Below are positions 1 through 64,000 of a stretch of 64,000 bases of DNA, one piece after another. Position numbers and translations under genes: made by a program. Within the stretch, counting starts at the first letter, position 1. Each line of letters begins with the position of its first letter. Where the stretch lies: contig NW_003314407.1 in assembly GCF_000143415.4 (NCBI RefSeq), positions 62,001 through 126,000 of the forward strand, in the 5' to 3' direction. Under the pieces are notes generated by a model. That model searched no databases. It saw only the letters and a program-made list of their open reading frames with translations, and was not told where the DNA came from. Origin of the DNA: Selaginella moellendorffii. Lineage: Eukaryota > Plantae > Lycopodiophyta.

Positions 1-784
1 TGTTCAAGAGCCGGCTCTAGTTCCCCCGGGAGATCGACTGGCCGATGCTCCCAGTCCAAGTGTGGGTGGCACTACCTACTTGGATACCTGGTGTGGCTCA
101 ACGGAACCCGCTCTAAGCCCATGGCTAGAGCACCCAAGGGTAGAAGGCGAGGAGAGTACCCAGGTGGCTCGCGTAAGGCCACGGTGTTCCGAAATGTTGT
201 CCCAAAGGCCCAGACTGTGGAAAGGAAGAGGAGCAGTCCTCTGGGGTAGTGACCAAGGACACAGTCGTGTTGTGAGGAAGTCCCAGAGGACCGTGGGACT
301 TAGTGGTCGGGCCTGTGGGTCTCGATCCAGTGGCAGTGTTGGCAAACACGGCCAGGGGCAGAAAGGGACTTAGTGGGGACTGACAGAGGGATATTGGGGA
401 AGGCTATTCCCCTTGTCGGTGGGCATCCTAAGGATGCTAAGGAGTGGATCTGAGATGACCACTCACGGATGGTTTGCCTAGTCTTGGAGAGCCAAGACGG
501 TGATGCAAGTGGTATTGGACTACCAGTGTGGCAAAGGTGATTGGGCATGGCCTTAGCGTAACGGGCTGCTATGTCGGTGGTACCTTTGAGTGTCGGTCAT
601 GGGATCGGACACGTGGTGCACTTGGACCAAGTGCAAATGTTGAGTGGCATGGATGCCATTCTCGGGGCTAGCAAGTCCCAAGTCCTGGATTGGACTTATG
701 GAGGTTGTGAATGAGACTCCTCCAACTGGTCAGAGGTGTGGTTAAGTGACTAAAGTAGAATGGAAAATTTAGTCGCTTACAATT

Positions 785-796
785 TGGTATCGGAGC
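785..796 (+). other. Primer binding site (tRNA-iMet) of element A
   Basis: TGGTATCGGAGC 3 nt after the LTR end; one mismatch to the canonical TGGTATCAGAGC. Confidence 0.85.
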
Positions 797-2340
797 TGTT
801 CCTTAGTCCGACTTTTATTGGTGCTCAAGTATATCACCACTAGTGTTGGCATCGGAAGGTCCAAGGAGTGGGCCTATCCTTGAGGAGTAGCAAGTCGGGA
901 AGACATAGCTCTCCATTACAGTTCATGTGTGAACTTGTAGACGAGGTGGTGGATAGAAAAGGGCCAATAATGGAACGACTTTGGGATCTTGGGAACAGTA
1001 TATGGTTTTCCTCAAAGAGTTGAGGATGTGATCCAGATGAGCGTTTGACTTAGCAAACTGGCTAATGTAGTTGTGGTAAACAACTACAGTTGGGATCACG
1101 GGAAAGATAAAGACTCCAAAGCAATAAAGGAGTCACAAGATTTTCCTCATATAGTTGAGGTTGGTGCTCATGAATGTGAGACCAGAAGTAATGACCGTGG
1201 GAGGTCAAATACGGAAGAGGACTCAAGTCCTTGAAAAGGTAGCCAGGGCTACCTCTAATAAATGCTGGAACAACCCAAGGAGTTGGGGGTGTATTAAGTG
1301 GATGAGTTGGTGTTCTCATCACATGGACAAGTAGTCCTAAGGGGCAAAGGTTGCCCCCAAAGAACAAAATCAGGTGTCGGAGTAACACTTGTGAAAATAG
1401 TCCTTTTGAGTAGGACAGGAATGCAAGAAGTGTATTCCAGTGAGCTAGTGCCTCACAAGTAGGACCTTATGGGTCTGTGGATTAACCAAGTCCAAAACTG
1501 CTGGATGACTCAAGTAGAGTCAACGGATGGTCCTAAAAGGACTAATGGAAGCATTTGGACTGTGGTGTGTTGTACCCCACAAAGGATGGGGGGGGATCAT
1601 AGGATCCAAGGATGAGAACAGAGGGTATCTCATCGATGGCAAAATGTGCCATGCTAAAGTTATGGGAAAGGTGTTCCCAGAAGAAAACAACTTTGACATA
1701 AAGTTGTGTGTGACCTCTATAGTGCAGTGCTAACGGATGGTTGGCATGAGAAAGAGCAGTGTTGGTCTTGGCAAAGACTTAGACACGAAGGGGAAATGTC
1801 ATAGAGGTAGGCTCGTGGAGCCGATGGTGTGGAGACACCAAATGTGCCAAGGTGTGATACCTTGAGGCTATGTTGGTGGGTTCATGAGAACCCCTTGCCA
1901 AAGGAATCCCAATGGAAATGGGAATAGCATAGCCTAAGCTGCAGAGCATGCAGTTGGAGTGTGGTGACCCAGATAATGATGGAGGTGTGAAAGCACCAAG
2001 CAATGAGTTGTAGGACTTGACAACTATGAAGCAACTAAGCAAAAGGTGCAAAATAACTGGTTAAACGGGTAGAAGGTAGCTACCCAAGACTTCTTAATAG
2101 CATAGGGAAGTTGGATATACCCTTACGGGGGATAAGTTGCTTGTGTTGCGATATAGTAAGTCAATGTCATAAAAGGAAATACTCATTGTCAAAAAAGCCA
2201 TCATTGGGACACCCGAACACTCTAGAACACCAGAAGATGGTGTTTGATGTCGCGAGGGCAATGGATAAAGCCCAAGGGACTAAGTCCCTAGCGAATGATG
2301 GATAGAAGGTGCTATCCAAATGTCCAAGGTTACGGAGACA

Positions 2341-2735
2341 GGAGTCCGAGGTGGACCCAAGATGGACCCGAAATGGAGTCCGAGATGGAGTCCGAGGTGG
2401 ACCCGAGATGGACCCGAAATGGAGTCCGAGATGGAGTCCGAGATGGACCCGAGATGGAGTCCGAGATGGAGTCCGAGGTGGACTCGAGATGGACCCGAAA
2501 TGGAGTCCGAGATGGAGTCCGAGATGGAGTCCGAGATGGACCCGAGATGGACCCGAGATGGAGTCCGAGATGGAGTCCGAGATGGAGTCCGAGATGGAGT
2601 CCGAAGTCGAGACCGAGACCGGGACCGAGACCGAGACCGAGACCGAGATCGGGACCGAGACCGAGCTCGAGCCCGAGTCCGAGTCCGAATCCGAGTCCGA
2701 GTCCGAGTCCGAGTCCGAGTCCGAGTCCGAGTCCG
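2341..2735. repeat. Hexamer/dodecamer tandem array in the element A 3' LTR region
   Basis: (GATGGAGTCCGA / GATGGACCCGA)n, then (GAGACC)n, then (GAGTCC)n. Confidence 0.95.
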
Positions 2736-3993
2736 GAGCCTGAGAGGGTGAAAGCCCAAAGCGTTCGTCTCCCAGACCCTGGGGGGTTTGGTGAGCTCCA
2801 AAAGTATAGTAGGGGGAGGACTGCAGTGGAGCCAGTTTGGCCAGGAAAGGCCAGTTTGGCCCAGGAAGGCCGGACCCAGTGTTGGGTGATGAGCTGCCCA
2901 CTGGGAAGTCCAAGACTAGAGTGAACACAGACCGACAAGCAGGGTAGCTTGGTGAAGTGTTCAAAAGCCGGCTCTAGTTCCCCCGGGAGATCGACTGGCC
3001 GATGCTCCCAGTCCAAGTGTGGGTGGCACTACCTACTTGGATACCTGGTGTGGCTCAACGGAACCCGCTCTAAGCCCATGGCTAGAGCACCCAAGGGTAG
3101 AAGGCGAGGAGAGTACCCAGGTGGCTCGCGTAAGGCCACGGTGTTCCGAAATGTTGTCCCAAAGGCCCAGACTGTGGAAAGGAAGAGGAGCAGTCCTCTG
3201 GGGTAGTGACCAAGGACACAGTCGTGTTGTGAGGAAGTCCCAGAGGACCGTGGGACTTAGTGGTCGAGCCTGTGGGTCTCGATCCAGTGGCAGTGTTGGC
3301 AAACACGGCCAGGGGCAGAAAGGGACTTAGTGGGGACTGACAGAGGGATATTGGGGAAGGCTATTCCCCTTGTCGGTGGGCATCCTAAGGATGCTAAGGA
3401 GTGGATCTGAGATGACCACTCACGGATGGTTTGCCTAGTCTTGGAGAGCCAAGACGGTGATGCAAGTGGTATTGGACTACCAGTGTGGCAAAGGTGATTG
3501 GGCATGGCCTTAGCGTAACGGGCTGCTATGTCGGTGGTACCTTTGAGTGTCGGTCATGGGATCGGACACGTGGTGCACTTGGACCAAGTGCAAATGTTGA
3601 GTGGCATGGATGCCATTCTCGGGGCTAGCAAGTCCCAAGTCCTGGATTGGACTTATGGAGGTTGTGAATGAGACTCCTCCAACTGGTCAGAGGTGTGGTT
3701 AAGTGACTAAAGTAGAATGGAAAATTTAGTCGCTTACAGTGGGGTGACTGGGAAGCGAATGTGGGGAGCTTGGTCTAGAGGGCATGCCTTCAAGATCTTC
3801 TCCTGCTCTTCCAGTAGCTCAAAAGGCTTATGGGAGGCCAGTCTGTTCCACTTGACTAAGCAGGCCTCCTCTTGATATCTAACATACTGACAAAAGTTGC
3901 ATCTAGATTCTGGGATCCTGATATAATTGCCTAACACTGCAATCTTTGCCAGGATTTTAGCTGAGGCTAACACAAAAACTTTGAGTCGGATGG

Positions 3994-5317
3994 TGTAGCG
4001 CACGTGGTTTTGACCCTTTATCCTATGGTGATTTACTATAGGATAACACCACGAAGCGAAACCTAAACCCTCTTTATGCCATGTGACACATGCCACGTGT
4101 TATATGCCACGTGTCCAAAGGACAGTGGTGCGGAACCCAAGGTTCAAGGCCTTGAGCCATTGAATAAAGTAACAGTGCCAAACTCCCAAGCATGGAGCCA
4201 AGGAGTGATAGAACCGAACCACAGAGCAACTCCCGAGCATACAGCCCAAGGAGCGAAGGGATAGGAGCCCGGAGCGGCTTGCAACAGCCCTAAAGTAGCC
4301 AGCATCCCAATGCTAGGACCAGCACACAAACTAGAGCCAAACGAAGTTTGGCGCTATTTCGGCATACCGGTGGCTTAATGCAAGGACATGGGTACTCCAC
4401 CAGCTAGCATGGAATGGAACTTGGGCTTAGACCCAAGCCGGACGCAGAACAAGGACAAGCATGCAAGCAGGAGCTAGACTATGCCTTAAGTTGGTCAGCC
4501 ATGCCCGACCTACCCACTATCCCTACTATACATTTGGAACCCCCCCCCACCCCCCCTCCCTTGAGGAACACACGCTTTGGGCTTTCATCCCAAGCCTCCC
4601 TTAGTATCAGGAGTTAGTCTCTGGGACAAGCTCGAAACTTACTAAATATGAAATGGCACTAGAATGCAAATTTTGACATGGGACGAACACCATTGTGCTC
4701 AGAACAATCTCTACATTCCGTTGATATGCCAAATAAGCAAATCTAGACACTTTCCATAAATAGCATTTAGGACCGAAATGAGACTAACACAAAGGGCATG
4801 ATAGCGAGGGTGTTTGGCAAACATGGTAAGTTATCATTTAGCGAATATTGAGGGACCAAGCTTAATATTGCAAGGGTTCCCAACACTAGCAAGTGCAAGT
4901 CAATGAATGAGTTTCTCTAACTAGGTCAAGTATGCTTGACTAAATAGACACTTAGGAATTCCTTCTTTATGCTCATTTGGTCAAGTGCACACGCGAAGAC
5001 TAGTTTCCCAACTAGCTTAGGCGAAGACTAATAACGGGTCCAGCAATACCGACCTCCTGCCGTCATGGCAATAAGGAAAGAGTGTTCGTAAGGACTGGTT
5101 GACAGGTAACTTTCGATACCCGAAGTCACATTTGCGACACTCTCCCCCCCTAGGGAAGATCGACTTCCTTGTTGATGCATACTTGAGTCTAGAATACCGT
5201 CAAGGAAACAACTCTAGAAAAAGTTCATGGTAATCACACTATGTGAGAAATGCACCAACTTAAATGAGTTAGGTTAACCTCTTTGTCTAACGCGGATGCA
5301 CTACCAACTCAGACACC
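3994..5317 (-). mobile_element. Truncated copy of the element C family: 3' LTR (3994-5139), PPT and ~180 bp of internal sequence
   Basis: TGTAGCGCACGTGG...TTTGCGACA aligns with the LTRs at 15234-16383 and 21351-22489 but is more diverged; PPT complement CTCTCCCCCCC at 5140-5150; matches 16384-16563 up to 5317. Confidence 0.9.
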
Positions 5318-5624
5318 GCTATGTTGCTCCTTGTTTTGCATTTAGCTTGAGTCTAAGGCTAAGCTCCATACTACTCTAGTTGGTGGGTACTTATGAAACA
5401 CAAATCCTTAATCCCCAAAGTGGAGCCAAAAGTGTGCCACATAGTAGTGGTTAAAGTAGAAATCCAAAAAGTATAACATATTTGGACCAAAAGCTCCAAC
5501 TAAGTCAAAAGTGGGAGTGGAACTCTTAAAGAAGTGCTTGAGGAATGGGCATGAAACAATTGGTCTAAAAAGGGACACAAGAATGAATGATATATCGCAA
5601 TTGTTATAACATATAAAAGTGTCA

Positions 5625-5795
5625 GGATGAGTTTAAGATGGAGTCTGAGAAGGAATCCAAGATGGAGTCAAAGACGGAGTCTGAGAAGGAGTCCGAGATA
5701 GGGATCGAGACTAGGACCGAGACCAAGATCAAGTCCGAGTCTGAGTCCAAGTCTGAATCTGAATTCGAATCTAAATCCTAGGGTGAAAGCCCAAA
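5625..5795 (+). repeat. Decayed fragment of an A/D-type LTR hexamer array
   Basis: Degenerate GATGGAGTC/GAGTCC/GAGACC units ending GGGTGAAAGCCCAAA, as at 2746-2760. Confidence 0.7.
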
Positions 5796-5894
5796 CTGAC
5801 CTTGTTGGACCTGCTAGCTAACCGTTAATTGGAATGGTTGGCACTAGCACGAAAATCTGATTCATTGACAAACCATATTGCTAAAACATGGCTG

Positions 5895-6085
5895 ATATAA
5901 GCTTTTAAGTTTGGGCTTCCCAAAAAGTCACTTAACTTAGTACTATTCAAACCCAAAAACACTTAACCTTAAATATCTCAAAACCACCATTAACCAATTA
6001 GAAAAGAAGATGCATTTTTATTCATGGGCCCTTTTCCTTTATATTTAAACCCCACAGATCATCTCTTAAGTCATTCTTTTTTTGG
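5895..6085 (-). mobile_element. Degenerate Cassandra-type LTR
   Basis: Colinear with 14639-14832 (AGTACTATTCAAACCCAA, TTAACCAATTAGAAAAG, CATGGGCCCTTTTCCTTTATATTT). Confidence 0.7.
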
Positions 6086-8246
6086 CATGAGTGACTAATT
6101 AAATTGAGGTGGATAACTAGGCTAAACCAATTGGTTGATTGGGCTGGACAAACTAGTTGGCTGCTAGTAAGCTGGTAGCAAGTCTAGTTTACTAGTGCTA
6201 CTAACCAAGTAGACTGGGGTTGTTGACCAGGTTTGACTGGGCTAGGTTGCAGTGGAGTGGTGGGCAAGTTTGGTTTGTTGGCAAACCAAACTTACCCAGA
6301 TATGGTTGGCTAGCTTATACAAGTAACCAAGCTAGACGCATAATGTGAAAGGAGAAGGAAGAAGCAAGTAAAGAAAAAAATGGAATGTAGGAGGAAAATT
6401 AAGAAAAAAGGATATTAACTTTTGGTGGAATTGTGGTTCACTTAATTATCAATGGTGATGGTGATGGTGCGAGCTAGGGCACAAGTATGGTGTTGCAATG
6501 CTACAAGTGTGATGGCACAATAACACTATGGCATATTGGCACAATTGATCCAGCTTCCACACCAATCAAGGCAGCAAATCTTTTATTTATTGCTAACAAA
6601 TCTATTTATCAATGTGAGAGCTAGTGAATCTATGACAAAAATAATAGAATTAATCTTGGCATGGAATCTTAACAAGGATTTGGCTAGTTTCATATCATTC
6701 TTGTACTCATTCAAAGTTGGTGTTGCATAAGGGTGCTATTTCCTTCATCAATACAGAGGCATATGTGCTTTAGCACTTGGAGCTTCACATTTCAAACTCA
6801 CCAAACCCTCAAAAATACTCCAAACTTCAGTGGTGAAAATAGATGTTTAACTAGTGAGGAGTGGTTCCATGTTTACATTTGGGAGGTTCTGATGGATATG
6901 AAGGCATTTTTGAGGCTACACAGAGTTGTGCATGTTCCATTGCTTCACAACAAGCATAAAGTTCCTCGGTGCTAGGCAATAAGTATCCAGGTCTTCCATT
7001 ATGAGTATGGCTAGACATTGTGAGCAACAGATGCAAAGCTATGACTTCCCAATGTGGCAACTTACTCTTTTAGCATAGAGGTTGAGGACCACTACCATGA
7101 TGCAAGACAAGCTCTAGTACATAGTAGAGCATTCACCTTTCTTTAGTGAGGCTTAGGTATGACATAGTATATAAAACAAAATTTTGGCAATAGTTTTGCA
7201 GTGATTTATGTGCTAATAGTTTTGTATAGTGTATTATTATATCAATTATAACTATGATCTGTACTACATATTGTCACAACCTGTTCAAGACCTACATACT
7301 TTTATTTATTATATGGGCAATCCAGGGAATTTAACAATATACTCCAAGTAAACATTTAGAAAGGTTGTCATATGACACTTGTCCACCCTAAGTGTGAGTG
7401 CATGATAAAGCAAAATATCCTTTAGTTTAAATTACAGCCTTCCATATTGATTTAGAATGCTTTGTTCCAGAGGTGTAGTAGCTCCTATAAATTTAAGGAA
7501 ATCTCTTAGAACACAATTGTGTTTCTTTTGTGAGTATAGGGTTTTGGTAAACTTTATGGTTGTTTAGTGTCATGATATCTTTATCAGTAAGGGGTATATT
7601 GCAATAGCATGTATAAAATGTTTGGGTAAACATGCTCATCACCTTAACTTGCATTTGTTGGGTTGGAATAATCTTGCCAAACTATATGTAATCCAGTATC
7701 CATGTTTGTTTGTGATAGTGTAGACTATATACAAATTCCATGCACTTATATGTTTTTCAAGCCACAAGAAATCAGCATAAAGGACTATGGATATGCCAAG
7801 TATCCTTTATATCAATTAAGTGATACCACTCTATAGTTAGTATTATACTTTTGAAATACCAGGCCACTTTGCATTATATCTCTTTTAAAACATGTTCGAT
7901 GTGGTGCAAAGTTACTATCATTACTACAATAATACACTATAATTTTTTTTACCTAGTTATGAACTAATGAACCATGTATAAACACTCTCTAACAACCCTC
8001 TCATACATTTATCAAGTCCATCTGAATTTTATTATACTCCCCCACCCAATCACCCCATATGTGTTTCAATCACCCAAAATATACAATTGAGTATTCATAA
8101 TTACTTAATCTGCTTTTTTTTGTTGATACAAGCATGATTGTGACATAGTGGGTCTCTATAAAAACAAAAAAATATCAAAGGAATTATTTGTATGCTATTA
8201 AAATTTTTTTTTACTGATATCAATAATTCTATATAAATAGATGTCC

Positions 8247-8389
8247 CAAGGTTCTAACTTGCAATGCTCAGGCATTGGGGTGGCCAATAGCCCCCCATCT
8301 AGCCACTATGGTTATTTGTAGTAGAGTTGCTACCAATTAGTTGCAGTGATAAAATAGCCACCAAATTACCGGTTGAGTTTAGAACCTTG
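8247..8389. mobile_element. Putative MITE
   Basis: Perfect 11-bp TIR CAAGGTTCTAA / TTAGAACCTTG around ~120 bp with repeated TAGCC motifs; no TSD found. Confidence 0.45.
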
Positions 8390-8393
8390 CTAA

Positions 8394-9321
8394 TGTAAAC
8401 TCCTTGAATTTGGACTTCCCGGGAGGTCACTTAGCCCCAAGTATCCCAACACCCTTAACCAATTGAAAAAGGGGTGTTCATAGGCCCTTTCCTTCTATAT
8501 TTGAACCCCATGTATCATCTCTCGAGTTGTTCCCTTTGGTTGCTTACAATCCACCACGCTTCCCTGTAAGTTCACGCCCTCGTGAACGGAAGCTAAGAGT
8601 CGCAGCTCTCTCGCGAGCCTCGCTCTCTTGACACCCTATCCCTCAAGTCGTGGGCCCTTTCCTTCTATATTTGAACCCCATGGATCATCTCTCGAGTTGT
8701 TCCCTTTGGTTGCTTACAATCCACCACGCTTCCCTGCAAGTTCACGCCCTCGTGAATGGAAGCTAAGAGCCGCAGCTCTCTCGCGAGCCTCGCTCTCTTA
8801 ACACCCTATCCCTCAGGTCGAGCCCAGTGGGAGCAAACTAGACCAGCCAAATGTCAATCAACATATGGTGTGATTCCCCTAGCCAACCAACAGAGACGGA
8901 CTTGAGACTGCTCTGATACCAAATGTAAGCTCCTTGAATTTGGACTTCCTGGGAGATCACCCAACCCAGTACTATTCAAACCGAAAGACGCTTAACCCCA
9001 AGTATCCCAAAACCCTTAACCAATTAGAAAAGGGGGTGCACTCTTGTTCATGGGCCTTTTCCCTTTATATTTGAACCACATGGATTGTCTCTTGAGTCAT
9101 TCCTTTTGTTTGCTTACAATCCATCACGCTTCCCTACAAGTTCATGCTCTCGTGAACAAAAGCTGAGAGCCGTAGCTCTCCCAAGAGCCCCGCTCTCTTG
9201 ATATCCTACCCCTCGAGTCAAGCCCAGCAGGAGCAAATTGGACCAGCCAAATATCAATTAACATATGATGTGATTCCCCTAGCAAACCAATAGAGTCGGA
9301 CTTGAAACCCCTCTGATACCA
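8394..9321 (-). mobile_element. Tandem-array Cassandra-type TRIM with 5S rRNA-derived LTRs
   Basis: LTRs at 8394-8548 (internal deletion), 8651-8718 (partial, within a 170-bp duplication) and 8924-9118; ~200-bp internal domains; PBS complements at 8910-8921 and 9311-9321; PPT GGGAAGCGTGGTGGAT precedes each LTR on the minus strand; LTR contains a 5S internal-promoter-like segment. Confidence 0.9.
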
Positions 9322-9344
9322 GTTTAGGGTTTAGGGTTTAGGGT
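9322..9344 (+). repeat. Interstitial plant telomere repeat (TTTAGGG)3
   Basis: G(TTTAGGG)3T between the TRIM PBS and the gypsy LTR. Confidence 0.95.
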
Positions 9345-12300
9345 TGTAAGGAACCAACTCCCCGAGGTGTCATAGGCTAAAGGATCCCCAAAAGCATGAC
9401 TGAAATGACAAAGAGTTCATTGGATGGGACCGAGTCTGAGATGGAGTCCAAAACCAACTCTGAGACCAAGTTCCAGATAGAGTCCGGGATCGAGTCTGAG
9501 GCCGACTTAAAGACTGAGTTCAAGACCGAGTTCGAGACTAAGTTCGAGACAGAGTCTGAGATCCAAGATTGGGTCCAAGACTGAGTTCGAGGTTGAGTCC
9601 GAAGTCGAGTCCGAGATCGGGTCCGAGATCGAGTCTGAGATTGAGTTCGAGACTGAGTCCAAAATCGGGTCTGAGACTGAGTCTAAGTACTAATAGAGGT
9701 CAAGGGGTGAAAGTCCAAAGCATGCATCTCCCGGGGGGGGTTGCAGGGGGTTCCAAAAGTATAGTAGGGATAGTGAGGTCCAGGAATCAGTCTTGAAGGA
9801 ACTTTCCAGTGGTGCTTCCAAATTGACTTGAGGTTGAGACCGGGGCCGAGGGGCCTTGGGTGGGAGTGAGCATAGACTTGGGTGGTGCCGGAGGGGCCAC
9901 CCAAGGAAGTGCTCAAGAGCAGCTCCCACTCCCGAAAGGGAAACCGACTACAGTGCTCCCGGCTCATATGGAGTGGTGCCCCACTTGAGTACCTTATGGC
10001 TCATTGGTCCTCGCCCTTCCTAGGGGCTTGGGCCTTCCCTCCCTTCGGGATAAAAGTAGGGGGGGGGGGGGGGGGGTAGAGGTACCCATACCGGGCCGGG
10101 CCGTTAAGCCATGGTGTTTTGCCCCGGTGTCCCGAAGCAATTATTGCACCCAAGGCTTGGGATTTAGAGTGTCCCATGATCAAGTTTTGTTGTACCAAGG
10201 GTTGCTAGGAACCTAGAGGCTTGGTGTGCTTAGCTGCTTGTGCCTGTGGGGAGTGTAGCCAAACCTTAAGTCTAATCTAACCCGGGGAGGGGGATTGGGA
10301 GAGATTTGGGAATCCGTGGATGGATGTCTAACGCTTCGTTGCTCATGCAGTGAGTAGCTGAAACTAAGTAGAACCAAGTAGGAGCTGGTATAATAGGCGG
10401 GAACCTTGGTGAGGGAACTGAGCAAAAGCCAAGGCAATGTTAGTCAGATAGACAAGGTAAGCTAGCAAATTGGAAAGGAAAAATTTGTGGCTTACAATTT
10501 GGTATCAGAGCCTTTTCCTTAGTTCTAGCGAAGGATAGAGACGGATTGCTGGGAGATGGCAAATGCAAGAGTAAACGAACCAAGGCAGAGACAGAACCTC
10601 CGCCAGAGCTGGAGCTTCCGGTCGAACAAGAGGCTATGGATGAGGAATCCTTGTATGAGGAGGGCTCCAGTGATTAAACTTCCAAACAGGAGTCCGGTGG
10701 CGAGGTTCGGTCGTCCAAGGCTCGATTGGAAGTTCTAGAAGGACAATTGGTACAAACCAATACCCTGCTGGAGACTCTCGTACGCAAGCTAAAGTGTGAC
10801 TAGAAGCGAAAGAAAAAGCGAAAGACTACGAATGCTGGCAATGCAGAAAGTGTGGACCCTTTGGTAGGGACTGAGGCAAGACCAAACAAGGTCGAATAGA
10901 CCGAAGTGGAATCAGTCCCTCAGGCAGTTCCCAAGTACAAACCAAAGCCCCCACCGATTTTCAAGGGAGTGAGCAACTATAAGGTGGTGGAGGATTGGTT
11001 TTACGATATGGAGGACTACTTCCAAGCGTTACAGTTACCGAGCTCGGAGAAGGTCCCATGTGCAAAACCATACTTGGCAGATAATGCGAAGTCTTGGTGG
11101 AGAATGACAGAGGCCAACAAAGGACCGGTGGCCACTTGGGAAATGATGAAGGCGAGGATTCGTGCGACATACGTTCTTCAGAATGCTACTTTGCACCTAA
11201 GGGATGAGCTGAGTAGACTGAAGCAGATCGGAACCATTCAAGAGTATGTGAATGGATTTATGGCAAAGAGGATACTGGTCACGGATATGGGTGATATGGA
11301 TGCGTTCCATGCCTTCATATCATGCTTGCAAACCTGCGCTCACTGCGAGGTGATGCATTGGAACCCAACCAATTACAAAGAAGTGTTGGATGCGGCTATC
11401 AAGGTGCATTTTAACGATAACCTGCGAAAGGGGAACACGACGGGGTCGGGGTCCATGTTTAGCAAAAGGGCCAAACCAAGGGGAACATATAGCAAAGGGA
11501 AATTCAAGAAGAGCTTCTCTAAGAATGAGTCCTCGGGGTTTCGGAAAGGTAGATCCGATGGCTAGCGAGCGAGTACGTGGGGGAGTCAAGCAAAAAGAGA
11601 CAAACCCATGGATAAAAAGGGCAAGTTGGTTAGCAGCGTGGGAAACAACGTATGCTACAATTGCAGTAAAGTGGGACACTTCTCGAGGGAATGTCCCTAC
11701 CCAAAGAAGGCCAATATGGCCATTAAGTCGGGAAATCCAAACTGAGGTACGTGATCCAGTCCCTAACTCAAAGTTACTCATTATATAAACAACTTTGGTA
11801 CAGAGTCATTCGCAACATCTACTAGCCCTCTGAGGGAAGCTCGGAGGTAGCTTTGTTAAGATCCTTATTGACACGGGTGCTTCAAATAATTTTGTGGCTG
11901 CAGACATAATTCGGCAAGCTGGACTAACGGTGCAACGGCTGGGTGCATCAAGGATTATAAAGTTTGTTCAAGGCAGCCAAAGTACCAATGAGGTATTTCG
12001 ACAAGCGAGAATCGAAGTACGGATATGGAAAGTAGACATGGATTTCATAGTGTTGGACATGGCGGGATTTAACGTAATCTTTGGGATGGATTGGTTCAAT
12101 CGGTTCGTAGTAGCCCTGCATGGACAAGGTAGGAACCTTGTGGTATTAGCGAATGCCCAAGGAAGAAGATCTAGGGTGGAGGCCCAGGATCTAAAGGTAG
12201 GGCAATGCAAGGCCAAAGATTCCTGCCTAAACTTGGTGTCCACGAGAGGACAACTCACTAAAGGAACCAAGGTAGCATTTTTGTGCTTACTCTCGGTGAA

Positions 12301-14120
12301 GAGTGACAAAAAAATGGGAATGGAAGAAGTACCTTTAGTGATTCAGTGGGTGTTGGACCAATTCTAGGATACCATGCTGGAGGAGCTACCGGCGGGGTTG
12401 CCCCCTGCACGACCGATAGAACATAAGATTGAGTTAGTCGAGGGTGCTGAGGTGGTGGTTTGTCCCCCCTATCATTTGAACAAAAAGGAACTCGAGGAGC
12501 TCAAGTGCCAACTAAAGGAGTTAGTGGACAAAGGGTATGTTAGGTTGAGCAAGTCGCCATATGGAGCGCCGGTGTTATTTGTGAAAAAAAAAGATGGATC
12601 TATGCGCATGTGCATATACTACCGGTTGCTCAACAAATATATAAAGAAGAACAAGTACCCTTTGTCAAGGATTGAGACCTATTCAATAAGTTGGGAAAAA
12701 CAAAATACTTCTCGAGGATTGACCTAAGGTTAAGATATTACCAGATCAGGGGAGCAAAGGAAGATGTCGAGAAGACAACCTGTCGAACAAGGTATGGGAG
12801 CTTTAAGTTTCTGGTGATGCCCTTTCGGCTATACAATGCACCGGCAACATTTTCAGCATTGATGAACCACATCTTTGTACCCTATCTGGATCACTTTGTG
12901 GTCATCTATATTGATGATATCCTGAACTATAGCGAAATGCTAAAAGAGCATGCCAAACACTTGACGAAGGTGTTTAAAAAACTAAGGGAACACCAATTGT
13001 ATGCTAAAGAGAGCAAATGTGACTTTGCTCAACAAGAGGTAAAGTTTCTCGGGTATGTGGTGGGCAAGGATGGGCTCAAAGTGGACCCTGAAAAGGTCCA
13101 AGCGATCCAAGATTGAGAGTGGCCATCGAATGTACATGAAATAAGGGCATTCTTAGGGTTATGCAACTACTACCGAAAGTTTATCAGACACTATTTAAGA
13201 GTAGCCTTGCCCTTAACAAACCAAACGGGAAAAGGGAAGATGGTATGGACAGCAGAATGCGAGGCAACATTTGTTCACCTCAAAGGGAAGTTGAGGAAGG
13301 CTCCCGTGTTGGCATTACCAGACTTTGGTAAGGACTTTGAGGTAGAAACGGAGTCTTCGAACTTTGCGTTGGGCACAGTTTTGAAGCAAGACAACCATCC
13401 AGTAACGTTCTTCTTGAAGAAGTTGGACAAGGCTCAAAGGAAGTGGCCTACCCACGAGAAGCAATTGCTTGTGGTGGTCAAGGCGCTCAAGGAGTGGCAA
13501 CACTACCTTGGGAGACACTTCAAGGTTTACACAGACAATGTGGCAACAAAACACTTCTTATCACAGCCCGACCTGAGAGGGAAACAGGGTCGGTGGGCCA
13601 ATGCTTTGGCCAAGTTTGATTGCGAGATTCTGTACAGGCCTGGGAAGAGCAACATCGTGGCAAATGCGCTAAGTCGAAAAGCGAACTTGAAGTTAGCAAT
13701 ATCCAGCACAATAGCAACCTTTTGGGATGATGTGCGGACAGCATATGAGAACGATGGTTTAGCACAAGAAGTGTTGCTGAGGAATCTGGAGGCATGGGAA
13801 GCTTACCAGAGAAGTGAGCTGCCAATGGAAGAGAAAATGGGCTATGCGAAATGCAATGGACTCATCTATTACAAACAAAAGAGGGTGTATGTTCCAGAAG
13901 GGGGACTAATAAAGGTAGCCTTAGAAGAGTGTCATGATGGACCTCTTGCGGGACACGGCGGAGTGCCCAAGACGATGGGCTTACTCAAAAGGAAGTATCA
14001 TTGGCCAGATATGGCTAAGGACGTCCAAGACTATATAAAGACATGTTCAACATGTTAGCAAGTCAAAGCCGTAACTAAGGCTAGTGGGGGCTTGTTACAA
14101 AGCATCCCAATTCCAGATCG

Positions 14121-14301
14121 TTCGTGGAAATGTCTTACGATCACGAAACTCCCCCCAAGCGAGGGGTTCGATGCGATATTCGTGGAAATGTCTTACGATC
14201 ACGGGACTCCCCCCAAGCGAGGGGTTCAATGCGATATTCGTGGAAATGTCTTACAATCACGAGACTCCCCCCAAGTGAGGGGTTCGATGCGATATTCGTG
14301 G
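14121..14301. repeat. 58-bp tandem triplication within integrase
   Basis: Three slightly diverged copies of TTCGTGGAAATGTCTTACGATCACG...GGTTCGATGCGATA. Confidence 0.95.
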
Positions 14302-14638
14302 TGGTGGACTGATTTTCAAAGATGGCACATTTCATACCCACCACAACGGAAGTGGATGCGAAAGGTGTGGCGAAGCTGTTCTTCGAACAAATGGTTCGAG
14401 TGCAAGGAAGGCCAGAAGAGATTATCTCAAATCGAGATAAGATCTTCACCAGTAGGTTCTGGAGAACTCTCCTAGAACAGTATCACATTAAGTTAAAATT
14501 CAGCACAGCTTATCATCCACAGACAGGTATTGGGTATTAAGTCAAGTTTGATGGCACTAACACTGCTTGACAGATGGACAAATGGAAAGGGTGAATAGGC
14601 AGCTGGAGGATTATTTGCGATGCTATGTCTCGGGAGAC

Positions 14639-14832
14639 TGTAAGCTCCTGAGTTTGGACTTCCTGGGAGGTCACCCAGCCCAGTACTATTCAAACCCAAG
14701 GACGCTTAACCCCAAGTATCCCAAGACCCTTAACCGATTGGAAAAGGGGGTGCACTCTTATTTATGGGCCCTTTCCCTCTATATTTGAACCCCATGGATC
14801 GTCTCTTGAGCCGTTCCCTTTGGTTGCTTACA
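14639..14832 (-). mobile_element. Solo Cassandra-type LTR inserted in the gypsy integrase
   Basis: TGTAAGC...GCTTACA, 194 bp, flanked by 5-bp TSD GAGAC (14634-14638, 14833-14837); 5S-like segment at 14656-14710. Confidence 0.93.
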
Positions 14833-14859
14833 GAGACCAAACGGTTTAGGGTTTGCTAA

Positions 14860-17800
14860 TGGTAAGCTAATTAAAATGGGTTAGCTAGGTCGACCAGGCA
14901 TAGAGAACTACACCCGACTCCCCACAGGGATGTCGAAACCGTAGACGTATTCTATGAAGGTTAGGTTCGAGTCCCAACCCCCTAGTAAAGCAAGGTTGGG
15001 TTCAAGTCCCAACCCCATACTAGGGCATGGTGGTATATTGACACCTATATTCCATTGTCATGGGCTTTTGGCCGGGGAGGCTAACTTAGGCACACTGCTA
15101 AGTGGGGGGATGCCCTTGGAGACATGGTCAACAAGTCGTATGATAAAAAGAGACTTTCGATATGGGCATCGAACTTCTTCTATGGGTGGTGGAGTTGCCG
15201 AAAGCATGGGAACTTAGCAAAAACCAAGGCAGTTGTAGCGCACGTGGTTTTGACCCTTTATCCTATGGTGATTTACCATAGGATAACACCACGAAGCGGA
15301 ACCTAAACCCTCTTTGTGCCACGTGACGGATGCCACATGTCACATGCCACGTGTCCATGCCACGTGTCCATAAAAACCCGAGGTTCAGGGCCTTGGGCCA
15401 CTGAACAAAGGAACGGTGCCAAACTCCCAAGCATGGAGCCAAGGAGTGACGGAACCGAACCACGGAGCAACTCCTAAGCATAAAGCCCAAGGAGCGAAGG
15501 GACAGGAGCCTGGAGCGACTTGGAACAGTCCTGGAGCAACCAGCATCCCAATGCCAGGACCAGCACACAAAACGGAGCCAAACGGAGTCTGGCGCTATTT
15601 CGGCATACCGGTGGCTTAACGTGAGGATATGGGTACTCCACCAAATAGCATGGAATGGAACTTGGGCTTAGACCCGAGCCGGACGCAGAACAAAGACAGG
15701 CACGCAAGCGGGAGCTAGACTATGCCTCAGGTTGGTCGGCCATGCCCGACCTACCCACTATCCCTACTATACATTTGGAACCCCCCACAGCCCCCCCCCC
15801 CCCTTGAGGAACACACGCTTTGGGCTTTCACCCCAAGCCTCCCTTAGTATCAGGAGTTAGTCTCTGGGACAAGCTCGAAACTTACTAAATATGGAATGTC
15901 CCTAGATTGCGAATTTAGACACAGGACGAACACCATTGTGTTCAGGCCAATCTCTACATTCTGTAGATATGTCAAATGAGCAAATCTGGACACTTTCCAT
16001 AAATAGCATTTGGGACCGAAATGAGACTAACACAAAGGGCATGATAGCGAGGGTGTTTGGCAGGCACGGTAAGCTATCATGTAGCGATATCGAGGGACCA
16101 ATCTCAATACGCGAGGGTTCTTGTCAAGCCAATGCAAGACAGAGCAAAAGAGAACTAACAAGCCGGGTCAAGTATGCTCAGCTAAATAGACACTTAGGAA
16201 TTCCTTCCTTATGCTCATCCGGCCAAGTACAGATGCAAAGTCCAGTTTACTAACACTTGAACAAGAGGGGCTGATAAAGGGAACCAGCAATACCGACCTC
16301 CTGCCATCGTGGCAGTAAGGTAAGAGTGTCCATAAGGACTAGTCGACAGGTAACTTTCGATACCCGAAGTCACATTCACGACACTCTCCCCCCCTTGGGA
16401 AGATCGACGTCCTCGTCGATGCATACTCGAGTCTAGAATACCGCCAAGGAAACAACTCCAGAAAAAGTTCACGGTACTCACACTATGTGAGAAATGCACC
16501 AACTTAAATGAGTTAGGGGGCAACCTCTTTGTCTAACGCGGATGCGCTACCAGCTCAGACACCTTCCGGCTGTCGCCGACAAGGAAATGACCAACGGAGT
16601 CAACCACCCTTGCTGCTCTGGGAGTCACCCAGCTTACAAAAGTGTGATACGCCCCTGCCCGCAGGGACATAGAGAGAGAAGCCAGAGGCCCCAACCCTCC
16701 TGAGCAAAGAAACCAAACCCGTCGGTAAGGTTTAGATAGACTACTGTAAACAGGCAGTTAGAGTTGTTTACACGGTCACGCCCTTTTAACGGAATAAGGA
16801 ACATCGACAGAAAGGCGGGTTATGTGACCAGTCGACAGTAGCTACCCCATGACTAAAGATTTCACCATGCACACGAAGTGCCGAAGCCAGTCTGCCTATT
16901 ACTGGCCCAAACTCAAAGATCAATAGATGGACAATATCAAAGTCATAGACAATGATATCTTAGAGACTCAATTATCAGAGAGGATATCTTAGATTAGAAC
17001 ACAAAAGTATTCCAAGTAAGTTATCATCCGATAAACAAGTAGTATAGTACAAGAACCACCAAGATCATCAAAATTGGTAAACATAGGATTCACCATCAAA
17101 CAAAATTCAATAGCAAGTATATCATCAAGTAAACTTAACGATAAAGTTTAACTATTAAAGATTGCAGATAGAATGCCAAACAACTTACAAAAGATAACTC
17201 AAAGAACACAAAGTATCATCAACTGGCAAGCAAAATACTCGCGAATGTATCACCCGGAGGAAATAACATTCCAATCTATCAGAACTAACTCGAGCAATAA
17301 TCAATAGAACAGAATGAATGCGGTAAGACCAACAAACACCCATTCATGCTAACTATCACAGAAACCAATCTGAATAGATCCCAACCAACAATACCAAGGA
17401 ACTCAAGTTGCCTAAGCAAGTGTCAGCAACATCCTACTGATGTCTCAAACCCAAAAGACCAATCCAAAACAAACCACAAAAAACATGTGGTATTGCGAAA
17501 AGCCAAAAGCTATCAAAAAGAATAACTAACTATCACGAAAGATCATCAATCATCCCATCAATAAAGAGATGCATAATCATCGTCTAAGAAAGAATCCACT
17601 ACCCCGAAGAATAGTGAATCATTCTATATCAACAACAATCAAGCAAAACCCTTGACAAGGATAATCCACTATCTTAGATGATAATTAATCATCACCAATG
17701 ATTGCCAGATGCAAATACTAACTTCATCAAAGCTAACAAGCCAAAATGCCTTCCCCAATGACTTCTAACAAATGGAACAACGAGTATAAAACTCAAAGAA

Positions 17801-20800
17801 CCAAAAGCTCGAAGAAGTCTATAGCTAAGTCTTTCCTAACAATGATCACGAGTCTCACATAAACTAACTTCAATGCCAAGAAGAAATCATGGTGCAACCC
17901 ACAATATTTTCCTTAACACATCCATAAGCTAAAATTCATAATGCAAAGCTAATAAAGAGCATATGTGCATCAATCCAAAAGCTAAGCATAACGAAGCTAT
18001 GCTGGACAAGTGATCACCAAACGATCCTCCATGAATCCATCCATAGCAAGACGTAACTCACTTCATAACAAGCACAAAAAGAATCATCAATGATCAATAT
18101 ATTTCAACTAAAATCCCATAAGGATTCAAATATTCCAAGATCGATCACTAACTCTCCCATTTGTAGAGTTAGCATAGTCCATGACTAAATCACTTTTCAA
18201 GGAAAAGCCAAAGCTCAACCCCTACTAAATAACCTCATCTAGAACACAACTAACTCAAACTTGCCACTCAATTCATTTGAACGTCAATACAGTTGCTAAT
18301 TAACAAATGCACCAATGCCAATAACACAAAGCCATAGCCAAATCATCAACACTATTTTTATCGAGACTAATAAAACACTCAATATCAATTCTATGGAGAG
18401 ATATCTCATTTCACTTGAATATCAACTTCAACAATGTCAATGAAAAGGCATCACTTCAATGTCATCAACACTATAACAAAGCTAGAAGAAAGCAAGAGTG
18501 AATCACCACTCAAAACTCTCTAGCAACTAAGCTAACCAAGGTCGAAGATACTTTACTTAATATCCGAAACCAATCCTTCAACAATACTCAGTTACAGATA
18601 ACACTTCCTCAAGGAGTGCATCACCACATCCAAGACTCAATGAAATCCAACACTATGAACTAAATGCAACCAAATGATATCGACAGAGGTAGAGTCGACA
18701 TGCCAACATGGAAAACCTCCGCATCCTCCGCAACCCCATTCGGTAAGCAAGCCCATCACTGATAAATCTTCATCGAGTGAAGCAAGTGTCAACAGTCCTT
18801 GACAAAGTCTACAAGCAATTACTAGTTGCCAAGCAACTAACCATCACTTTTTCAACTTGCTTTCATGAGACCCAAACACTAAACTCACGTCATTTAGTCA
18901 TATACTTGTCCAACATGAACGTGATACCTTCGCTATGAGATAAAAGTTCATTGACAAGCACAAACTAAATAACCACCCGAATCCAACTCAATTGCAATAA
19001 GCTCACTAATGCATTTAGCCACTAGCTCTGAGCATGCCTTGAAGAGGCTAGCTATGCGTAATCAACACTTAGTCGAAACTAAAGTGAAGACCACGAGATG
19101 GATCCATATCGGTACACAACCTCCTCATAGACAAAGCTACAGTATGGGTACTAACATCTCAACTACAAACAACTAAGTTGGACATCACCATCCTCAGCCA
19201 AGGCGCAAGACCACCAAGACCAAGTCAAGATCAGTGAGAGCTCACTACTCTCATAGAGTCTAACAAAATGCAGGGTGCAACCTGCCACCAAGCATAACAC
19301 TACAGAAGAAAGGCACAAGGGTCACCTTTCTTAGAAAAGTGCAACGGCCACTTTTCTACATCAACTCCAGACTCTATCCAACTCAATTGCCTTAGCCCCA
19401 AAGGTCAGCATCCCTTTCGGGTCGCATCATACAACTACCTACTAAGGTTTAAGCTAACCGAAGTCAACTCCAACCTCTTCACTAGTTTGTATCGGCTTAT
19501 GAAAACGGAATGGTTTTCGGACAAAGTGATAACAGATCAGCCATTAGAAAAGTCTGAGAAAATTTGTGGAAAATTTCCATCCTAGAAAAAGAATGACTCT
19601 CAGTCCAGGAATACAAACTTTCAAGACTTAACCAACTTCCTCCTACCAACAACTTCACATAGGTTCACCTCAACACAAATTCTCGAGACCCATAATATGC
19701 TTAAGCATCGAACATCTTTTTGCCCATTCTTTCGACATCCAACTCTGACATCCATAAAATGCAAATGGAACATCCAAGGCTTGATCACGAAGACTACATC
19801 TTTGGATATCCACATTGCACTAACACTTTTCTTCAATCACCTTCAAGATCCAATGTGAAGCCAAAATATTAACAAGAAAAATGACATGGAAAATCAAGCT
19901 CTAAGGAAACTTCCTCATCACTTAAAATAACAATGCCACTTTCACTAACACAAGTGCTAGTAATGTCAATGCCTCAACTTCACACCTTCTCTATCCAACA
20001 ATCTACTCCAAGTGTTAACGGATCAACTAATGAGCTATAGCAACTAAATGCTACAACCCTTTTCCAACACCTTAGTGGGCAAACTCAAGGAAACAAGGAA
20101 CCAACTTAAGCTTAGCATAATGGACCACTATCGAGAATCCCGTCAAAGCTACTATAATGCTACTTCGTGCAAGTAGACTACCTTCTCCATCAACCACTTT
20201 GGGGTTGATTATCGTTTAACCAAGCAACTTCGTAAACACATTGCTCACTATCACATGGATATGATATAAGTATCACAATGACTTGATCATCAATTGAGCA
20301 ACACCACGAACAATGCCAATGTCATTACTTCAAAGGTTTACATGAATATCAAGTGCCAACTCAACTTGACAGAATGCAACATAAATGCCACACTCTACCG
20401 ATAGAGATTTACAACACCCAACACCACTAACTTTTTGTTCACAACACAGACAAGCTCATGCCACTCGCTATCCAATCAAACTCAAAACTTAACCCAACAC
20501 CAAGCTACTCAGGGAACAATAGCTAGGTTCCCCGGAAAAGAATTGAGCATTGTAACCCAAGTCTTCCAATAGCGAGCTTAGACAAAATGGTTTAACGCTT
20601 CACCGCTATCCATCCCATAACTCACCACTTGTAAGACTATCATAATCAACATGCATCAAGATAGGGACTCTTGATTGCATAATGTGAATACGAACAATGA
20701 GTCAACACCTCGTTGCAAATCATCTCTCCAAGAAGAAAAGATGATTTACATGTTTGACCCTTCGTCCCTGACGACTCTCTTTTCGGTTTCATCTTTGACT

Positions 20801-22552
20801 AAACCTCAAGCTTGCTTTCGCACTGCCTTCAGTCCAATCCAAGAAAATTTATGAGAGAGCACGGCAATGATTACTTGAATCAATAGACTCATCCCTATAG
20901 TCTTAGTTGATCCACTTGTAACCATGCCTAGGAAGGATCCACTAGTGCCGTGCTAAACAGCTACGGACTAGCCTATTTGCCACTCATAGCAAACCCAGGG
21001 AAGGTTTACTTTCACCCATGGTACATGGAACAACTCATAGAACCACCAATAGGCTAACATTAATCCTGCCAACTCAAAGCATATCCTTGAGTTGCTAATG
21101 CGCCTCACTCACGAGTCCAAGCGTAAACTCGTGCTAATGGAGCATCTCAAATCCATCCTATGAGCCCAAGAGCAAGCTCACATTATTAGGTACAAAAGGT
21201 AACCAAAACCATACCCAAGGAACAAATGTGAACCCTTTGCACCAAACGTGTACCCACTCGGATCATCGTTTTCATCTCTGCGTATGCAACGAGACTAGTT
21301 GCCCAATCTCATTGTATAGTACTCGCTGAGACTCATCCTTTGATACCAAATGTAGCGCACGTGGTTTTGACCCTTTATCCTATGGTGATTTACCATAGGA
21401 TAACACCACGAAGCAGAACCTAAACCCTCTTTGTGCCACGTGACGGATGCCACGTGTCACATGCCACGTGTCCATGCCACGTGTCCATAAGAACCCGAGG
21501 TTCAGGGCCTTGGGCCACTGAACAAAGGAACGGTGCCAAACTCCCAAGCATGGAGCCAAGGAGTGACGGAACCGAACCACGGAGCAACTCCTGAGCATAA
21601 AGCCCAAGGAGCGAAGGGACAGGAGCCCGGAGCGACTTGGAACAGTCCTGGAGCAACCAGCATCCCAATGCCAGGACCAGCACACAAAATGGAGCCAAAC
21701 GGAGTCTGGCGCTATTTCGGCATACCGGTGGCCTAACGTGAGGATATGGGTACTCCACCAACTAGCATGGAATGGAACTTGGGCTTAGACCCGAGCCGGA
21801 CGCAAAACAGAGACAGGCACGCAAGCGGGAGCTAGACTATGCCTCAGGTTGGTCGGCCATGCCTGACCTACCCACTATCCCTACTATACATTTGGAACCC
21901 CCCACAGCCCCCCCCCCCTTGAGGAACACACGCTTTGGGCTTTCACCCCAAGCCTCCCTTAGTATCAGGAGTTAGTCTCTGGGACAAGCTCGAAACTTAC
22001 TAAATATGGAATGTCCCTAGATTGCGAATTTAGACACAGGACGAACACCAGGCCAATCTCTACATTCCGTAGATATGCCAAATGAGCAAATCTGGACACT
22101 TTCCATAAATAGCATTTGGGACCGAAATGAGACTAACACAAAGGGCATGATAGCGAGGGTGTTTGGCAGGCACGGTAAGCTATCATGTAGCGATATCGAG
22201 GGACCAATCTCAATACGTGAGGGTTCTTGTCAAGCCAGTGCAAGACAGAGCAAAAGAGAACTAACAAGCCGGGCCAAGTATGCTCAGCTAAATAGACACT
22301 TAGGAATTCCTTCCTTATGCTCATCCGGCCAAGTACAGATGCAAAGTCCAGTTTACTAACACTTGAACAAGAGGGGCTGATAAAGGGAACCAGCAATACC
22401 GACCTCCTGCCATCGTGGCAGTAAGGTAAGAGTGTCCATAAGGACTAATCGACAGGTAACTTTCGATACCCGAAGTCACATTCGCGACAGCAGTGTTGGT
22501 CGGATAGACGAGGTAAGCTAGCAAATTGGAAAGGAAAAATTTGTGGCTTACA
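14860..22552 (+). mobile_element. LTR remnant (14860-15233 + 22495-22552) sharing its 3' end with the element D LTR; interrupted by element C
   Basis: Joining 15208-15233 to 22495-22552 reproduces the last ~84 bp of the D LTR with ~6 mismatches; the upstream part is unrelated to D; left boundary uncertain. Confidence 0.6.
15234..22489 (-). mobile_element. Full-length non-autonomous LTR element (LARD-like), element C
   Basis: Highly similar LTRs 15234-16383 and 21351-22489; TSD GCAGT (15229-15233, 22490-22494); PBS TGGTATCAAAG at 21338-21348 (minus); PPT at 16384-16394; ~5-kb interior without long ORFs. Confidence 0.95.
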
Positions 22553-23039
22553 GCTAATAGTGGCTGTCTCACAACAGGGGAGGGTGCTAGGACTATGAAT
22601 TCAATGTGGTGTAGCAAATTTACTATCAATACACCAGAGTTTTATAAGTGACTCCATATTAAAAAGCCTACGGGGAATTAGCTCTAGGCACCTCTGCAAA
22701 ACACACTTTGGACAAGTATTACCCAATACAGCTCTTATCACATCTATATTGACTACCACTCCAAACTCACACAAACACCAAATATTATCCCAAAAATGAT
22801 AGATAATAATCACTATAAAGTGATCAAACCCATAGGACATATCATTCTCAATTTGTCCTTAGCATAAAAAACCCCCCATATCATTTTTTTTTTGAATTGT
22901 AGAAGAATCTGCAAAAGAAGCACTTCAACCTCGACAAGAGTCTTCATTGAGTACACAACCTATGTTCTTAAGATAAGGTGCAATGTGCAGCAATCCACAC
23001 CAATAGATTCAGTGAGATCCTTTATTTTGTAACTTCCAA

Positions 23040-23110
23040 TCAATTTAGCATTTACCCACCTTTGCTGACAAACTACCCTTTCATAGAATGGGGGATCAAT
23101 TTTGCAATGG
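23040..23110 (+). pseudogene. Possible gypsy integrase relic
   Basis: Translates PLLTNYPFIEWGINF, similar to the PFxxWGIDF integrase motif; very short. Confidence 0.3.
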
Positions 23111-23631
23111 AAGAGCTTGTTTTATGCACTATTAATTGCCAGCAGCTTGACATAGTCCCATAGAAAGTACGGAAAAGCCACTAGAGTGTAAAATTGTTGC
23201 CATGGTTCTCACTTACAATTCTGTGCATGGCTTGTGCTAATTAAAAGTGTTGCTCACACCATAAAAAACACATTGAAAATAAACTCCTGCATAATGGTGA
23301 CATGTAAAATAGCTCTTGGTATGAAAAGTATGACCATGCCCAAAAAGATAGTTTCAAAGTTTTACAAAAACAATTATTCATTCTCTGCTAAGCCTACCTA
23401 AATTTGGGCTAAGCCCACCTTTGGAAAATCCAGGTTCAGCATACCACATCACTTTTTTGTTGCCATATTTTTTAGTATAAAAATTACTTCAAACTCCCTA
23501 ATTATATTTATTTTTTACCAAATCTAATAAGAAGGATATCTTTTCAAGGGAAGCTGGATTCTCTACTAGTAATATATTCTTTATACAAAATGAAATATTC
23601 ATTAAAAATAATTACAGTAGAATTAAGAATA

Positions 23632-24860
23632 TCATGTCAAGCTGGAAATCTTCCTTTGTACTGTACCTCCCCACTCCCCAATGTCCCTGTACTGAAGAAA
23701 ATTGTGCCCTTTTGAGAGCTTGCTCCGATACTCCCTTTTCAAAGACCTCCCTGCAGTGATCATTTCCAGGAGTTGAAGGCACTCTTTCCTTCGTCCACAA
23801 GGGCTTGATCTCAGCCAGAGCACATCAGTAGGACCCCCTAAAGCAGGCCTTTTCCCTAGAGTGTGGGCGGCCATCTCGTTGTAGAGCGCGCTGCTGAGGG
23901 ACACCGTGAAGGGGTTCCACATCTGCTTCATCTCTGCCTCGACTTCCCTGCTCCTCTCCTTCATATCTGCACCGTTAACCATGAGACAAGCCGTGGAGAA
24001 AGCTTGGCGGCTACCCTGTCCAGCAGTAGCATCCTCCTGCCAACGTAGCTGTGTGTCTCTTATGTAATCCTTGATGCCAGGACAGTAATACTCCCATGGC
24101 GGTGTCAACCCTTTCATGAAAAACTCAAACGGTTCTTCGTCTCCGAGATCGCCAACCACAGCTACACTCGCTCTACCCTGTATCCCATCCATATCTGGAA
24201 AGAATCCTTAGAGCTGGCTAACACCACAACTTTTTCTGCTTCGTGATCACACCAACCACTCTTGAAGTGTCGCCAGATTTTCTTGCTCTTCATGACTAAC
24301 GCTCCACTTGTGAAGCTTGTTCGCCTCATCACTGCATAAACCCAGTGACATACGCTTTGACCGTCCTGAACAAGGCTTCCAGTCGCTCAAGTAGTCTTGT
24401 CATATCGTCCGGACTAGCAGACTTGACAGCCTCTTTCAAAGCTTGTCCAGTATCAGGAATCTCAACACCCTCACTGATGTAATGCACGGCCGATTTGGCC
24501 TTGAGCTCCTTGCTGAAGCTAGCTGCAGTGTAACTTTCCCCCCTGCATATTGATGAGGATCGGAAATCACTTGCATCGTTTCCTTAAACTCGGACAGCAA
24601 GGCCGACTTGCCAGAGTTCAGAGGTCCCGTAAGCACTAGCAACTCACCGATTCTTATTGTTGCACTTGTCTCAAGACGAAGAAGAATGGGTGCCTCCCAC
24701 AACGGTTTAAACCTTAAAAGTAAAACCTTTAAACCATACTGGTTTGCCCGGCCCAGCAAGCCAGTGCCACCATACCTAGCTCCTAGCTCAATCCCTCGCT
24801 TCCCCTGGATCCTGTTGCGAATCCCACCCTGCCACTCTGCATCCTCCCGACGTGCATCAA
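23632..24860 (-). CDS. Putative P-loop ATPase (AAA+/ATPase_2-like), possibly a pseudogene
   Basis: Walker A LLVLTGPLNSGKS (ORF 24436-24759), Walker B-like DEANKLHKW (~24300-24330), VVGDLGDEE..EFF (ORF 23632-24192); frames do not join cleanly. Confidence 0.5.
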
Positions 24861-25515
24861 TCTAATTCAAGCATCATTTAGAGCAGAAATATTTAGTGTG
24901 TAGCCCACTGGTGCGAGAAGGAACAAGCCCAGACTTCCAACAACAACAGATTTACGGCCTTTCCTCTGCCATGTTTCTGACAGCCATCTCAAACCGAACA
25001 AGATCGTCCATTTGCGTTATCAGCTTGTGCACGAAAATCTTCTTGATAGCCCCGGGTGTAAAGGGGCCGGAATATGCTCATTTCCAAGAGACTCAATCTG
25101 GTATACTACTTTGATTTGCCGGGTTAGTGAACCGTACATTCTTTTTGTTTTTGTGCCATGTGGCTCAGTGCGCAGACGCGTACGGCGATGGCGTGATGGA
25201 CCGAGTTTTTTGTGCTTGTTCCGCGGTGTCGGTCGGTGCTTCTTGAAGGTTTGATCTTCCTTGTTGGTGGCTGGCGGGGAAGGGGGAGGGTCAAGGCGGC
25301 GGCAGCAGCAGCGGCAGCGACGGCTGATGCTCGAGGGGGGCTGGGCCCCTTTTCACGCGTAAGTCACCAGATCTATCCGTTTTCGTGAGTGCCGCACACG
25401 CAACTCAAGCAAGAACAAGTGATCCGGGGTTCCAAGCCTCTGAGTGAGTGAGTGACAGAAGGAGAGATCCCGGAAGCAAGAAGCGATCACAGGGTTTGTA
25501 GGGTGTATTCCTAGA

Positions 25516-26700
25516 ATGTATCTCGAGGAGGGCTTGATCCATCCCGAGCAATGCCTGGATGAGCAACGGCGGCAGCAGGAGGGGCAGGAGGAGGAGGAGG
25601 AGGAGTTTGATCACTTTGAGCGGCTGCCCGACTCGTTGCTGCTCACCATCTTCAACAAGATAGCCGAGATCAAGGCGCTGGGCAAGTGCTGCGCCGTGTC
25701 CAAGCGCTTCAACAGCGTGGCGTCTCAGGTGGACAATGTGGTGGTGCGAGTCGACTGCGTGCTATCGGGCGAGGACACGAACTGCAGCAGCAAGGCCAGC
25801 AAGGGGCTTGTGTCCAGCCTCGTCAAGCTCGTCTATGGCAGCCTCCTCAGGCCCTTCCAGGTACTGCAACAGATGCTCTCCTTCAGCGCTGGCGGGAAGA
25901 AGAGCTCAGGCTCCCGGCCGGTCTCCGCCACGGAGGTGTCTCACCACTCTCCGGGCGAGGTGCTGCGCAACTTCAAGGAGATCCAGACGCTACGGATTGA
26001 GCTCCCGGGTGGGGAGCTGGGGCTGGAGGAGGACATTGTGTTGAAGTGGAAGGCGGAGTTTGGGAGCACGGTGCAGAGCTGCGTCATGCTGGGTGCTTAC
26101 AGGGAGAAGGTGGCGGACGTGAAACCGCTTGAAAGCAAGGAGGCGGCCGAGGAAGTCAAAGTTGGCGATTGCGATCAACACGAGGGGGAGCGGGAGCAGC
26201 AGCAGCAGCAGCAGCAGGACGACAATGGGAGCATTCCGGAGACGTTCTACACGGATGGAAGCCTAAAGTCGAGAGTGGTGTGGACAATCAGCTCGCTCAT
26301 CGCGGCGTCGGCCCGGCATTTCTTGCTGCAGCAGATCATAGCGGAGCACCCGACGCTGGAGAGGCTGCTGCTGACGGACGCAGATGGGCAGGGAACGCTG
26401 TGCATGAGCAAGGAGCAGCTGTGCGAGTTTCGCGACAGTCCGATCGCCGCCGCCTCCGTCTCTTCCAACCGGACTCAGGTCCCCGCCCTCAACATGAAGC
26501 TGTGGTATGCTCCCCTGCTGCCGCTGCCCGACGGCACCTTGCTCCGCGGCGCCACCCTCGTCGCCATCCGGCCCAGCGACACGCCGGCGCCCAAGGACCT
26601 CCAAAGCCTCGTCGCCGGCGCGTTCCAGGAGCCGTATGCCAGTGCCGCCAGCCTGCTGGTCAAGCGCCGGACTTATCTCCTGGAGATGAACGCGTTCTAG
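25516..26700 (+). CDS. F-box protein (At5g46170/AUF1-like family), intronless
   Basis: 394-aa ORF; F-box DHFERLPDSLLLTIFNKI; conserved SHHSP, LRIELPGGELG, VVWTISSLIAASARH; C-terminal RRTYLLEMNAF. Confidence 0.92.
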   Translation: MYLEEGLIHPEQCLDEQRRQQEGQEEEEEEFDHFERLPDSLLLTIFNKIAEIKALGKCCAVSKRFNSVASQVDNVVVRVDCVLSGEDTNCSSKASKGLVSSLVKLVYGSLLRPFQVLQQMLSFSAGGKKSSGSRPVSATEVSHHSPGEVLRNFKEIQTLRIELPGGELGLEEDIVLKWKAEFGSTVQSCVMLGAYREKVADVKPLESKEAAEEVKVGDCDQHEGEREQQQQQQQDDNGSIPETFYTDGSLKSRVVWTISSLIAASARHFLLQQIIAEHPTLERLLLTDADGQGTLCMSKEQLCEFRDSPIAAASVSSNRTQVPALNMKLWYAPLLPLPDGTLLRGATLVAIRPSDTPAPKDLQSLVAGAFQEPYASAASLLVKRRTYLLEMNAF

Positions 26701-26732
26701 CGCTTTTTCTAGAAAGCAGGGAATGCCATTGG

Positions 26733-27953
26733 CTAGGTGTTTGATCGAGCATTGAAAGCTCTACAGTCTCTGCGGACCTCGCCCTGGCTGCCGGTCTTGA
26801 TGCCGGTGTAGCCCAGCTTCACCATGGCTTGCATGAAGGCGAAGAAGAAGTCTTCCTGGCTGGCGGCCAAGCTGGCCACCACGGGCGACGTCCGCTTGTC
26901 CAGGGCCAGCGCCTGATCCGACACGAGCAGGCCCCTGTTGTTTTGCAGGTTGCGGTAGTAGGAGTTGTCAAAGGCGAAGGGCGTGGTGGCGTCGAATCCC
27001 CGCACCGTGTTGGGGCTCCCGCCAACTTGCGGGCACGAAGCCTTGAGCGACGCAGCTAGCGTCGGATCCAGCGACGGGTCCGTCTTTGCGGCGCTGCTGA
27101 AGTTGTAGAGCCTCTTGGAGAACTGGTTGCAATGGGAGAATCCAATTGTGTGTGCTCCTGCGAGGAACTATATCACTATCTAGTGTCGCTACTTGTGTAA
27201 TACTATGCACACCTGACAGTACAACCAGATCTTCGATGCTCAAGTTGACAGTGGACAGCAGGGTGACAAGTTGCGACACATTGAAACTGGAGGCCGGGAG
27301 GCGGCCCTCGACGCGGGCAGCGCGAGAGATGAGGCCGTCCCGCCGACCTTTGGGGACCGCCCACCTGGGGCCGCCACTCTGTCGTATGAAGCGCAAATAT
27401 TTGGATCGTGAGAGAGAGCATCAATCGTCACTTACAAACACAACCACGTCCCTGGCGGCCATTGCGAGGATGTCGGCGCACGAGACAACCGCGGGGCATG
27501 CAGCCTCCACTGCCTTCTTGGCCTCCACAATTGCGTCGAATCCATTCTGCGGGAAGCTCAAATTGTCGGGCGCGTCTCGCTCCGCGACGTTGGTGGGCGT
27601 GGAGGAGATGAGAATGGATGCATCACAGCCCTGCCAGTGCCAACCAAGATCATACAATGTCAAGCTAAGCTACACTGCCAGTGGATGGATCGAATTCATC
27701 CATAATGCGCAAGACGGCCTCACGTACTCACCTCCACCAGGCAATCGTGGAAGTAGAGGCGCAACACCGCGGGTGCAACCACATTGTCCCTTTTGGAGAG
27801 GGCGAGAGTGACGTTAGCGACGATGGCATCCACATTCGGACAAGAGGTCTTGTAGAAGTCGAAGGTAAGCTGGCCAGTTGCTCCATGTAGTAGACAAGAC
27901 AATGAGACAATGACGATCCAAGAGACAACGTTAGCATGGATGGGATGAACCAT
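26733..27953 (-). CDS. Class III secretory peroxidase, 4 exons
   Basis: Signal peptide, [43 protein letters not shown]; canonical three-intron layout. Confidence 0.95.
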
Positions 27954-28304
27954 CGCTCGATCGTAAACCGTAGAATCACAATGCAACGCGGGGAAATCGT
28001 CGTCTCGTTGTCGCCAGTCGTCGTCGTCGTCGTCGTCGTCGTCCTCGATGGGTGATAGATGAGAGTGGCCGATTCGTGATCGATATCAACCAATCTTCTC
28101 CGGCTCTTGGACAACAATCATTCCTGGCGACAAGGTTGTAAAATTCATGGAGGCTTCGTTCGTTCGTAAGACTCATCTCTTTTGAGCCAGCCACTGTCCC
28201 GTCTCGTGACTGTACAAGACCACATGTGACTTCGCTGACATCGTAGGGCAACCAGGCGTTCGATTCCAGCGAGGGGCTGCAACAAGGTTTAGGGTTTATA
28301 GGCC

Positions 28305-31300
28305 ATGTCGAAGGCGCTGCTGCCGCTGCTGGCATGGGTCGCGATCCTGGTGCTGGCTGCAGCAGCGGCGCATCGACTCCAGAAGAATGTGATCGTGGAG
28401 CTCCACGCCAAATGGAGTGGGACGTCGCTGCTCTTGGAAATGGGGTAAGTTGCCTGAGCGCCATACGCTAGAAATTCCACTCTCCCGTGTGTGCTTGCAG
28501 TGAGCTTGTGGCCAAGGAGAGGGATGACAATTTCTGGAAATTCATTGACTCGTGGATCGAGCGGGAGGAGAAGGAGAGCCAGTCCTCCTCCAACAGCACC
28601 AGCAATTGCCTAGAGCAGATATTATCGCAAGGCTCCGCTTTGTTGGACGGTCACCTCGCGTCCCTCTTAGATTTGTCCCTCTCGCTGCGCAGCGCGTCAC
28701 CAAAGCTTGTTGTCTACGCACAGCTCGCGCTGGAATCACTGTCAGCCTTCAACCTTCATTCCGAAGGCAGTGATCGGCCACGACCTCCACGGCAAAAGTG
28801 CTGCTGGGTGGACGTGGGATCCAGTCTTCTGCTAGAAGAGTCCGAGCTCCTCCACTGGCTGAAATCCTTGTCGGGCGAGTGAGTTACCGTCTCGTTTTTT
28901 TTTTTTCTCCTCGCTTCTCACAATGTTTTGAAACAGGCCTTTGCTGGATAAAACTTTGGACTTGTTTGAGTTTGATCACGTCTATCCACAATCCGCATCT
29001 TTTGCCTACACTGCCATCCTATACGGCGCACTTGGTACGCCCTGCTTCAAAAGGTTCCACTCAATCCTCAGCGACTCCTCAAAAACTCAGGTACGCGAGG
29101 CATACTGCGGAGTGCTTTTAACTGCTGTTTCTTTCAGGACCTTGTGCGGTATGTGGCACGGCCATTCCTTCCAGATGGTTGCGAAGAGTCGTGCTCAGCT
29201 TGTAGTAAAGCAGGGGTCGGCGAGCCACTCAACCTTGCGGGCTACGGTGTTGAGCTTGCGCTGAAAAACATGGAGTACAAAGCTATTGACGACAGCGAAG
29301 TCAAAGCTGGTACCATGTGTCCGTGTTGTCTTCCCTTACCAAGTTTCCTTTATATGCCTCACCAGGTGGATCATCTGAAGATACCTCTACTGAGGATCCC
29401 CTGGCTCAAGAAGTCAGAGGGTTTATCTTCTCGAGGCTTCTTGTACGGACATTGCATTTTCCTTTGTTGTCCTGTTCTTATTGCATGCTCTCAGGAACGT
29501 AAGCCTCATCTTGAAGGGGAGCTCATGACGTTCAGAGACCAGTTACTGTCGTCCGAGATATCGGACAGCATGAATGTCTGGGAAGTAAAAGGTAAAGGGG
29601 AAAATCATTTACTCTTCTAGGTACTTACTCACGTTTCTAATAGATCTTGGATACCAAGCAGCTCAGAGAATCGTAGGAGCATCTGAACCATTACGGCTGA
29701 TGCAGGAGTTGAACCAAAACTTTCCAAATCTCGTGTCGTCATTGTCTCGCATGAAGGTAACTATCTTCGTACATTCCTCGTCAGACTGGGCTTGATACAC
29801 CTTTCTTTTCATTTATTTACCTAGATCAATGAGACCATCAAGCAGGAAATAGTTTCCAATCAGCAAATGATTTCACCAGGAAGAAATCTTCTTGCTATCA
29901 ATGGGGCTTTAGTCAATCCTGAGAGCCTTGATCTTTTCACGTTAGCCTACTACTCTATGTAGATAACGGTCTGCTACACTGACCTTCTGTTTTTGCAGGT
30001 TGATTCATATGGTGCATCAAGAGCTGTCCTTTGCTGATAAGATACTGAAAATGAAGGTCAGTATGACGCTCTGGAGGATAAAAACGTAACTATTTATCTC
30101 TACAGGTTCCCTCTAGTTCTGTGTCGAAGCTTTTGAGGCTACCTGAGCCGGTTGAATCAGTTGCAGTGAGAGTGGATTTTCGCTCCAAGGATTTTGTGCA
30201 CTATCTGAATGATCTTGAAGAAGATAATAAATACAAAAGGTGGAGGACAAATCTGAACGAGGTGCTATCGGGTTCTTCTTTTTCTTTTCCATTGATATCT
30301 TGCCTAAATTCTCTGTATACTTTGATGCAGCTATTAATGCCAGCTTTCCCAGGACAGCTTCGCTACATCCGAAAGAACTTATACCATGCAGTCTACGTAC
30401 TAGACCCGGTTTCCGTGAGAGGACTCAGAGTAAGCCGCTTGTGAGACTCTGAACCTTGCCCACCAATATTGATGTTCGCAGACGGTGGAGATGATTCTGC
30501 ACTATTATCATAACAACTTGCCAATGCGTTTTGGTCTCATCCTGCTCTCGCCGGCGGATTTGCATTCATTAGACGAAGAAAATGGAGCTGGTGAGAAGGA
30601 CGATTTATCCAGCTTGGTGAGCCGTTTTATTTTTCTTTCGGTTTCACCTGTTTCAATTTGAAATTCCAGATGATACGTCTTTTTCTTTACGTTAAGAATA
30701 CGGGAGGAGTTTATAACGCTTTTGAGTTTCTAAAAAACGTGAGAGTTTCGTGGAATTTCCAGTATGATGAGATTTCTTTGCGTTGTAGGTTTTGGACTCT
30801 TATTCCGAAGATTCTGAAGAAAACTATACCGAGGCTAGTCATATTGAGGAAGGATTTGTTAAATCACTCGGGTAAGCTTTTCTTTGTTGCTGTCAATTTG
30901 AACTTTGATGCTAATGCTTGCAAAATTCATAGGACTATGACGAAAACCAGTGCTATGGAGGTCTTTTCCAAATTGAAGAATGGTGAAGATTATAGAAAGG
31001 AAGCATTTGAAAGCAGCCAGTTTGTATACAGGCTTGGTTTATCCGAAGTATATCCATGCCTCCTCATGAACGGTCTCGTTTATGGAGAAAGTCAGGTATA
31101 CTGTCATTTATCAAATCTTAGGGACATTCCTAACGTGTCACTTGAACTTAGCCACAATTTTCAGTGATGGCGGCCATGAATGAAGAACTCCCTAAAATAC
31201 AAGAAATGGTCTACTTCGGTCAAATACATTCACGGACAGATGTTTTAGACAAGTTTTTAGCAGAGGAAGGCCTTAAAAGATATAACCCAAAGGTACTAAG

Positions 31301-34300
31301 TGTGCTCTTGAGCTTTACAATTAACTTGTGCTGCATGCAGATAGCTGGCACTGGGAAAGATTCGAAGTATGTGTCAGTTGCACCGGTGGTTTCTGAGAGC
31401 CATCCAGTTGTATGTAGTCTCCAGTATCTGCACACACCTGGAAGTACGTATCCACTATTCACGTGATGTGCTGAAGCGATTGCATGCTTGCAGCCGAAGA
31501 TGACGTAAAACCTGTAACTCACTGGCTAGTTGTTGACTTGACGAAGGAATCCGGTATACGTCTGTTGACGCAAGGTGTCCGCTACATTGTAAGTTGTACT
31601 TGATGAAGCGAAGAGTGTATTATTACCTTTTCTTCAATTTCAGATGGAAGGTACAGACAGAGGGCGTCTTGCTATTCTACATAACATGAAGGATGCGGAC
31701 AATACTCCAGAATCATCAAAAGAGTTACTGCTTCCCCGACTTGTTAGTCACGTTATGCAGGCATCAAGGTACTAAACACTAAGGTTTTGTTATCACTTTT
31801 CTCTTACGGTTTTCTTTTCTTCAGTCGCCGAGCAAAATACCTGCGGTTGTTACATTCTTTTTTAACGCATTACAAGTCAGGCACTTTTGAGGAGGTTCTG
31901 CATTTGTATTTGAGTACTGCTAAAGAGATGGGTCTGGACATTGCGAAGGAGGCAATCTTGGAGTCCTCTACATTATCTACTCAGCTTTTACAGTTCCATA
32001 AAGTAATGGATTTTGTTTCTATATCGATGCTGACCAATAGTCTACAGGAAAAGAAGTTTGTAGCGGAATTGTTTGGCATCAGGCCAGGTATTAACGCCGT
32101 AGCTACAAATGGGAGGGTAAGTTTTTATTTTTCTCGAAACTCATGAGTTACCACCGTCTGTTTAGATTTCTAGTCAAGACTCAAAACCTTTTATTGCGGA
32201 AGACCTCATGCTTTTAGAATCACTAATGTATCGGCGAAGGATAAAGGACGTACAGGAAATTATTGAAGATGTGAAGTGGGAAGGTTTAGAACCTGATGAC
32301 ATTACAAGGTATGTCGACCTAATTAATGTGGCTTTCCTCTCTTACTTTGTTGTGCTTAGTGCGTACCTAAGCACCGTCATCATGGCAGTCTCATCCACAA
32401 TGGCGTCGCGCACTCGGAGCTCCGAGACGGCACAGTTTGAGCTCCTCAAGGCTGATCACAGGTATGTACTTATTTCACCTGCGTTTTCTATTCACGTGTT
32501 CTTTCGGTGGAAAGTGCTATTGTCCGGCATGTCGATGGCTCGCCGATTCAAATCGATGCGGTCATCAACCCGCTGAGTGCTCTTGCTCAAAGACTGACTC
32601 CTCTTCTGCTGATGCTTGAAGAATGGCTCCATCCAAGTATACGTATAGTCTTGAATCCGATGGTACGCTCGCCTGTGTCAGTTTTTCTTGCTTTTGACGT
32701 AAATTTTACAGAGCTCACTTGGGGACGTTCCCCTAAAGAATTTCTACAGATACGTTCTACCGTCAAAAGTAAAACATCTGATTGTGTTGCAGCTGATGCC
32801 TGAGAGTTACATGTTGCCAGGAAGAGTTTTTATCAGGTGGTATTGGGCCGCATGCGAGGTTCTCCAACATGCCCCCATCGAAGACGCTAACGCTTAATCT
32901 AGATGTACCCGAGCCATGGCTTGTAGAGCCTGTCGTGGCTATGTAAGTTGACGTTTATTCTACTATCCTGTACTGACGTGTATTGACTTGCAGTCATGAC
33001 CTGGATAATATTGTTTTGGAAAAGCTCGACGATGAAAGAACTTTGCATGCCGTTTTTGAGCTTGAAGCTCTTATGATAACAGGTATTCACAGTTCTATAT
33101 CGCTCTATCGCATTTCTTGATTCTTTTATTTGCAAGGACACTGTTATGAGCACAATGAGCCGCCTCGTGGACTTCAACTTATCTTAGGAACTAAGCAGCA
33201 CGCTCATGTGGTCGACACCATTGTCATGGCCAATCTTGGCTATTTTCAACTCAAGGCTGCTCCCGGGGTATGGACTCTTGGTCTAGCCAGAGGCAGATCG
33301 AGCGAGCTATACACTTTACAAGGACATAAACAAGGAACGGATGAGGGTCCGATTAGCAAGCAAATCTTAGTTGCTGACATGAGAGGAGAACTAGTACATC
33401 TTGAGGTGGTAAAACGAAGAGGGATGGAAGATGAGAAGCTGTTGGTAGTGGATGACGACAACGGGAAGAAAACATCTCTAAGCGTATGTTCCCCATCTTA
33501 TCACATTGTCACGTTGGCCTTATGCTATATATGCAGGACAAGACGAAAGGTTTCTTTGAATGGGCTGCGAATATTATGGGCACAGGAGAAAAGAAAACTT
33601 CAAAACAGAATACCTCGGTGAGGTTCTACTTTACAAGTTTTAGACTCACAGTGAACAGTTTCATTACAGGCTTCAGCGAGGCATGGTGAAACCATCAACA
33701 TTTTCTCGGTTGCGTCGGGGCATCTGTAAGTCTTAGATGTTTGAATGATCCGACTTTCTCACAGAAGGTTTGCAGATACGAGCGTTTTCTAAAGATTATG
33801 ATGCTCAGCGTTTTGAAGAATACTAGACGGCCAGTGAAATTTTGGTTTATCAAGAATTATCTTTCTCCACAATTTAAGGTTGGCGGACTTGTAAATCGCG
33901 TCTGGCTGACAGGATTTCGTGCAGAATTTGATACCTCATGTGGCTGTCGAGTATGGCTTCGAATACGAGCTTGTAACGTACAAGTGGCCTACCTGGCTTC
34001 ATAAGCAGACTGAAAAGCAACGAATCATATGGGCCTATAAGATTTTGTTCCTTGACGTGATTTTCCCTCTCTCTCTCAAAAAGGTATGTGCTTAATTGCC
34101 TTAATGGCAATCCTCACTCCTTGAAGCAGGTTATCTTCGTGGACGCTGATCAAATAGTGCGTGCTGACATGGGGGAACTATATGACATGGATATAAAGGG
34201 CAGACCCCTCGCTTACACGCCTTTCTGCGATAACAACAAAGATATGGATGGTTATCGCTTTTGGAGTCAGGTATTCCTTTTTACTGCCATTGCTTGTTTT

Positions 34301-34956
34301 GTGTAACTATTATATGTCAGGGATTCTGGAAGGAACATCTGCAAGGAAAGCCTTATCACATCAGGTAAAAATCTTTGGATCAGCTGTTCTTTTTGTTTAC
34401 TTGCACTGTTGAGTTGCAGTGCGCTCTACGTTGTGGATCTTGATAAATTCCGCCAAACAGCAGCCGGTGACAACCTGCGTGTATTTTATGAAAATCTAAG
34501 CAAAGATCCAAACAGCCTTTCCAATCTCGACCAGGTGAGGTTTGAAGTTGAGTTGTTTTTAATTTTTTTTCTCACAATTTGAAGCAGGATCTTCCAAATT
34601 ATGCTCAACATACGGTACCGATATATTCCCTCCCTCAAGAATGGCTGTGGTGTGAGTCTTGGTGTGGAAATGCCACCAAGGGCCGAGCAAAGACAATCGA
34701 TTTGTGTAACAATCCCATGACCAAGGAGCCCAAACTACAGGTAAAACCGCAAACTTTCTTGTGTTCTCTGGTAAATTCTCATTGTTCTCCACCGCAGGGC
34801 GCCAGAAGAATTGTCCAAGAATGGCCGGCCCTTGACGAAGAAGCGCAACTTTTTACCAAAAGGATCCTCGGCAAAGGCAGGGACGAGGAGAACACAATGC
34901 AAGTGCCTAAGGAACCTTCTTCCACAAACGATGCTGACGTGAAAGACGAGTTGTGA
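28305..34956 (+). CDS. UGGT: UDP-glucose:glycoprotein glucosyltransferase, many short introns
   Basis: Signal peptide; [18 protein letters not shown]; [20 protein letters not shown]; IFVDADQ; DQDLPN; [15 protein letters not shown]; C-terminal KDEL. Confidence 0.97.
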
Positions 34957-35066
34957 GCTCTCAGCAGCATACGAACGAACGGTAAACGAGTCAGAGTTTG
35001 ATTTATTTTATTGTATTCAAAACGCGTCTGGGACGTGGTTCCATGAATGATTGGTTTAAGCGCTTC

Positions 35067-36449
35067 TCAGAACGGTGTTGGCGTCAATGGCTCCATTCTC
35101 GCGAGATAGTCGGACCGAAGCCCAGAGAAATCTGCCGCATCAGTTTGGAATCTCAACATGGCTGTCGGTACCAGATCCGCTTGGTCTAGACTGAAGTCAG
35201 AATCGAAGGCAATCGGCTTTGCCACAGCAACTGGATCCACAAGCTTGAACTCAACTTGGTTCTTGAGGGAGGCCTTGACGAACTGCACACGACAAATCTA
35301 TAAGCCAAAGCGGAGATGCAAGAGTAGAGACAACCTCGTGGATTGCGGACGTTGGCTCCTTGGGAAGAAACAGGCCCTGCAGCACCACATTGTCGGGGAA
35401 GAGTATGCGAATCACCGACACCTTGTACTTCTGACGTGCTGCAAGTACTTGCTTCTCCCTCAGAGACTTTGGAATGAGCAGCTGAGAGTCTTCCAGTTTC
35501 TTTCGTTTGATCGCCGCTTGCTTCTTCACCTCGTCCAGCGACAGCTCGTAGAAGTCGGCCGAAAGCTCTGCACGCGACGCAGTACCTTCTGCCGAAACAT
35601 AAAACACTCGCACCTGCCAACACAGACGTCAGGACAAAATCCAGAGCCTGGACCAAATACCTGTCTGTCAAACGAACTCGCCTCCTCGGTTGTCCTCGCC
35701 GCAAGCTGTGGCTGTGAAGGCTGTGCAAGCTGTGCCTCGAGCGCCGCTACAACTTCCTTGATCACTCGCAAGCGCTCAGCTGACGGCTCTTCCATTACGC
35801 TCCACAGCTCACCTTGTTCCATGACGGCCTCGAAGCCCAGAAACTCGAGAAACTCGGCACCACCAACGGCCGAGCCAATACTCTCCTGGATCTTGGGATT
35901 TCCCATGCGAACCTTCCTGAACTTGTCCGACGCCGGATCTCTAATGATGTTTGTGAGAAGCCGGACGACAACTTGGACAGCTCCGTTGGAGGCGCCGCCA
36001 GAGAGAAATGTCGCCACGGCTACCTCCATCTTCTCTGTGTCGTCGGGGGTCATTTCCTGAGAGACATTCGGACTGTTGCTGCTTTTACTGAAGAGACCAC
36101 CACCACCATCGTTTACGCTTGGATCGGGGAGTAGACGGGACCGTTGGGGCTCTACGCTCACCTCCGCCGATGCCGATTGCCTTGGAGTCAATGACGGCGT
36201 CGTCGGCTTGGCGCTTCTCGACTTGGATTTGTCGGCCTTGAGCTGCTCCGCTTCCCACCTTTGCTGCTGATTTCTCCTCCATTCGTCCTGCTGCTGCCGC
36301 TGATCGCTACTCTTGGCTGCTATGCGGGGCGACGGCTCTGGCTGCGGCTCGCCCAACCTGTGTCCCTCTCCCTTAAATCTGCTAGAGGAGCTGAAAGGAT
36401 TCTTGAGCTTCTTCATCAGCCCCTTGGCCTTGTCCTTGACGTCGTCCAT
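35067..36449 (-). CDS. PUX2: Plant UBX domain-containing protein 2 (PUB + UBX)
   Basis: MDDVKDKAKGLMKK...FKGEGHRLG; PUB KFRKVRMGNPKIQE; UBX IRILFPDNVVLQGLF; 3 exons. Confidence 0.9.
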
Positions 36450-36478
36450 ATTCGCGCATCAACCCTAGATGGACTGCT

Positions 36479-39266
36479 CTACCGCCGGGGGTACATCATG
36501 ACCGTCTGCTTTATAAGGAGCTCCTTTAGCCGCCTTGGGTGTGCCGCATTGGAGACGATGGTTTGTTCCAGCATTTCCCGCAGCGAGGATAGCGGCAGTG
36601 GCGGCGAGGCATTCAAGAGCGTCTTGAAAAACTTGTCCCACACATTCGTGTTCCAGTACCTGAGAAAACGAGGGGAAAACGAGGGGAAAACGAGCTTTAG
36701 CTACCGTGGGAAGTTGAAGTACCGTTTAAGCGATGCTTTGGGCTTATGGACGCGACCACCGTCCGGGCTTCTCTCCTCTTCGAGCTCCATGTAGCTTCCA
36801 TGGAGCATACAGTGCACTATACAGCATAAACCGTAGCCGTCAACCTGCAAAAGCACTTTATGAGCATCGAGTAAGAAAGCATTGTCACTCACCTGATAAG
36901 TCCATGGCCTTTCTTCCATCATCTCAATGCATCTAAAGGCCGATGTTTTGCTGTCTGCAAGAAACTCGGTCCCTTCTGGAAAGAGTCTCATATCTATGCT
37001 TCTTCCCCAGTCGATTAAACATAGTCCCTGCAACGCGAGACATAAGCCTCGAGACAGAAACTAAGAGATATCTTTTACCTGACCCTTCCAACAACCGGGC
37101 CTGTTCGGCGCCCAGTTTTCCCAGTTGTCACTGAAACATAATATGCAAGGGCGTAACAAGGCAGAAAAACTTCCAGAACTACCTTTCGTTTCGAATAAGT
37201 AGATTGTCGGGCTTAAAATCAGCGTGAATGATGCCAACTCCGTGCAACACCTCAAGCATGCGCAGCATCTCGATCGTGTAATACATGCAGAGGAGCTCGT
37301 CCATTTTCAGCGAATGCGCTAGATACGCGTTCACAACGTCCTGGATGCAGTAAGTCATGAGATACTAACAATCAAGTGAAGAAACCCCACATCACCTGTA
37401 AGGTTCCATGCTGGCCATAGCCAGCAACCAAGATGCTGCAATCGGAAAATACATACATTTTCCGGGCACTGCCAAAGCTGTCTCTCTGCAAGAATGTACA
37501 TCATATTAGTTACACAAAAGCTCGGCCAATCTACGTAACCTCTTCAACTGGGATCCTCTTGTCCAGCTGATAATATATGTAGAACTCCCACGGACACGGC
37601 GGCTTTTGGATCTACATATCATGTTTGAGACTCAACTGAAAAACTCCAAGGGGCGCTTCTCACCTTCAGTACAACTGGTGATTCATTGTTGCTGTTTTCG
37701 TGGGCCTGGTAAACTTGAGCAAAAGCACCTTGTCCTGTACATCCTTTTAGGAAATAAGTCGAGTTTCCTGTCACATAGAAGGAAAATCTTGGTAACCAGC
37801 GCAACAAACAGAACCGTACCTAGTTCGACAGTCTTATTGCGTGCGTTCGCTTTGAGAGATGACAATGAGACGCCTCCGCTATATTTTTTGCTGCTGCAAT
37901 GGAATCCCTACAGGCAGGCAACACTAAGTTCATATAGAGATTATCACCAAAGACCATACCTTGCAAGTTTGCAAGGGTGGCGCCAGTTTCTTCAGCAAGT
38001 CCGCAACCAGGGTCTCGTCCCAAGGATCTACGAATTCGATCTTGCGGTCTCGCCGGTCGTCGCAGAAAGCATCGTCAACGAATATATTGAAGTCCATCTT
38101 TCCGGCTCCCAGGCTTGGTTTGTCCTGTCCCTGTGGCTTCTTTGCCTGTTCCAAAGGAGCTTCATCTACAAAGACATTTAGCTCCATTGCTCCTGGTAGC
38201 TCACGTCGTTGACATGAAGGTGCTTTAGGCTGCTTCACTTGATCCAATGGCAAGGGCTGGTTGAACAAGGAAAGAACGTTGACAAGAGCTTCTCTGGTGT
38301 TGATTGTCGGCTCAACCAGACCAATGTGAGTCTCCGCGTTTGCTGCCTCTGGATCAACTCCCAGAACGATAGCCTCCTCCGCGTACTTTTTGATAGCGAT
38401 TGTCTCATCTCCATGAGGCCGTGCAATATTGGACATGGGATTAACAGCGGCTACAAAGCTTCCTTTCACTTCGGAAGGCCTGCTCGTCTTGAACTTGCGC
38501 TTCAAAAAGCTCGCGTGCATTTTCTCCAGTTGCTCCACCGGTTGAGCGTGTCTGGGAGGATGGAGATAAGTACAAAGAGAAAACAGCCAGTGAAAATGGC
38601 AGACATACCTCGAGATACCGAGCTCATAAATCTGGTTTGCCTTGGTTATGTCTCCTCGTAGCTCGAGGATCATCGCGTAAGCTTCGTAAAAGAGAGAATG
38701 AGTCTGGCCAATACGCTTCGCCTCTAAGAGCTCAAAGATGTGAAGTGGATCCGCGCAGCAGTCTGCCTGAAGCGGTTGCAAAGAAGGAAAGTAAGAATAC
38801 AGAAGCACCAAGCAGAGGAGGAGACTTACGTAGCGCAACCAGATGCGCAGGTACCTCAGGTCCTCCCGGTATCGGGGATCGTCCAGAAAAGCTTTGGTGC
38901 AAAACTCGAGCAATGGACAGAGTTCTGCCCGGACTCCCGGGGCGGAGGAGGAGGTGATGATGCCTTTGGCCCACTTGACACATCTGGGAGGGAAAATCTC
39001 GAGTGAGTGAGAGCGAGCGAGGGAAATGCAGGACGAGCACACTTACGCAACCCATGGCTTGAGCGGATCGCTGCCGGCGTAGCTCTGAATGGCGTCAAGA
39101 AAGTACCTGGACAAGCAAAGAGAGCACAGATCTGGATGGATGAACGTCTGCTGGAGCTCGATTACCTGCGCTGGGACTGGATGGCATCGCTGGATCCGTT
39201 GCTCTTGAGCAAGTCCTGGAGATTGGGCGGGAGATTCTCCTTACCCTTGTGCTGCGCCAATGCCAT
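36479..39266 (-). CDS. BUB1: Spindle checkpoint kinase BUB1 (Mad3/BUB1 TPR + kinase)
   Basis: YREDLRYLRIWLRYAD, IGQTHSLFYEAYA, VEPTINTREA, GQGAFAQVY, IIHADFKPDN, LIDWGRSIDM, PWTYQVD. Confidence 0.9.
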
Positions 39267-39277
39267 GGGCGGGAGCA

Positions 39278-39315
39278 CAAGAACCCTAGCGAGAATTTGA
39301 AAGCTAGGGTTCTTG
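39278..39315. promoter_or_regulatory. Inverted pair of telo-box motifs between divergent BUB1 and RPC3
   Basis: CAAGAACCCTAGC-12 nt-GCTAGGGTTCTTG. Confidence 0.65.
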
Positions 39316-39321
39316 AGTGTG

Positions 39322-41549
39322 ATGGCTGCTCGCAACCTGGCGTGTGACCTCATCAACGACCAATTCGGGGAGCTTGTCCAGGTAACGCCATCGCCATCGC
39401 CATCGCTCGCAGCGTAGCTCACCATTGCTTCTCTGGGTGGATGATGCTAGAAAGTATGCGACTGCCTTGTGCAGCGTGGAAGCCTGTTGCTGTCCGAGAT
39501 TGCGCGCTTCACTGGCATCGACGTCGCGCCGCTGGGCGACTGCCTGAAGCAGCTCATCCAGCACAACTGCGTACAAGCTTTTAGAGCTTCGGTGGAGCAA
39601 GAACACGATGGCCTGGGTGAGTGCGTGACTTCTTCTTCGAGTTCGCTTAGTTGTTTTCCTTTGCTTGTCTAGGCGCTGGAGGGAGGCCAGCACCAAAGCC
39701 CAACACCTTCTACATGCTCATACTGGACAACGTCCTCCACCGGATGCGCTTCCCAAAGTTTATGACGCTCGTCCGCGACGACATTGGCAGCGAGGCGCAA
39801 GGCTTGCTCGGCGCCTTACTGCAGCACGGCCGACTGACGCTCGACCAGCTGCTCAAACGCGCAGCGGAATGCGCTCAACCAGGTAGAACTCTCTCGCGCT
39901 CTTCCTTCATGGTATTCTCACGCCTCCATTGCCAGGTGACGTTGAGGTCGAAATGAGCGTGAAGAAAGCATTCGTGGAGCTTGTCGAGGCGCATTTCATT
40001 GAGCGCTGCCCGTTGCCAGAGCCAACGTTGCCTCTGGCGGAGGAAGAACAGCCCAACAAGGTACCTGTGCTTGTTTGCCTACAACTACAAACAAAAGCTT
40101 TTCATTCCTTGCCAAACGAAGCGAGCCAGGATGACGGCTCAGACGCGGGAGCGGCGTGTACTCGATGCGGCAGCACAGTCGGACGCCCTCAGGTTTCGGT
40201 TGCCAGCATCGTTGCAACTACAATCCGAGGACTTGGTCACGCTAGATGATTCTCTTATCACGGGTCACAAGGTATCGCTCCTTCACTTTTGTTATACTGA
40301 ACCTTGACTAAGGATCACTTGGAACCAGCGCAAGGAAATGGATACGACCCTCCTTGACGACAAAGATGTTATTTGGCGAGTCAACTACGAGGAGTTCATA
40401 CGTCGCCTACGGCATCAGGTAAGTAGGAGTAGTGCTCCCAGCTACCATCGTACGTAATCGTTTTATTTCCAGGCCTGCGTGAGGCTGGTGAGCTCCAAGT
40501 GTGACCTTGGGTGTGGAACTGTTTTGGCGTGCATTCTCGACAGAAGCCGCAAGGCAGAGCGGAGCGTCAGACAAAGGCTGTCCAGTAAGCTTTTAGCTCG
40601 ATGCTTCGCAACTAGCTTACGTTTCGCTGTCAGGCCCTCTTGAAATGGAAGCGATTGTCGAGGCCGTGAGAAAGACAGAGGAGGGACGATGCATGCCCTT
40701 GGAAAGGATACGCTGCGCTCTTTTGCAGATGACGGCTGATGGTTTTGTCGTTGATCGAGCTGGTGAAGCGAGTGAACAGTATGCTATCAGTTCGTATTTC
40801 CGCCATTTTATTCTAGTCGTGCTCTTATGCCGCTCGGCATGTTTCCAGATATGCGAAAAATCTTAGATGTTGCGAGGCAGGCTGAAGTAAGTGAAGGAGA
40901 TATCGTTATTCTCATATCTCATCTGCTCTGGCTACTTTGACAGATGGAAGGCATTGTGCTACAAAGATTTGGACGGAAGTGCTGCAGAATCTTTCGGCTC
41001 CTGTCAACAAAAGGCCGCCTGGATCACAAGCAGGTGTGCAAGTTTGAACGCTCGACTGTTTTAACGGATTTGTTGTGCATGTAAAGATCTCCGACAAGTC
41101 GCTCGTACCTTCAAAGGAGGCATGGGAACTGCTGTCGAAACTTGTCAAGGAGCACTTCATCGAGCTAGAGGCATGGCACTCTTGATTTTGTAACTCAATG
41201 CTAGCGTTTGCCCTCGTTTCCTAACAGGAGGATGATCCAAAGCCTATCTCGTGGCGCGTCAATCTCGAAATAGTGGCATGGAACGTGCTCAACCAAATGC
41301 ATAATGCAGCATGGAGTCTGGGCCGTCGCCTCTCCCAGGAGCTTGAACAGCAGGAGCAGGAGCAAGATCAAGTAAGTAGTATGGTTGCTTGCTCGTGAGA
41401 CTTATGGATTGGATGTGTGTGATCCACCACAGGCTGGCGCAAGTGTTCCTCTTGACGAGGCGAGCAGCAGACGAAGAAACATCGCCAAGGTGCTCGAGGC
41501 ATCTGCGACAAGGCTAGACGACGCAATCATGCTGTTCCACGACTTTTAA
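39322..41549 (+). CDS. RPC3: RNA polymerase III subunit RPC3/RPC62
   Basis: LACDLINDQFGELVQ, LIQHNCVQAF, LHRMRFPKF, WRVNYEEF, RIFRLL, C-terminal LDDAIMLFHDF. Confidence 0.88.
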
Positions 41550-41634
41550 AGGCTTCAAAAAATTTCGTCTGCCAAGAACTCGTCGTGCAAGCTCTCCGTC
41601 AAAAGGATTGCCCCTCCAGTAGAGAGCCAATCTA

Positions 41635-44600
41635 CTACTGCACCTTCTTATCGACGTTACTGCTCGCCTTGCTCCGTGTAAGTGGTCGCCTTCCGGGGAA
41701 GAGAGCCCGTAGAAGCCTCTCCCAAACAAAGCAGCCAAGCGACATCATCCCCGCCCACAGCAGCAGCTTCCACCCAAGCGGCTTTGGCAGTGGAACCAGC
41801 CTGAGCCAGTCATTCAGGTCTCTCAGCAGGTCGGAGCTGATGGTTGTGAAGAACAGAGCTGCGGCTGTTAAGGCGTAGAAGAACGGCTTGTTCTCTCGGA
41901 TGCTCTGGTTGAACGGGTGGCCGATGTAGTTCACCGCAAACGTAGCCACCTGTATCATCATGTTGGCCATGTACGAGACCGTGTTCACCAGGTTGGGGGT
42001 GAAGTCCGAGTCCGGCTCCACGCACTCCTCGGGCATATACGACTCGGCAGCCCGGACGACGGAAACCAGGAAGCAGAGGTGCATCGCAAACTGTCCTAGC
42101 ATGGATATGATCACGTAGGCCGAGAAGATGTTGGGGTGCGGCCTCTGAGCGGACAGTGTGCTTAAAGGTCGTGCGTTCGAGATGAAAAGGAAAAATGCCG
42201 CCGTGAAGAGACCACTGATTGTTGCCTGCACGTCGCCAAGCTTCACGCCATCCAGGTACATGACACTGAGCACATAGGCCGTTGAGAGGCAATTCAGGCC
42301 CAGGATCTTGAACATCTGCAACGTCGTCACCAGAGTGCTCCTGCCTTGACGTATGATATCGGCCGTTGGCTGCACCGATGCGTGCTTGGCAGTAAACGCG
42401 GACGCCATGGACGCATCACCAAGTCGCACCACGGGAGCGCTTCTACCGTCGTCCGAATTCATCTCGTCCATCATCTGCTTCAGTTTCTGCTTTTGCTGCT
42501 CGGCGCGACTGGCAGCACTGTTCGGACGACTTGTCTGCGAGGATGTCGGAGCCCTTTGTCTCTTCACTGTCACTATAGAGGCTGTTGGACAACGAAGAAT
42601 ATAAAGTGCAATGCCTACCGGTAGAGCTGGAGGCTGATGGCGATTTTCCAGGCACTTCTACAGCATTAAGTAGTGCGACCCCTACGTGCGCCTTTGAAAA
42701 ACCCAATCAACGGTAGGAAAGACAGTTTATAAAAGAGATTACAGACCTGTTTCAGAGCACCGACGTCGTTTGTACCATCGCCGCACATAAGGGTCGTTCT
42801 ACCCACATCCTTCAAGGTGATGAGAATGAGCTCCTTGTGATCCGGGGCAACTCTTGCATACACCTGTACTGAAGTAACCTCAGGACCGCACAAGAACATG
42901 TTTCGACCCTTACCTTTACGAAAGGTAACACTGGTTCTAGTGCACCTGTACGCTGGAGCATAGCAAGTCCGTCACCAGAAACGCACAGGTCATAGTTGTC
43001 CGCCAATATCTGGATCTTCTCTACCCTGGAAACAGCTCCCATGTTCGAAAATATAAGAGAAAAGACACAGAATCTTACTCGTAAGCTATCTTCGTTTCCT
43101 CGTCAGGCGAAAGCCAATTAAAACCATCCTGCCCGTTTGATGGAGGAGTCAAGATTAAAACTGGCTGAGAGACAATGTGAACTTGACCAGCAACATGACA
43201 AGCCGTAAGAGCTTGATCCCCTGTTATCATCACCTAAGAAACATAAAAAAACAGCGTCAGCGTTACAGCACGAAAATCCAACGTTATGTACCAGATCATG
43301 AGACGAATCTTTGAGGTCTTTCAGAACGGAGGCCGAATCCTTCCTGAGAGGACAAGCAAAAACCTACGACCGACGTTAATTCAAGAGAAAAATTTAAAAA
43401 CTGCATCATACCGCAAAACCACAAAAAACTAAATCGCTTTCAACGCTCTGCCTTTCTAACGATCGAGCCTCGCCCACCTTGTATACAGCACCCGTTAATA
43501 GCAACACAAAACTGCAATTATGTCCATAATCACTTACCGGAATGTCTGGAAGGACTTTGTAAGCTAAAGCTAAAACTCGAGCTCCCTGCCGTGTATACGT
43601 CTTATATGTGTGGACGTAAGACTCAGGAACGTGAACCAGTCTTTCTTGAATTGTTTCAGGTGCACCCTGGAAGGGCGAGTCGCCAGATACTTAAAGTGAA
43701 AACTAAACACTACCTTTGTAAAGGCCAGAAAGTTCTCATCTATACGCACAACGGTGGACATTCGTTTCAAAGAAGAAGAAAAGTGATGCCTCTGTATGAT
43801 TTGAACGGCTGGCACGCTTCCCCTGTCACAAAGGGCATTAAGTACACGTCTTTACAAGCACGAGCTTCCACAGACCTGCGGGCAACAGCCTTCTCATCGG
43901 CTGTGTAAGACCAATCCACACCTTTCAGAGCAGCCTTCTCAAGAGGATCTCCCACCTGGAAGACACTTTCCACGTTAAGCACAGTCAACAAGCAAGGTAT
44001 TACCAGTTTGTTATCCACGAAAACAAGGGCGTGGCAGGCGGCCAAAATCTGCAGAGTACGATCAAGGAGTTTCGTAGGATCGCTCTCGAGATGAGAGCCT
44101 TTCCCCTCCACGTTGCAAACCCCAAGAAATTCCTGTACATCAAACAGTGAGAACTTTCATTTAAACAATATGTGTGAATACCATATCATCGCTCGTGAGA
44201 GTCCCAGTTTTATCAAAACAACAAGTATCAACCTGGATGCCACGCCCCGTCAAAGAAATCAACAAAAGACTACAAGCCTACCTTCCCGGCGAAAGGTATT
44301 CTAAAAGGTTCAGTGCAATAGATTCCACGTCGTACAAGAGCTATGAGAGAGGTATTCACTGCAATCGAGAGTTCCATCGGCAACTCCGGCGGTATGACAG
44401 AAGTTATTATCATAGAGCAATTCAGGAACAGCTTGAATTTGCTGCGCGTTGGGTGCTCTAGCCCCTGAAAGTCGCTATGAATAAATAAGAAACTCCAAGC
44501 TTGCACAAAGAGAAACTTTACCTGCTTGAGGACATACCCGGCCGCAACCAGAGCAAAGAAGACAAGGAACAGAATGAAAAGACCACTCTCCCAATTGTTT

Positions 44601-46241
44601 GCAGTAACCTGCAGAGCATAGTAGTCACAATGGATCGCAATAAATCACGTGCTCACCCTCTCGGTAGAGAAAAGTATAGTCCGCATTAGCTTCCCTTGGC
44701 TCGTTTCGAAGCCCGTGCGTAGTACGACAGCCAAACAACCACCGTCCGGAGTTTTCAAGTGACTAGCCTGCAATTTCAAAAGAAGGCGATCCTCAACTCA
44801 AGTCGCACACAACTTTGCCTTGCCTTGTCTGGAGTATGCTGAAGTATTTTAGTTCCCCCAAAAAGTACGTGAGCTTTATCCTTTCGGATTGACAGCTTCT
44901 CCTCCATATCGCGGCCTACAATGGAAACCTGTCGATACACTAGTAAACGTGCGAGCAGATGAGAATCCGTATGATACCTTCCACTGTGGTGTCGATTCAC
45001 CCGTCAGAAGAGCTTCATTGGCGATAGCCGTCCCGGCAAGAAGTAGCATATCAGCTGGTACCGTGCGTTCTTCGCTTGTTTGCCCTGTGGCTCGACCGAT
45101 TGATACAAGATCTCCCGGTAAAAGATCTACTCCTGAGAGTTTTAACCATCTGCAGGAAAGGCAGTCAATGACACAACAGCGGACTTTGAAGTATCAACTT
45201 ACTTCCCAGTGCGATACACATGAATTGTCTGACTATCCACTCGCACGCGACGCAATTCCGCGAGCGTTTTCAGGCGGGATTTGACGACAGTGGACTCGAA
45301 AAGGATCAACATGAAGAGAGTAAATATGCTGTAGTACCAGTACTCGTCAAGGCACCATAGGCCTACACAAAACACCTGGGGAAAGAACATATAAGCCAGG
45401 GAACTTTTCGAACGATCAACAAGTACCTGGAAAACGAAGAACGGTTCCATGCAGTGCTCCTTCATTAGCTTCTGAAACGTAGGTTGAGGGAACTCAAAGC
45501 TGCATAAAACGAGGTCAGTGGGGAAATCAATGCCAAGGGCAGGGCGGGGCGCGAGATCTTCCTACACGTTCCGGCCCCATTTGCCCAAAGCGGCCTTCTC
45601 TTTCGCATCCGTTCCATAGCCGCTACTTCTGCTGTACACGCCAAACGTCTCTTTGGACGGATAGAGAAGCTTGCGAAACGTATCGTCTGAAAAGATAAAC
45701 TTTTGCTTGCGAAACTCGAAGCTATGCTCTGGCTGAGACGATATCGAATTCTTGGATCCGACTTCCTGATTGACAATGAAGCAATGGTCAGTCCCATGAA
45801 ATGGATAGAGCGAGCGCATTTCCATACCAGGGTTGTATGCACCAAGGGAACAACTTCTTTGGAGCCAGAGAACTTGGCAGGAACAACTTTGACGACGTCG
45901 GCCTCGCGCACACGATTCACCTGCAAAGAAAGCCACGGGCACGATTCAGCGAGAGGGGAGAGAGAGAGAGAGAGAGAAGCGCGTGGAAGGCAAACCTTAG
46001 AAGCGTGCATGAAGCAGCGAAAATCCACCGACCAGGCAGTGAAGAGCACGACGAGAATGTGGAGCAAAGCCAGGCCGAGCAAGACGATCACGGCATCCAT
46101 AAAATCGAGCTGGGGAAGCAGCAGCAATGCCCAGGCAACATAGAGCAGCACAAACGGCCACACATCCAGCTGCCAGGCGACGCCGCGCCATCTGTAGAGC
46201 TCCACGCGCTTGATAGTCTTGGCGTCCACATCCAGCTCCAT
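41635..46241 (-). CDS. PDR2: P5A-type ATPase (PDR2/MIA/Spf1 orthologue)
   Basis: [78 protein letters not shown]. Confidence 0.95.
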
Positions 46242-46305
46242 AGCGCTGCTGCTCACGATAAACCCTAACCCTAATCCTCTCTAGGAGAGGGGCGGACGGA
46301 CTAGC

Positions 46306-46860
46306 CTATAAGCCGGCCTCGCTCGAATGCGGCGGTGCCCCTCGTTGCACAGCCTGGACGAGGTATGGCGCCGCGCTCATTCCCAGGCTGGATGGCTGCG
46401 CAGCGCTCACCAGCGATGGCGGCCCTGCGACCTTGGCTACCTTGTGCGCCATTTGAGCAGGATTGGCACCCTCGAGAGTGTCCACGACCTCGCAGTTCTG
46501 TGGAAGCAGCAGTGGGGACTCTGAGAGAGAGAGAGAGAGTGGTTTGATACCTGGATGAAGACGAAGAAGGGCGCCGCAGCATCCACTGGTACTCCAAACT
46601 TGTGTGCTATCTCCGCCTGCTCGTCAGCGTTGATCTACAAAGGAGGAAGGGATGATCACATTCGTTCGGGGCATCAAATCGATCACGCAACTCACCCGGA
46701 GGAATGTTGCCTGTGGGGTGTCGGCGGAGAGGCGCTTCAGGAGCTCCTCCGCCTCCTCCACGCCCTTGGCTTGGCGCGGAGAGAAATGCAGCACCACCGC
46801 TGAGCCCCGCGCCACGATCGCCTCCAGCTCGCGCAGAGATGTCACGCTGCCCAAGCCCAT
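46306..46860 (-). CDS. Stand-alone thioredoxin-like domain related to the GRXS17/PICOT N-terminus (146 aa)
   Basis: Exons 46860-46696, 46634-46551 and 46497-46306 join in frame: AVVLHF..., FLRINADEQAEIA, PFFVF, VDTLEGANP, SLGMSA; then stop. Confidence 0.75.
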
Positions 46861-47239
46861 CTCTTCTCTCTTCAGCCCTAGGTAGCGCAACGTGGCAAAC
46901 AAAGGGGATGGATGGGTATTTTATTTCTCACAGGGCCGAGAGCTCTTGGAGCTCTTGTTATCTTCTCTATAGCTTTTTGAAAGTGGCATATACGCGCAGG
47001 ATATTCTCTTCCGCAATTCTTTCCCAGCTGGTGGGACGTCTATGTCTTGTCAGCTGGCACAGGGGCTTATCACGAGCCCGATCTGGGGAGACCTTCGTTT
47101 CCCAGTGCTAGACTAGCGGAGGACTCACTCACCCTTTGGATCAGATCGATGGAATGGTGGTAAGCAGCGCATAGATCTATCGAGCTAGATCGCAGAGGCA
47201 GGGTGTGGAAGTAGCGGGCGCACCTGCATTTGGCACAGG

Positions 47240-48133
47240 ATGAACGATCTTCTGGGCGGTGATGGTGGTGCCGATTTGGAGGCAGGGCAGCAGCGCCAGC
47301 CGGAGCATGGGAGTGACAAGCTGCTGGGCCGCTTCTTCGACGAGGTGGGGAAGATCAAGAGCGACATGGAGAGGCTCAAGATGCTGCTGGGCAAGCTACA
47401 GGCCGCGCACGAGGAGAGCAAGACGATTCACAAGGCCAAGGCGATGAAAGCTCTCCGGCAGCGCATGGACAAGGACATTGAGGAGGTTCTCGTCAAGGCC
47501 AAGCTCGTCAAAGACGAGATCCAGAAGCTGGATAGATCCAACATTGCCAGCCGCCAAGTTGGCGGATGCGAGGAAGGGACGCCCACGGACAGGACGAGAA
47601 CGGTGATCACGGCTAACCTCAAGAAGAATCTCCAGGACGTGATGGCCGAGTTCCAGAAGCTGCGACACAAGATCACGGGGGAGTACAGAGACACGCTCAT
47701 CCGGCGCTTCTTCACCGTGACGGGGAAGAAGCCCGACGACGAGACCGTGGACTACATCCTCGAGACTGGAGAGAGCGAGAGCTTCTTGCAGCGGGCGATC
47801 CAGGACCAGGGGCGAGGCCAGATTGTGGAGACGATACGAGAGATCCAGGAGAGGCACGACGCGGTGAAGACGATGGAGAAGAACTTGCTGGAGCTCCAGC
47901 AGATCTTCCTCGACATCTCGGTGCTGGTGGAGTCGCAGGGAGAGCAGCTAAACAGCATCGAGCACCAAGTCCACCGCGCGGCAGCGTACGTGGAGCAAGG
48001 GGCGGGGAGCCTCCGCGGCGCCAGGAAGATCCAGAGGAGCAGCCGCAAGTGTATGTGCATTGCCATCGTTTTACTCCTCGTTGTCATCCTCGTCGTCGCA
48101 GCTCCGGTCATCTTTAAGCTCAAGAAGAATTGA
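47240..48133 (+). CDS. Qa-SNARE syntaxin, SYP1 group, intronless CDS
   Basis: 297 aa; Habc, ETGESESFLQRAIQDQGRG, EIQERHDAV SNARE motif, C-terminal TM helix. Confidence 0.95.
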   Translation: MNDLLGGDGGADLEAGQQRQPEHGSDKLLGRFFDEVGKIKSDMERLKMLLGKLQAAHEESKTIHKAKAMKALRQRMDKDIEEVLVKAKLVKDEIQKLDRSNIASRQVGGCEEGTPTDRTRTVITANLKKNLQDVMAEFQKLRHKITGEYRDTLIRRFFTVTGKKPDDETVDYILETGESESFLQRAIQDQGRGQIVETIREIQERHDAVKTMEKNLLELQQIFLDISVLVESQGEQLNSIEHQVHRAAAYVEQGAGSLRGARKIQRSSRKCMCIAIVLLLVVILVVAAPVIFKLKKN

Positions 48134-48200
48134 TCTACGCTCTAGCTGTAGTATCACACATTGTTTCAATCAAGATTGCTTGCTTGGTTGAATATTACAA

Positions 48201-50729
48201 CTATCTGGCTGTGTTCATCCTCTTGAGAGCGACATAAGCCAGGATCCTGTAGCCGACGACCATGAGGAGTAGAGCAAACACGTCCTCCATTGGACCGGCC
48301 TCGTTCAGGTCCACGTCAGCCATTACTCGCGCCGAGGCAATACTTTTGCAACCCGTTGCGCTGAGGCAGTCGTAGACCTGGGAGCGACTATACTGCACCT
48401 TGATCAACAGCCTAAAGGCGTAGAAAGTGTAGGAAACGTACTTGATCCATTTCACAAATGATGCTAGGCCCTGCTTGGATCATCACGCAACGTTATATCG
48501 TGAAAGAGGTTAAAACTTTCAAGGCTTACGTGAGTGAAAAATCCGCCCGTGAGCATGAAAATGAGGAGAAGGATTGATGCCAGAGTTGTTGCATGCTTTG
48601 TGTCCATCATCACGGCACCGATGAACAGACCAAGTCCCTGCAAGGACATATAAGATCAATCGCTGTGCTCTTCCAAGTACGTCAAGTTTTCTCACCTCAG
48701 CGGCAATGACAATGAGGAAGAGGCTGAGGACTGTAAGCAGGAAAGCCCCCACGGTGAGTTTCAAATGCGCCATGAAGTATGTGATGAGCAAGAAGACCAG
48801 CGGCAACACCAGGTTGAGCGGAAGATCACCGAGTGTTCTACTCATGAAATAGGAACTCAGCCTGTACATGTCAGACGCTCTTTCCTTCGCGATCATGGCT
48901 CGTTCTTGAGGGAATGTGTAGATGGCCACGAAAATGGGGAAGTAGGCCCAATAAATGGAGATAAAGAAGATCAGCCCAACCTGATGGGTTCATATCCATG
49001 AGTTACTTAGTGCATGATATGATATTAGATTGAATTGCTCACCTGGTCTTGTAAGTGTTTTTCCGAGTCGGCGCTTGAGTGCAACCACACGAGGCCGGCT
49101 ACGACCGCCGAAACAAGAACTTGAAACACCCTCAACCAGCTCAGGTACTCGTGCCGCCTCTCTTTGAATCCGCGGCTCATAAGCACCAAAAACTGCTGCC
49201 ACCACCCGATGCTCCACTCGCGCCTCGGCGGGAGGATCACGTCCTTTGCATGGGGCGGAGAATCAACACTGCTGTCCCTAAATGCTACTTCGGAGCTGAA
49301 GCACTCCACCAGATACTGCAAAGCACAGACCCCCGTGACTTACAAGATCAATGGAAACTCTAATGTGGAAAGCTTACTTCTTGCACTGCAAGCTCGGGAG
49401 GCTTTCCTACTTTGCTATCGCCTTTGCTTTGTATAAGCTTAATCTCTAGCTCTGGAGGGATGGACGTGTCACTGATGTTACCATTGGCGAGATCTAACAG
49501 GAAGTCCGCTGGATTCATAAGCAGCGATGCGTTGAGGCCGATGGAGCTGAAGTACGGCAGAGCATCCTGCCCTCTTCCGAAGAAGATAGCGTGGCCATTT
49601 GAGAGGAGGAGGAGATTGTCAAACATATGGTAAAGCCGGCTAGAGGGCTGATGAATTGTTGTGATGACTGTTCGTCCAGCCTGACAACCGGTGGTTAAAC
49701 TTTTCCTCGATGAATGAAGGGATCAACTCTACAATACCTGAGCAAGCCCATGTAACAATTGCAGGATCCTTAAAGCAGTTGTAGAGTCGAGGCCAGAAGT
49801 TGGCTCATCCAGAAAGATTATGGATGGATCAATCAGAATCTCCTGCCCGATGCAAACCCGTTTTCTTTCACCGCCTGATACACCACGCTCGAAAGGCCCT
49901 CCAATTATCGTGTCCTTGCACCTGCATTGCAAATTGCCAGTTAGCAAGGGTTAGCGAGAGAGGGAGAGTAGAACTCTCGCGAGCTAAGATCTTTCTTACT
50001 TATCAAGGCCCAGCTCTAGGATGATACTGTCTGCCCGCTGAATCTTTTCTTGCCTCGAGAGTTTCTTGGGCAGCCTGAGCAAAGCTGCATAGCGGAGCGT
50101 TTCTTTCACTGTCAAGTGCATGAACAGCACGTCATCCTGTGTCACGAAACCCATTCTGCCCCAAATCAAATGCTTGGTGTTTTCAAACCATAGGCATTAC
50201 TTTCACTACCTATGGAAAAGAAAATCTAGAGCCTAGGCTTTAGAAAGTTTAGTACCTTCGCTTGAGTGCCTTGGTGTAGCCCATGTCATTGTAGGTGATC
50301 GATCCAGAATGTAAATTTGTTTGCGATCTTCCAGCTAAAAGACTGAGCAGTGTGGTTTTACCACTCCCGGAAGGACCCATCATCGCTAGAATCTGACCGG
50401 GTCCAACAGCGCCAGATACTCCATGAAGGATTTCCTTTCCAACAATATTGGAGGAACCACGGCACAAGGTTGAAGTCTTGAATCGGATGCTGCATCGAAC
50501 ATCCACAAACTGTGCGAGAGGATCCAACGATTGAATGATCAGATGAGAACAACACGAAATAGACTACCTTCAAATAGATTGGAATCACAACGCTCTTGAT
50601 GTCCACGGAACAGTGTTGGGGAGCTACTTCCACTTCACACATACATGCAGGATCCTTTGTCTTGATCTTGATCTCACCCAATGAGATTTCTTCATGATCC
50701 ACACATGATTGCCTGGGAGGAAGAGCCAT
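48201..50729 (-). CDS. Half-size ABCG transporter (ABCG22/26/27-like)
   Basis: [57 protein letters not shown]. Confidence 0.92.
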
Positions 50730-51345
50730 GCCAATTGTAATGTATCTCCAGAGCTAACTGGAGACATGCACAAGAGCCCTAATTCGGTTTGCAAAGGCAA
50801 ATATAAACACTGACGGTTGGCCGTCAAATTTCCGCCGCTCAAAAATGAAATCGAACACCTGTACCCGCCTTTCGTTTTCAACGGCCACTCACAAATATTC
50901 CAAATTCCAAACTTAGTGGTCGATGGAGGCAATCTAAGATCGATCGCCCAATTCATTCAGTCACACAAAACAGCAGATACTTTCCAGATTCTACATATTT
51001 CTTTTGTGCTGTCCCAGCAGCCGCACTCAGGAAGGAGGCATGCCGCCCTTCCTGCAAAATCTCCTTTAGATCATGAAAGTTCCAGAGCTTCTTCCAGATG
51101 TTGCTCTTGTGATGACCCCTGTGGTCTCTTTTAATTATTCTAGAGCAATCATGCTTCCAAGTTCATAAAATGTATGCCTTTATTGGGAATCTTGTTCCGT
51201 GTGGCATCCTCCAAGCATATTCAGACACCAGGTATCTGCCATATGCCCAAGGATGGCATGGAAATTTGGATATGCCCACAAAGGTCATATTGATGATTTA
51301 CATCAGGCAAGGAGGCAAGAGGGAGAAACAATGAGAAAAAAAAAC

Positions 51346-53328
51346 TTATCTCATCCCATCTAACAACGTCGCCTGCGCAATCACCTGGTTGATCACGCCC
51401 TCCACAATCTCTCTTCTCAGCTCTCCAAAGAGCGCCGCAACTTCCTCATGCAGCAGCTGGAGTGACTCGTCACCACATCCGGCAGCCCGGTAAAGAACGC
51501 CCATCTTCGACAGCGTCTCGAAGTTCCCGGGAGCAGTCTCGTGTAGGATTCTCATGTAGTCGCCAGCGCTCGGAAGCTCCGGGTGCTTGAGCACGCAGAC
51601 CGCAGAGTAACGCTCCACCTGTGCCGCACGGATGCAATCCTTCTCCTCGTCGCTGAAACCCCTCGCAGTCATCCTCTTCTCCAAGTCCAAAACTTCGTCG
51701 AGGGTCTTCTGCGCGTCACCTCGACGACGATCATAGAACTTAAAGCTGGCGAGAAGATCCTTGTTCGTCCTCTCCAAGACGCACCGCTTGCAAGAGCACT
51801 CAAAGTCGAGGCGCTTGCACTTCACCTCCCGCGCCGGCAACGGAGCCAAGAGCAGTGGTTCCATGCTCCCAGTCGCCTCGAGATAAGAGAGTAGAACCTC
51901 GTCACCGGCACTCATGTTCCTGGCAGCCCGGATGAACATCACGCGTCCGAAGCACACCTTGGAGGCATTGGGAGTGCACGAGTGATTGAAAAAGCCGCTC
52001 GAGGCCCAGACTCCGGCGATCCAGGCATCTCCGGCCTGAGTGGTGAAGCCGCACCGGTGGCCAACTCGTCTCACTCGCTCGATATCCACCTCCTCAACTT
52101 TCGATCCCGGCGGTACCACAACTCTTCCAATGTTGCACTTGAAGCGATCCAAGTCCGGTACCGTCGTCATCTTGCTCGCGTCCGCCATCGCATAGATGTG
52201 GTACCGTGGCCTGCTGGAAGTGCTGCAAGATCGTATCAGCTCCACGTACAAATCCCTGTCCGCGTTTTCGATCCTCGGAGTCTTCACGTACGCAGTCGGG
52301 TTGCAAACGATGAGCAGCTCCCCCCGCCTTACGTCCCGAGTGAGATACACACCTCTTCCTCGACCGTCCGGAGTCATCCTCAGCTCCAGAGGTCCGAAGT
52401 AGTCACTACACTTGGGTTCCACCTTCCGGCCAAGCACGAAGTCCGTGATATCGTACTCACCGTCCCGGCTCTCCCGCAAGTAAGTCCTGGATCTCTCCAA
52501 GTCGATCGAGACGTCAGGCGGAGCGTCCGGCAGCGCCACAGCCGACTGGAAGCACGGAAGTGCGAGCTCGTGCTCCTGGAGCGCGGTCAGGCTCTTGCCT
52601 TTGCACCACAGGCTCCGTGCATGGTGGCTATCGGACGCCCCCGGGATCTTGGTGGCGGTCTCGGCGTCCACAAAGGCCTCCTCGTACCGTCGCAGCCGGA
52701 GCCTCGCCTCGGCTCTCCTGGAGAAGACTTGCTTCTCCAAGACACCGTAAGTTGGAGCTCCGCTCTTGGCTCTCATGTCCAGCAGCTCGGTGTAGTACAG
52801 CTCGGCCAGCACGTAGCTCCCTCGACTGAGCAACGCGTTGGCTTCCTTGAGGAGCCTCCCGAGCGGCTTGGCGCTGGCGGCTCTCGCGAGTCCCAGGAAC
52901 TCCACGGACGCGGGGCTGGAGACTTGCAGCGCGGACGAGAAGCACAGCGGCTCTTTGATGGCAACTCTGGCATTTGGCGGAAACAAGAGCTCGCCATCTT
53001 CCTGCCTCGAGGTGGAGGCGACGGCATTGAAGACGTGCAGCAGCGCACAGCCGCGGTCGTTTCCACCGTCCTCCTCCTGCTCCACGAGGCACAGCACCGC
53101 ATTGGCGGCCGGGAGAGCTGCGGAGGTGCATATCTTAGCATACACTACGCGACCGTGATAGCAAACCTCGCGGCTGAGGCACCGGGTTCCAACGCAGGCG
53201 TCCACCATGTCCAGCTTCCTCAGCCCTGGCAGCGGCGCCGATGAGAGCTTGCATCCATCGCTCATCGCCGTGCCGGTGGCATTGGGCACGGCGGCCTTGA
53301 ACGCGCGCAGCAGCACCTCCTTATCCAT
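51346..53328 (-). CDS. TPR + SET-domain methyltransferase (ATXR1/SDG35/SMYD-like), intronless
   Basis: TPR helices, GRGRGVY, FFNHSCTPNA, GDEVLLSY, post-SET FECSCKRC; first ATG at 53328. Confidence 0.88.
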   Translation of the reverse strand: MDKEVLLRAFKAAVPNATGTAMSDGCKLSSAPLPGLRKLDMVDACVGTRCLSREVCYHGRVVYAKICTSAALPAANAVLCLVEQEEDGGNDRGCALLHVFNAVASTSRQEDGELLFPPNARVAIKEPLCFSSALQVSSPASVEFLGLARAASAKPLGRLLKEANALLSRGSYVLAELYYTELLDMRAKSGAPTYGVLEKQVFSRRAEARLRLRRYEEAFVDAETATKIPGASDSHHARSLWCKGKSLTALQEHELALPCFQSAVALPDAPPDVSIDLERSRTYLRESRDGEYDITDFVLGRKVEPKCSDYFGPLELRMTPDGRGRGVYLTRDVRRGELLIVCNPTAYVKTPRIENADRDLYVELIRSCSTSSRPRYHIYAMADASKMTTVPDLDRFKCNIGRVVVPPGSKVEEVDIERVRRVGHRCGFTTQAGDAWIAGVWASSGFFNHSCTPNASKVCFGRVMFIRAARNMSAGDEVLLSYLEATGSMEPLLLAPLPAREVKCKRLDFECSCKRCVLERTNKDLLASFKFYDRRRGDAQKTLDEVLDLEKRMTARGFSDEEKDCIRAAQVERYSAVCVLKHPELPSAGDYMRILHETAPGNFETLSKMGVLYRAAGCGDESLQLLHEEVAALFGELRREIVEGVINQVIAQATLLDGMR

Positions 53329-53649
53329 TGCACCCAAGCTCTAGGGTTTATGCCACGTCACACGAAAGCATATTCCCAGGATTTTACCTACATTCTTTTC
53401 TCAAGGGGTGAATCTCCATCCGCGACCAACGGTCGCAACGGCCACCACGTGTTGTTTGTCTGTTGGCCACAGCAACTAAAGCGTAAGCGTTAATGTGGGT
53501 TTTTAGCGCATATTCTGTCGCATTCACACACGCAACACTTGAGCTCCTGCCAAGGGAAAAAGGGAGGGACGCAAACGCCCAACGAGCTCCCAGTTTTTTT
53601 AGGTTTGCGCGTTGCCAAGATCGATCCGGCTGCGCCGACGGAGGTGTAA

Positions 53650-56494
53650 ATGGCGCCGATCTGGTCGGCGGCGCTGCCACTGCTGCTTCTTCTTCGTCAC
53701 ACCATAGGTAGGCGCGCGCCGGTGATTCTTTGCTTGTCCTGCATTCCTTGATCTCTTCCATAGTTCCGGGGCATAGCATTCCTGCTGCATTCTCATCTTG
53801 TTCCAGACTGGTCACTAACGCCTCCAGGAGAGAGCAGGATATCACGGTGTGGCACTCGATCCGGATCAAGTGGTAGCAGCGCACCGCCGACCTTGGCTGC
53901 TTGAGGAAATCGACCAGGGCCACCATCCTCCGGGTGTAGGACATCACCCTCCTGGAGTGGGGCATCATCCTCCGGGCGTTGGACACCATCCTCCCGGTGT
54001 TGGACACCATCCTCCCGGCGTTGGACATCATCCTCCTGGTGTCGGTCACCATCTCCCCAAGCGTAAGTCTGCTTAGCTTCTCTTGGCAGCAATGTAGATC
54101 CACTCATGCGTGAATTCATGCTCTACAGCCTCGTCGCTAGCTCGGGCATTTGTGGCACTGCAAGCCTGGAAACGCATGATCTTTCGCGACCCGCTAAACA
54201 TTACCGGGAGCTGGGTGGGCAGCGAAGTATGTAACTACAGAGGTGTCTTTTGCGGGCCTTCTCTCCACGACCCTACACTCCGCGTTGTGAGTGGGATGTA
54301 CGTGTACATGTAGACCATGCTTGCGCGGTATTTCACTGACCTTTTGATGCGTTGCTTGTTATTCCAGTGATCTGAATCACGCCAATCTTGGTGGTCAACT
54401 CCCCAGTGAACTGGGACTTCTGACCGAGCTCGGTATCTTGTGAGTGTGGTAAATTCATCCACCGTCCAAGAGTTCTTGCTTATCTTTTTCTTTTCCTTGT
54501 CCAGTCATGTGAACAGCAACGAATTTACAGGGGGGCTACCCGAAAGTCTGAAAAATCTCGTTCTCCTTGGAGAACTGTAAGCATTTGCTGTTTAGCTGTT
54601 GGTCTTGACGTTAATATTTTTACAGGGACGTAAGTAACAACAAGCTGTCTGGAGTATTTCCTGCTGTTACTCTGCAATTGCCAAGTCTTATATATCTGTA
54701 AGTTGACACTTTTTCTTCGATATGATATGTAAGTTTGGTACTTTTGCAGGGATATAAGATTCAACCGGTTTTATGGAAGCATACCCGCAGAAATCTTTGA
54801 TAAGAAGCTGGATGCACTGTAAGTTACTATACTGCAATTATCTGAGACAGGACTTGACGTTTGCTGTCTTCAGCTTTGTCAACAACAATAACTTCGGAAA
54901 TCCTATCCCGGCCAATTTCGGAAACTCTCCAGTTTCTGTTGTGTACGTGTCCTGTTGCACATTTTTTATGCTAAAACAATTTGTTCTGTTGCTGTCATGC
55001 TGTAGGGTCCTCGCCAATAACCAGTTCACTGGAAATATTCCGAATAGCTTAGGAAGCATGTCGAGGACATTAAATGAAATGTGAGTGACGACGAAATGTC
55101 GACCATACTGCGCCTGATCCTTGGAGTTCTATTGCAGAGTATTTCTCAACAACAGTCTCGCGGGTGCTCTACCATCAGAAATCGGACTTTTGAATCAAGT
55201 ATCTGTATTGTAAGATGTTTGTTTTTTGTTTCGAAGTTTCTAATACCTGCTCCTGTGTGAAGTGACGTGGGCTTCAACAAACTAAGTAGCGGTTTGCCCG
55301 ACAGCATCGCGAACATGGTTGAGCTGGTTGAATTCAACGTCGGAAACAATTTCCTCTCCGGAATTCTGACTGACAATGTCTGCAACTTGCCGAAGATAAG
55401 AAATCTGTGAGTTTCGCTAAACGGTCTTGTATGTATGTTAGTAAACCTTTTGTGTGTGCAGGACCTTTTCTAACAACTACTTCATTGGGGAGAGTCCCTC
55501 GTGCGCGTCTCTATCAAGACGAGGGTATGCATCGCACTCGTTCATGTTGTTTTTTGCGTGACGCAATTTGTTTTTGCAGTGTGACGGTAAGTACGAGCGG
55601 GAACTGTTTCTCAAGTCAGAGTGGCCAGAAGTCAGGCAAAGAATGCAGAGATTTCTACGGTAAGCTCGTTAGGAAGTTATGCGGATTGTGCTAACTCTTG
55701 TTTTTCTTCTTCTTCTTCTTCTCTCTCAGCTCCACCTCCACCTTCAGCACCAGCTGCTCCACCGGTGGGAACACCCCCACTATCTCCGACACCTCTCCCT
55801 CCTAGCCCGATATTTTTTCCACCTCCAACTCCACTGGCACCATTCGGCTCTCCACCTCCACCGTCGCCAATCGGCTCTCCTCCTCCCCCACTATCTCCGA
55901 CACCTCTCCCTCCTAGTCCGATTTTATTTCCACCTCCACCTCCACCGTCACCAACCGTTTCTCCTCCTCCAGCATCCTGTCCATCGGGATATAGCAGGGG
56001 TCAAAATTCGGGACATTGCTTCCAGCTTGTGAAGCAGCATGCAACCTGGAGCAATGCCGAGAAATATTGCGCACAACATGGGGGTCACTTGGCAGCAGTG
56101 GCGGATTTTAACGAACTCAAGGACATCGGCGACTTTTGCAGCCAGGCTCCCCCGAATCAAGGTAAGCACGTAGACTGTCTCGTTCGATATTTCTAACAGG
56201 AATTATCCTCTTGCAGCATTGGTGGATCCTTATAGTCCTAAAGGTCAAGGATGTTATCTGGGAGGCCAGAAAGCGAACGCCTCCTGGATCTGGCCGAGTT
56301 CTCCATGCATCAACTTCAACAGCAGTTACTGGAACTTCTTGGAGCCGAATAACTTGTATGGAAACGAAAACTGCGTGTCCATAAAGTATGAGCCCCCAAT
56401 CTTGCGAGCCTCGGCTTCTTCACTGGCATACATGCTCAACGATCTATTCTGCGAACACGAGCTTCCGTTCGTATGCGCACCAACAAGATGCTGA
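53650..56494 (+). CDS. LRR-extensin-like secreted protein with N-terminal His/Pro repeat and C-terminal C-type lectin domain
   Basis: Signal-like peptide; (GHHPPGV)n; LRX cap AFVALQAWK...WVGSEVCNYRGVFC; ~10 LRRs; Cys-rich linker; SP3-4 region; CTLD. Splicing of the first intron is ambiguous. Confidence 0.85.
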
Positions 56495-56580
56495 GCCCGA
56501 GACTAAAAAGTTACGTTTTATATAAAATACAACCCGGCCAAGTCCTCCCAGGTAAACAGAAAGAACACAATCGAAGCGTT

Positions 56581-57261
56581 TTAACTGCTTTCATCTTTTG
56601 CAGCATTAGCAGCAACATCACCACCACCAGCAGCAGCACGCAGCGCTTTTCTCAAGCCGAGCACTATAAACAGATTCGTGACTGTAAGGAGCGATTCGGC
56701 ACCGCCGTGAAGCCAATCAACGTTCGAGAGAGATGTGCCGTAGTGAAGTTTGGCTGCATGCAACACACAGAGTTCAAATCGTCATCAAATCGTGGATATA
56801 AGGCTTTCGCATTTGCGAGCGTACCATAGATGCCAGCAGGAACTGTGGTAGCACAGAAGCGGTTCCAAAGACGTACATATGTTGCAAGTTAGATCCACAA
56901 CCAAAACAAGACGAGAAGACTTACTTGTAGCTGCGACGAATGCGAGTAGAAAGTAGAAGCCAAAGAGGGTGAGCTGGGGCGCAGTCTTGGACTTGGTAAG
57001 GTGATAGAGGAAGCCGAGATACGGGAAGAGCGATGCAGCAAACAGCTGAGACGCCAGGCTCTGTGAATTGACGCCACCGGGAGACCAAGGATCCACCACA
57101 GTCGCAGCAGTAGCAGCGACACTAGAGGCCGCGAGCTCCACCAATTCAGTAGCACCTGTTGCTGCTGTCAATCTTCCGGGCCTGCGATTGCGAAGACGGC
57201 CATTGGGATGCAAACCCGTTGTCGCTGGAGGAGGAGCTCCCGTGAATGCTATCACCACCAT
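56581..57261 (-). CDS. DUF3593-family plastid membrane protein
   Basis: Transit-like N-terminus; LFAASLFPYLGFLY, TIPAGIY, SLSNVDWLHGGAESLLT; 3 exons. Confidence 0.85.
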
Positions 57262-57304
57262 CGTCCTAAACGAGATAGGTAAGTAGAGACTGACTGTCTC
57301 CCCT

Positions 57305-59629
57305 CTACACCACTTCCAAAGAATGACCGCCCTTGTGCTCCGGGATCGGCATTGCTTCCAGGGCCAAGGATTTCTTCACGTCCATATCCGACATGCTCTT
57401 TTGCCTGCGCTGCACGTCCAGGCCACAGCTGGTCTTGGACGCCTGAACCTCCTTGAACTGAAACTCGGACGATCCAAAACTCTGGCGCTTGTCACCTCGG
57501 TCGTCGCACATTGCGAGCTCTTCGAGTGATGGCCGGCCACAGAAGCGCATACCGGGCTTCTGCTTGTATCTGTCTCTCAGCTCCAGCACTGCCTGCTCGT
57601 GCTGTCTCCGGAGTTGCCTCAGCTCCTGCTCTTGCTTGTGTGCCAGCACCGCCATCTCCCACTCAAGTGGATCGTCAATCCCAGCACTAGAGCCTTCTTC
57701 CTCGCATGACGACCCCTCTGGAACAGCACTGGCATGCTCGGGTCTCTTGTCTGGAACTGGCGTCGAATGGAAGTCCCACAACTTTGCTGTTTCCTGATTC
57801 TCTCTCGGAGTCGCGTGAGATCTCATTGGCAACGACTGATACGTAAACTCCTCGAATCGTCCGTGCATTGTTCCCTCCAAGTTCTGTGGTGAAAGGCTCT
57901 CGACTTCGGAGTTTCTGGAAGATACTGTCTCGCAAGTGTCGATATCGTCGGTATCGTGAAGGGTGGTGTCTTCTCTGTGTTCTTCAAACGAAGCCCCGGG
58001 TCTCCAGTGAGGGACCAGCAGCACTATCTCCGCATCGATCATATCAGCGATGGTCGTGACATCCTGGTCGGAGAGGTCTAGCTCGGCTACCATTTCACTT
58101 GCCACGCATAGTGCAGTGTCAGCTTCTACGTCGAAGGGGAAATGAATGTTTCGAATGCAGCCTGCGATGGAAAGATTAAAGAAGCCACTTTGAGCAGAAA
58201 AGCATACCTTCCTGGTCCGCAATCCGGAGTTTTAAAAAGATTGTGTCGTCGTTTCTTCGTCTGACTCTTACTCTGAAGTCTCTGCTGCGCCGTGTCAACT
58301 CGTGGTGATTGTGATGTGCACCTCTAGGTGCCAGGTCATAAGCCATAGCTCCAGCGTGAATAGTGGACAGCGAGTCGTCGCCATTCTCCTCGAGAATTAC
58401 TTCCAGCTCGTCCATGCTGTCGTGAGGCTCGTGAACGACCCCCCTTTCGGCTGTATGGCACTGAAGAAATGGATCCATGAGCAGCTCTCTTGCTGGAAGC
58501 CTCCTACATGCTTTGGCTAGGCACTGCTCCACAAAAGCCCGCATTTGAGGATCCTGAACTTTGTTCAGCGCAGCTGGCTTCTTTCCCTGTCACAAGGAGT
58601 CACAAAGGAATAAGTAACCGGTCGGGAAACTCTAAGATTGGGCTCACCGATGTAACCTTCTTGTAGATTTGGGCAGCATTCATGCACTCGCTATAAGGAT
58701 ACTCGAAGGTGACCATCTCCAGGAGGCACATACCAAACGAGTAGATGTCGACAAGTTCATTGTAATCCTCCTCGTACAGCTCAGGAGCCATGAACTCCGG
58801 CGTTCCTACACAGTGCATGCTCTGTGAATATCTCAAAATTCCAGCAACCTCTTCTTGTGCTGCTTGAGCTTACCAATCACGCTATGAGCACCGTGTGCTT
58901 GCCGCAAAATCCCAGCAAGTCCAAGGTCTCCAATCTTCACTTCGCCGTGGTTTCCATTCACAAAGATGTTGTCACACTTGAGGTCGCGGTGTATGATCGG
59001 TGGATCATGGCTGTGCAGATAGAGAAGCCCCCGCAGAATCTGCCTTGCCCAGTGCTTGACAGCCTTCAAATCAACATGCTTGTGTTTCCTACGGTACCTG
59101 CTCTGAGAAAAAGAAAAAATGATCAAGCATCACACTTGTCTCGAGCACAGAGAAGAAACAAAACTTACTGCCTCAAGTTCCCCGACGTGAATATCTCGGT
59201 GATGAAATTCACGTTGTTGCTCGTGGTATCCACCCACGAGTTGTAAAACTTGATGATGTTCTTGTGCTTGAGCGATTTGAGCAAGTGTACCTCCGAGTAT
59301 AGGCGCTCCAAATCCTCGGGACTCCTGAGCACATCGTGGAGCTTCACTTGATTCCAGGCAACTTCGATCCCATCGATCTCATCGAAAGCCTTGTATCTGT
59401 CACGAGTGACAAGTTAAAGCCAAGGAAGCGCAAGAGAAGACGACTTACACAGTCTTGAAAGCCCCCTTGCCGAGTAGCTCCTTGTACTGCGCGGGCATGA
59501 AGCGTTAGATTACTCTTTTATCATCATCGCATCGCTAAAGCAAGCACATACCCGGCCATAGCGACCAGTTGGATCGACTTCCACGAATTCTGCCTCATCC
59601 TCACTGCCTAGATCCAGCTGAGAGCTCAT
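57305..59629 (-). CDS. WNK: WNK Ser/Thr kinase
   Basis: [60 protein letters not shown]. Confidence 0.95.
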
Positions 59630-59998
59630 TCTAGAAGCAAGAAATCTGGATCTCGATCGATTCTCACACTGATGGAGCTGCGCCTCCGCCTGGCAGCCGT
59701 CGCCGGTGCGCATTGGATGGATCTGTGGAGCTAGAAGATCACGCTACCCTCCATTGCCCGACTACTTAGGTCGAGGAGCTAGCTAGGTTTACCCACCCAA
59801 CACACACCCAACCCACACACACTCTCCACACATCACACACACACGAGTTACTCTTAATTAAAATTCTATTAACACAAAAAGGGTTTAACTAACGCCGTGG
59901 ATCTGGGTTAAGCTTGAAAAGCATCTTTCCGCCATACAGCGCCAAGGAGCTAGCTAGTGAAATGGTGGAGGGCGAGAGTGCTAGGGCAGGGGCTGGGA

Positions 59999-62044
59999 AT
60001 GGAGGCTCTGGCGCCGCGGGCGCTGCTGCTAGCCGCCGCTCCCCGATCCAATGCCAGAATCTCCATCGCCTCCCGGCGGCCGTGCCACAGGAGGATCGTG
60101 TGCTGCAGCCACAAGCGGGTGAATTCCGCCACGGTGAGCCTGGAATGGCTGACATCGCTGGTTTCTGGAAGAGGGCGCGGCGAGAGTGCTATTCCGACTG
60201 CCCAGGTGAGGCTCGAGGACTTGACCAAGCTGCTCCAAGGCTCGCTCTTCTTGCTGCTGTTCAAGTGGATGGGAGAATGCGGCCCTGTGTATCGACTCAC
60301 TGGAGGGCCGATTAACTTCATCGTGCTCAGCGATCCCGCCGCTGCCAAGTACGTGCTAAAGAACTACGGGAAGTACGCCAAAGGCCTTGTTTCCGAGGTG
60401 GCCGAGTTTCTTTTTGGCTCTGGATTCGCGACTGCTGAGGGTCAGATATGGATGGTGAGTTTTTTCTTAGTGACTAGCCAACTTCTACTAGAAGTGCTCA
60501 TGATCGTTCTCTACTTGCAGACTCGCCGCAGAGCGGTGGTTCCATCTCTTCATCGTAACTTCTTATCCACAATGGTGGATGGGGTCTTTTGCAAGTGCTC
60601 CGAGCGTCTTATTGACAAGCTTGACAAGGTAGCGCAGACAGGCGAGGCAGTGAACATGGAGGCTCAATTCTCTCAGTTGACACTGGACGTGATTGGCTTG
60701 TCGGTCTTTAACTACGATTTTGATGCGCTAACGACCGATAGCCCTGTGATCCAGGCTGTTTACACGGCTCTCAAGGAAACGGAATCTCGTGCTACAGACT
60801 TTGTTCAGTACTGGAAGGTACTCGGTGTAGAAAGATGTCGTGCACTCTTACCATTTGCGTGCAATGCAGGTGCCTTTGCTTTGTCAAATTGATCCGAGAC
60901 AACGAAAGGCCGCCAAGGCGGTTTCTCTCATTCGAAACACTGTTGAGGATTTAGTTGAAAAGTGCAAGAAGATTGTTGACGCTGAAGGGGAGTGTTTGGA
61001 GGGCGAGGAGTACGTGAACAAGTCCGATCCAAGTGTTCTTCGGTTTCTCTTGGCAAGTCGTGAAGAGGTACGTCACGCAACGGTTTTCTTCACAAAAAAA
61101 ATACTCTTCCCTTCTGATGTAGGTGTCAAGCCAGCAGTTAAGAGACGATCTTCTGTCAATGCTAGTTGCGGGACATGAAACCACAGGTTCCGTTCTAACT
61201 TGGACAGTATATCTCCTAAGTAAAGTGAGCAAGTAGCCTCTTCTATCGTCATTAAGTGTGGATTTTCTTATTTTCTTTTTTTTTTGCTAGAATCCTTTGG
61301 TGCTTGCCAAAGTGCAAGAGGAGCTGGACGCTGTCTTGAACGGTCGTAAGCCCACAGTCGCAGACACGAGAGAGCTCAAATACCTTACACGTTGTATCAA
61401 CGAGTCCATGCGTTTGTATCCTCATCCTCCTGTATGTCTGCGTAGTAGACACGGTCTTGTTACTAATTTTCTTCTTGCGCAGGTGCTCATTAGAAGAGCT
61501 CAAGAACAGGATACACTGCCTGGCGGATATAAACTGGAACGCGGCCAGAATGTCATGATATCTGTGTATAACATACATCATTCACCAGCTGTAAGCTTCA
61601 AATCGCATGTTGAATGTTTCCTGATATTACAGATATCCATAATCACACGCAGCTCTGGGAGCGAGCAGAAGATTTTGTTCCAGAAAGGTTCGATCCAGAT
61701 GGTCCCATCCCGAACGAATCGAACACAGACTTCAGGTGCGGCTAGTAATTTTATTATGGAACTCTGCTCACTTCGAAAGTTACTCGATTGGCAGATACAT
61801 TCCATTCAGCGGAGGGGCTCGAAAGTGTGTTGGAGACCAGTTTGCAATGCTGGAAGCACTTGTCACACTAGCAATGCTGCTCCAACGTTTTGAGCTCGAG
61901 CTGGTTCCTGGTCAAGATATTGGGATGACGACGGGTGCAACAATACATACGACTAAGGTAAGAGTACGTATACATTGGAGGGGACCATTGACAGGTCTTT
62001 GTTGTGCGTTGTAGGGTCTCTTCATGACGGTAAAGCGACGATGA
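59999..62044 (+). CDS. LUT1: Carotenoid epsilon-ring hydroxylase CYP97C1
   Basis: [62 protein letters not shown]. Confidence 0.9.
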
Positions 62045-62473
62045 GAGTAACAGTTTTCTAGAAACGAAGAAATTTAATCCGCGGATACAATAAAATTCAA
62101 CGATGAGAGTCATGGCCGCTCCTTTCAAGGTGGGCTTGTTCTCATCTCGAGCCGTATGTTTCTTCAAGTGCTGTTTCCGTAGAGCTAGGAAGGAATCTTC
62201 TATTTCCTGTAAGGACAAAGGTGGAAAAGCTGGCAGTCTGGACAAACGGCCAGCTGAAGAGGCGAAGTGACGGACAAGTATACCATCTTTGCTAGAATCG
62301 CCATGAACTAGAGGCCTCAATTCAAGAATCTCTCCGCCTCTCCATCAGAGAATGAAATGCCTGTGGGAACTCAGGAAGAAGGCGTCCTTTTCTTAGGGGG
62401 GTAGCCATCTGCTGGCATAAGTATGGTATGAAGTAGCAGAAGCAAGTATCATCGAGCGCAAGCAGCAGGCTTC

Positions 62474-64000
62474 ATGGCTCGTCAGGAGCACAACGGATTA
62501 CACCGCCACGATCAGCCGACCCTGCAAAACTTACTGGGAAGTGCGACGCCATATAGCCATGCTGGTAGTGAGTACAGCGAGAAGAACGACAAGCTCTACG
62601 GCCCGGGCCTGGTATTTGAAGATCTCTTGTACAGTGTGAGCAAGAAAGTGAAGAAAGAAGGCAAGTCGGTGGTGACTTCAGTGGATTTGCTGCATAACAT
62701 CTCGGGCGAGGCACTCAAAGGCCATGTCACTGCTGTTCTCGGGCCGAGTGGAGCTGGGAAGTCGACTTTCCTGGACGCTCTAGCAGGCAGGATTTGCAAA
62801 GGAAGCCTGCGAGGCCGAGTGACGGTGGATGGCAGGGCAGTGAGTACAAGCATGATGAAGAGAATATCTTCATACGTGATGCAGGACGATCAGCTGTTTC
62901 CCATGCTCACAGTGTACGAGACGTTTCTTTTTGCGGCTAACGTTCGGCTTCCCAGTGCGTTCACTCCGGAGGAGAAGAAAGCGCGTGTCGAAGAACTGAT
63001 CACGCAACTTGGCTTGGAGGTGAGTTGTTTAAGCTAAAAGTGTACGCTTAGACTTACATGTGATTGTTTTCTCCTGTAGCATGCAGCTGATACGTACATA
63101 GGCAACGAAGGAGTGAGGGGTGTCTCCGGCGGAGAAAGAAGGAGAGTGTCAATTGGCGTGGATATCATCCACGGGCCATCTCTCCTCTTCCTTGACGAGC
63201 CAACTTCGGGATTGGATTCCACGAGTGCATTCGTTGTGGTGGAACGTCTGAGGGACATTGCGCAGCGGGGAAGCACAGTTATTCTGACCATTCACCAGCC
63301 GTCCTACCGCATTCAGCAGTTGCTCAATCGGCTCATTGTTCTTGCGAGGTAGTCATGTTTAAACTCTAGCTAGCTCTTATTACAGCTTTGAGTGGATCTG
63401 CTTCTCAGGGGGAAACTGATCTACTTAGGAAAGCCTGATGCGCTCGAGGACCACCTTGCAGACCTTGGACGGCCTGTTCCCGACGGGGAGAATGCACTGG
63501 AGAACCTCCTGGACGTTATCAAAGAGTATGACGAGTCGGACTTGGGTTTGGAACCTCTGGTGCAGTTCCAGAGGGATGGCGTTCGACCGGATGGGCTTGG
63601 AGCAGAAGCGACGCCACTGCCATCCAAGAACAGGAACAGGAATTACTACCAAGTCGACGCCGAAGATGACAATGACTTCGACCGCTCCCTTCCAAAGAGC
63701 ATGGCCATGACTCCCTTGCACAACGATCCCAGGCTTGCGGCTCAGTTTTACAGGGAGTTCTCCGCGTGGCTGTACAACGAAGCCATTGACACGTTAAGAC
63801 GGACTCCGGCGAGGACACCGGCAAGAGCTTTACGGGTGCCAGCACTCTCTGCATGGAGGACGCCTATAGTGGCACCCGAGAAGCAACAGCGGCAGCAGCA
63901 GCAGCCAGTGGACGTTTCGGTGTCTTGCACCGTTGCTCTGGATGACCGCTTCCAGCCGTCCCACGCGCCATACTCGGATTTCAGCACCGATGACGAGGAG
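62474..64000 (+). CDS. STR: Half-size ABCG transporter STUNTED ARBUSCULE; runs off window
   Basis: [42 protein letters not shown]..[11 protein letters not shown], [15 protein letters not shown] resemble STR-specific motifs. Confidence 0.85.

What the first reader, a model, noticed from the sequence alone, without database searches (positions are those of the whole stretch)
14527..14573. 47-nt spliceosomal-type intron inside the gypsy integrase core
Seen: the insert GTATTG...CACTAAC...TTGACAG has a GT donor, a branch-point-like CACTAAC (14555-14561), an AG acceptor and an in-frame stop. Removing it restores YHPQT-DGQMERVN exactly, and its size is similar to host introns. GACAG occurs at both ends (14522-14526, 14569-14573), like a TSD that supplies the acceptor. 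Known: reverse transcription purges introns unless they are retained in genomic RNA (Ogre is a precedent). Inference: either a family-wide regulatory intron or a de novo, introner-like intron gain.
Basis: partly seen in the sequence, partly recalled or inferred. Interest (0 to 1): 0.8.

Follow-up and report, generated by a model that had tools for sequence, protein, structure and literature searches.

The report
Mini-intron splitting a retrotransposon integrase
A dead, cut-off copy of a very abundant spikemoss (Selaginella) jumping gene, which fits the published SM1-Galahad family, has a 47-letter host-style intron four codons before a catalytic residue of its integrase; the insert belongs to the whole family, not to this copy, but I could not show that it is spliced.

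Summary
At 14527-14573 a 47-nt GT...CACTAAC...AG segment with an in-frame TAA interrupts the integrase core. Removing it restores AYHPQT|DGQMERVN, which is continuous in database homologues.

A random 47-mer placed here would look this intron-like in about 0.07% of trials.

The host element is a decayed Ty3/gypsy copy. Its integrase is cut off at 14638 by a Cassandra LTR. Its LTR length, poly-G tract, tRNA-Met primer site and high copy number fit the published description of SM1-Galahad.

In a DNA-type run the family is extremely abundant. The insert's bin is as deep as its neighbours, and no listed joint or loose end removes the 47 nt. The truncation at 14638, which is private to this copy, is flagged clearly. 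So the insert is family-wide, not repair filler.

Splicing was not shown. Two RNA runs gave one read in total, and its bin arithmetic fits a 47-nt skip.

The direct repeat read as a TSD (target-site duplication) is mostly explained by splice-site consensus. No introner-like copies occur in the window.

The best reading is a retained spliceosomal intron that makes complete integrase depend on splicing, as in Ogre. The scan has already reported this family's integrase introns many times on other DNA of this genome.

The parts
9346..10496 (+). 5' LTR of the gypsy element: 1151 nt, TG...CA ends, an 18-G tract at 10059-10076 and 12-nt-period repeats at 9426-9690
   Evidence: Many DNA contigs have loose ends at 10496, which marks the LTR end. 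The length and poly-G tract fit the published SM1-Galahad description.
10500..10512 (+). Primer binding site TGGTATCAGAGCC, 13 nt, complementary to the tRNA-Met 3' end
   Evidence: Read. The paper describes a 13-bp tRNA-Met PBS.
10906..11746 (+). gag (Retrotrans_gag and a CCHC zinc knuckle), with stop codons private to this copy
   Evidence: Pfam PF03732, E 6e-10. The sequence CYNCSKVGHFSREC is read. The stop at 11563 is C (CAG) in the family majority.
11747..11803 (+). 57-nt intron-like piece at the gag/protease border (GTACGT...CCCTAAC...TACAG).
   Evidence: In the family majority its in-frame TAA reads CAA (11786 T>C), and the window lacks a GT after 11731. In the family the piece is therefore open and in frame.
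11855..14184 (+). Protease, reverse transcriptase, RNase H and integrase zinc finger, with a frameshift near 12676
   Evidence: Pfam RVP_2, RVT_1, RT_RNaseH and Integrase_H2C2. tblastn of 12 polyproteins.
14121..14301 (+). 58-nt unit repeated three times inside the integrase, private to this copy
   Evidence: Repeat family D5. Other copies skip it: joints 14141>14198, 14138>14256 and 14132>14263.
14238..14526 (+). Integrase catalytic core, last exon before the insert, ending ...STAYHPQT plus the G of the Asp codon
   Evidence: Pfam rve. tblastn identity 48-61% to homologues.
14527..14573 (+). The finding: a 47-nt phase-1 GT-AG intron-type segment. The donor is CAG|GTATTG, the stop TAA is at 14538-40, the branch-type CACTAAC is at 14555-61 (13 nt from the A at 14560 to the 3' end), and the acceptor is TTGACAG|AT.
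   Evidence: Composition is 60% A+T and 32% T, against 52-56% A+T and 22-23% T in the flanking exons.
14574..14638 (+). Next integrase exon (DGQMERVNRQLEDYLRCYVSGD), carrying the Glu that lies 36 positions after the second triad position. It is cut off at 14638.
   Evidence: Other family copies continue ...CAGACCGATTGG|GTAAGT..., that is QTDW followed by a second donor (loose ends at 14638: 27 contigs in X1, one of 99 nt in X11).
14639..14832 (+). Cassandra-type LTR (starts TGTAAGCTCC) that truncates the element
   Evidence: Repeat families D4, D7 and D8: 90% identity to 8935-9118.

Best explanation
The 47 nt are a fossil copy of the first integrase intron of a very high-copy Ty3/gypsy chromovirus-type family of Selaginella, which by description is SM1-Galahad. 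The intron belongs to the family and not to this copy, which means the element transposes from RNA that still contains it. Unspliced RNA serves as the genome. It can encode Gag, protease, RT, RNase H and an integrase stub that stops four codons into the intron, before the catalytic Glu. Read-through cannot rescue the integrase, because 47 is not a multiple of three. A complete integrase can only come from RNA in which the host spliceosome has removed the intron, together with a second intron that starts just after ...QTDW in other copies. Splicing would then set the amount of integrase relative to the upstream proteins. The weak donor (GTATTG, no G at +5) would let many transcripts stay unspliced for packaging. 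What is shown here: the anatomy, the exact restoration of the frame, that the signals are not chance, and that the insert is family-wide. What is inferred: splicing in vivo, and its role as a gate. The window copy itself is dead. It is about 5% diverged from the family majority, mostly by C>T and G>A changes, it has stops, frameshifts and a private 58-nt triplication, and its 3' third has been replaced by a Cassandra LTR.
For: 1) Anatomy and frame restoration. 2) Chance: only 0.065% of random 47-mers at this site give GT..AG plus a CTRAY motif. 3) Family-wide presence: 31,849 contigs of DNA-type run X1 lie on the element. The summed depth of the bin holding the insert (14518-14640: 669,291) equals that of its neighbours (660,584 and 764,112). 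The same holds in run X11 of a second organism label (420, against 531 and 782). None of the 15 best-supported joints, the 5 listed indels or the 12 best-supported loose ends removes or stops at 14527-14573. The private breakpoint at 14638 is flagged by 27 contigs and the private 58-nt repeat by several joints, so a private insert would have been seen. 4) The family continues after 14638 with QTDW and then GTAAGT, which is a second donor. 5) The paper on SM1-Galahad found no intact copy among hundreds. Its reconstructed ORF of 3885 bp ends in the core integrase, with the chromodomain in a separate short ORF downstream, and it never mentions introns. In the window, the distance from ATG 10556 to the intron's stop is 3985 nt, or about 3880 once the private indels are subtracted. 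6) The size fits the host. ORF-joining candidates in the window's host genes are 46-62 nt long. S. moellendorffii's intron-length distribution groups with the short fungal type (PMC6157073). 7) The insert is richer in T than its exons. 8) The single RNA read has bin depths of 0.2 and 0.6 and runs over the end. That fits 37 nt before 14526 plus 65 nt after 14574, and it excludes a continuous read reaching the end.
Against: No direct view of a spliced junction was obtained. RNA runs X21 and X22 gave 1 and 0 reads, so expression and splicing are untested. The inference from the one read rests on rounded bin depths. One search shows only 15 of 38 joints and 12 of 486 loose ends, so a minor intron-less DNA form cannot be excluded. 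I could not fetch a single other copy as sequence: searches found no protein above 60% identity, and searches were blank. The conservation of GT, the branch site and AG relative to the intron interior is therefore unmeasured. The donor is weak, and the branch-type A lies only 13 nt from the acceptor. The assignment to SM1-Galahad is by description, not by sequence alignment. A closely related intact family (SM2-Galahad) could supply integrase in trans.
Confidence: 0.7

Rival explanations
1. The insert is family-wide but is not an intron. An ancestral 47-nt insertion killed the integrase, and the family has since multiplied as a non-autonomous parasite using integrase supplied in trans, for example by the intact relative SM2-Galahad. 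The GT/CTAAC/AG resemblance would be fortuitous.
For: No intact copy of SM1-Galahad was found among hundreds, while SM2-Galahad has a single intact ORF with integrase and chromodomain. Splicing was not shown here. Parasitic subfamilies of this kind are known, for example BARE2 on BARE1.
Against: The intron-like signals arise in only 0.065% of random inserts. A second interruption in other copies begins with a perfect GTAAGT directly after a codon boundary. An upstream piece also has GTACGT...CTAAC...CAG. Three such pieces in one element are hard to get by chance. The one RNA read fits a 47-nt skip.
Confidence: 0.17
2. The insert is private repair filler or an indel of this dead copy.
For: The copy is heavily damaged, with stops, frameshifts, a private 58-nt triplication and a truncation. 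A 5-nt direct repeat flanks the insert, as can happen after end-joining repair.
Against: Depth across the insert's bin is not lower than in neighbouring bins, in two runs. No joint, indel or loose end is listed at its borders, although this copy's truly private features are all flagged in the same output. The published reconstruction, built from other copies, also stops its ORF in the integrase core.
Confidence: 0.04
3. The intron was gained by insertion of an introner-like mobile unit that made GACAG as a target-site duplication. This would have happened either in this copy or in the family's ancestor.
For: GACAG flanks the insert. The intact sister family SM2-Galahad has one uninterrupted ORF, so the introns were either gained in the SM1 lineage or lost in the SM2 lineage.
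Against: No similar sequence occurs elsewhere in 64 kb, host genes included: the best other match is 15 nt, E 0.46. CAG at both ends is expected from the exon-end and intron-end consensus, which leaves a 2-nt coincidence. A gain in this copy alone is excluded by the family-wide presence.
Confidence: 0.06

Closest known systems
Ogre (Ty3/gypsy, Tat lineage) of legumes
   Same: It is an LTR retrotransposon whose genomic copies keep a spliceosomal intron inside the coding region. Splicing joins reading frames, and the genomic RNA must stay unspliced. A 2025 review cites it as one of two plant exceptions to intron-less LTR elements. BARE authors describe it as splicing between ORFs.
   Different: From my own knowledge, Ogre has one larger intron between the protease and RT regions. 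Here the intron is 47 nt, lies inside the integrase catalytic core four codons before the Glu, and is one of several. The lineage also differs: Galadriel/Galahad-type chromovirus rather than Tat.
BARE1, Drosophila copia and Arabidopsis EVADE (Ty1/copia) subgenomic splicing
   Same: The host spliceosome acts on the element's RNA to set protein ratios, and only unspliced RNA is replicated. The BARE1 donor is also CAG/GTAT, and its intron is U-rich.
   Different: In those elements splicing removes or disables pol so that only Gag is made, and the unspliced RNA encodes everything. Here the logic is reversed: unspliced RNA cannot encode an essential enzyme.
SM1-Galahad as published (Int J Plant Genomics 2012, PMC3350952)
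   Same: LTRs are above 1 kb (1076/1146 nt, against 1151 nt here). There is a poly-G tract of 11-25 nt (18 here), a 13-bp tRNA-Met PBS and hundreds of copies. No copy is intact, and the long ORF ends in the core integrase.
   Different: The paper treats the breaks as absence of an intact copy, lists extra short ORFs, and never mentions introns (0 occurrences). I made no sequence alignment to its reconstruction.
Ordinary host introns of Selaginella
   Same: The size falls within the 46-62 nt range of candidate host introns in this window. It has GT-AG ends, T enrichment, and a CTAAC like the one in the LRX gene intron at 56162-56216.
   Different: It sits in a retroelement that is copied through RNA, where introns are normally lost. 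Its donor lacks the +5 G that I required when picking the host candidates.

Membership tests
Ty3/gypsy LTR retrotransposon | Domain order gag - protease - RT - RNase H - integrase on one strand | tested here: met
   Pfam hits in that order. Twelve polyproteins align collinearly.
Ty3/gypsy LTR retrotransposon | Two LTRs, a PBS, a PPT and a target-site duplication | tested here: inconclusive
   The 5' LTR (9346-10496) and the PBS (10500-10512) are present. The 3' LTR, PPT and TSD are absent because the copy is cut at 14638.
SM1-Galahad (Selaginella moellendorffii) | LTR above 1 kb with a poly-G tract, a 13-bp tRNA-Met PBS, and high copy number | tested here: met
   1151-nt LTR, 18 G's and a 13-nt PBS. 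31,849 contigs were laid on the element. The comparison is with the text.
SM1-Galahad (Selaginella moellendorffii) | Sequence identity to the published reconstruction; group I chromodomain downstream | not testable with these tools
   The reconstruction is not held in any tool. The chromodomain region is missing from this truncated copy.
U2-type spliceosomal intron | GT...AG ends, a branch-site motif upstream of the acceptor, and removal that restores the reading frame | tested here: met
   Probability by chance is 0.065%.
U2-type spliceosomal intron | Length and composition like those of the host's introns | tested here: met
   Heuristic host candidates are 46-62 nt. The literature reports a short, fungal-type intron-length distribution. 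T content is 32% against 22-23% in the exons.
U2-type spliceosomal intron | Exact excision in RNA | tested here: inconclusive
   One read in X21 and none in X22. The read's bin depths fit a 47-nt skip, but the junction itself is not displayed.
Intron retained by a retroelement family (Ogre-type arrangement) | The intron is present in the bulk of genomic copies | tested here: met
   This is indirect evidence. Depth over the insert's bin is even in two runs, and no listed joint, indel or loose end lies at its borders, while private features are flagged. I did not align individual copies.
Introner-like element | Many near-identical copies serving as introns of unrelated host genes, with target-site duplications | tested here: not met
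   There is no second copy in the 64-kb window. A genome-wide test was not possible.

The most novel reading that the evidence does not exclude
A highly successful LTR retrotransposon family has placed its integrase active site behind host splicing. Several micro-introns, one of them four codons before the catalytic Glu, are kept through thousands of rounds of copying via RNA. Only spliced RNA yields integrase and only unspliced RNA is inherited. This would be a splicing gate on integration that has not been described for the family, and it would explain why the family was reported as having no intact copy.
Probability: 0.6. Interest if true: 0.75.

Novelty: new variant of a known kind. Interest (0 to 1): 0.55.

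Why it matters
Reverse transcription of spliced RNA normally purges introns from retroelements. A 2025 review names only Ogre and EVADE as plant exceptions. A family with hundreds to thousands of copies that keeps micro-introns inside the integrase catalytic core would show a different use of host splicing. Here splicing would be required to make an essential enzyme, rather than used to make extra Gag. It would also correct the published view of SM1-Galahad as lacking intact copies. And it would give a simple system for asking how spliced and unspliced RNA pools are sorted between translation and packaging. This window's copy adds little on its own: it is a dead, truncated example, and the scan has already reported the same family feature many times elsewhere in this genome.

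Tried and rejected
1) I tried to fetch other copies through proteins, and all three attempts failed.
- The word search with the 283-aa RNase H/zinc-finger ORF gave at best 45% identity.
- The word search with the 68-aa integrase piece gave at best 60%.
- The exhaustive representative search gave at best 47%.
- The family is not in those protein collections, so no locus could be fetched with the look-up of encoding contigs.

2) Exact DNA patterns found nothing. I tried the family's continuation after 14638 and the intron's 3' half, in metagenome and viral contigs. This was expected for a plant element.

3) A second copy within the window: there is none.

4) RNA evidence. The two RNA runs I laid hold essentially no reads of the family. 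This is no test of splicing and no evidence of silence.

5) My first ORF-joining intron finder was too permissive, giving 379 candidates. The stricter version is still heuristic, and I use it only for the size range.

6) Findings look-up by sequence was blank.

7) Target-site-duplication reading of GACAG: rejected as unneeded, because CAG is expected at both positions from the splice consensus.

8) Read-through or frameshifting as a way past the insert: rejected. There is a TAA at codon 4, and 47 is not a multiple of 3.

Full report
**Observation**

The sequence at 14527-14573 reads GTATTGGGTATTAAGTCAAGTTTGATGGCACTAACACTGCTTGACAG. The upstream frame ends ...KFSTAYHPQT plus one G. After the insert the frame resumes with AT GGA CAA ATG GAA..., giving DGQMERVNRQLEDYLRCYVSGD. 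Read through, the frame stops at TAA 14538-40.

Twelve unrelated gypsy polyproteins and several integrase fragments from the protein collections run straight through HPQT-DGQTE. The window changes frame across exactly these 47 nt.

GACAG stands at 14522-26 and again at 14569-73. The deletion can therefore be drawn in six equivalent ways, and only one of them gives GT..AG.

I placed 200,000 random 47-mers from the window at this site. GT..AG was possible in 0.74% of trials, and GT..AG plus a CTRAY motif 8-40 nt from the 3' end in 0.065%.

**Setting**

The host is a Ty3/gypsy element on the + strand:
- LTR at 9346-10496: 1151 nt, TG..CA ends, a run of 18 G.
- Primer site TGGTATCAGAGCC at 10500-10512.
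- gag, protease, RT, RNase H, integrase zinc finger and integrase core, in that order.

Counting from the position of the second triad residue (S-N-R-D here, S-D-R-D in most homologues), the Glu of DGQME lies 36 positions on. That is the D(35)E spacing, established knowledge for retroviral-type integrases. The insert therefore splits the Asp codon four residues before the catalytic Glu.

The copy is dead:
- It has stops and frameshifts.
- A 58-nt unit is repeated three times at 14121-14301.
- The integrase ends at 14638, where a Cassandra-type LTR (TGTAAGCTCC...) begins. That LTR is 90% identical to the one at 8935-9118.

**Is the insert private or family-wide?**

No second copy exists in the window. 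I could fetch no other copy as sequence. The one reads call is therefore the main evidence.

- In DNA-type run X1, 31,849 contigs at 90% identity or more lie on 10400-14640, so the family is extremely abundant.
- The bin that holds the insert (14518-14640, of which 38% is insert) has summed depth 669,291. The two bins before it have 660,584 and 764,112.
- In run X11, from a second organism label, the corresponding depths are 420 against 531 and 782.
- None of the listed joints, indels or loose ends lies at 14526/14574.
- The same output does flag this copy's truly private features. The 58-nt repeat is skipped by several contigs. At 14638, 27 contigs in X1 and one in X11 run on with CAGACCGATTGGGTAAGTCATTTGGGACTT.
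- That continuation reads QTDW, the expected next integrase residues, followed by a perfect GTAAGT donor. It is the start of a second interruption.

A private 47-nt insert would have produced a joint or loose ends of similar weight. I conclude that the bulk of the family carries the insert. The caveat is that only 15 of 38 joints and 12 of 486 loose ends were displayed.

The same table shows the window copy differing from the family majority at about 235 places in 4241. Most are window-T for family-C and window-A for family-G, which is the signature of an old, methylation-decayed copy.

**Which family?**

Earlier notes of this scan named SM1-Galahad, and I checked the paper (PMC3350952). SM1-Galahad is described as follows:
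- It has hundreds of copies, about 95% alike.
- Its LTRs are 1076/1146 nt, with poly-G tracts of 11-25 nt.
- It has a 13-bp tRNA-Met PBS.
- No intact copy was found.
- The reconstructed ORF of 3885 bp ends in the core integrase.
- Two further short ORFs lie downstream, and the last one carries the chromodomain.
- The word "intron" does not occur in the paper.

The window copy matches every descriptive feature. From ATG 10556 to the stop inside the insert is 3985 nt. Subtracting the private net +107 nt of the repeat region and adding the 2 nt missing after 11731 gives about 3880, close to the published 3885. The published reconstruction, built from other copies, therefore seems to break at the same place. 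This is a match by description. I could not align sequences.

**Is it spliced?**

This was not shown here. RNA runs X21 and X22 (12% of each run was read) gave one read and none.

The one read has mean depth 0.2 over 14376-14517 and 0.6 over 14518-14640, and it is flagged as running over the end of the stretch. A continuous read that reached the end would fill the last bin to about 1.0. A read covering 37 nt up to 14526 plus the 65 nt of 14574-14638 gives 28/142 = 0.20 and 74/123 = 0.60. The read fits a 47-nt skip, but this is arithmetic on rounded numbers for a single read, so it is only a hint.

**Is it intron-like for this host?**

- An ORF-joining heuristic on the window's host genes gives candidate introns of 46-62 nt. 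One example is 56162-56216, with GTAAGC...TTCTAAC...TTGCAG.
- A survey of intron-length distributions groups S. moellendorffii with the short fungal type, unlike other land plants.
- The insert has 32% T against 22-23% in the exons.
- Its donor GTATTG lacks the +5 G, and the branch-type A is only 13 nt from the acceptor. Both are weak points, though a weak donor also suits an intron that must often stay unspliced.

**Mechanism**

The likeliest reading (0.7) is a retained spliceosomal intron of the family.
- Unspliced RNA is the genome. It encodes everything up to an integrase stub that lacks the Glu.
- Spliced RNA is needed for complete integrase.
- Read-through cannot substitute, because the TAA stop comes at codon 4 of the insert and 47 is not a multiple of three.

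Rivals:
- A family-wide dead insertion, with integrase supplied in trans by, for example, the intact SM2-Galahad (0.17).
- A private filler (0.04).
- An introner-type insertion with GACAG as target-site duplication (0.06). No look-alike exists in the window, and CAG at both ends is expected from the splice consensus.

**Comparison with known cases**

- Plant LTR elements generally lack introns, with Ogre and EVADE as the named exceptions.
- BARE1, copia and EVADE splice to make Gag-only RNA. Ogre splices between ORFs.
- The present case works like Ogre in that splicing is needed to read on into pol.
- It differs from Ogre in lineage, in intron size, in the number of introns, and in position inside an active site.

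I class it as a new variant of a known kind.

**The scan's own record**

The scan has already noted this family's integrase introns many times on other DNA of the same genome (80 notes hold the words intron, integrase and gypsy). Several follow-up agents report exact removal in RNA-type assemblies. I used those notes as leads, not as evidence. In particular I could not repeat the RNA result.

Noticed in passing
window 9311-9345: Three plant telomere-type units (TTTAGGG x3, 9323-9345) lie between an inverted PBS-like CCTCTGATACCA, at the end of the Cassandra array, and the TG start of the gypsy LTR.
   Followed up: no
window 8922-9321 and 14639-14832: The gypsy fragment is bracketed on both sides by Cassandra-type LTR copies that are 90% alike, with a spacing of 5714. 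This suggests recombination or a chimeric integrant rather than a simple nested insertion.
   Followed up: partly
window 14121-14301: A 58-nt unit is repeated three times inside the integrase N-terminal region. It is private to this copy, since other family copies skip it and carry GGACTTCAT... there.
   Followed up: partly
window 14433-14435: AAT (Asn) stands where most gypsy integrases have the second catalytic Asp (SNRD instead of SDRD). Some database homologues share the Asn. It may be a G>A decay of this copy or a lineage trait.
   Followed up: no
window 11731-11803: This is the 57-nt intron-like piece at the gag/protease border. In the family majority its TAA is CAA (11786 T>C), and the window lacks a GT after 11731. 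In the family the piece is therefore in frame and open, and splicing there would be optional rather than required.
   Followed up: partly
window 15234-22000: A separate LTR element lies here. Its two LTRs (15234-15885 and 21351-22000) are 96-98% alike, so it is much younger than the gypsy copy.
   Followed up: no
window 9426-9690: Inside the gypsy LTR there is an array with a 12-nt period (GAGTC(T/C)GAGA(T/C)C-like units). A similar array lies at 2414-2814.
   Followed up: no
window 10400-14640 versus run X1: Of about 211 listed kinds of difference from the family majority, 127 are window-A for family-G or window-T for family-C. This transition bias is typical of deaminated methyl-cytosines in an old silenced copy.
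   Followed up: partly

Follow-up and report, generated by a model that had tools for sequence, protein, structure and literature searches.

A Selaginella moellendorffii gene for a leucine-rich repeat extensin-type wall protein with a C-terminal C-type lectin domain

[quoted passage not shown] The other type of plant protein with a C-type lectin domain (CTLD) is the C-type lectin receptor-like kinase, of which Arabidopsis has a single member (the C-type LecRLK). A comparison for the LRR part is provided by the structures of Arabidopsis LRX2 and LRX8 (6QXP, 6QWN and 6TME; Moussu et al., 2020, PMC7132299), and mutation of Phe90 and His131 of LRX2 is known to abolish RALF4 binding (PMC7132299). 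A layout in which an LRX protein ends in a C-type lectin domain has been reported for four of the five Physcomitrella LRXs, whose extensin-like region was also described as short and Tyr-free (MacAlister et al., 2016, Plant J 85:193, PMC4738400). When the literature was searched for LRX and C-type lectin in Marchantia, Selaginella, bryophytes and mosses, this was the only report found, and neither a description from Selaginella nor any functional work was retrieved.

Here, we describe a real, expressed gene from a 64-kb stretch of Selaginella moellendorffii DNA (the window), which encodes a secreted LRX-type wall protein with a C-terminal CTLD (LRX-CTLD). The order of the parts in the protein is signal peptide, HHPPGVG repeats, LRX cap, about 10 LRRs, Cys-rich tail, Pro-rich spacer and CTLD (Table 1). 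The layout is therefore present in a vascular plant as well as in moss. The original prediction had regarded this architecture as undescribed, a claim that fails because the Selaginella protein is a full-length homologue of the published moss proteins (MacAlister et al., 2016, PMC4738400).

Gene structure and transcript evidence

The coding sequence comprises 1950 nt, from the ATG at 53650 to the TGA at 56492-56494, and is interrupted by 14 introns, all of them GT..AG and 49-130 nt long. From RNA contigs, 13 plus-strand splice joints were tabulated, 12 of which lie within the CDS and were each found in four runs from four studies (among them 53707>53838 and 56161>56217, each present in four runs). 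The remaining two CDS joints, 54062>54129 and 55659>55730, were deduced from contig pieces and from the contig depth fraction, which in its bin matches exon 13 exactly. The GT..AG joint 56548>56601 may represent an intron in the 3' UTR.

Table 1. Features of the LRX-CTLD gene, with positions in the window.
Feature	Position	Strand	Details and basis
LRX-CTLD gene, complete CDS	53650..56494	+	15 exons, 649 aa; gene model and RNA-contig splice joints
5' UTR	53504..53649	+	At least this extent; upstream limit set by RNA-contig starts
Exon 1, signal peptide MAPIWSAALPLLLLLRHTIG	53650..53707	+	Top hydropathy window; phase-1 intron follows
HHPPGVG repeat array, exon 2 (53838-54062)	53917..54057	+	Tandem repeat finder, period 21, 6.4 copies
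Exon 3, LRX-type N-terminal cap (LRRNT_2)	54129..54297	+	Pfam LRRNT_2, 25.4 bits; Phe135 of GVFC inside
Exons 4-12, about 10 LRRs and beginning of LRX Cys-rich tail	54368..55524	+	Gene model, alignment
Exon 13, remainder of LRX Cys-rich tail to ...KECRDFY	55580..55659	+	Four-Cys alignment; contig depth fraction
Exon 14, first part, Pro-rich extensin-like spacer	55730..55977	+	aa 414-496; composition
Exon 14, rest, CTLD N-terminal half	55978..56161	+	aa 497-557; Pfam Lectin_C positions 3-29, 19.6 bits
Exon 15, CTLD C-terminal half	56217..56494	+	Pfam Lectin_C positions 43-105, 23.6 bits; includes stop codon
3' UTR	56495..56531	+	At least this extent; CTLD contigs stop at 56531 in four of four runs

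Upstream of the ATG, RNA contigs start at 53504 (X1), 53590 (X9 and X11) and 53615 (X2). Individual contigs cover the 5' UTR and every LRR exon and then enter exon 14, and in at least three runs contigs join the last LRR and Cys-rich tail exons to exon 14, where the contigs share an overlap of exactly 30 nt, with breaks at SNPs. Because this one exon encodes both the spacer and the first half of the CTLD in the same open frame, the fusion is not an artefact of the gene model. The CTLD contigs are 1.1-2 times as deep as the LRR contigs, and one X1 contig carries 207 nt of unrelated sequence attached at 55986, the first 30 letters of which do not occur anywhere within the 64-kb window; an extra, shorter transcript or a contribution from a paralogue may account for both.

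Variants among the RNA contigs fall at eight synonymous and four non-synonymous positions (the latter in three codons), and both indels are in frame, a pattern that counts as a sign of constraint on LRX-CTLD. An in-frame deletion of 6 nt was found within the spacer in two runs, and in the HHPPGVG repeat region a contig of one run lacks 21 nt. The 21-nt tandem repeats of exon 2 encode six to seven HHPPGVG units, an array absent from the earlier description of the locus. It should be noted that the full-length window protein was not among the matches of a database search queried with a moss homologue, and that an exact look-up of the neighbouring SET-domain product gave no hit; structure, family and homology comparisons were run with exon pieces and with the moss homologue. 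A neighbouring gene matches a Selaginella moellendorffii protein at 97%, which led to the rejection of Marchantia and Anthoceros, first considered partly from intron size, as the source of the DNA.

These data agree with most of what had been claimed for the locus. The LRR, Pro-rich and CTLD parts are indeed on one transcript, as seen from the joints found in four runs of four studies and from the shared exon 14; the proposed anatomy (LRX cap, LRRs, Cys-rich linker, SPPPP region and CTLD) is matched by Pfam LRRNT_2 and Lectin_C and by the alignments; and the peptides quoted, including EPN and LND, are all found in frame. The original prediction also held that there is no transmembrane (TM) helix. 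In Kyte-Doolittle profiles of the whole protein (19-residue windows), the N-terminus is the sole strongly hydrophobic segment and no TM helix was found, with all means outside the signal peptide at or below 1.36.

The LRX part and its moss relatives

Each LRR is encoded by one exon of 69-75 nt, apart from exon 11, which holds two repeats; Pfam also calls LRR_1. The LRR domain is 46-55% identical over about 314 columns to LRX proteins from moss to angiosperms, and a moss homologue matched LRX2 (6QXP) over 311 residues with E = 2e-86. LRX-CTLD has in common with LRX2 and LRX8 the cap, about 10-11 LRRs and the four-Cys tail, in which Cys358, Cys380, Cys396 and Cys409 align with Cys of the LRX2 tail region. 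The common features extend to the Phe and His that contact the RALF loop. In the alignment, Phe135 and His176 occupy the positions of LRX2 Phe90 and His131, and Phe247 and Glu293 those of Phe202 and Glu248, all four being conserved.

Two differences count against the reading of LRX-CTLD as a RALF-binding protein that we favour below. Glu295 and Gln296 of LRX2 are replaced by Val and Glu, and the Cys of the covalent inter-chain link (LRX2 Cys138) has no equivalent, being Thr in LRX-CTLD (NSNEFTGG, aligned with NSNRFCGE of LRX2) and Tyr or Ser in mosses. In contrast to LRX2 and LRX8, moreover, LRX-CTLD has a C-terminal CTLD and lacks the long Tyr-containing extensin domain. Its spacer consists of only 83 residues, 52% of them Pro, with two SPPPP motifs, one SPPP and neither Tyr nor Lys, whereas the extensin domain typical of the LRX family has numerous Ser-Pro3-5 repeats as well as Tyr cross-link motifs.

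The LRX-CTLD proteins of Physcomitrium patens and Ceratodon purpureus are colinear with the Selaginella protein from end to end, including the HPPGVG-type repeats, the LRR domains being 46-55% and the CTLDs 47-53% identical. Signal peptide, cap, LRRs, Cys-rich tail, short Tyr-free Ser-Pro spacer and the EPN...E...(M)LND series are common to both. In NCBI, the Physcomitrium patens homologues are named 'leucine-rich repeat extensin-like protein 3/4'. The differences lie at the two ends and in gene structure. The HHPPGVG units number six to seven in Selaginella versus about two at the moss N-terminus, and all the moss proteins collected have, after the CTLD, an extra Cys-rich tail of about 45-50 residues with eight more Cys, which is absent in Selaginella; this tail looks EGF-like by eye, while Pfam made no call. 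The gene in the window, whose host is a vascular plant, has 14 introns as compared with one in Ceratodon, where the whole LRR-Pro-CTLD part is a single uninterrupted exon. The sole Ceratodon intron, located after the signal peptide, coincides in place and phase with that following exon 1 in Selaginella; as Ceratodon has only this one, whether the fusion arose once can be addressed through intron position at a single site. In a tree built from LRR columns only, the Selaginella protein is sister to the moss LRX-CTLD clade (SH-aLRT 82).

The C-type lectin domain

The CTLD ends in ...PFVCAPTRC directly before the stop codon, and contains in frame the motifs EPN (56342-56350), Glu608 (56366-56368) and LND (56435-56443). 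Glu600-Pro-Asn602, Glu608 and Asn632-Asp633 fall on columns that are invariant in animal CTLDs, so that none of the five ligands of Ca2+ site 2 is lost. Among 13 moss sequences, 12 retain the EPN, Glu and Asn-Asp of the window protein, and in one moss paralogue EPN is replaced by QPD, the alternative sugar motif. As regards the auxiliary Ca2+ site 1, LRX-CTLD has Asn603 and Asn609, the latter position being occupied by A, G or T in mosses.

Other features count against sugar binding of the EPN type. Ca2+ site 1 is unrecognisable, with acidic residues absent from the equivalent of the WIGL..D/E loop (many working CTLDs lack this site); the Trp of WND is Leu (LND); and the distance from the Cys of ENC to the Asn of LND is 21 residues as against about 10 in the aligned animal CTLDs, an extra loop that could alter the shape of the sugar site.

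Structural comparison was performed on a model of a moss CTLD, about 50% identical to that of the window protein. A shallow alignment gave a model with pLDDT 56, which was discarded, and addition of animal CTLD segments raised the pLDDT to 91. Against solved structures, this moss model gave hundreds of CTLD matches at probability 1.00, including lithostathine, snake-venom lectins, Dectin-2, codakine, mannose-receptor CRD4, langerin and DC-SIGN. Look-alikes in the ESM Atlas were generic Lectin_C clusters only, all below 0.9. Among solved structures, the CTLD half encoded by exon 15 was best matched in sequence by EPN-type lectins (codakine, SIGNR1, selectins and Mincle). When HMMER was run exhaustively with the C-terminal half of the CTLD, three plant LRX-CTLD clusters came first and animal-type lectins after them.

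The animal EPN CTLDs (codakine 2VUV, SIGNR1 3ZHG, DC-SIGN, langerin, Mincle, Dectin-2, mannose-receptor CRD4 and selectins) are alike in fold, with TM scores normalised to the target of 0.7-0.82 as measured on the model of the moss homologue, and have in common with LRX-CTLD the long-form Cys pattern and the EPN, Glu and Asn-Asp of Ca2+ site 2. LRX-CTLD differs from them in an identity of only 20-25%, in CYLGG for WIGL, in extra Cys and in its plant-wall context, besides the Leu of LND, the longer ENC-LND loop and the unrecognisable site 1. The C-type LecRLK has a TM helix and a kinase domain, whereas LRX-CTLD has neither; Pfam scanning of 10 of the 18 HMMER hits obtained with the C-terminal half of the CTLD likewise revealed no kinase domain.

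Possible function and evolution

Considering the conserved equivalents of Phe90 and His131 together with the five ligands of Ca2+ site 2, binding of RALF and of sugar by LRX-CTLD is plausible at the level of residues. We lean, with modest confidence, towards the view that the protein is a RALF-binding wall chimera with a stiff spacer and a CTLD anchored to glycan in a Ca2+-dependent manner. The LRR domain would bind a folded RALF peptide, as LRX2 and LRX8 do in Arabidopsis. The short Tyr-free spacer, probably Hyp-arabinosylated, would serve as a stiff spacer instead of a cross-linked anchor, and the CTLD, with its intact EPN-type principal Ca2+ site, would hold the protein non-covalently and Ca2+-dependently on a glycan of the wall or surface. 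Candidate ligands would be glycans with equatorial 3,4-hydroxyls (of mannose, glucose, GlcNAc or fucose type), mannans being the obvious candidate. The lectin head may thus stand in for the Tyr-cross-linked extensin tail of seed-plant LRXs, and anchoring, and hence the local capture of RALF, would be reversible and responsive to apoplastic Ca2+ and to the state of the glycan.

Alternatively, the CTLD could be an outward-facing pattern-recognition head for microbial glycans (fungal mannan, glucan or chitin-type GlcNAc), in which case the protein would be an immune sensor rather than a wall anchor, with the LRR/RALF module coupling glycan recognition to FERONIA-type signalling. Animal EPN lectins do bind microbial glycans. 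Among solved structures, immune EPN lectins (SIGNR1, Mincle, Dectin-2, DC-SIGN, langerin and mannose-receptor CRD4) come nearest to the CTLD in both sequence and fold, and RALF signalling modulates immunity in moss (PMC9933782). We nevertheless regard this role as unlikely, given that there are few copies per genome (PMC4738400) and that the Ca2+ site is conserved and the CTLD about 50% identical between the lycophyte and mosses. Such conservation looks more like that expected for a constant endogenous ligand than like arms-race evolution.

A CTLD that does not bind sugar at all, and serves instead in protein binding or as a purely structural C-terminal cap, appears quite improbable. Many non-lectin CTLDs exist, such as lithostathine, antifreeze proteins and ovocleidin, and the top fold matches do include lithostathine (1qdd), ovocleidin (1gz2) and an antifreeze protein (2zib); the unrecognisable Ca2+ site 1, LND in place of WND, the extra loop and the extra Cys point the same way. 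However, the retention of the five site-2 ligands across the moss-lycophyte split and the occurrence of QPD in one moss paralogue form the pattern expected of working, not decayed, sugar sites. Finally, the idea that a neighbouring LRX gene and a small secreted CTLD gene were read through by eye, to which the deeper CTLD contigs and the X1 contig diverging upstream of 55986 might lend support, is very hard to maintain, as neither a stop codon nor a start signal separates the spacer from the first half of the CTLD within their one exon and frame, RNA contigs splice the LRR and tail exons to exon 14 in at least three runs, and the same domain order recurs in the single Ceratodon exon and in several P. 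patens paralogues.

Because the architecture was already published in 2016, the immediate gain from the Selaginella gene is modest. Nevertheless, it bears on how LRX proteins outside seed plants are held in the wall, and it shows that plants use animal-like EPN CTLDs beyond the one receptor kinase that is commonly mentioned. The function of LRX-CTLD should be open to genetic analysis through the moss homologues, which provide a tractable system. A layout common to mosses and a lycophyte, with the Ca2+/sugar site kept, points to an old, conserved tether of a RALF-binding module to wall glycan. A broader scenario, which we put forward only tentatively and consider rather doubtful, is that LRX-CTLD is an ancient RALF-binding wall module of land plants that arose before the split of mosses and vascular plants, was later lost in euphyllophytes, and used a Ca2+-dependent lectin head for a wall glycan such as mannan in place of covalent extensin cross-linking. 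If this were true, apoplastic Ca2+ and the state of wall glycans would directly tune the capture of RALF, and the His-rich HHPPGVG array could contribute sensitivity to pH or to metals.

Gene structure and transcripts

The stretch 53400-56800 was read in three frames and inspected for splice sites; refinement with RNA evidence gave a plus-strand LRX-CTLD gene (an LRX-type leucine-rich repeat protein with a C-terminal C-type lectin domain) of 15 exons, with a coding sequence of 1950 nt encoding 649 amino acids. Its ATG and stop codon coincide exactly with the limits of the original prediction, 53650-56494. All 14 introns are of the GT..AG type and 49-130 nt long. Exons 4-10 and 12 (within 54368-55524) correspond to exactly one leucine-rich repeat (LRR) each (69-75 nt), and the introns between them measure 49-65 nt.

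Exons of the LRX-CTLD gene (window coordinates)
Exon	Position	Strand
1	53650-53707	+
2	53838-54062	+
3	54129-54297	+
4	54368-54439	+
5	54505-54576	+
6	54626-54697	+
7	54750-54818	+
8	54874-54942	+
9	55006-55080	+
10	55138-55209	+
11	55263-55406	+
12	55462-55524	+
13	55580-55659	+
14	55730-56161	+
15	56217-56494	+

In 20 public runs, drawn from seven or more studies, about half of the words sampled across the 3-kb stretch were present, a fraction equal to its exonic share. For four runs, each from a different study, contigs were placed on 53300-57300. They yield a list of 13 plus-strand GT..AG joints, 12 within the coding sequence, each found in all four runs at predicted exon borders. Outside this list, the joint 54062>54129 is visible among the contig pieces, while 55659>55730 is deduced because the long contigs (1337-1480 nt) extend 58-76 nt beyond exon 13, and because the bin 55578-55711 shows 81/134 of the depth of the contigs, matching the length of exon 13 as placed by the aligner. 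Exon 14 contains, in a single open frame, the entire Pro-rich spacer plus the CTLD's first 61 residues; its contigs (e.g. 55758-55914 and 55885-56531 in run X9) share exact 30-nt overlaps with their neighbours and end at variant positions, as k=31 unitigs do at heterozygous sites. The joints, the shared frame of exon 14 and the overlapping contigs thus place the LRR and lectin parts on one mRNA. The runs are stored as contigs, and their RNA nature was presumed beforehand; since introns are consistently removed, they are RNA. It should be noted, however, that the CTLD contigs are 1.1-2 times as deep as the LRR contigs, and that a contig of run X1, which matches only from 55986 on, carries upstream 207 nt of unrelated sequence, which was looked for in the window and is absent; contig chimerism, a paralogue or alternative transcription may explain it.

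The 12 variant positions in the RNA contigs comprise 8 synonymous changes and, in three codons, 4 non-synonymous ones, and both length variants, of 21 nt (one repeat unit) and 6 nt (spacer), are in frame; these counts, although small, fit purifying selection. The 6-nt deletion (55882-55887), found in contigs of runs X1 and X11, is probably another haplotype or allele.

The locus is very compact. Upstream lies a long, divergent, minus-strand SET-domain ORF (about 51346-53337 or 51349-53328), which shares 97% identity with S. moellendorffii LOC9644457 isoform X2 and has two further paralogues (75% and 44%) in this species. Just past the stop codon, the GT..AG joint 56548>56601 may represent a 3'-UTR intron, and CT..AC joints in 56548-57300 indicate a minus-strand gene starting about 100-300 nt from the 3' end of the LRX-CTLD gene.

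Domains of the protein and fold of the lectin domain

The signal peptide (residues 1-20) is the only strongly hydrophobic segment of the protein, which therefore lacks a transmembrane helix. It is followed by 6-7 HHPPGVG repeats (residues 47-90; 21-nt tandem repeats at 53917-54057). This array varies in length, being one unit (21 nt) shorter in an X9 contig, and mosses have only about two units of this type. This His/Pro/Gly repeat, N-terminal in a wall protein and conserved between moss and lycophyte, might confer sensitivity to pH or to metals. Next come an LRRNT_2 cap (Pfam, 25.4 bits), about 10 LRRs, mostly one per exon, a Cys-rich tail (Cys358, 380, 396 and 409), and an 83-residue spacer (52% Pro, two SPPPP and one SPPP, no Tyr, no Lys). 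The CTLD spans residues 497-649, and Pfam Lectin_C matches both halves (19.6 bits, profile 3-29; 23.6 bits, 43-105). Gene model, Pfam, hydropathy and RNA contigs bear out the predicted secreted LRX-type module, joined by a short Pro-rich linker to an EPN-type CTLD.

The solved structures closest to the C-terminal half of the CTLD are EPN-type Ca2+ lectins (codakine, SIGNR1, P- and E-selectin, Mincle). When the window CTLD is aligned with animal CTLDs, the ligand columns of Ca2+ site 2 are occupied by Glu600-Pro-Asn602, Glu608 and Asn632-Asp633; Ca2+ site 1 is not recognisable. Unlike the aligned animal domains, the window CTLD has Leu for the Trp of WND, and its ENC-to-LND loop counts 21 residues instead of about 10. 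A short CTLD protein (P0012, 145 aa, Logan) has an unusually long ENC-WND loop like that of plant LRX-CTLDs.

As a stand-in for the window CTLD, that of the Physcomitrium patens homologue P0003 (P0003:415-577) was folded. The model was poor with a shallow alignment (pLDDT 56), and reached pLDDT 91.2 and pTM 0.88 with 42 rows including animal CTLD segments. Compared with the PDB by Foldseek, it matched at least 476 entries at E <= 0.001. The best 50 of these are C-type lectin-like domains, led by lithostathine, snake-venom lectins, Dectin-2, codakine, mannose-receptor CRD4, langerin and DC-SIGN (target-normalised TM 0.63-0.82).

Moss relatives and proposed age of the fusion

An exhaustive HMMER search with the C-terminal half of the CTLD over 1.84 billion cluster representatives gave only 18 hits, the top three from plants (50-53% identity) and the others animal-type multi-CTLD proteins (27-47%). 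One of the three, P0003 (623 aa), combines LRRNT_2, LRRs and Lectin_C, and a search with it retrieved a tight group at 708-859 bits (P. patens, Ceratodon purpureus and further assemblies), ordinary LRXs scoring at most 330 bits. The window protein is colinear with the members of this group, starting at the HPPGVG motif and ending at the last CTLD Cys; LRR-domain identity is 46-55% and CTLD identity 47-53%. All moss members carry an extra Cys-rich tail of about 45-50 residues (P0003:578-623 and homologues), which looks EGF-like by eye, drew no Pfam call and is absent from the Selaginella protein. A CTLD followed by such a module is the domain order of animal selectins, and selectins also figure near the top when the window CTLD is compared by sequence with solved structures. 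In the moss-type paralogue P0027 (JGI), QPD and LSD replace EPN and LND. QPD is the galactose-type motif of animal lectins, and this sequence hints that sugar specificity has diversified within the family.

The Ceratodon gene (L001:1501-4293) has a single phase-1 intron (831 nt) past the signal peptide, identical in place and phase to Selaginella intron 1. Against the 14 introns of the Selaginella gene, this means that introns were either lost on a massive scale in moss or gained in Selaginella. All the rest, from repeats through tail, lies in one exon, and this alone excludes a gene-model artefact as far as the family is concerned; considering also the single Selaginella mRNA, it is very unlikely that the fusion is an artefact.

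In a maximum-likelihood tree of the LRR columns only, the window protein is sister to the moss LRX-CTLD clade (SH-aLRT 82 in a quick search, i.e. moderate support); a different Selaginella LRX, like the LRXs of ferns and seed plants, falls outside this grouping. The tree, with its moderate support, and the distribution over two lineages, mosses and lycophytes, suggest the hypothesis that the fusion is older than the moss-lycophyte split and was later lost.

Counterparts of LRX2 RALF-binding residues and possible function

RALF4 binding needs LRX8 Phe109 and His150 (LRX2 Phe90 and His131); the RALF helix contacts LRX2 Phe202, Glu248, Glu295 and Gln296, and an inter-chain disulfide is formed via LRX2 Cys138 (Moussu et al., 2020, PMC7132299). 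With the numbering of 6QXP_A offset by +28 (set from Phe68, Ala114 and Cys138), LRX2 Phe90, His131, Phe202 and Glu248 are conserved as window Phe135, His176, Phe247 and Glu293, whereas Glu295 is changed to Val, Gln296 to Glu and Cys138 to Thr. Cys138 has no counterpart in the moss LRX-CTLDs either.

The architecture had been predicted to be undescribed, but this is refuted by MacAlister and colleagues (2016, PMC4738400), who reported a C-terminal C-type lectin domain in four of the five Physcomitrella LRXs; the proposed interpretation is thus partly supported, its claim of novelty excepted. [quoted passage not shown] In a full-text literature search, no further account of the architecture came up, either for Selaginella or for other plants, nor any functional work on it. 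It is, therefore, already known but barely noticed; for a vascular plant it appears unreported in the literature searched.

As for function, the LRR domain would bind RALF, the probably arabinosylated Pro-rich stretch would serve as a spacer, and the EPN-type CTLD would provide a Ca2+-dependent, non-covalent attachment to a glycan, replacing anchoring by Tyr cross-linked extensin. Alternatively, the CTLD may be a microbe-sensing lectin head, or a domain devoid of sugar binding. The window gene is real, expressed and conserved, and its product is a secreted LRX-CTLD chimera. This protein adds a new lineage to a kind that is known but uncharacterised, and it differs from the moss members in lacking the Cys-rich tail.
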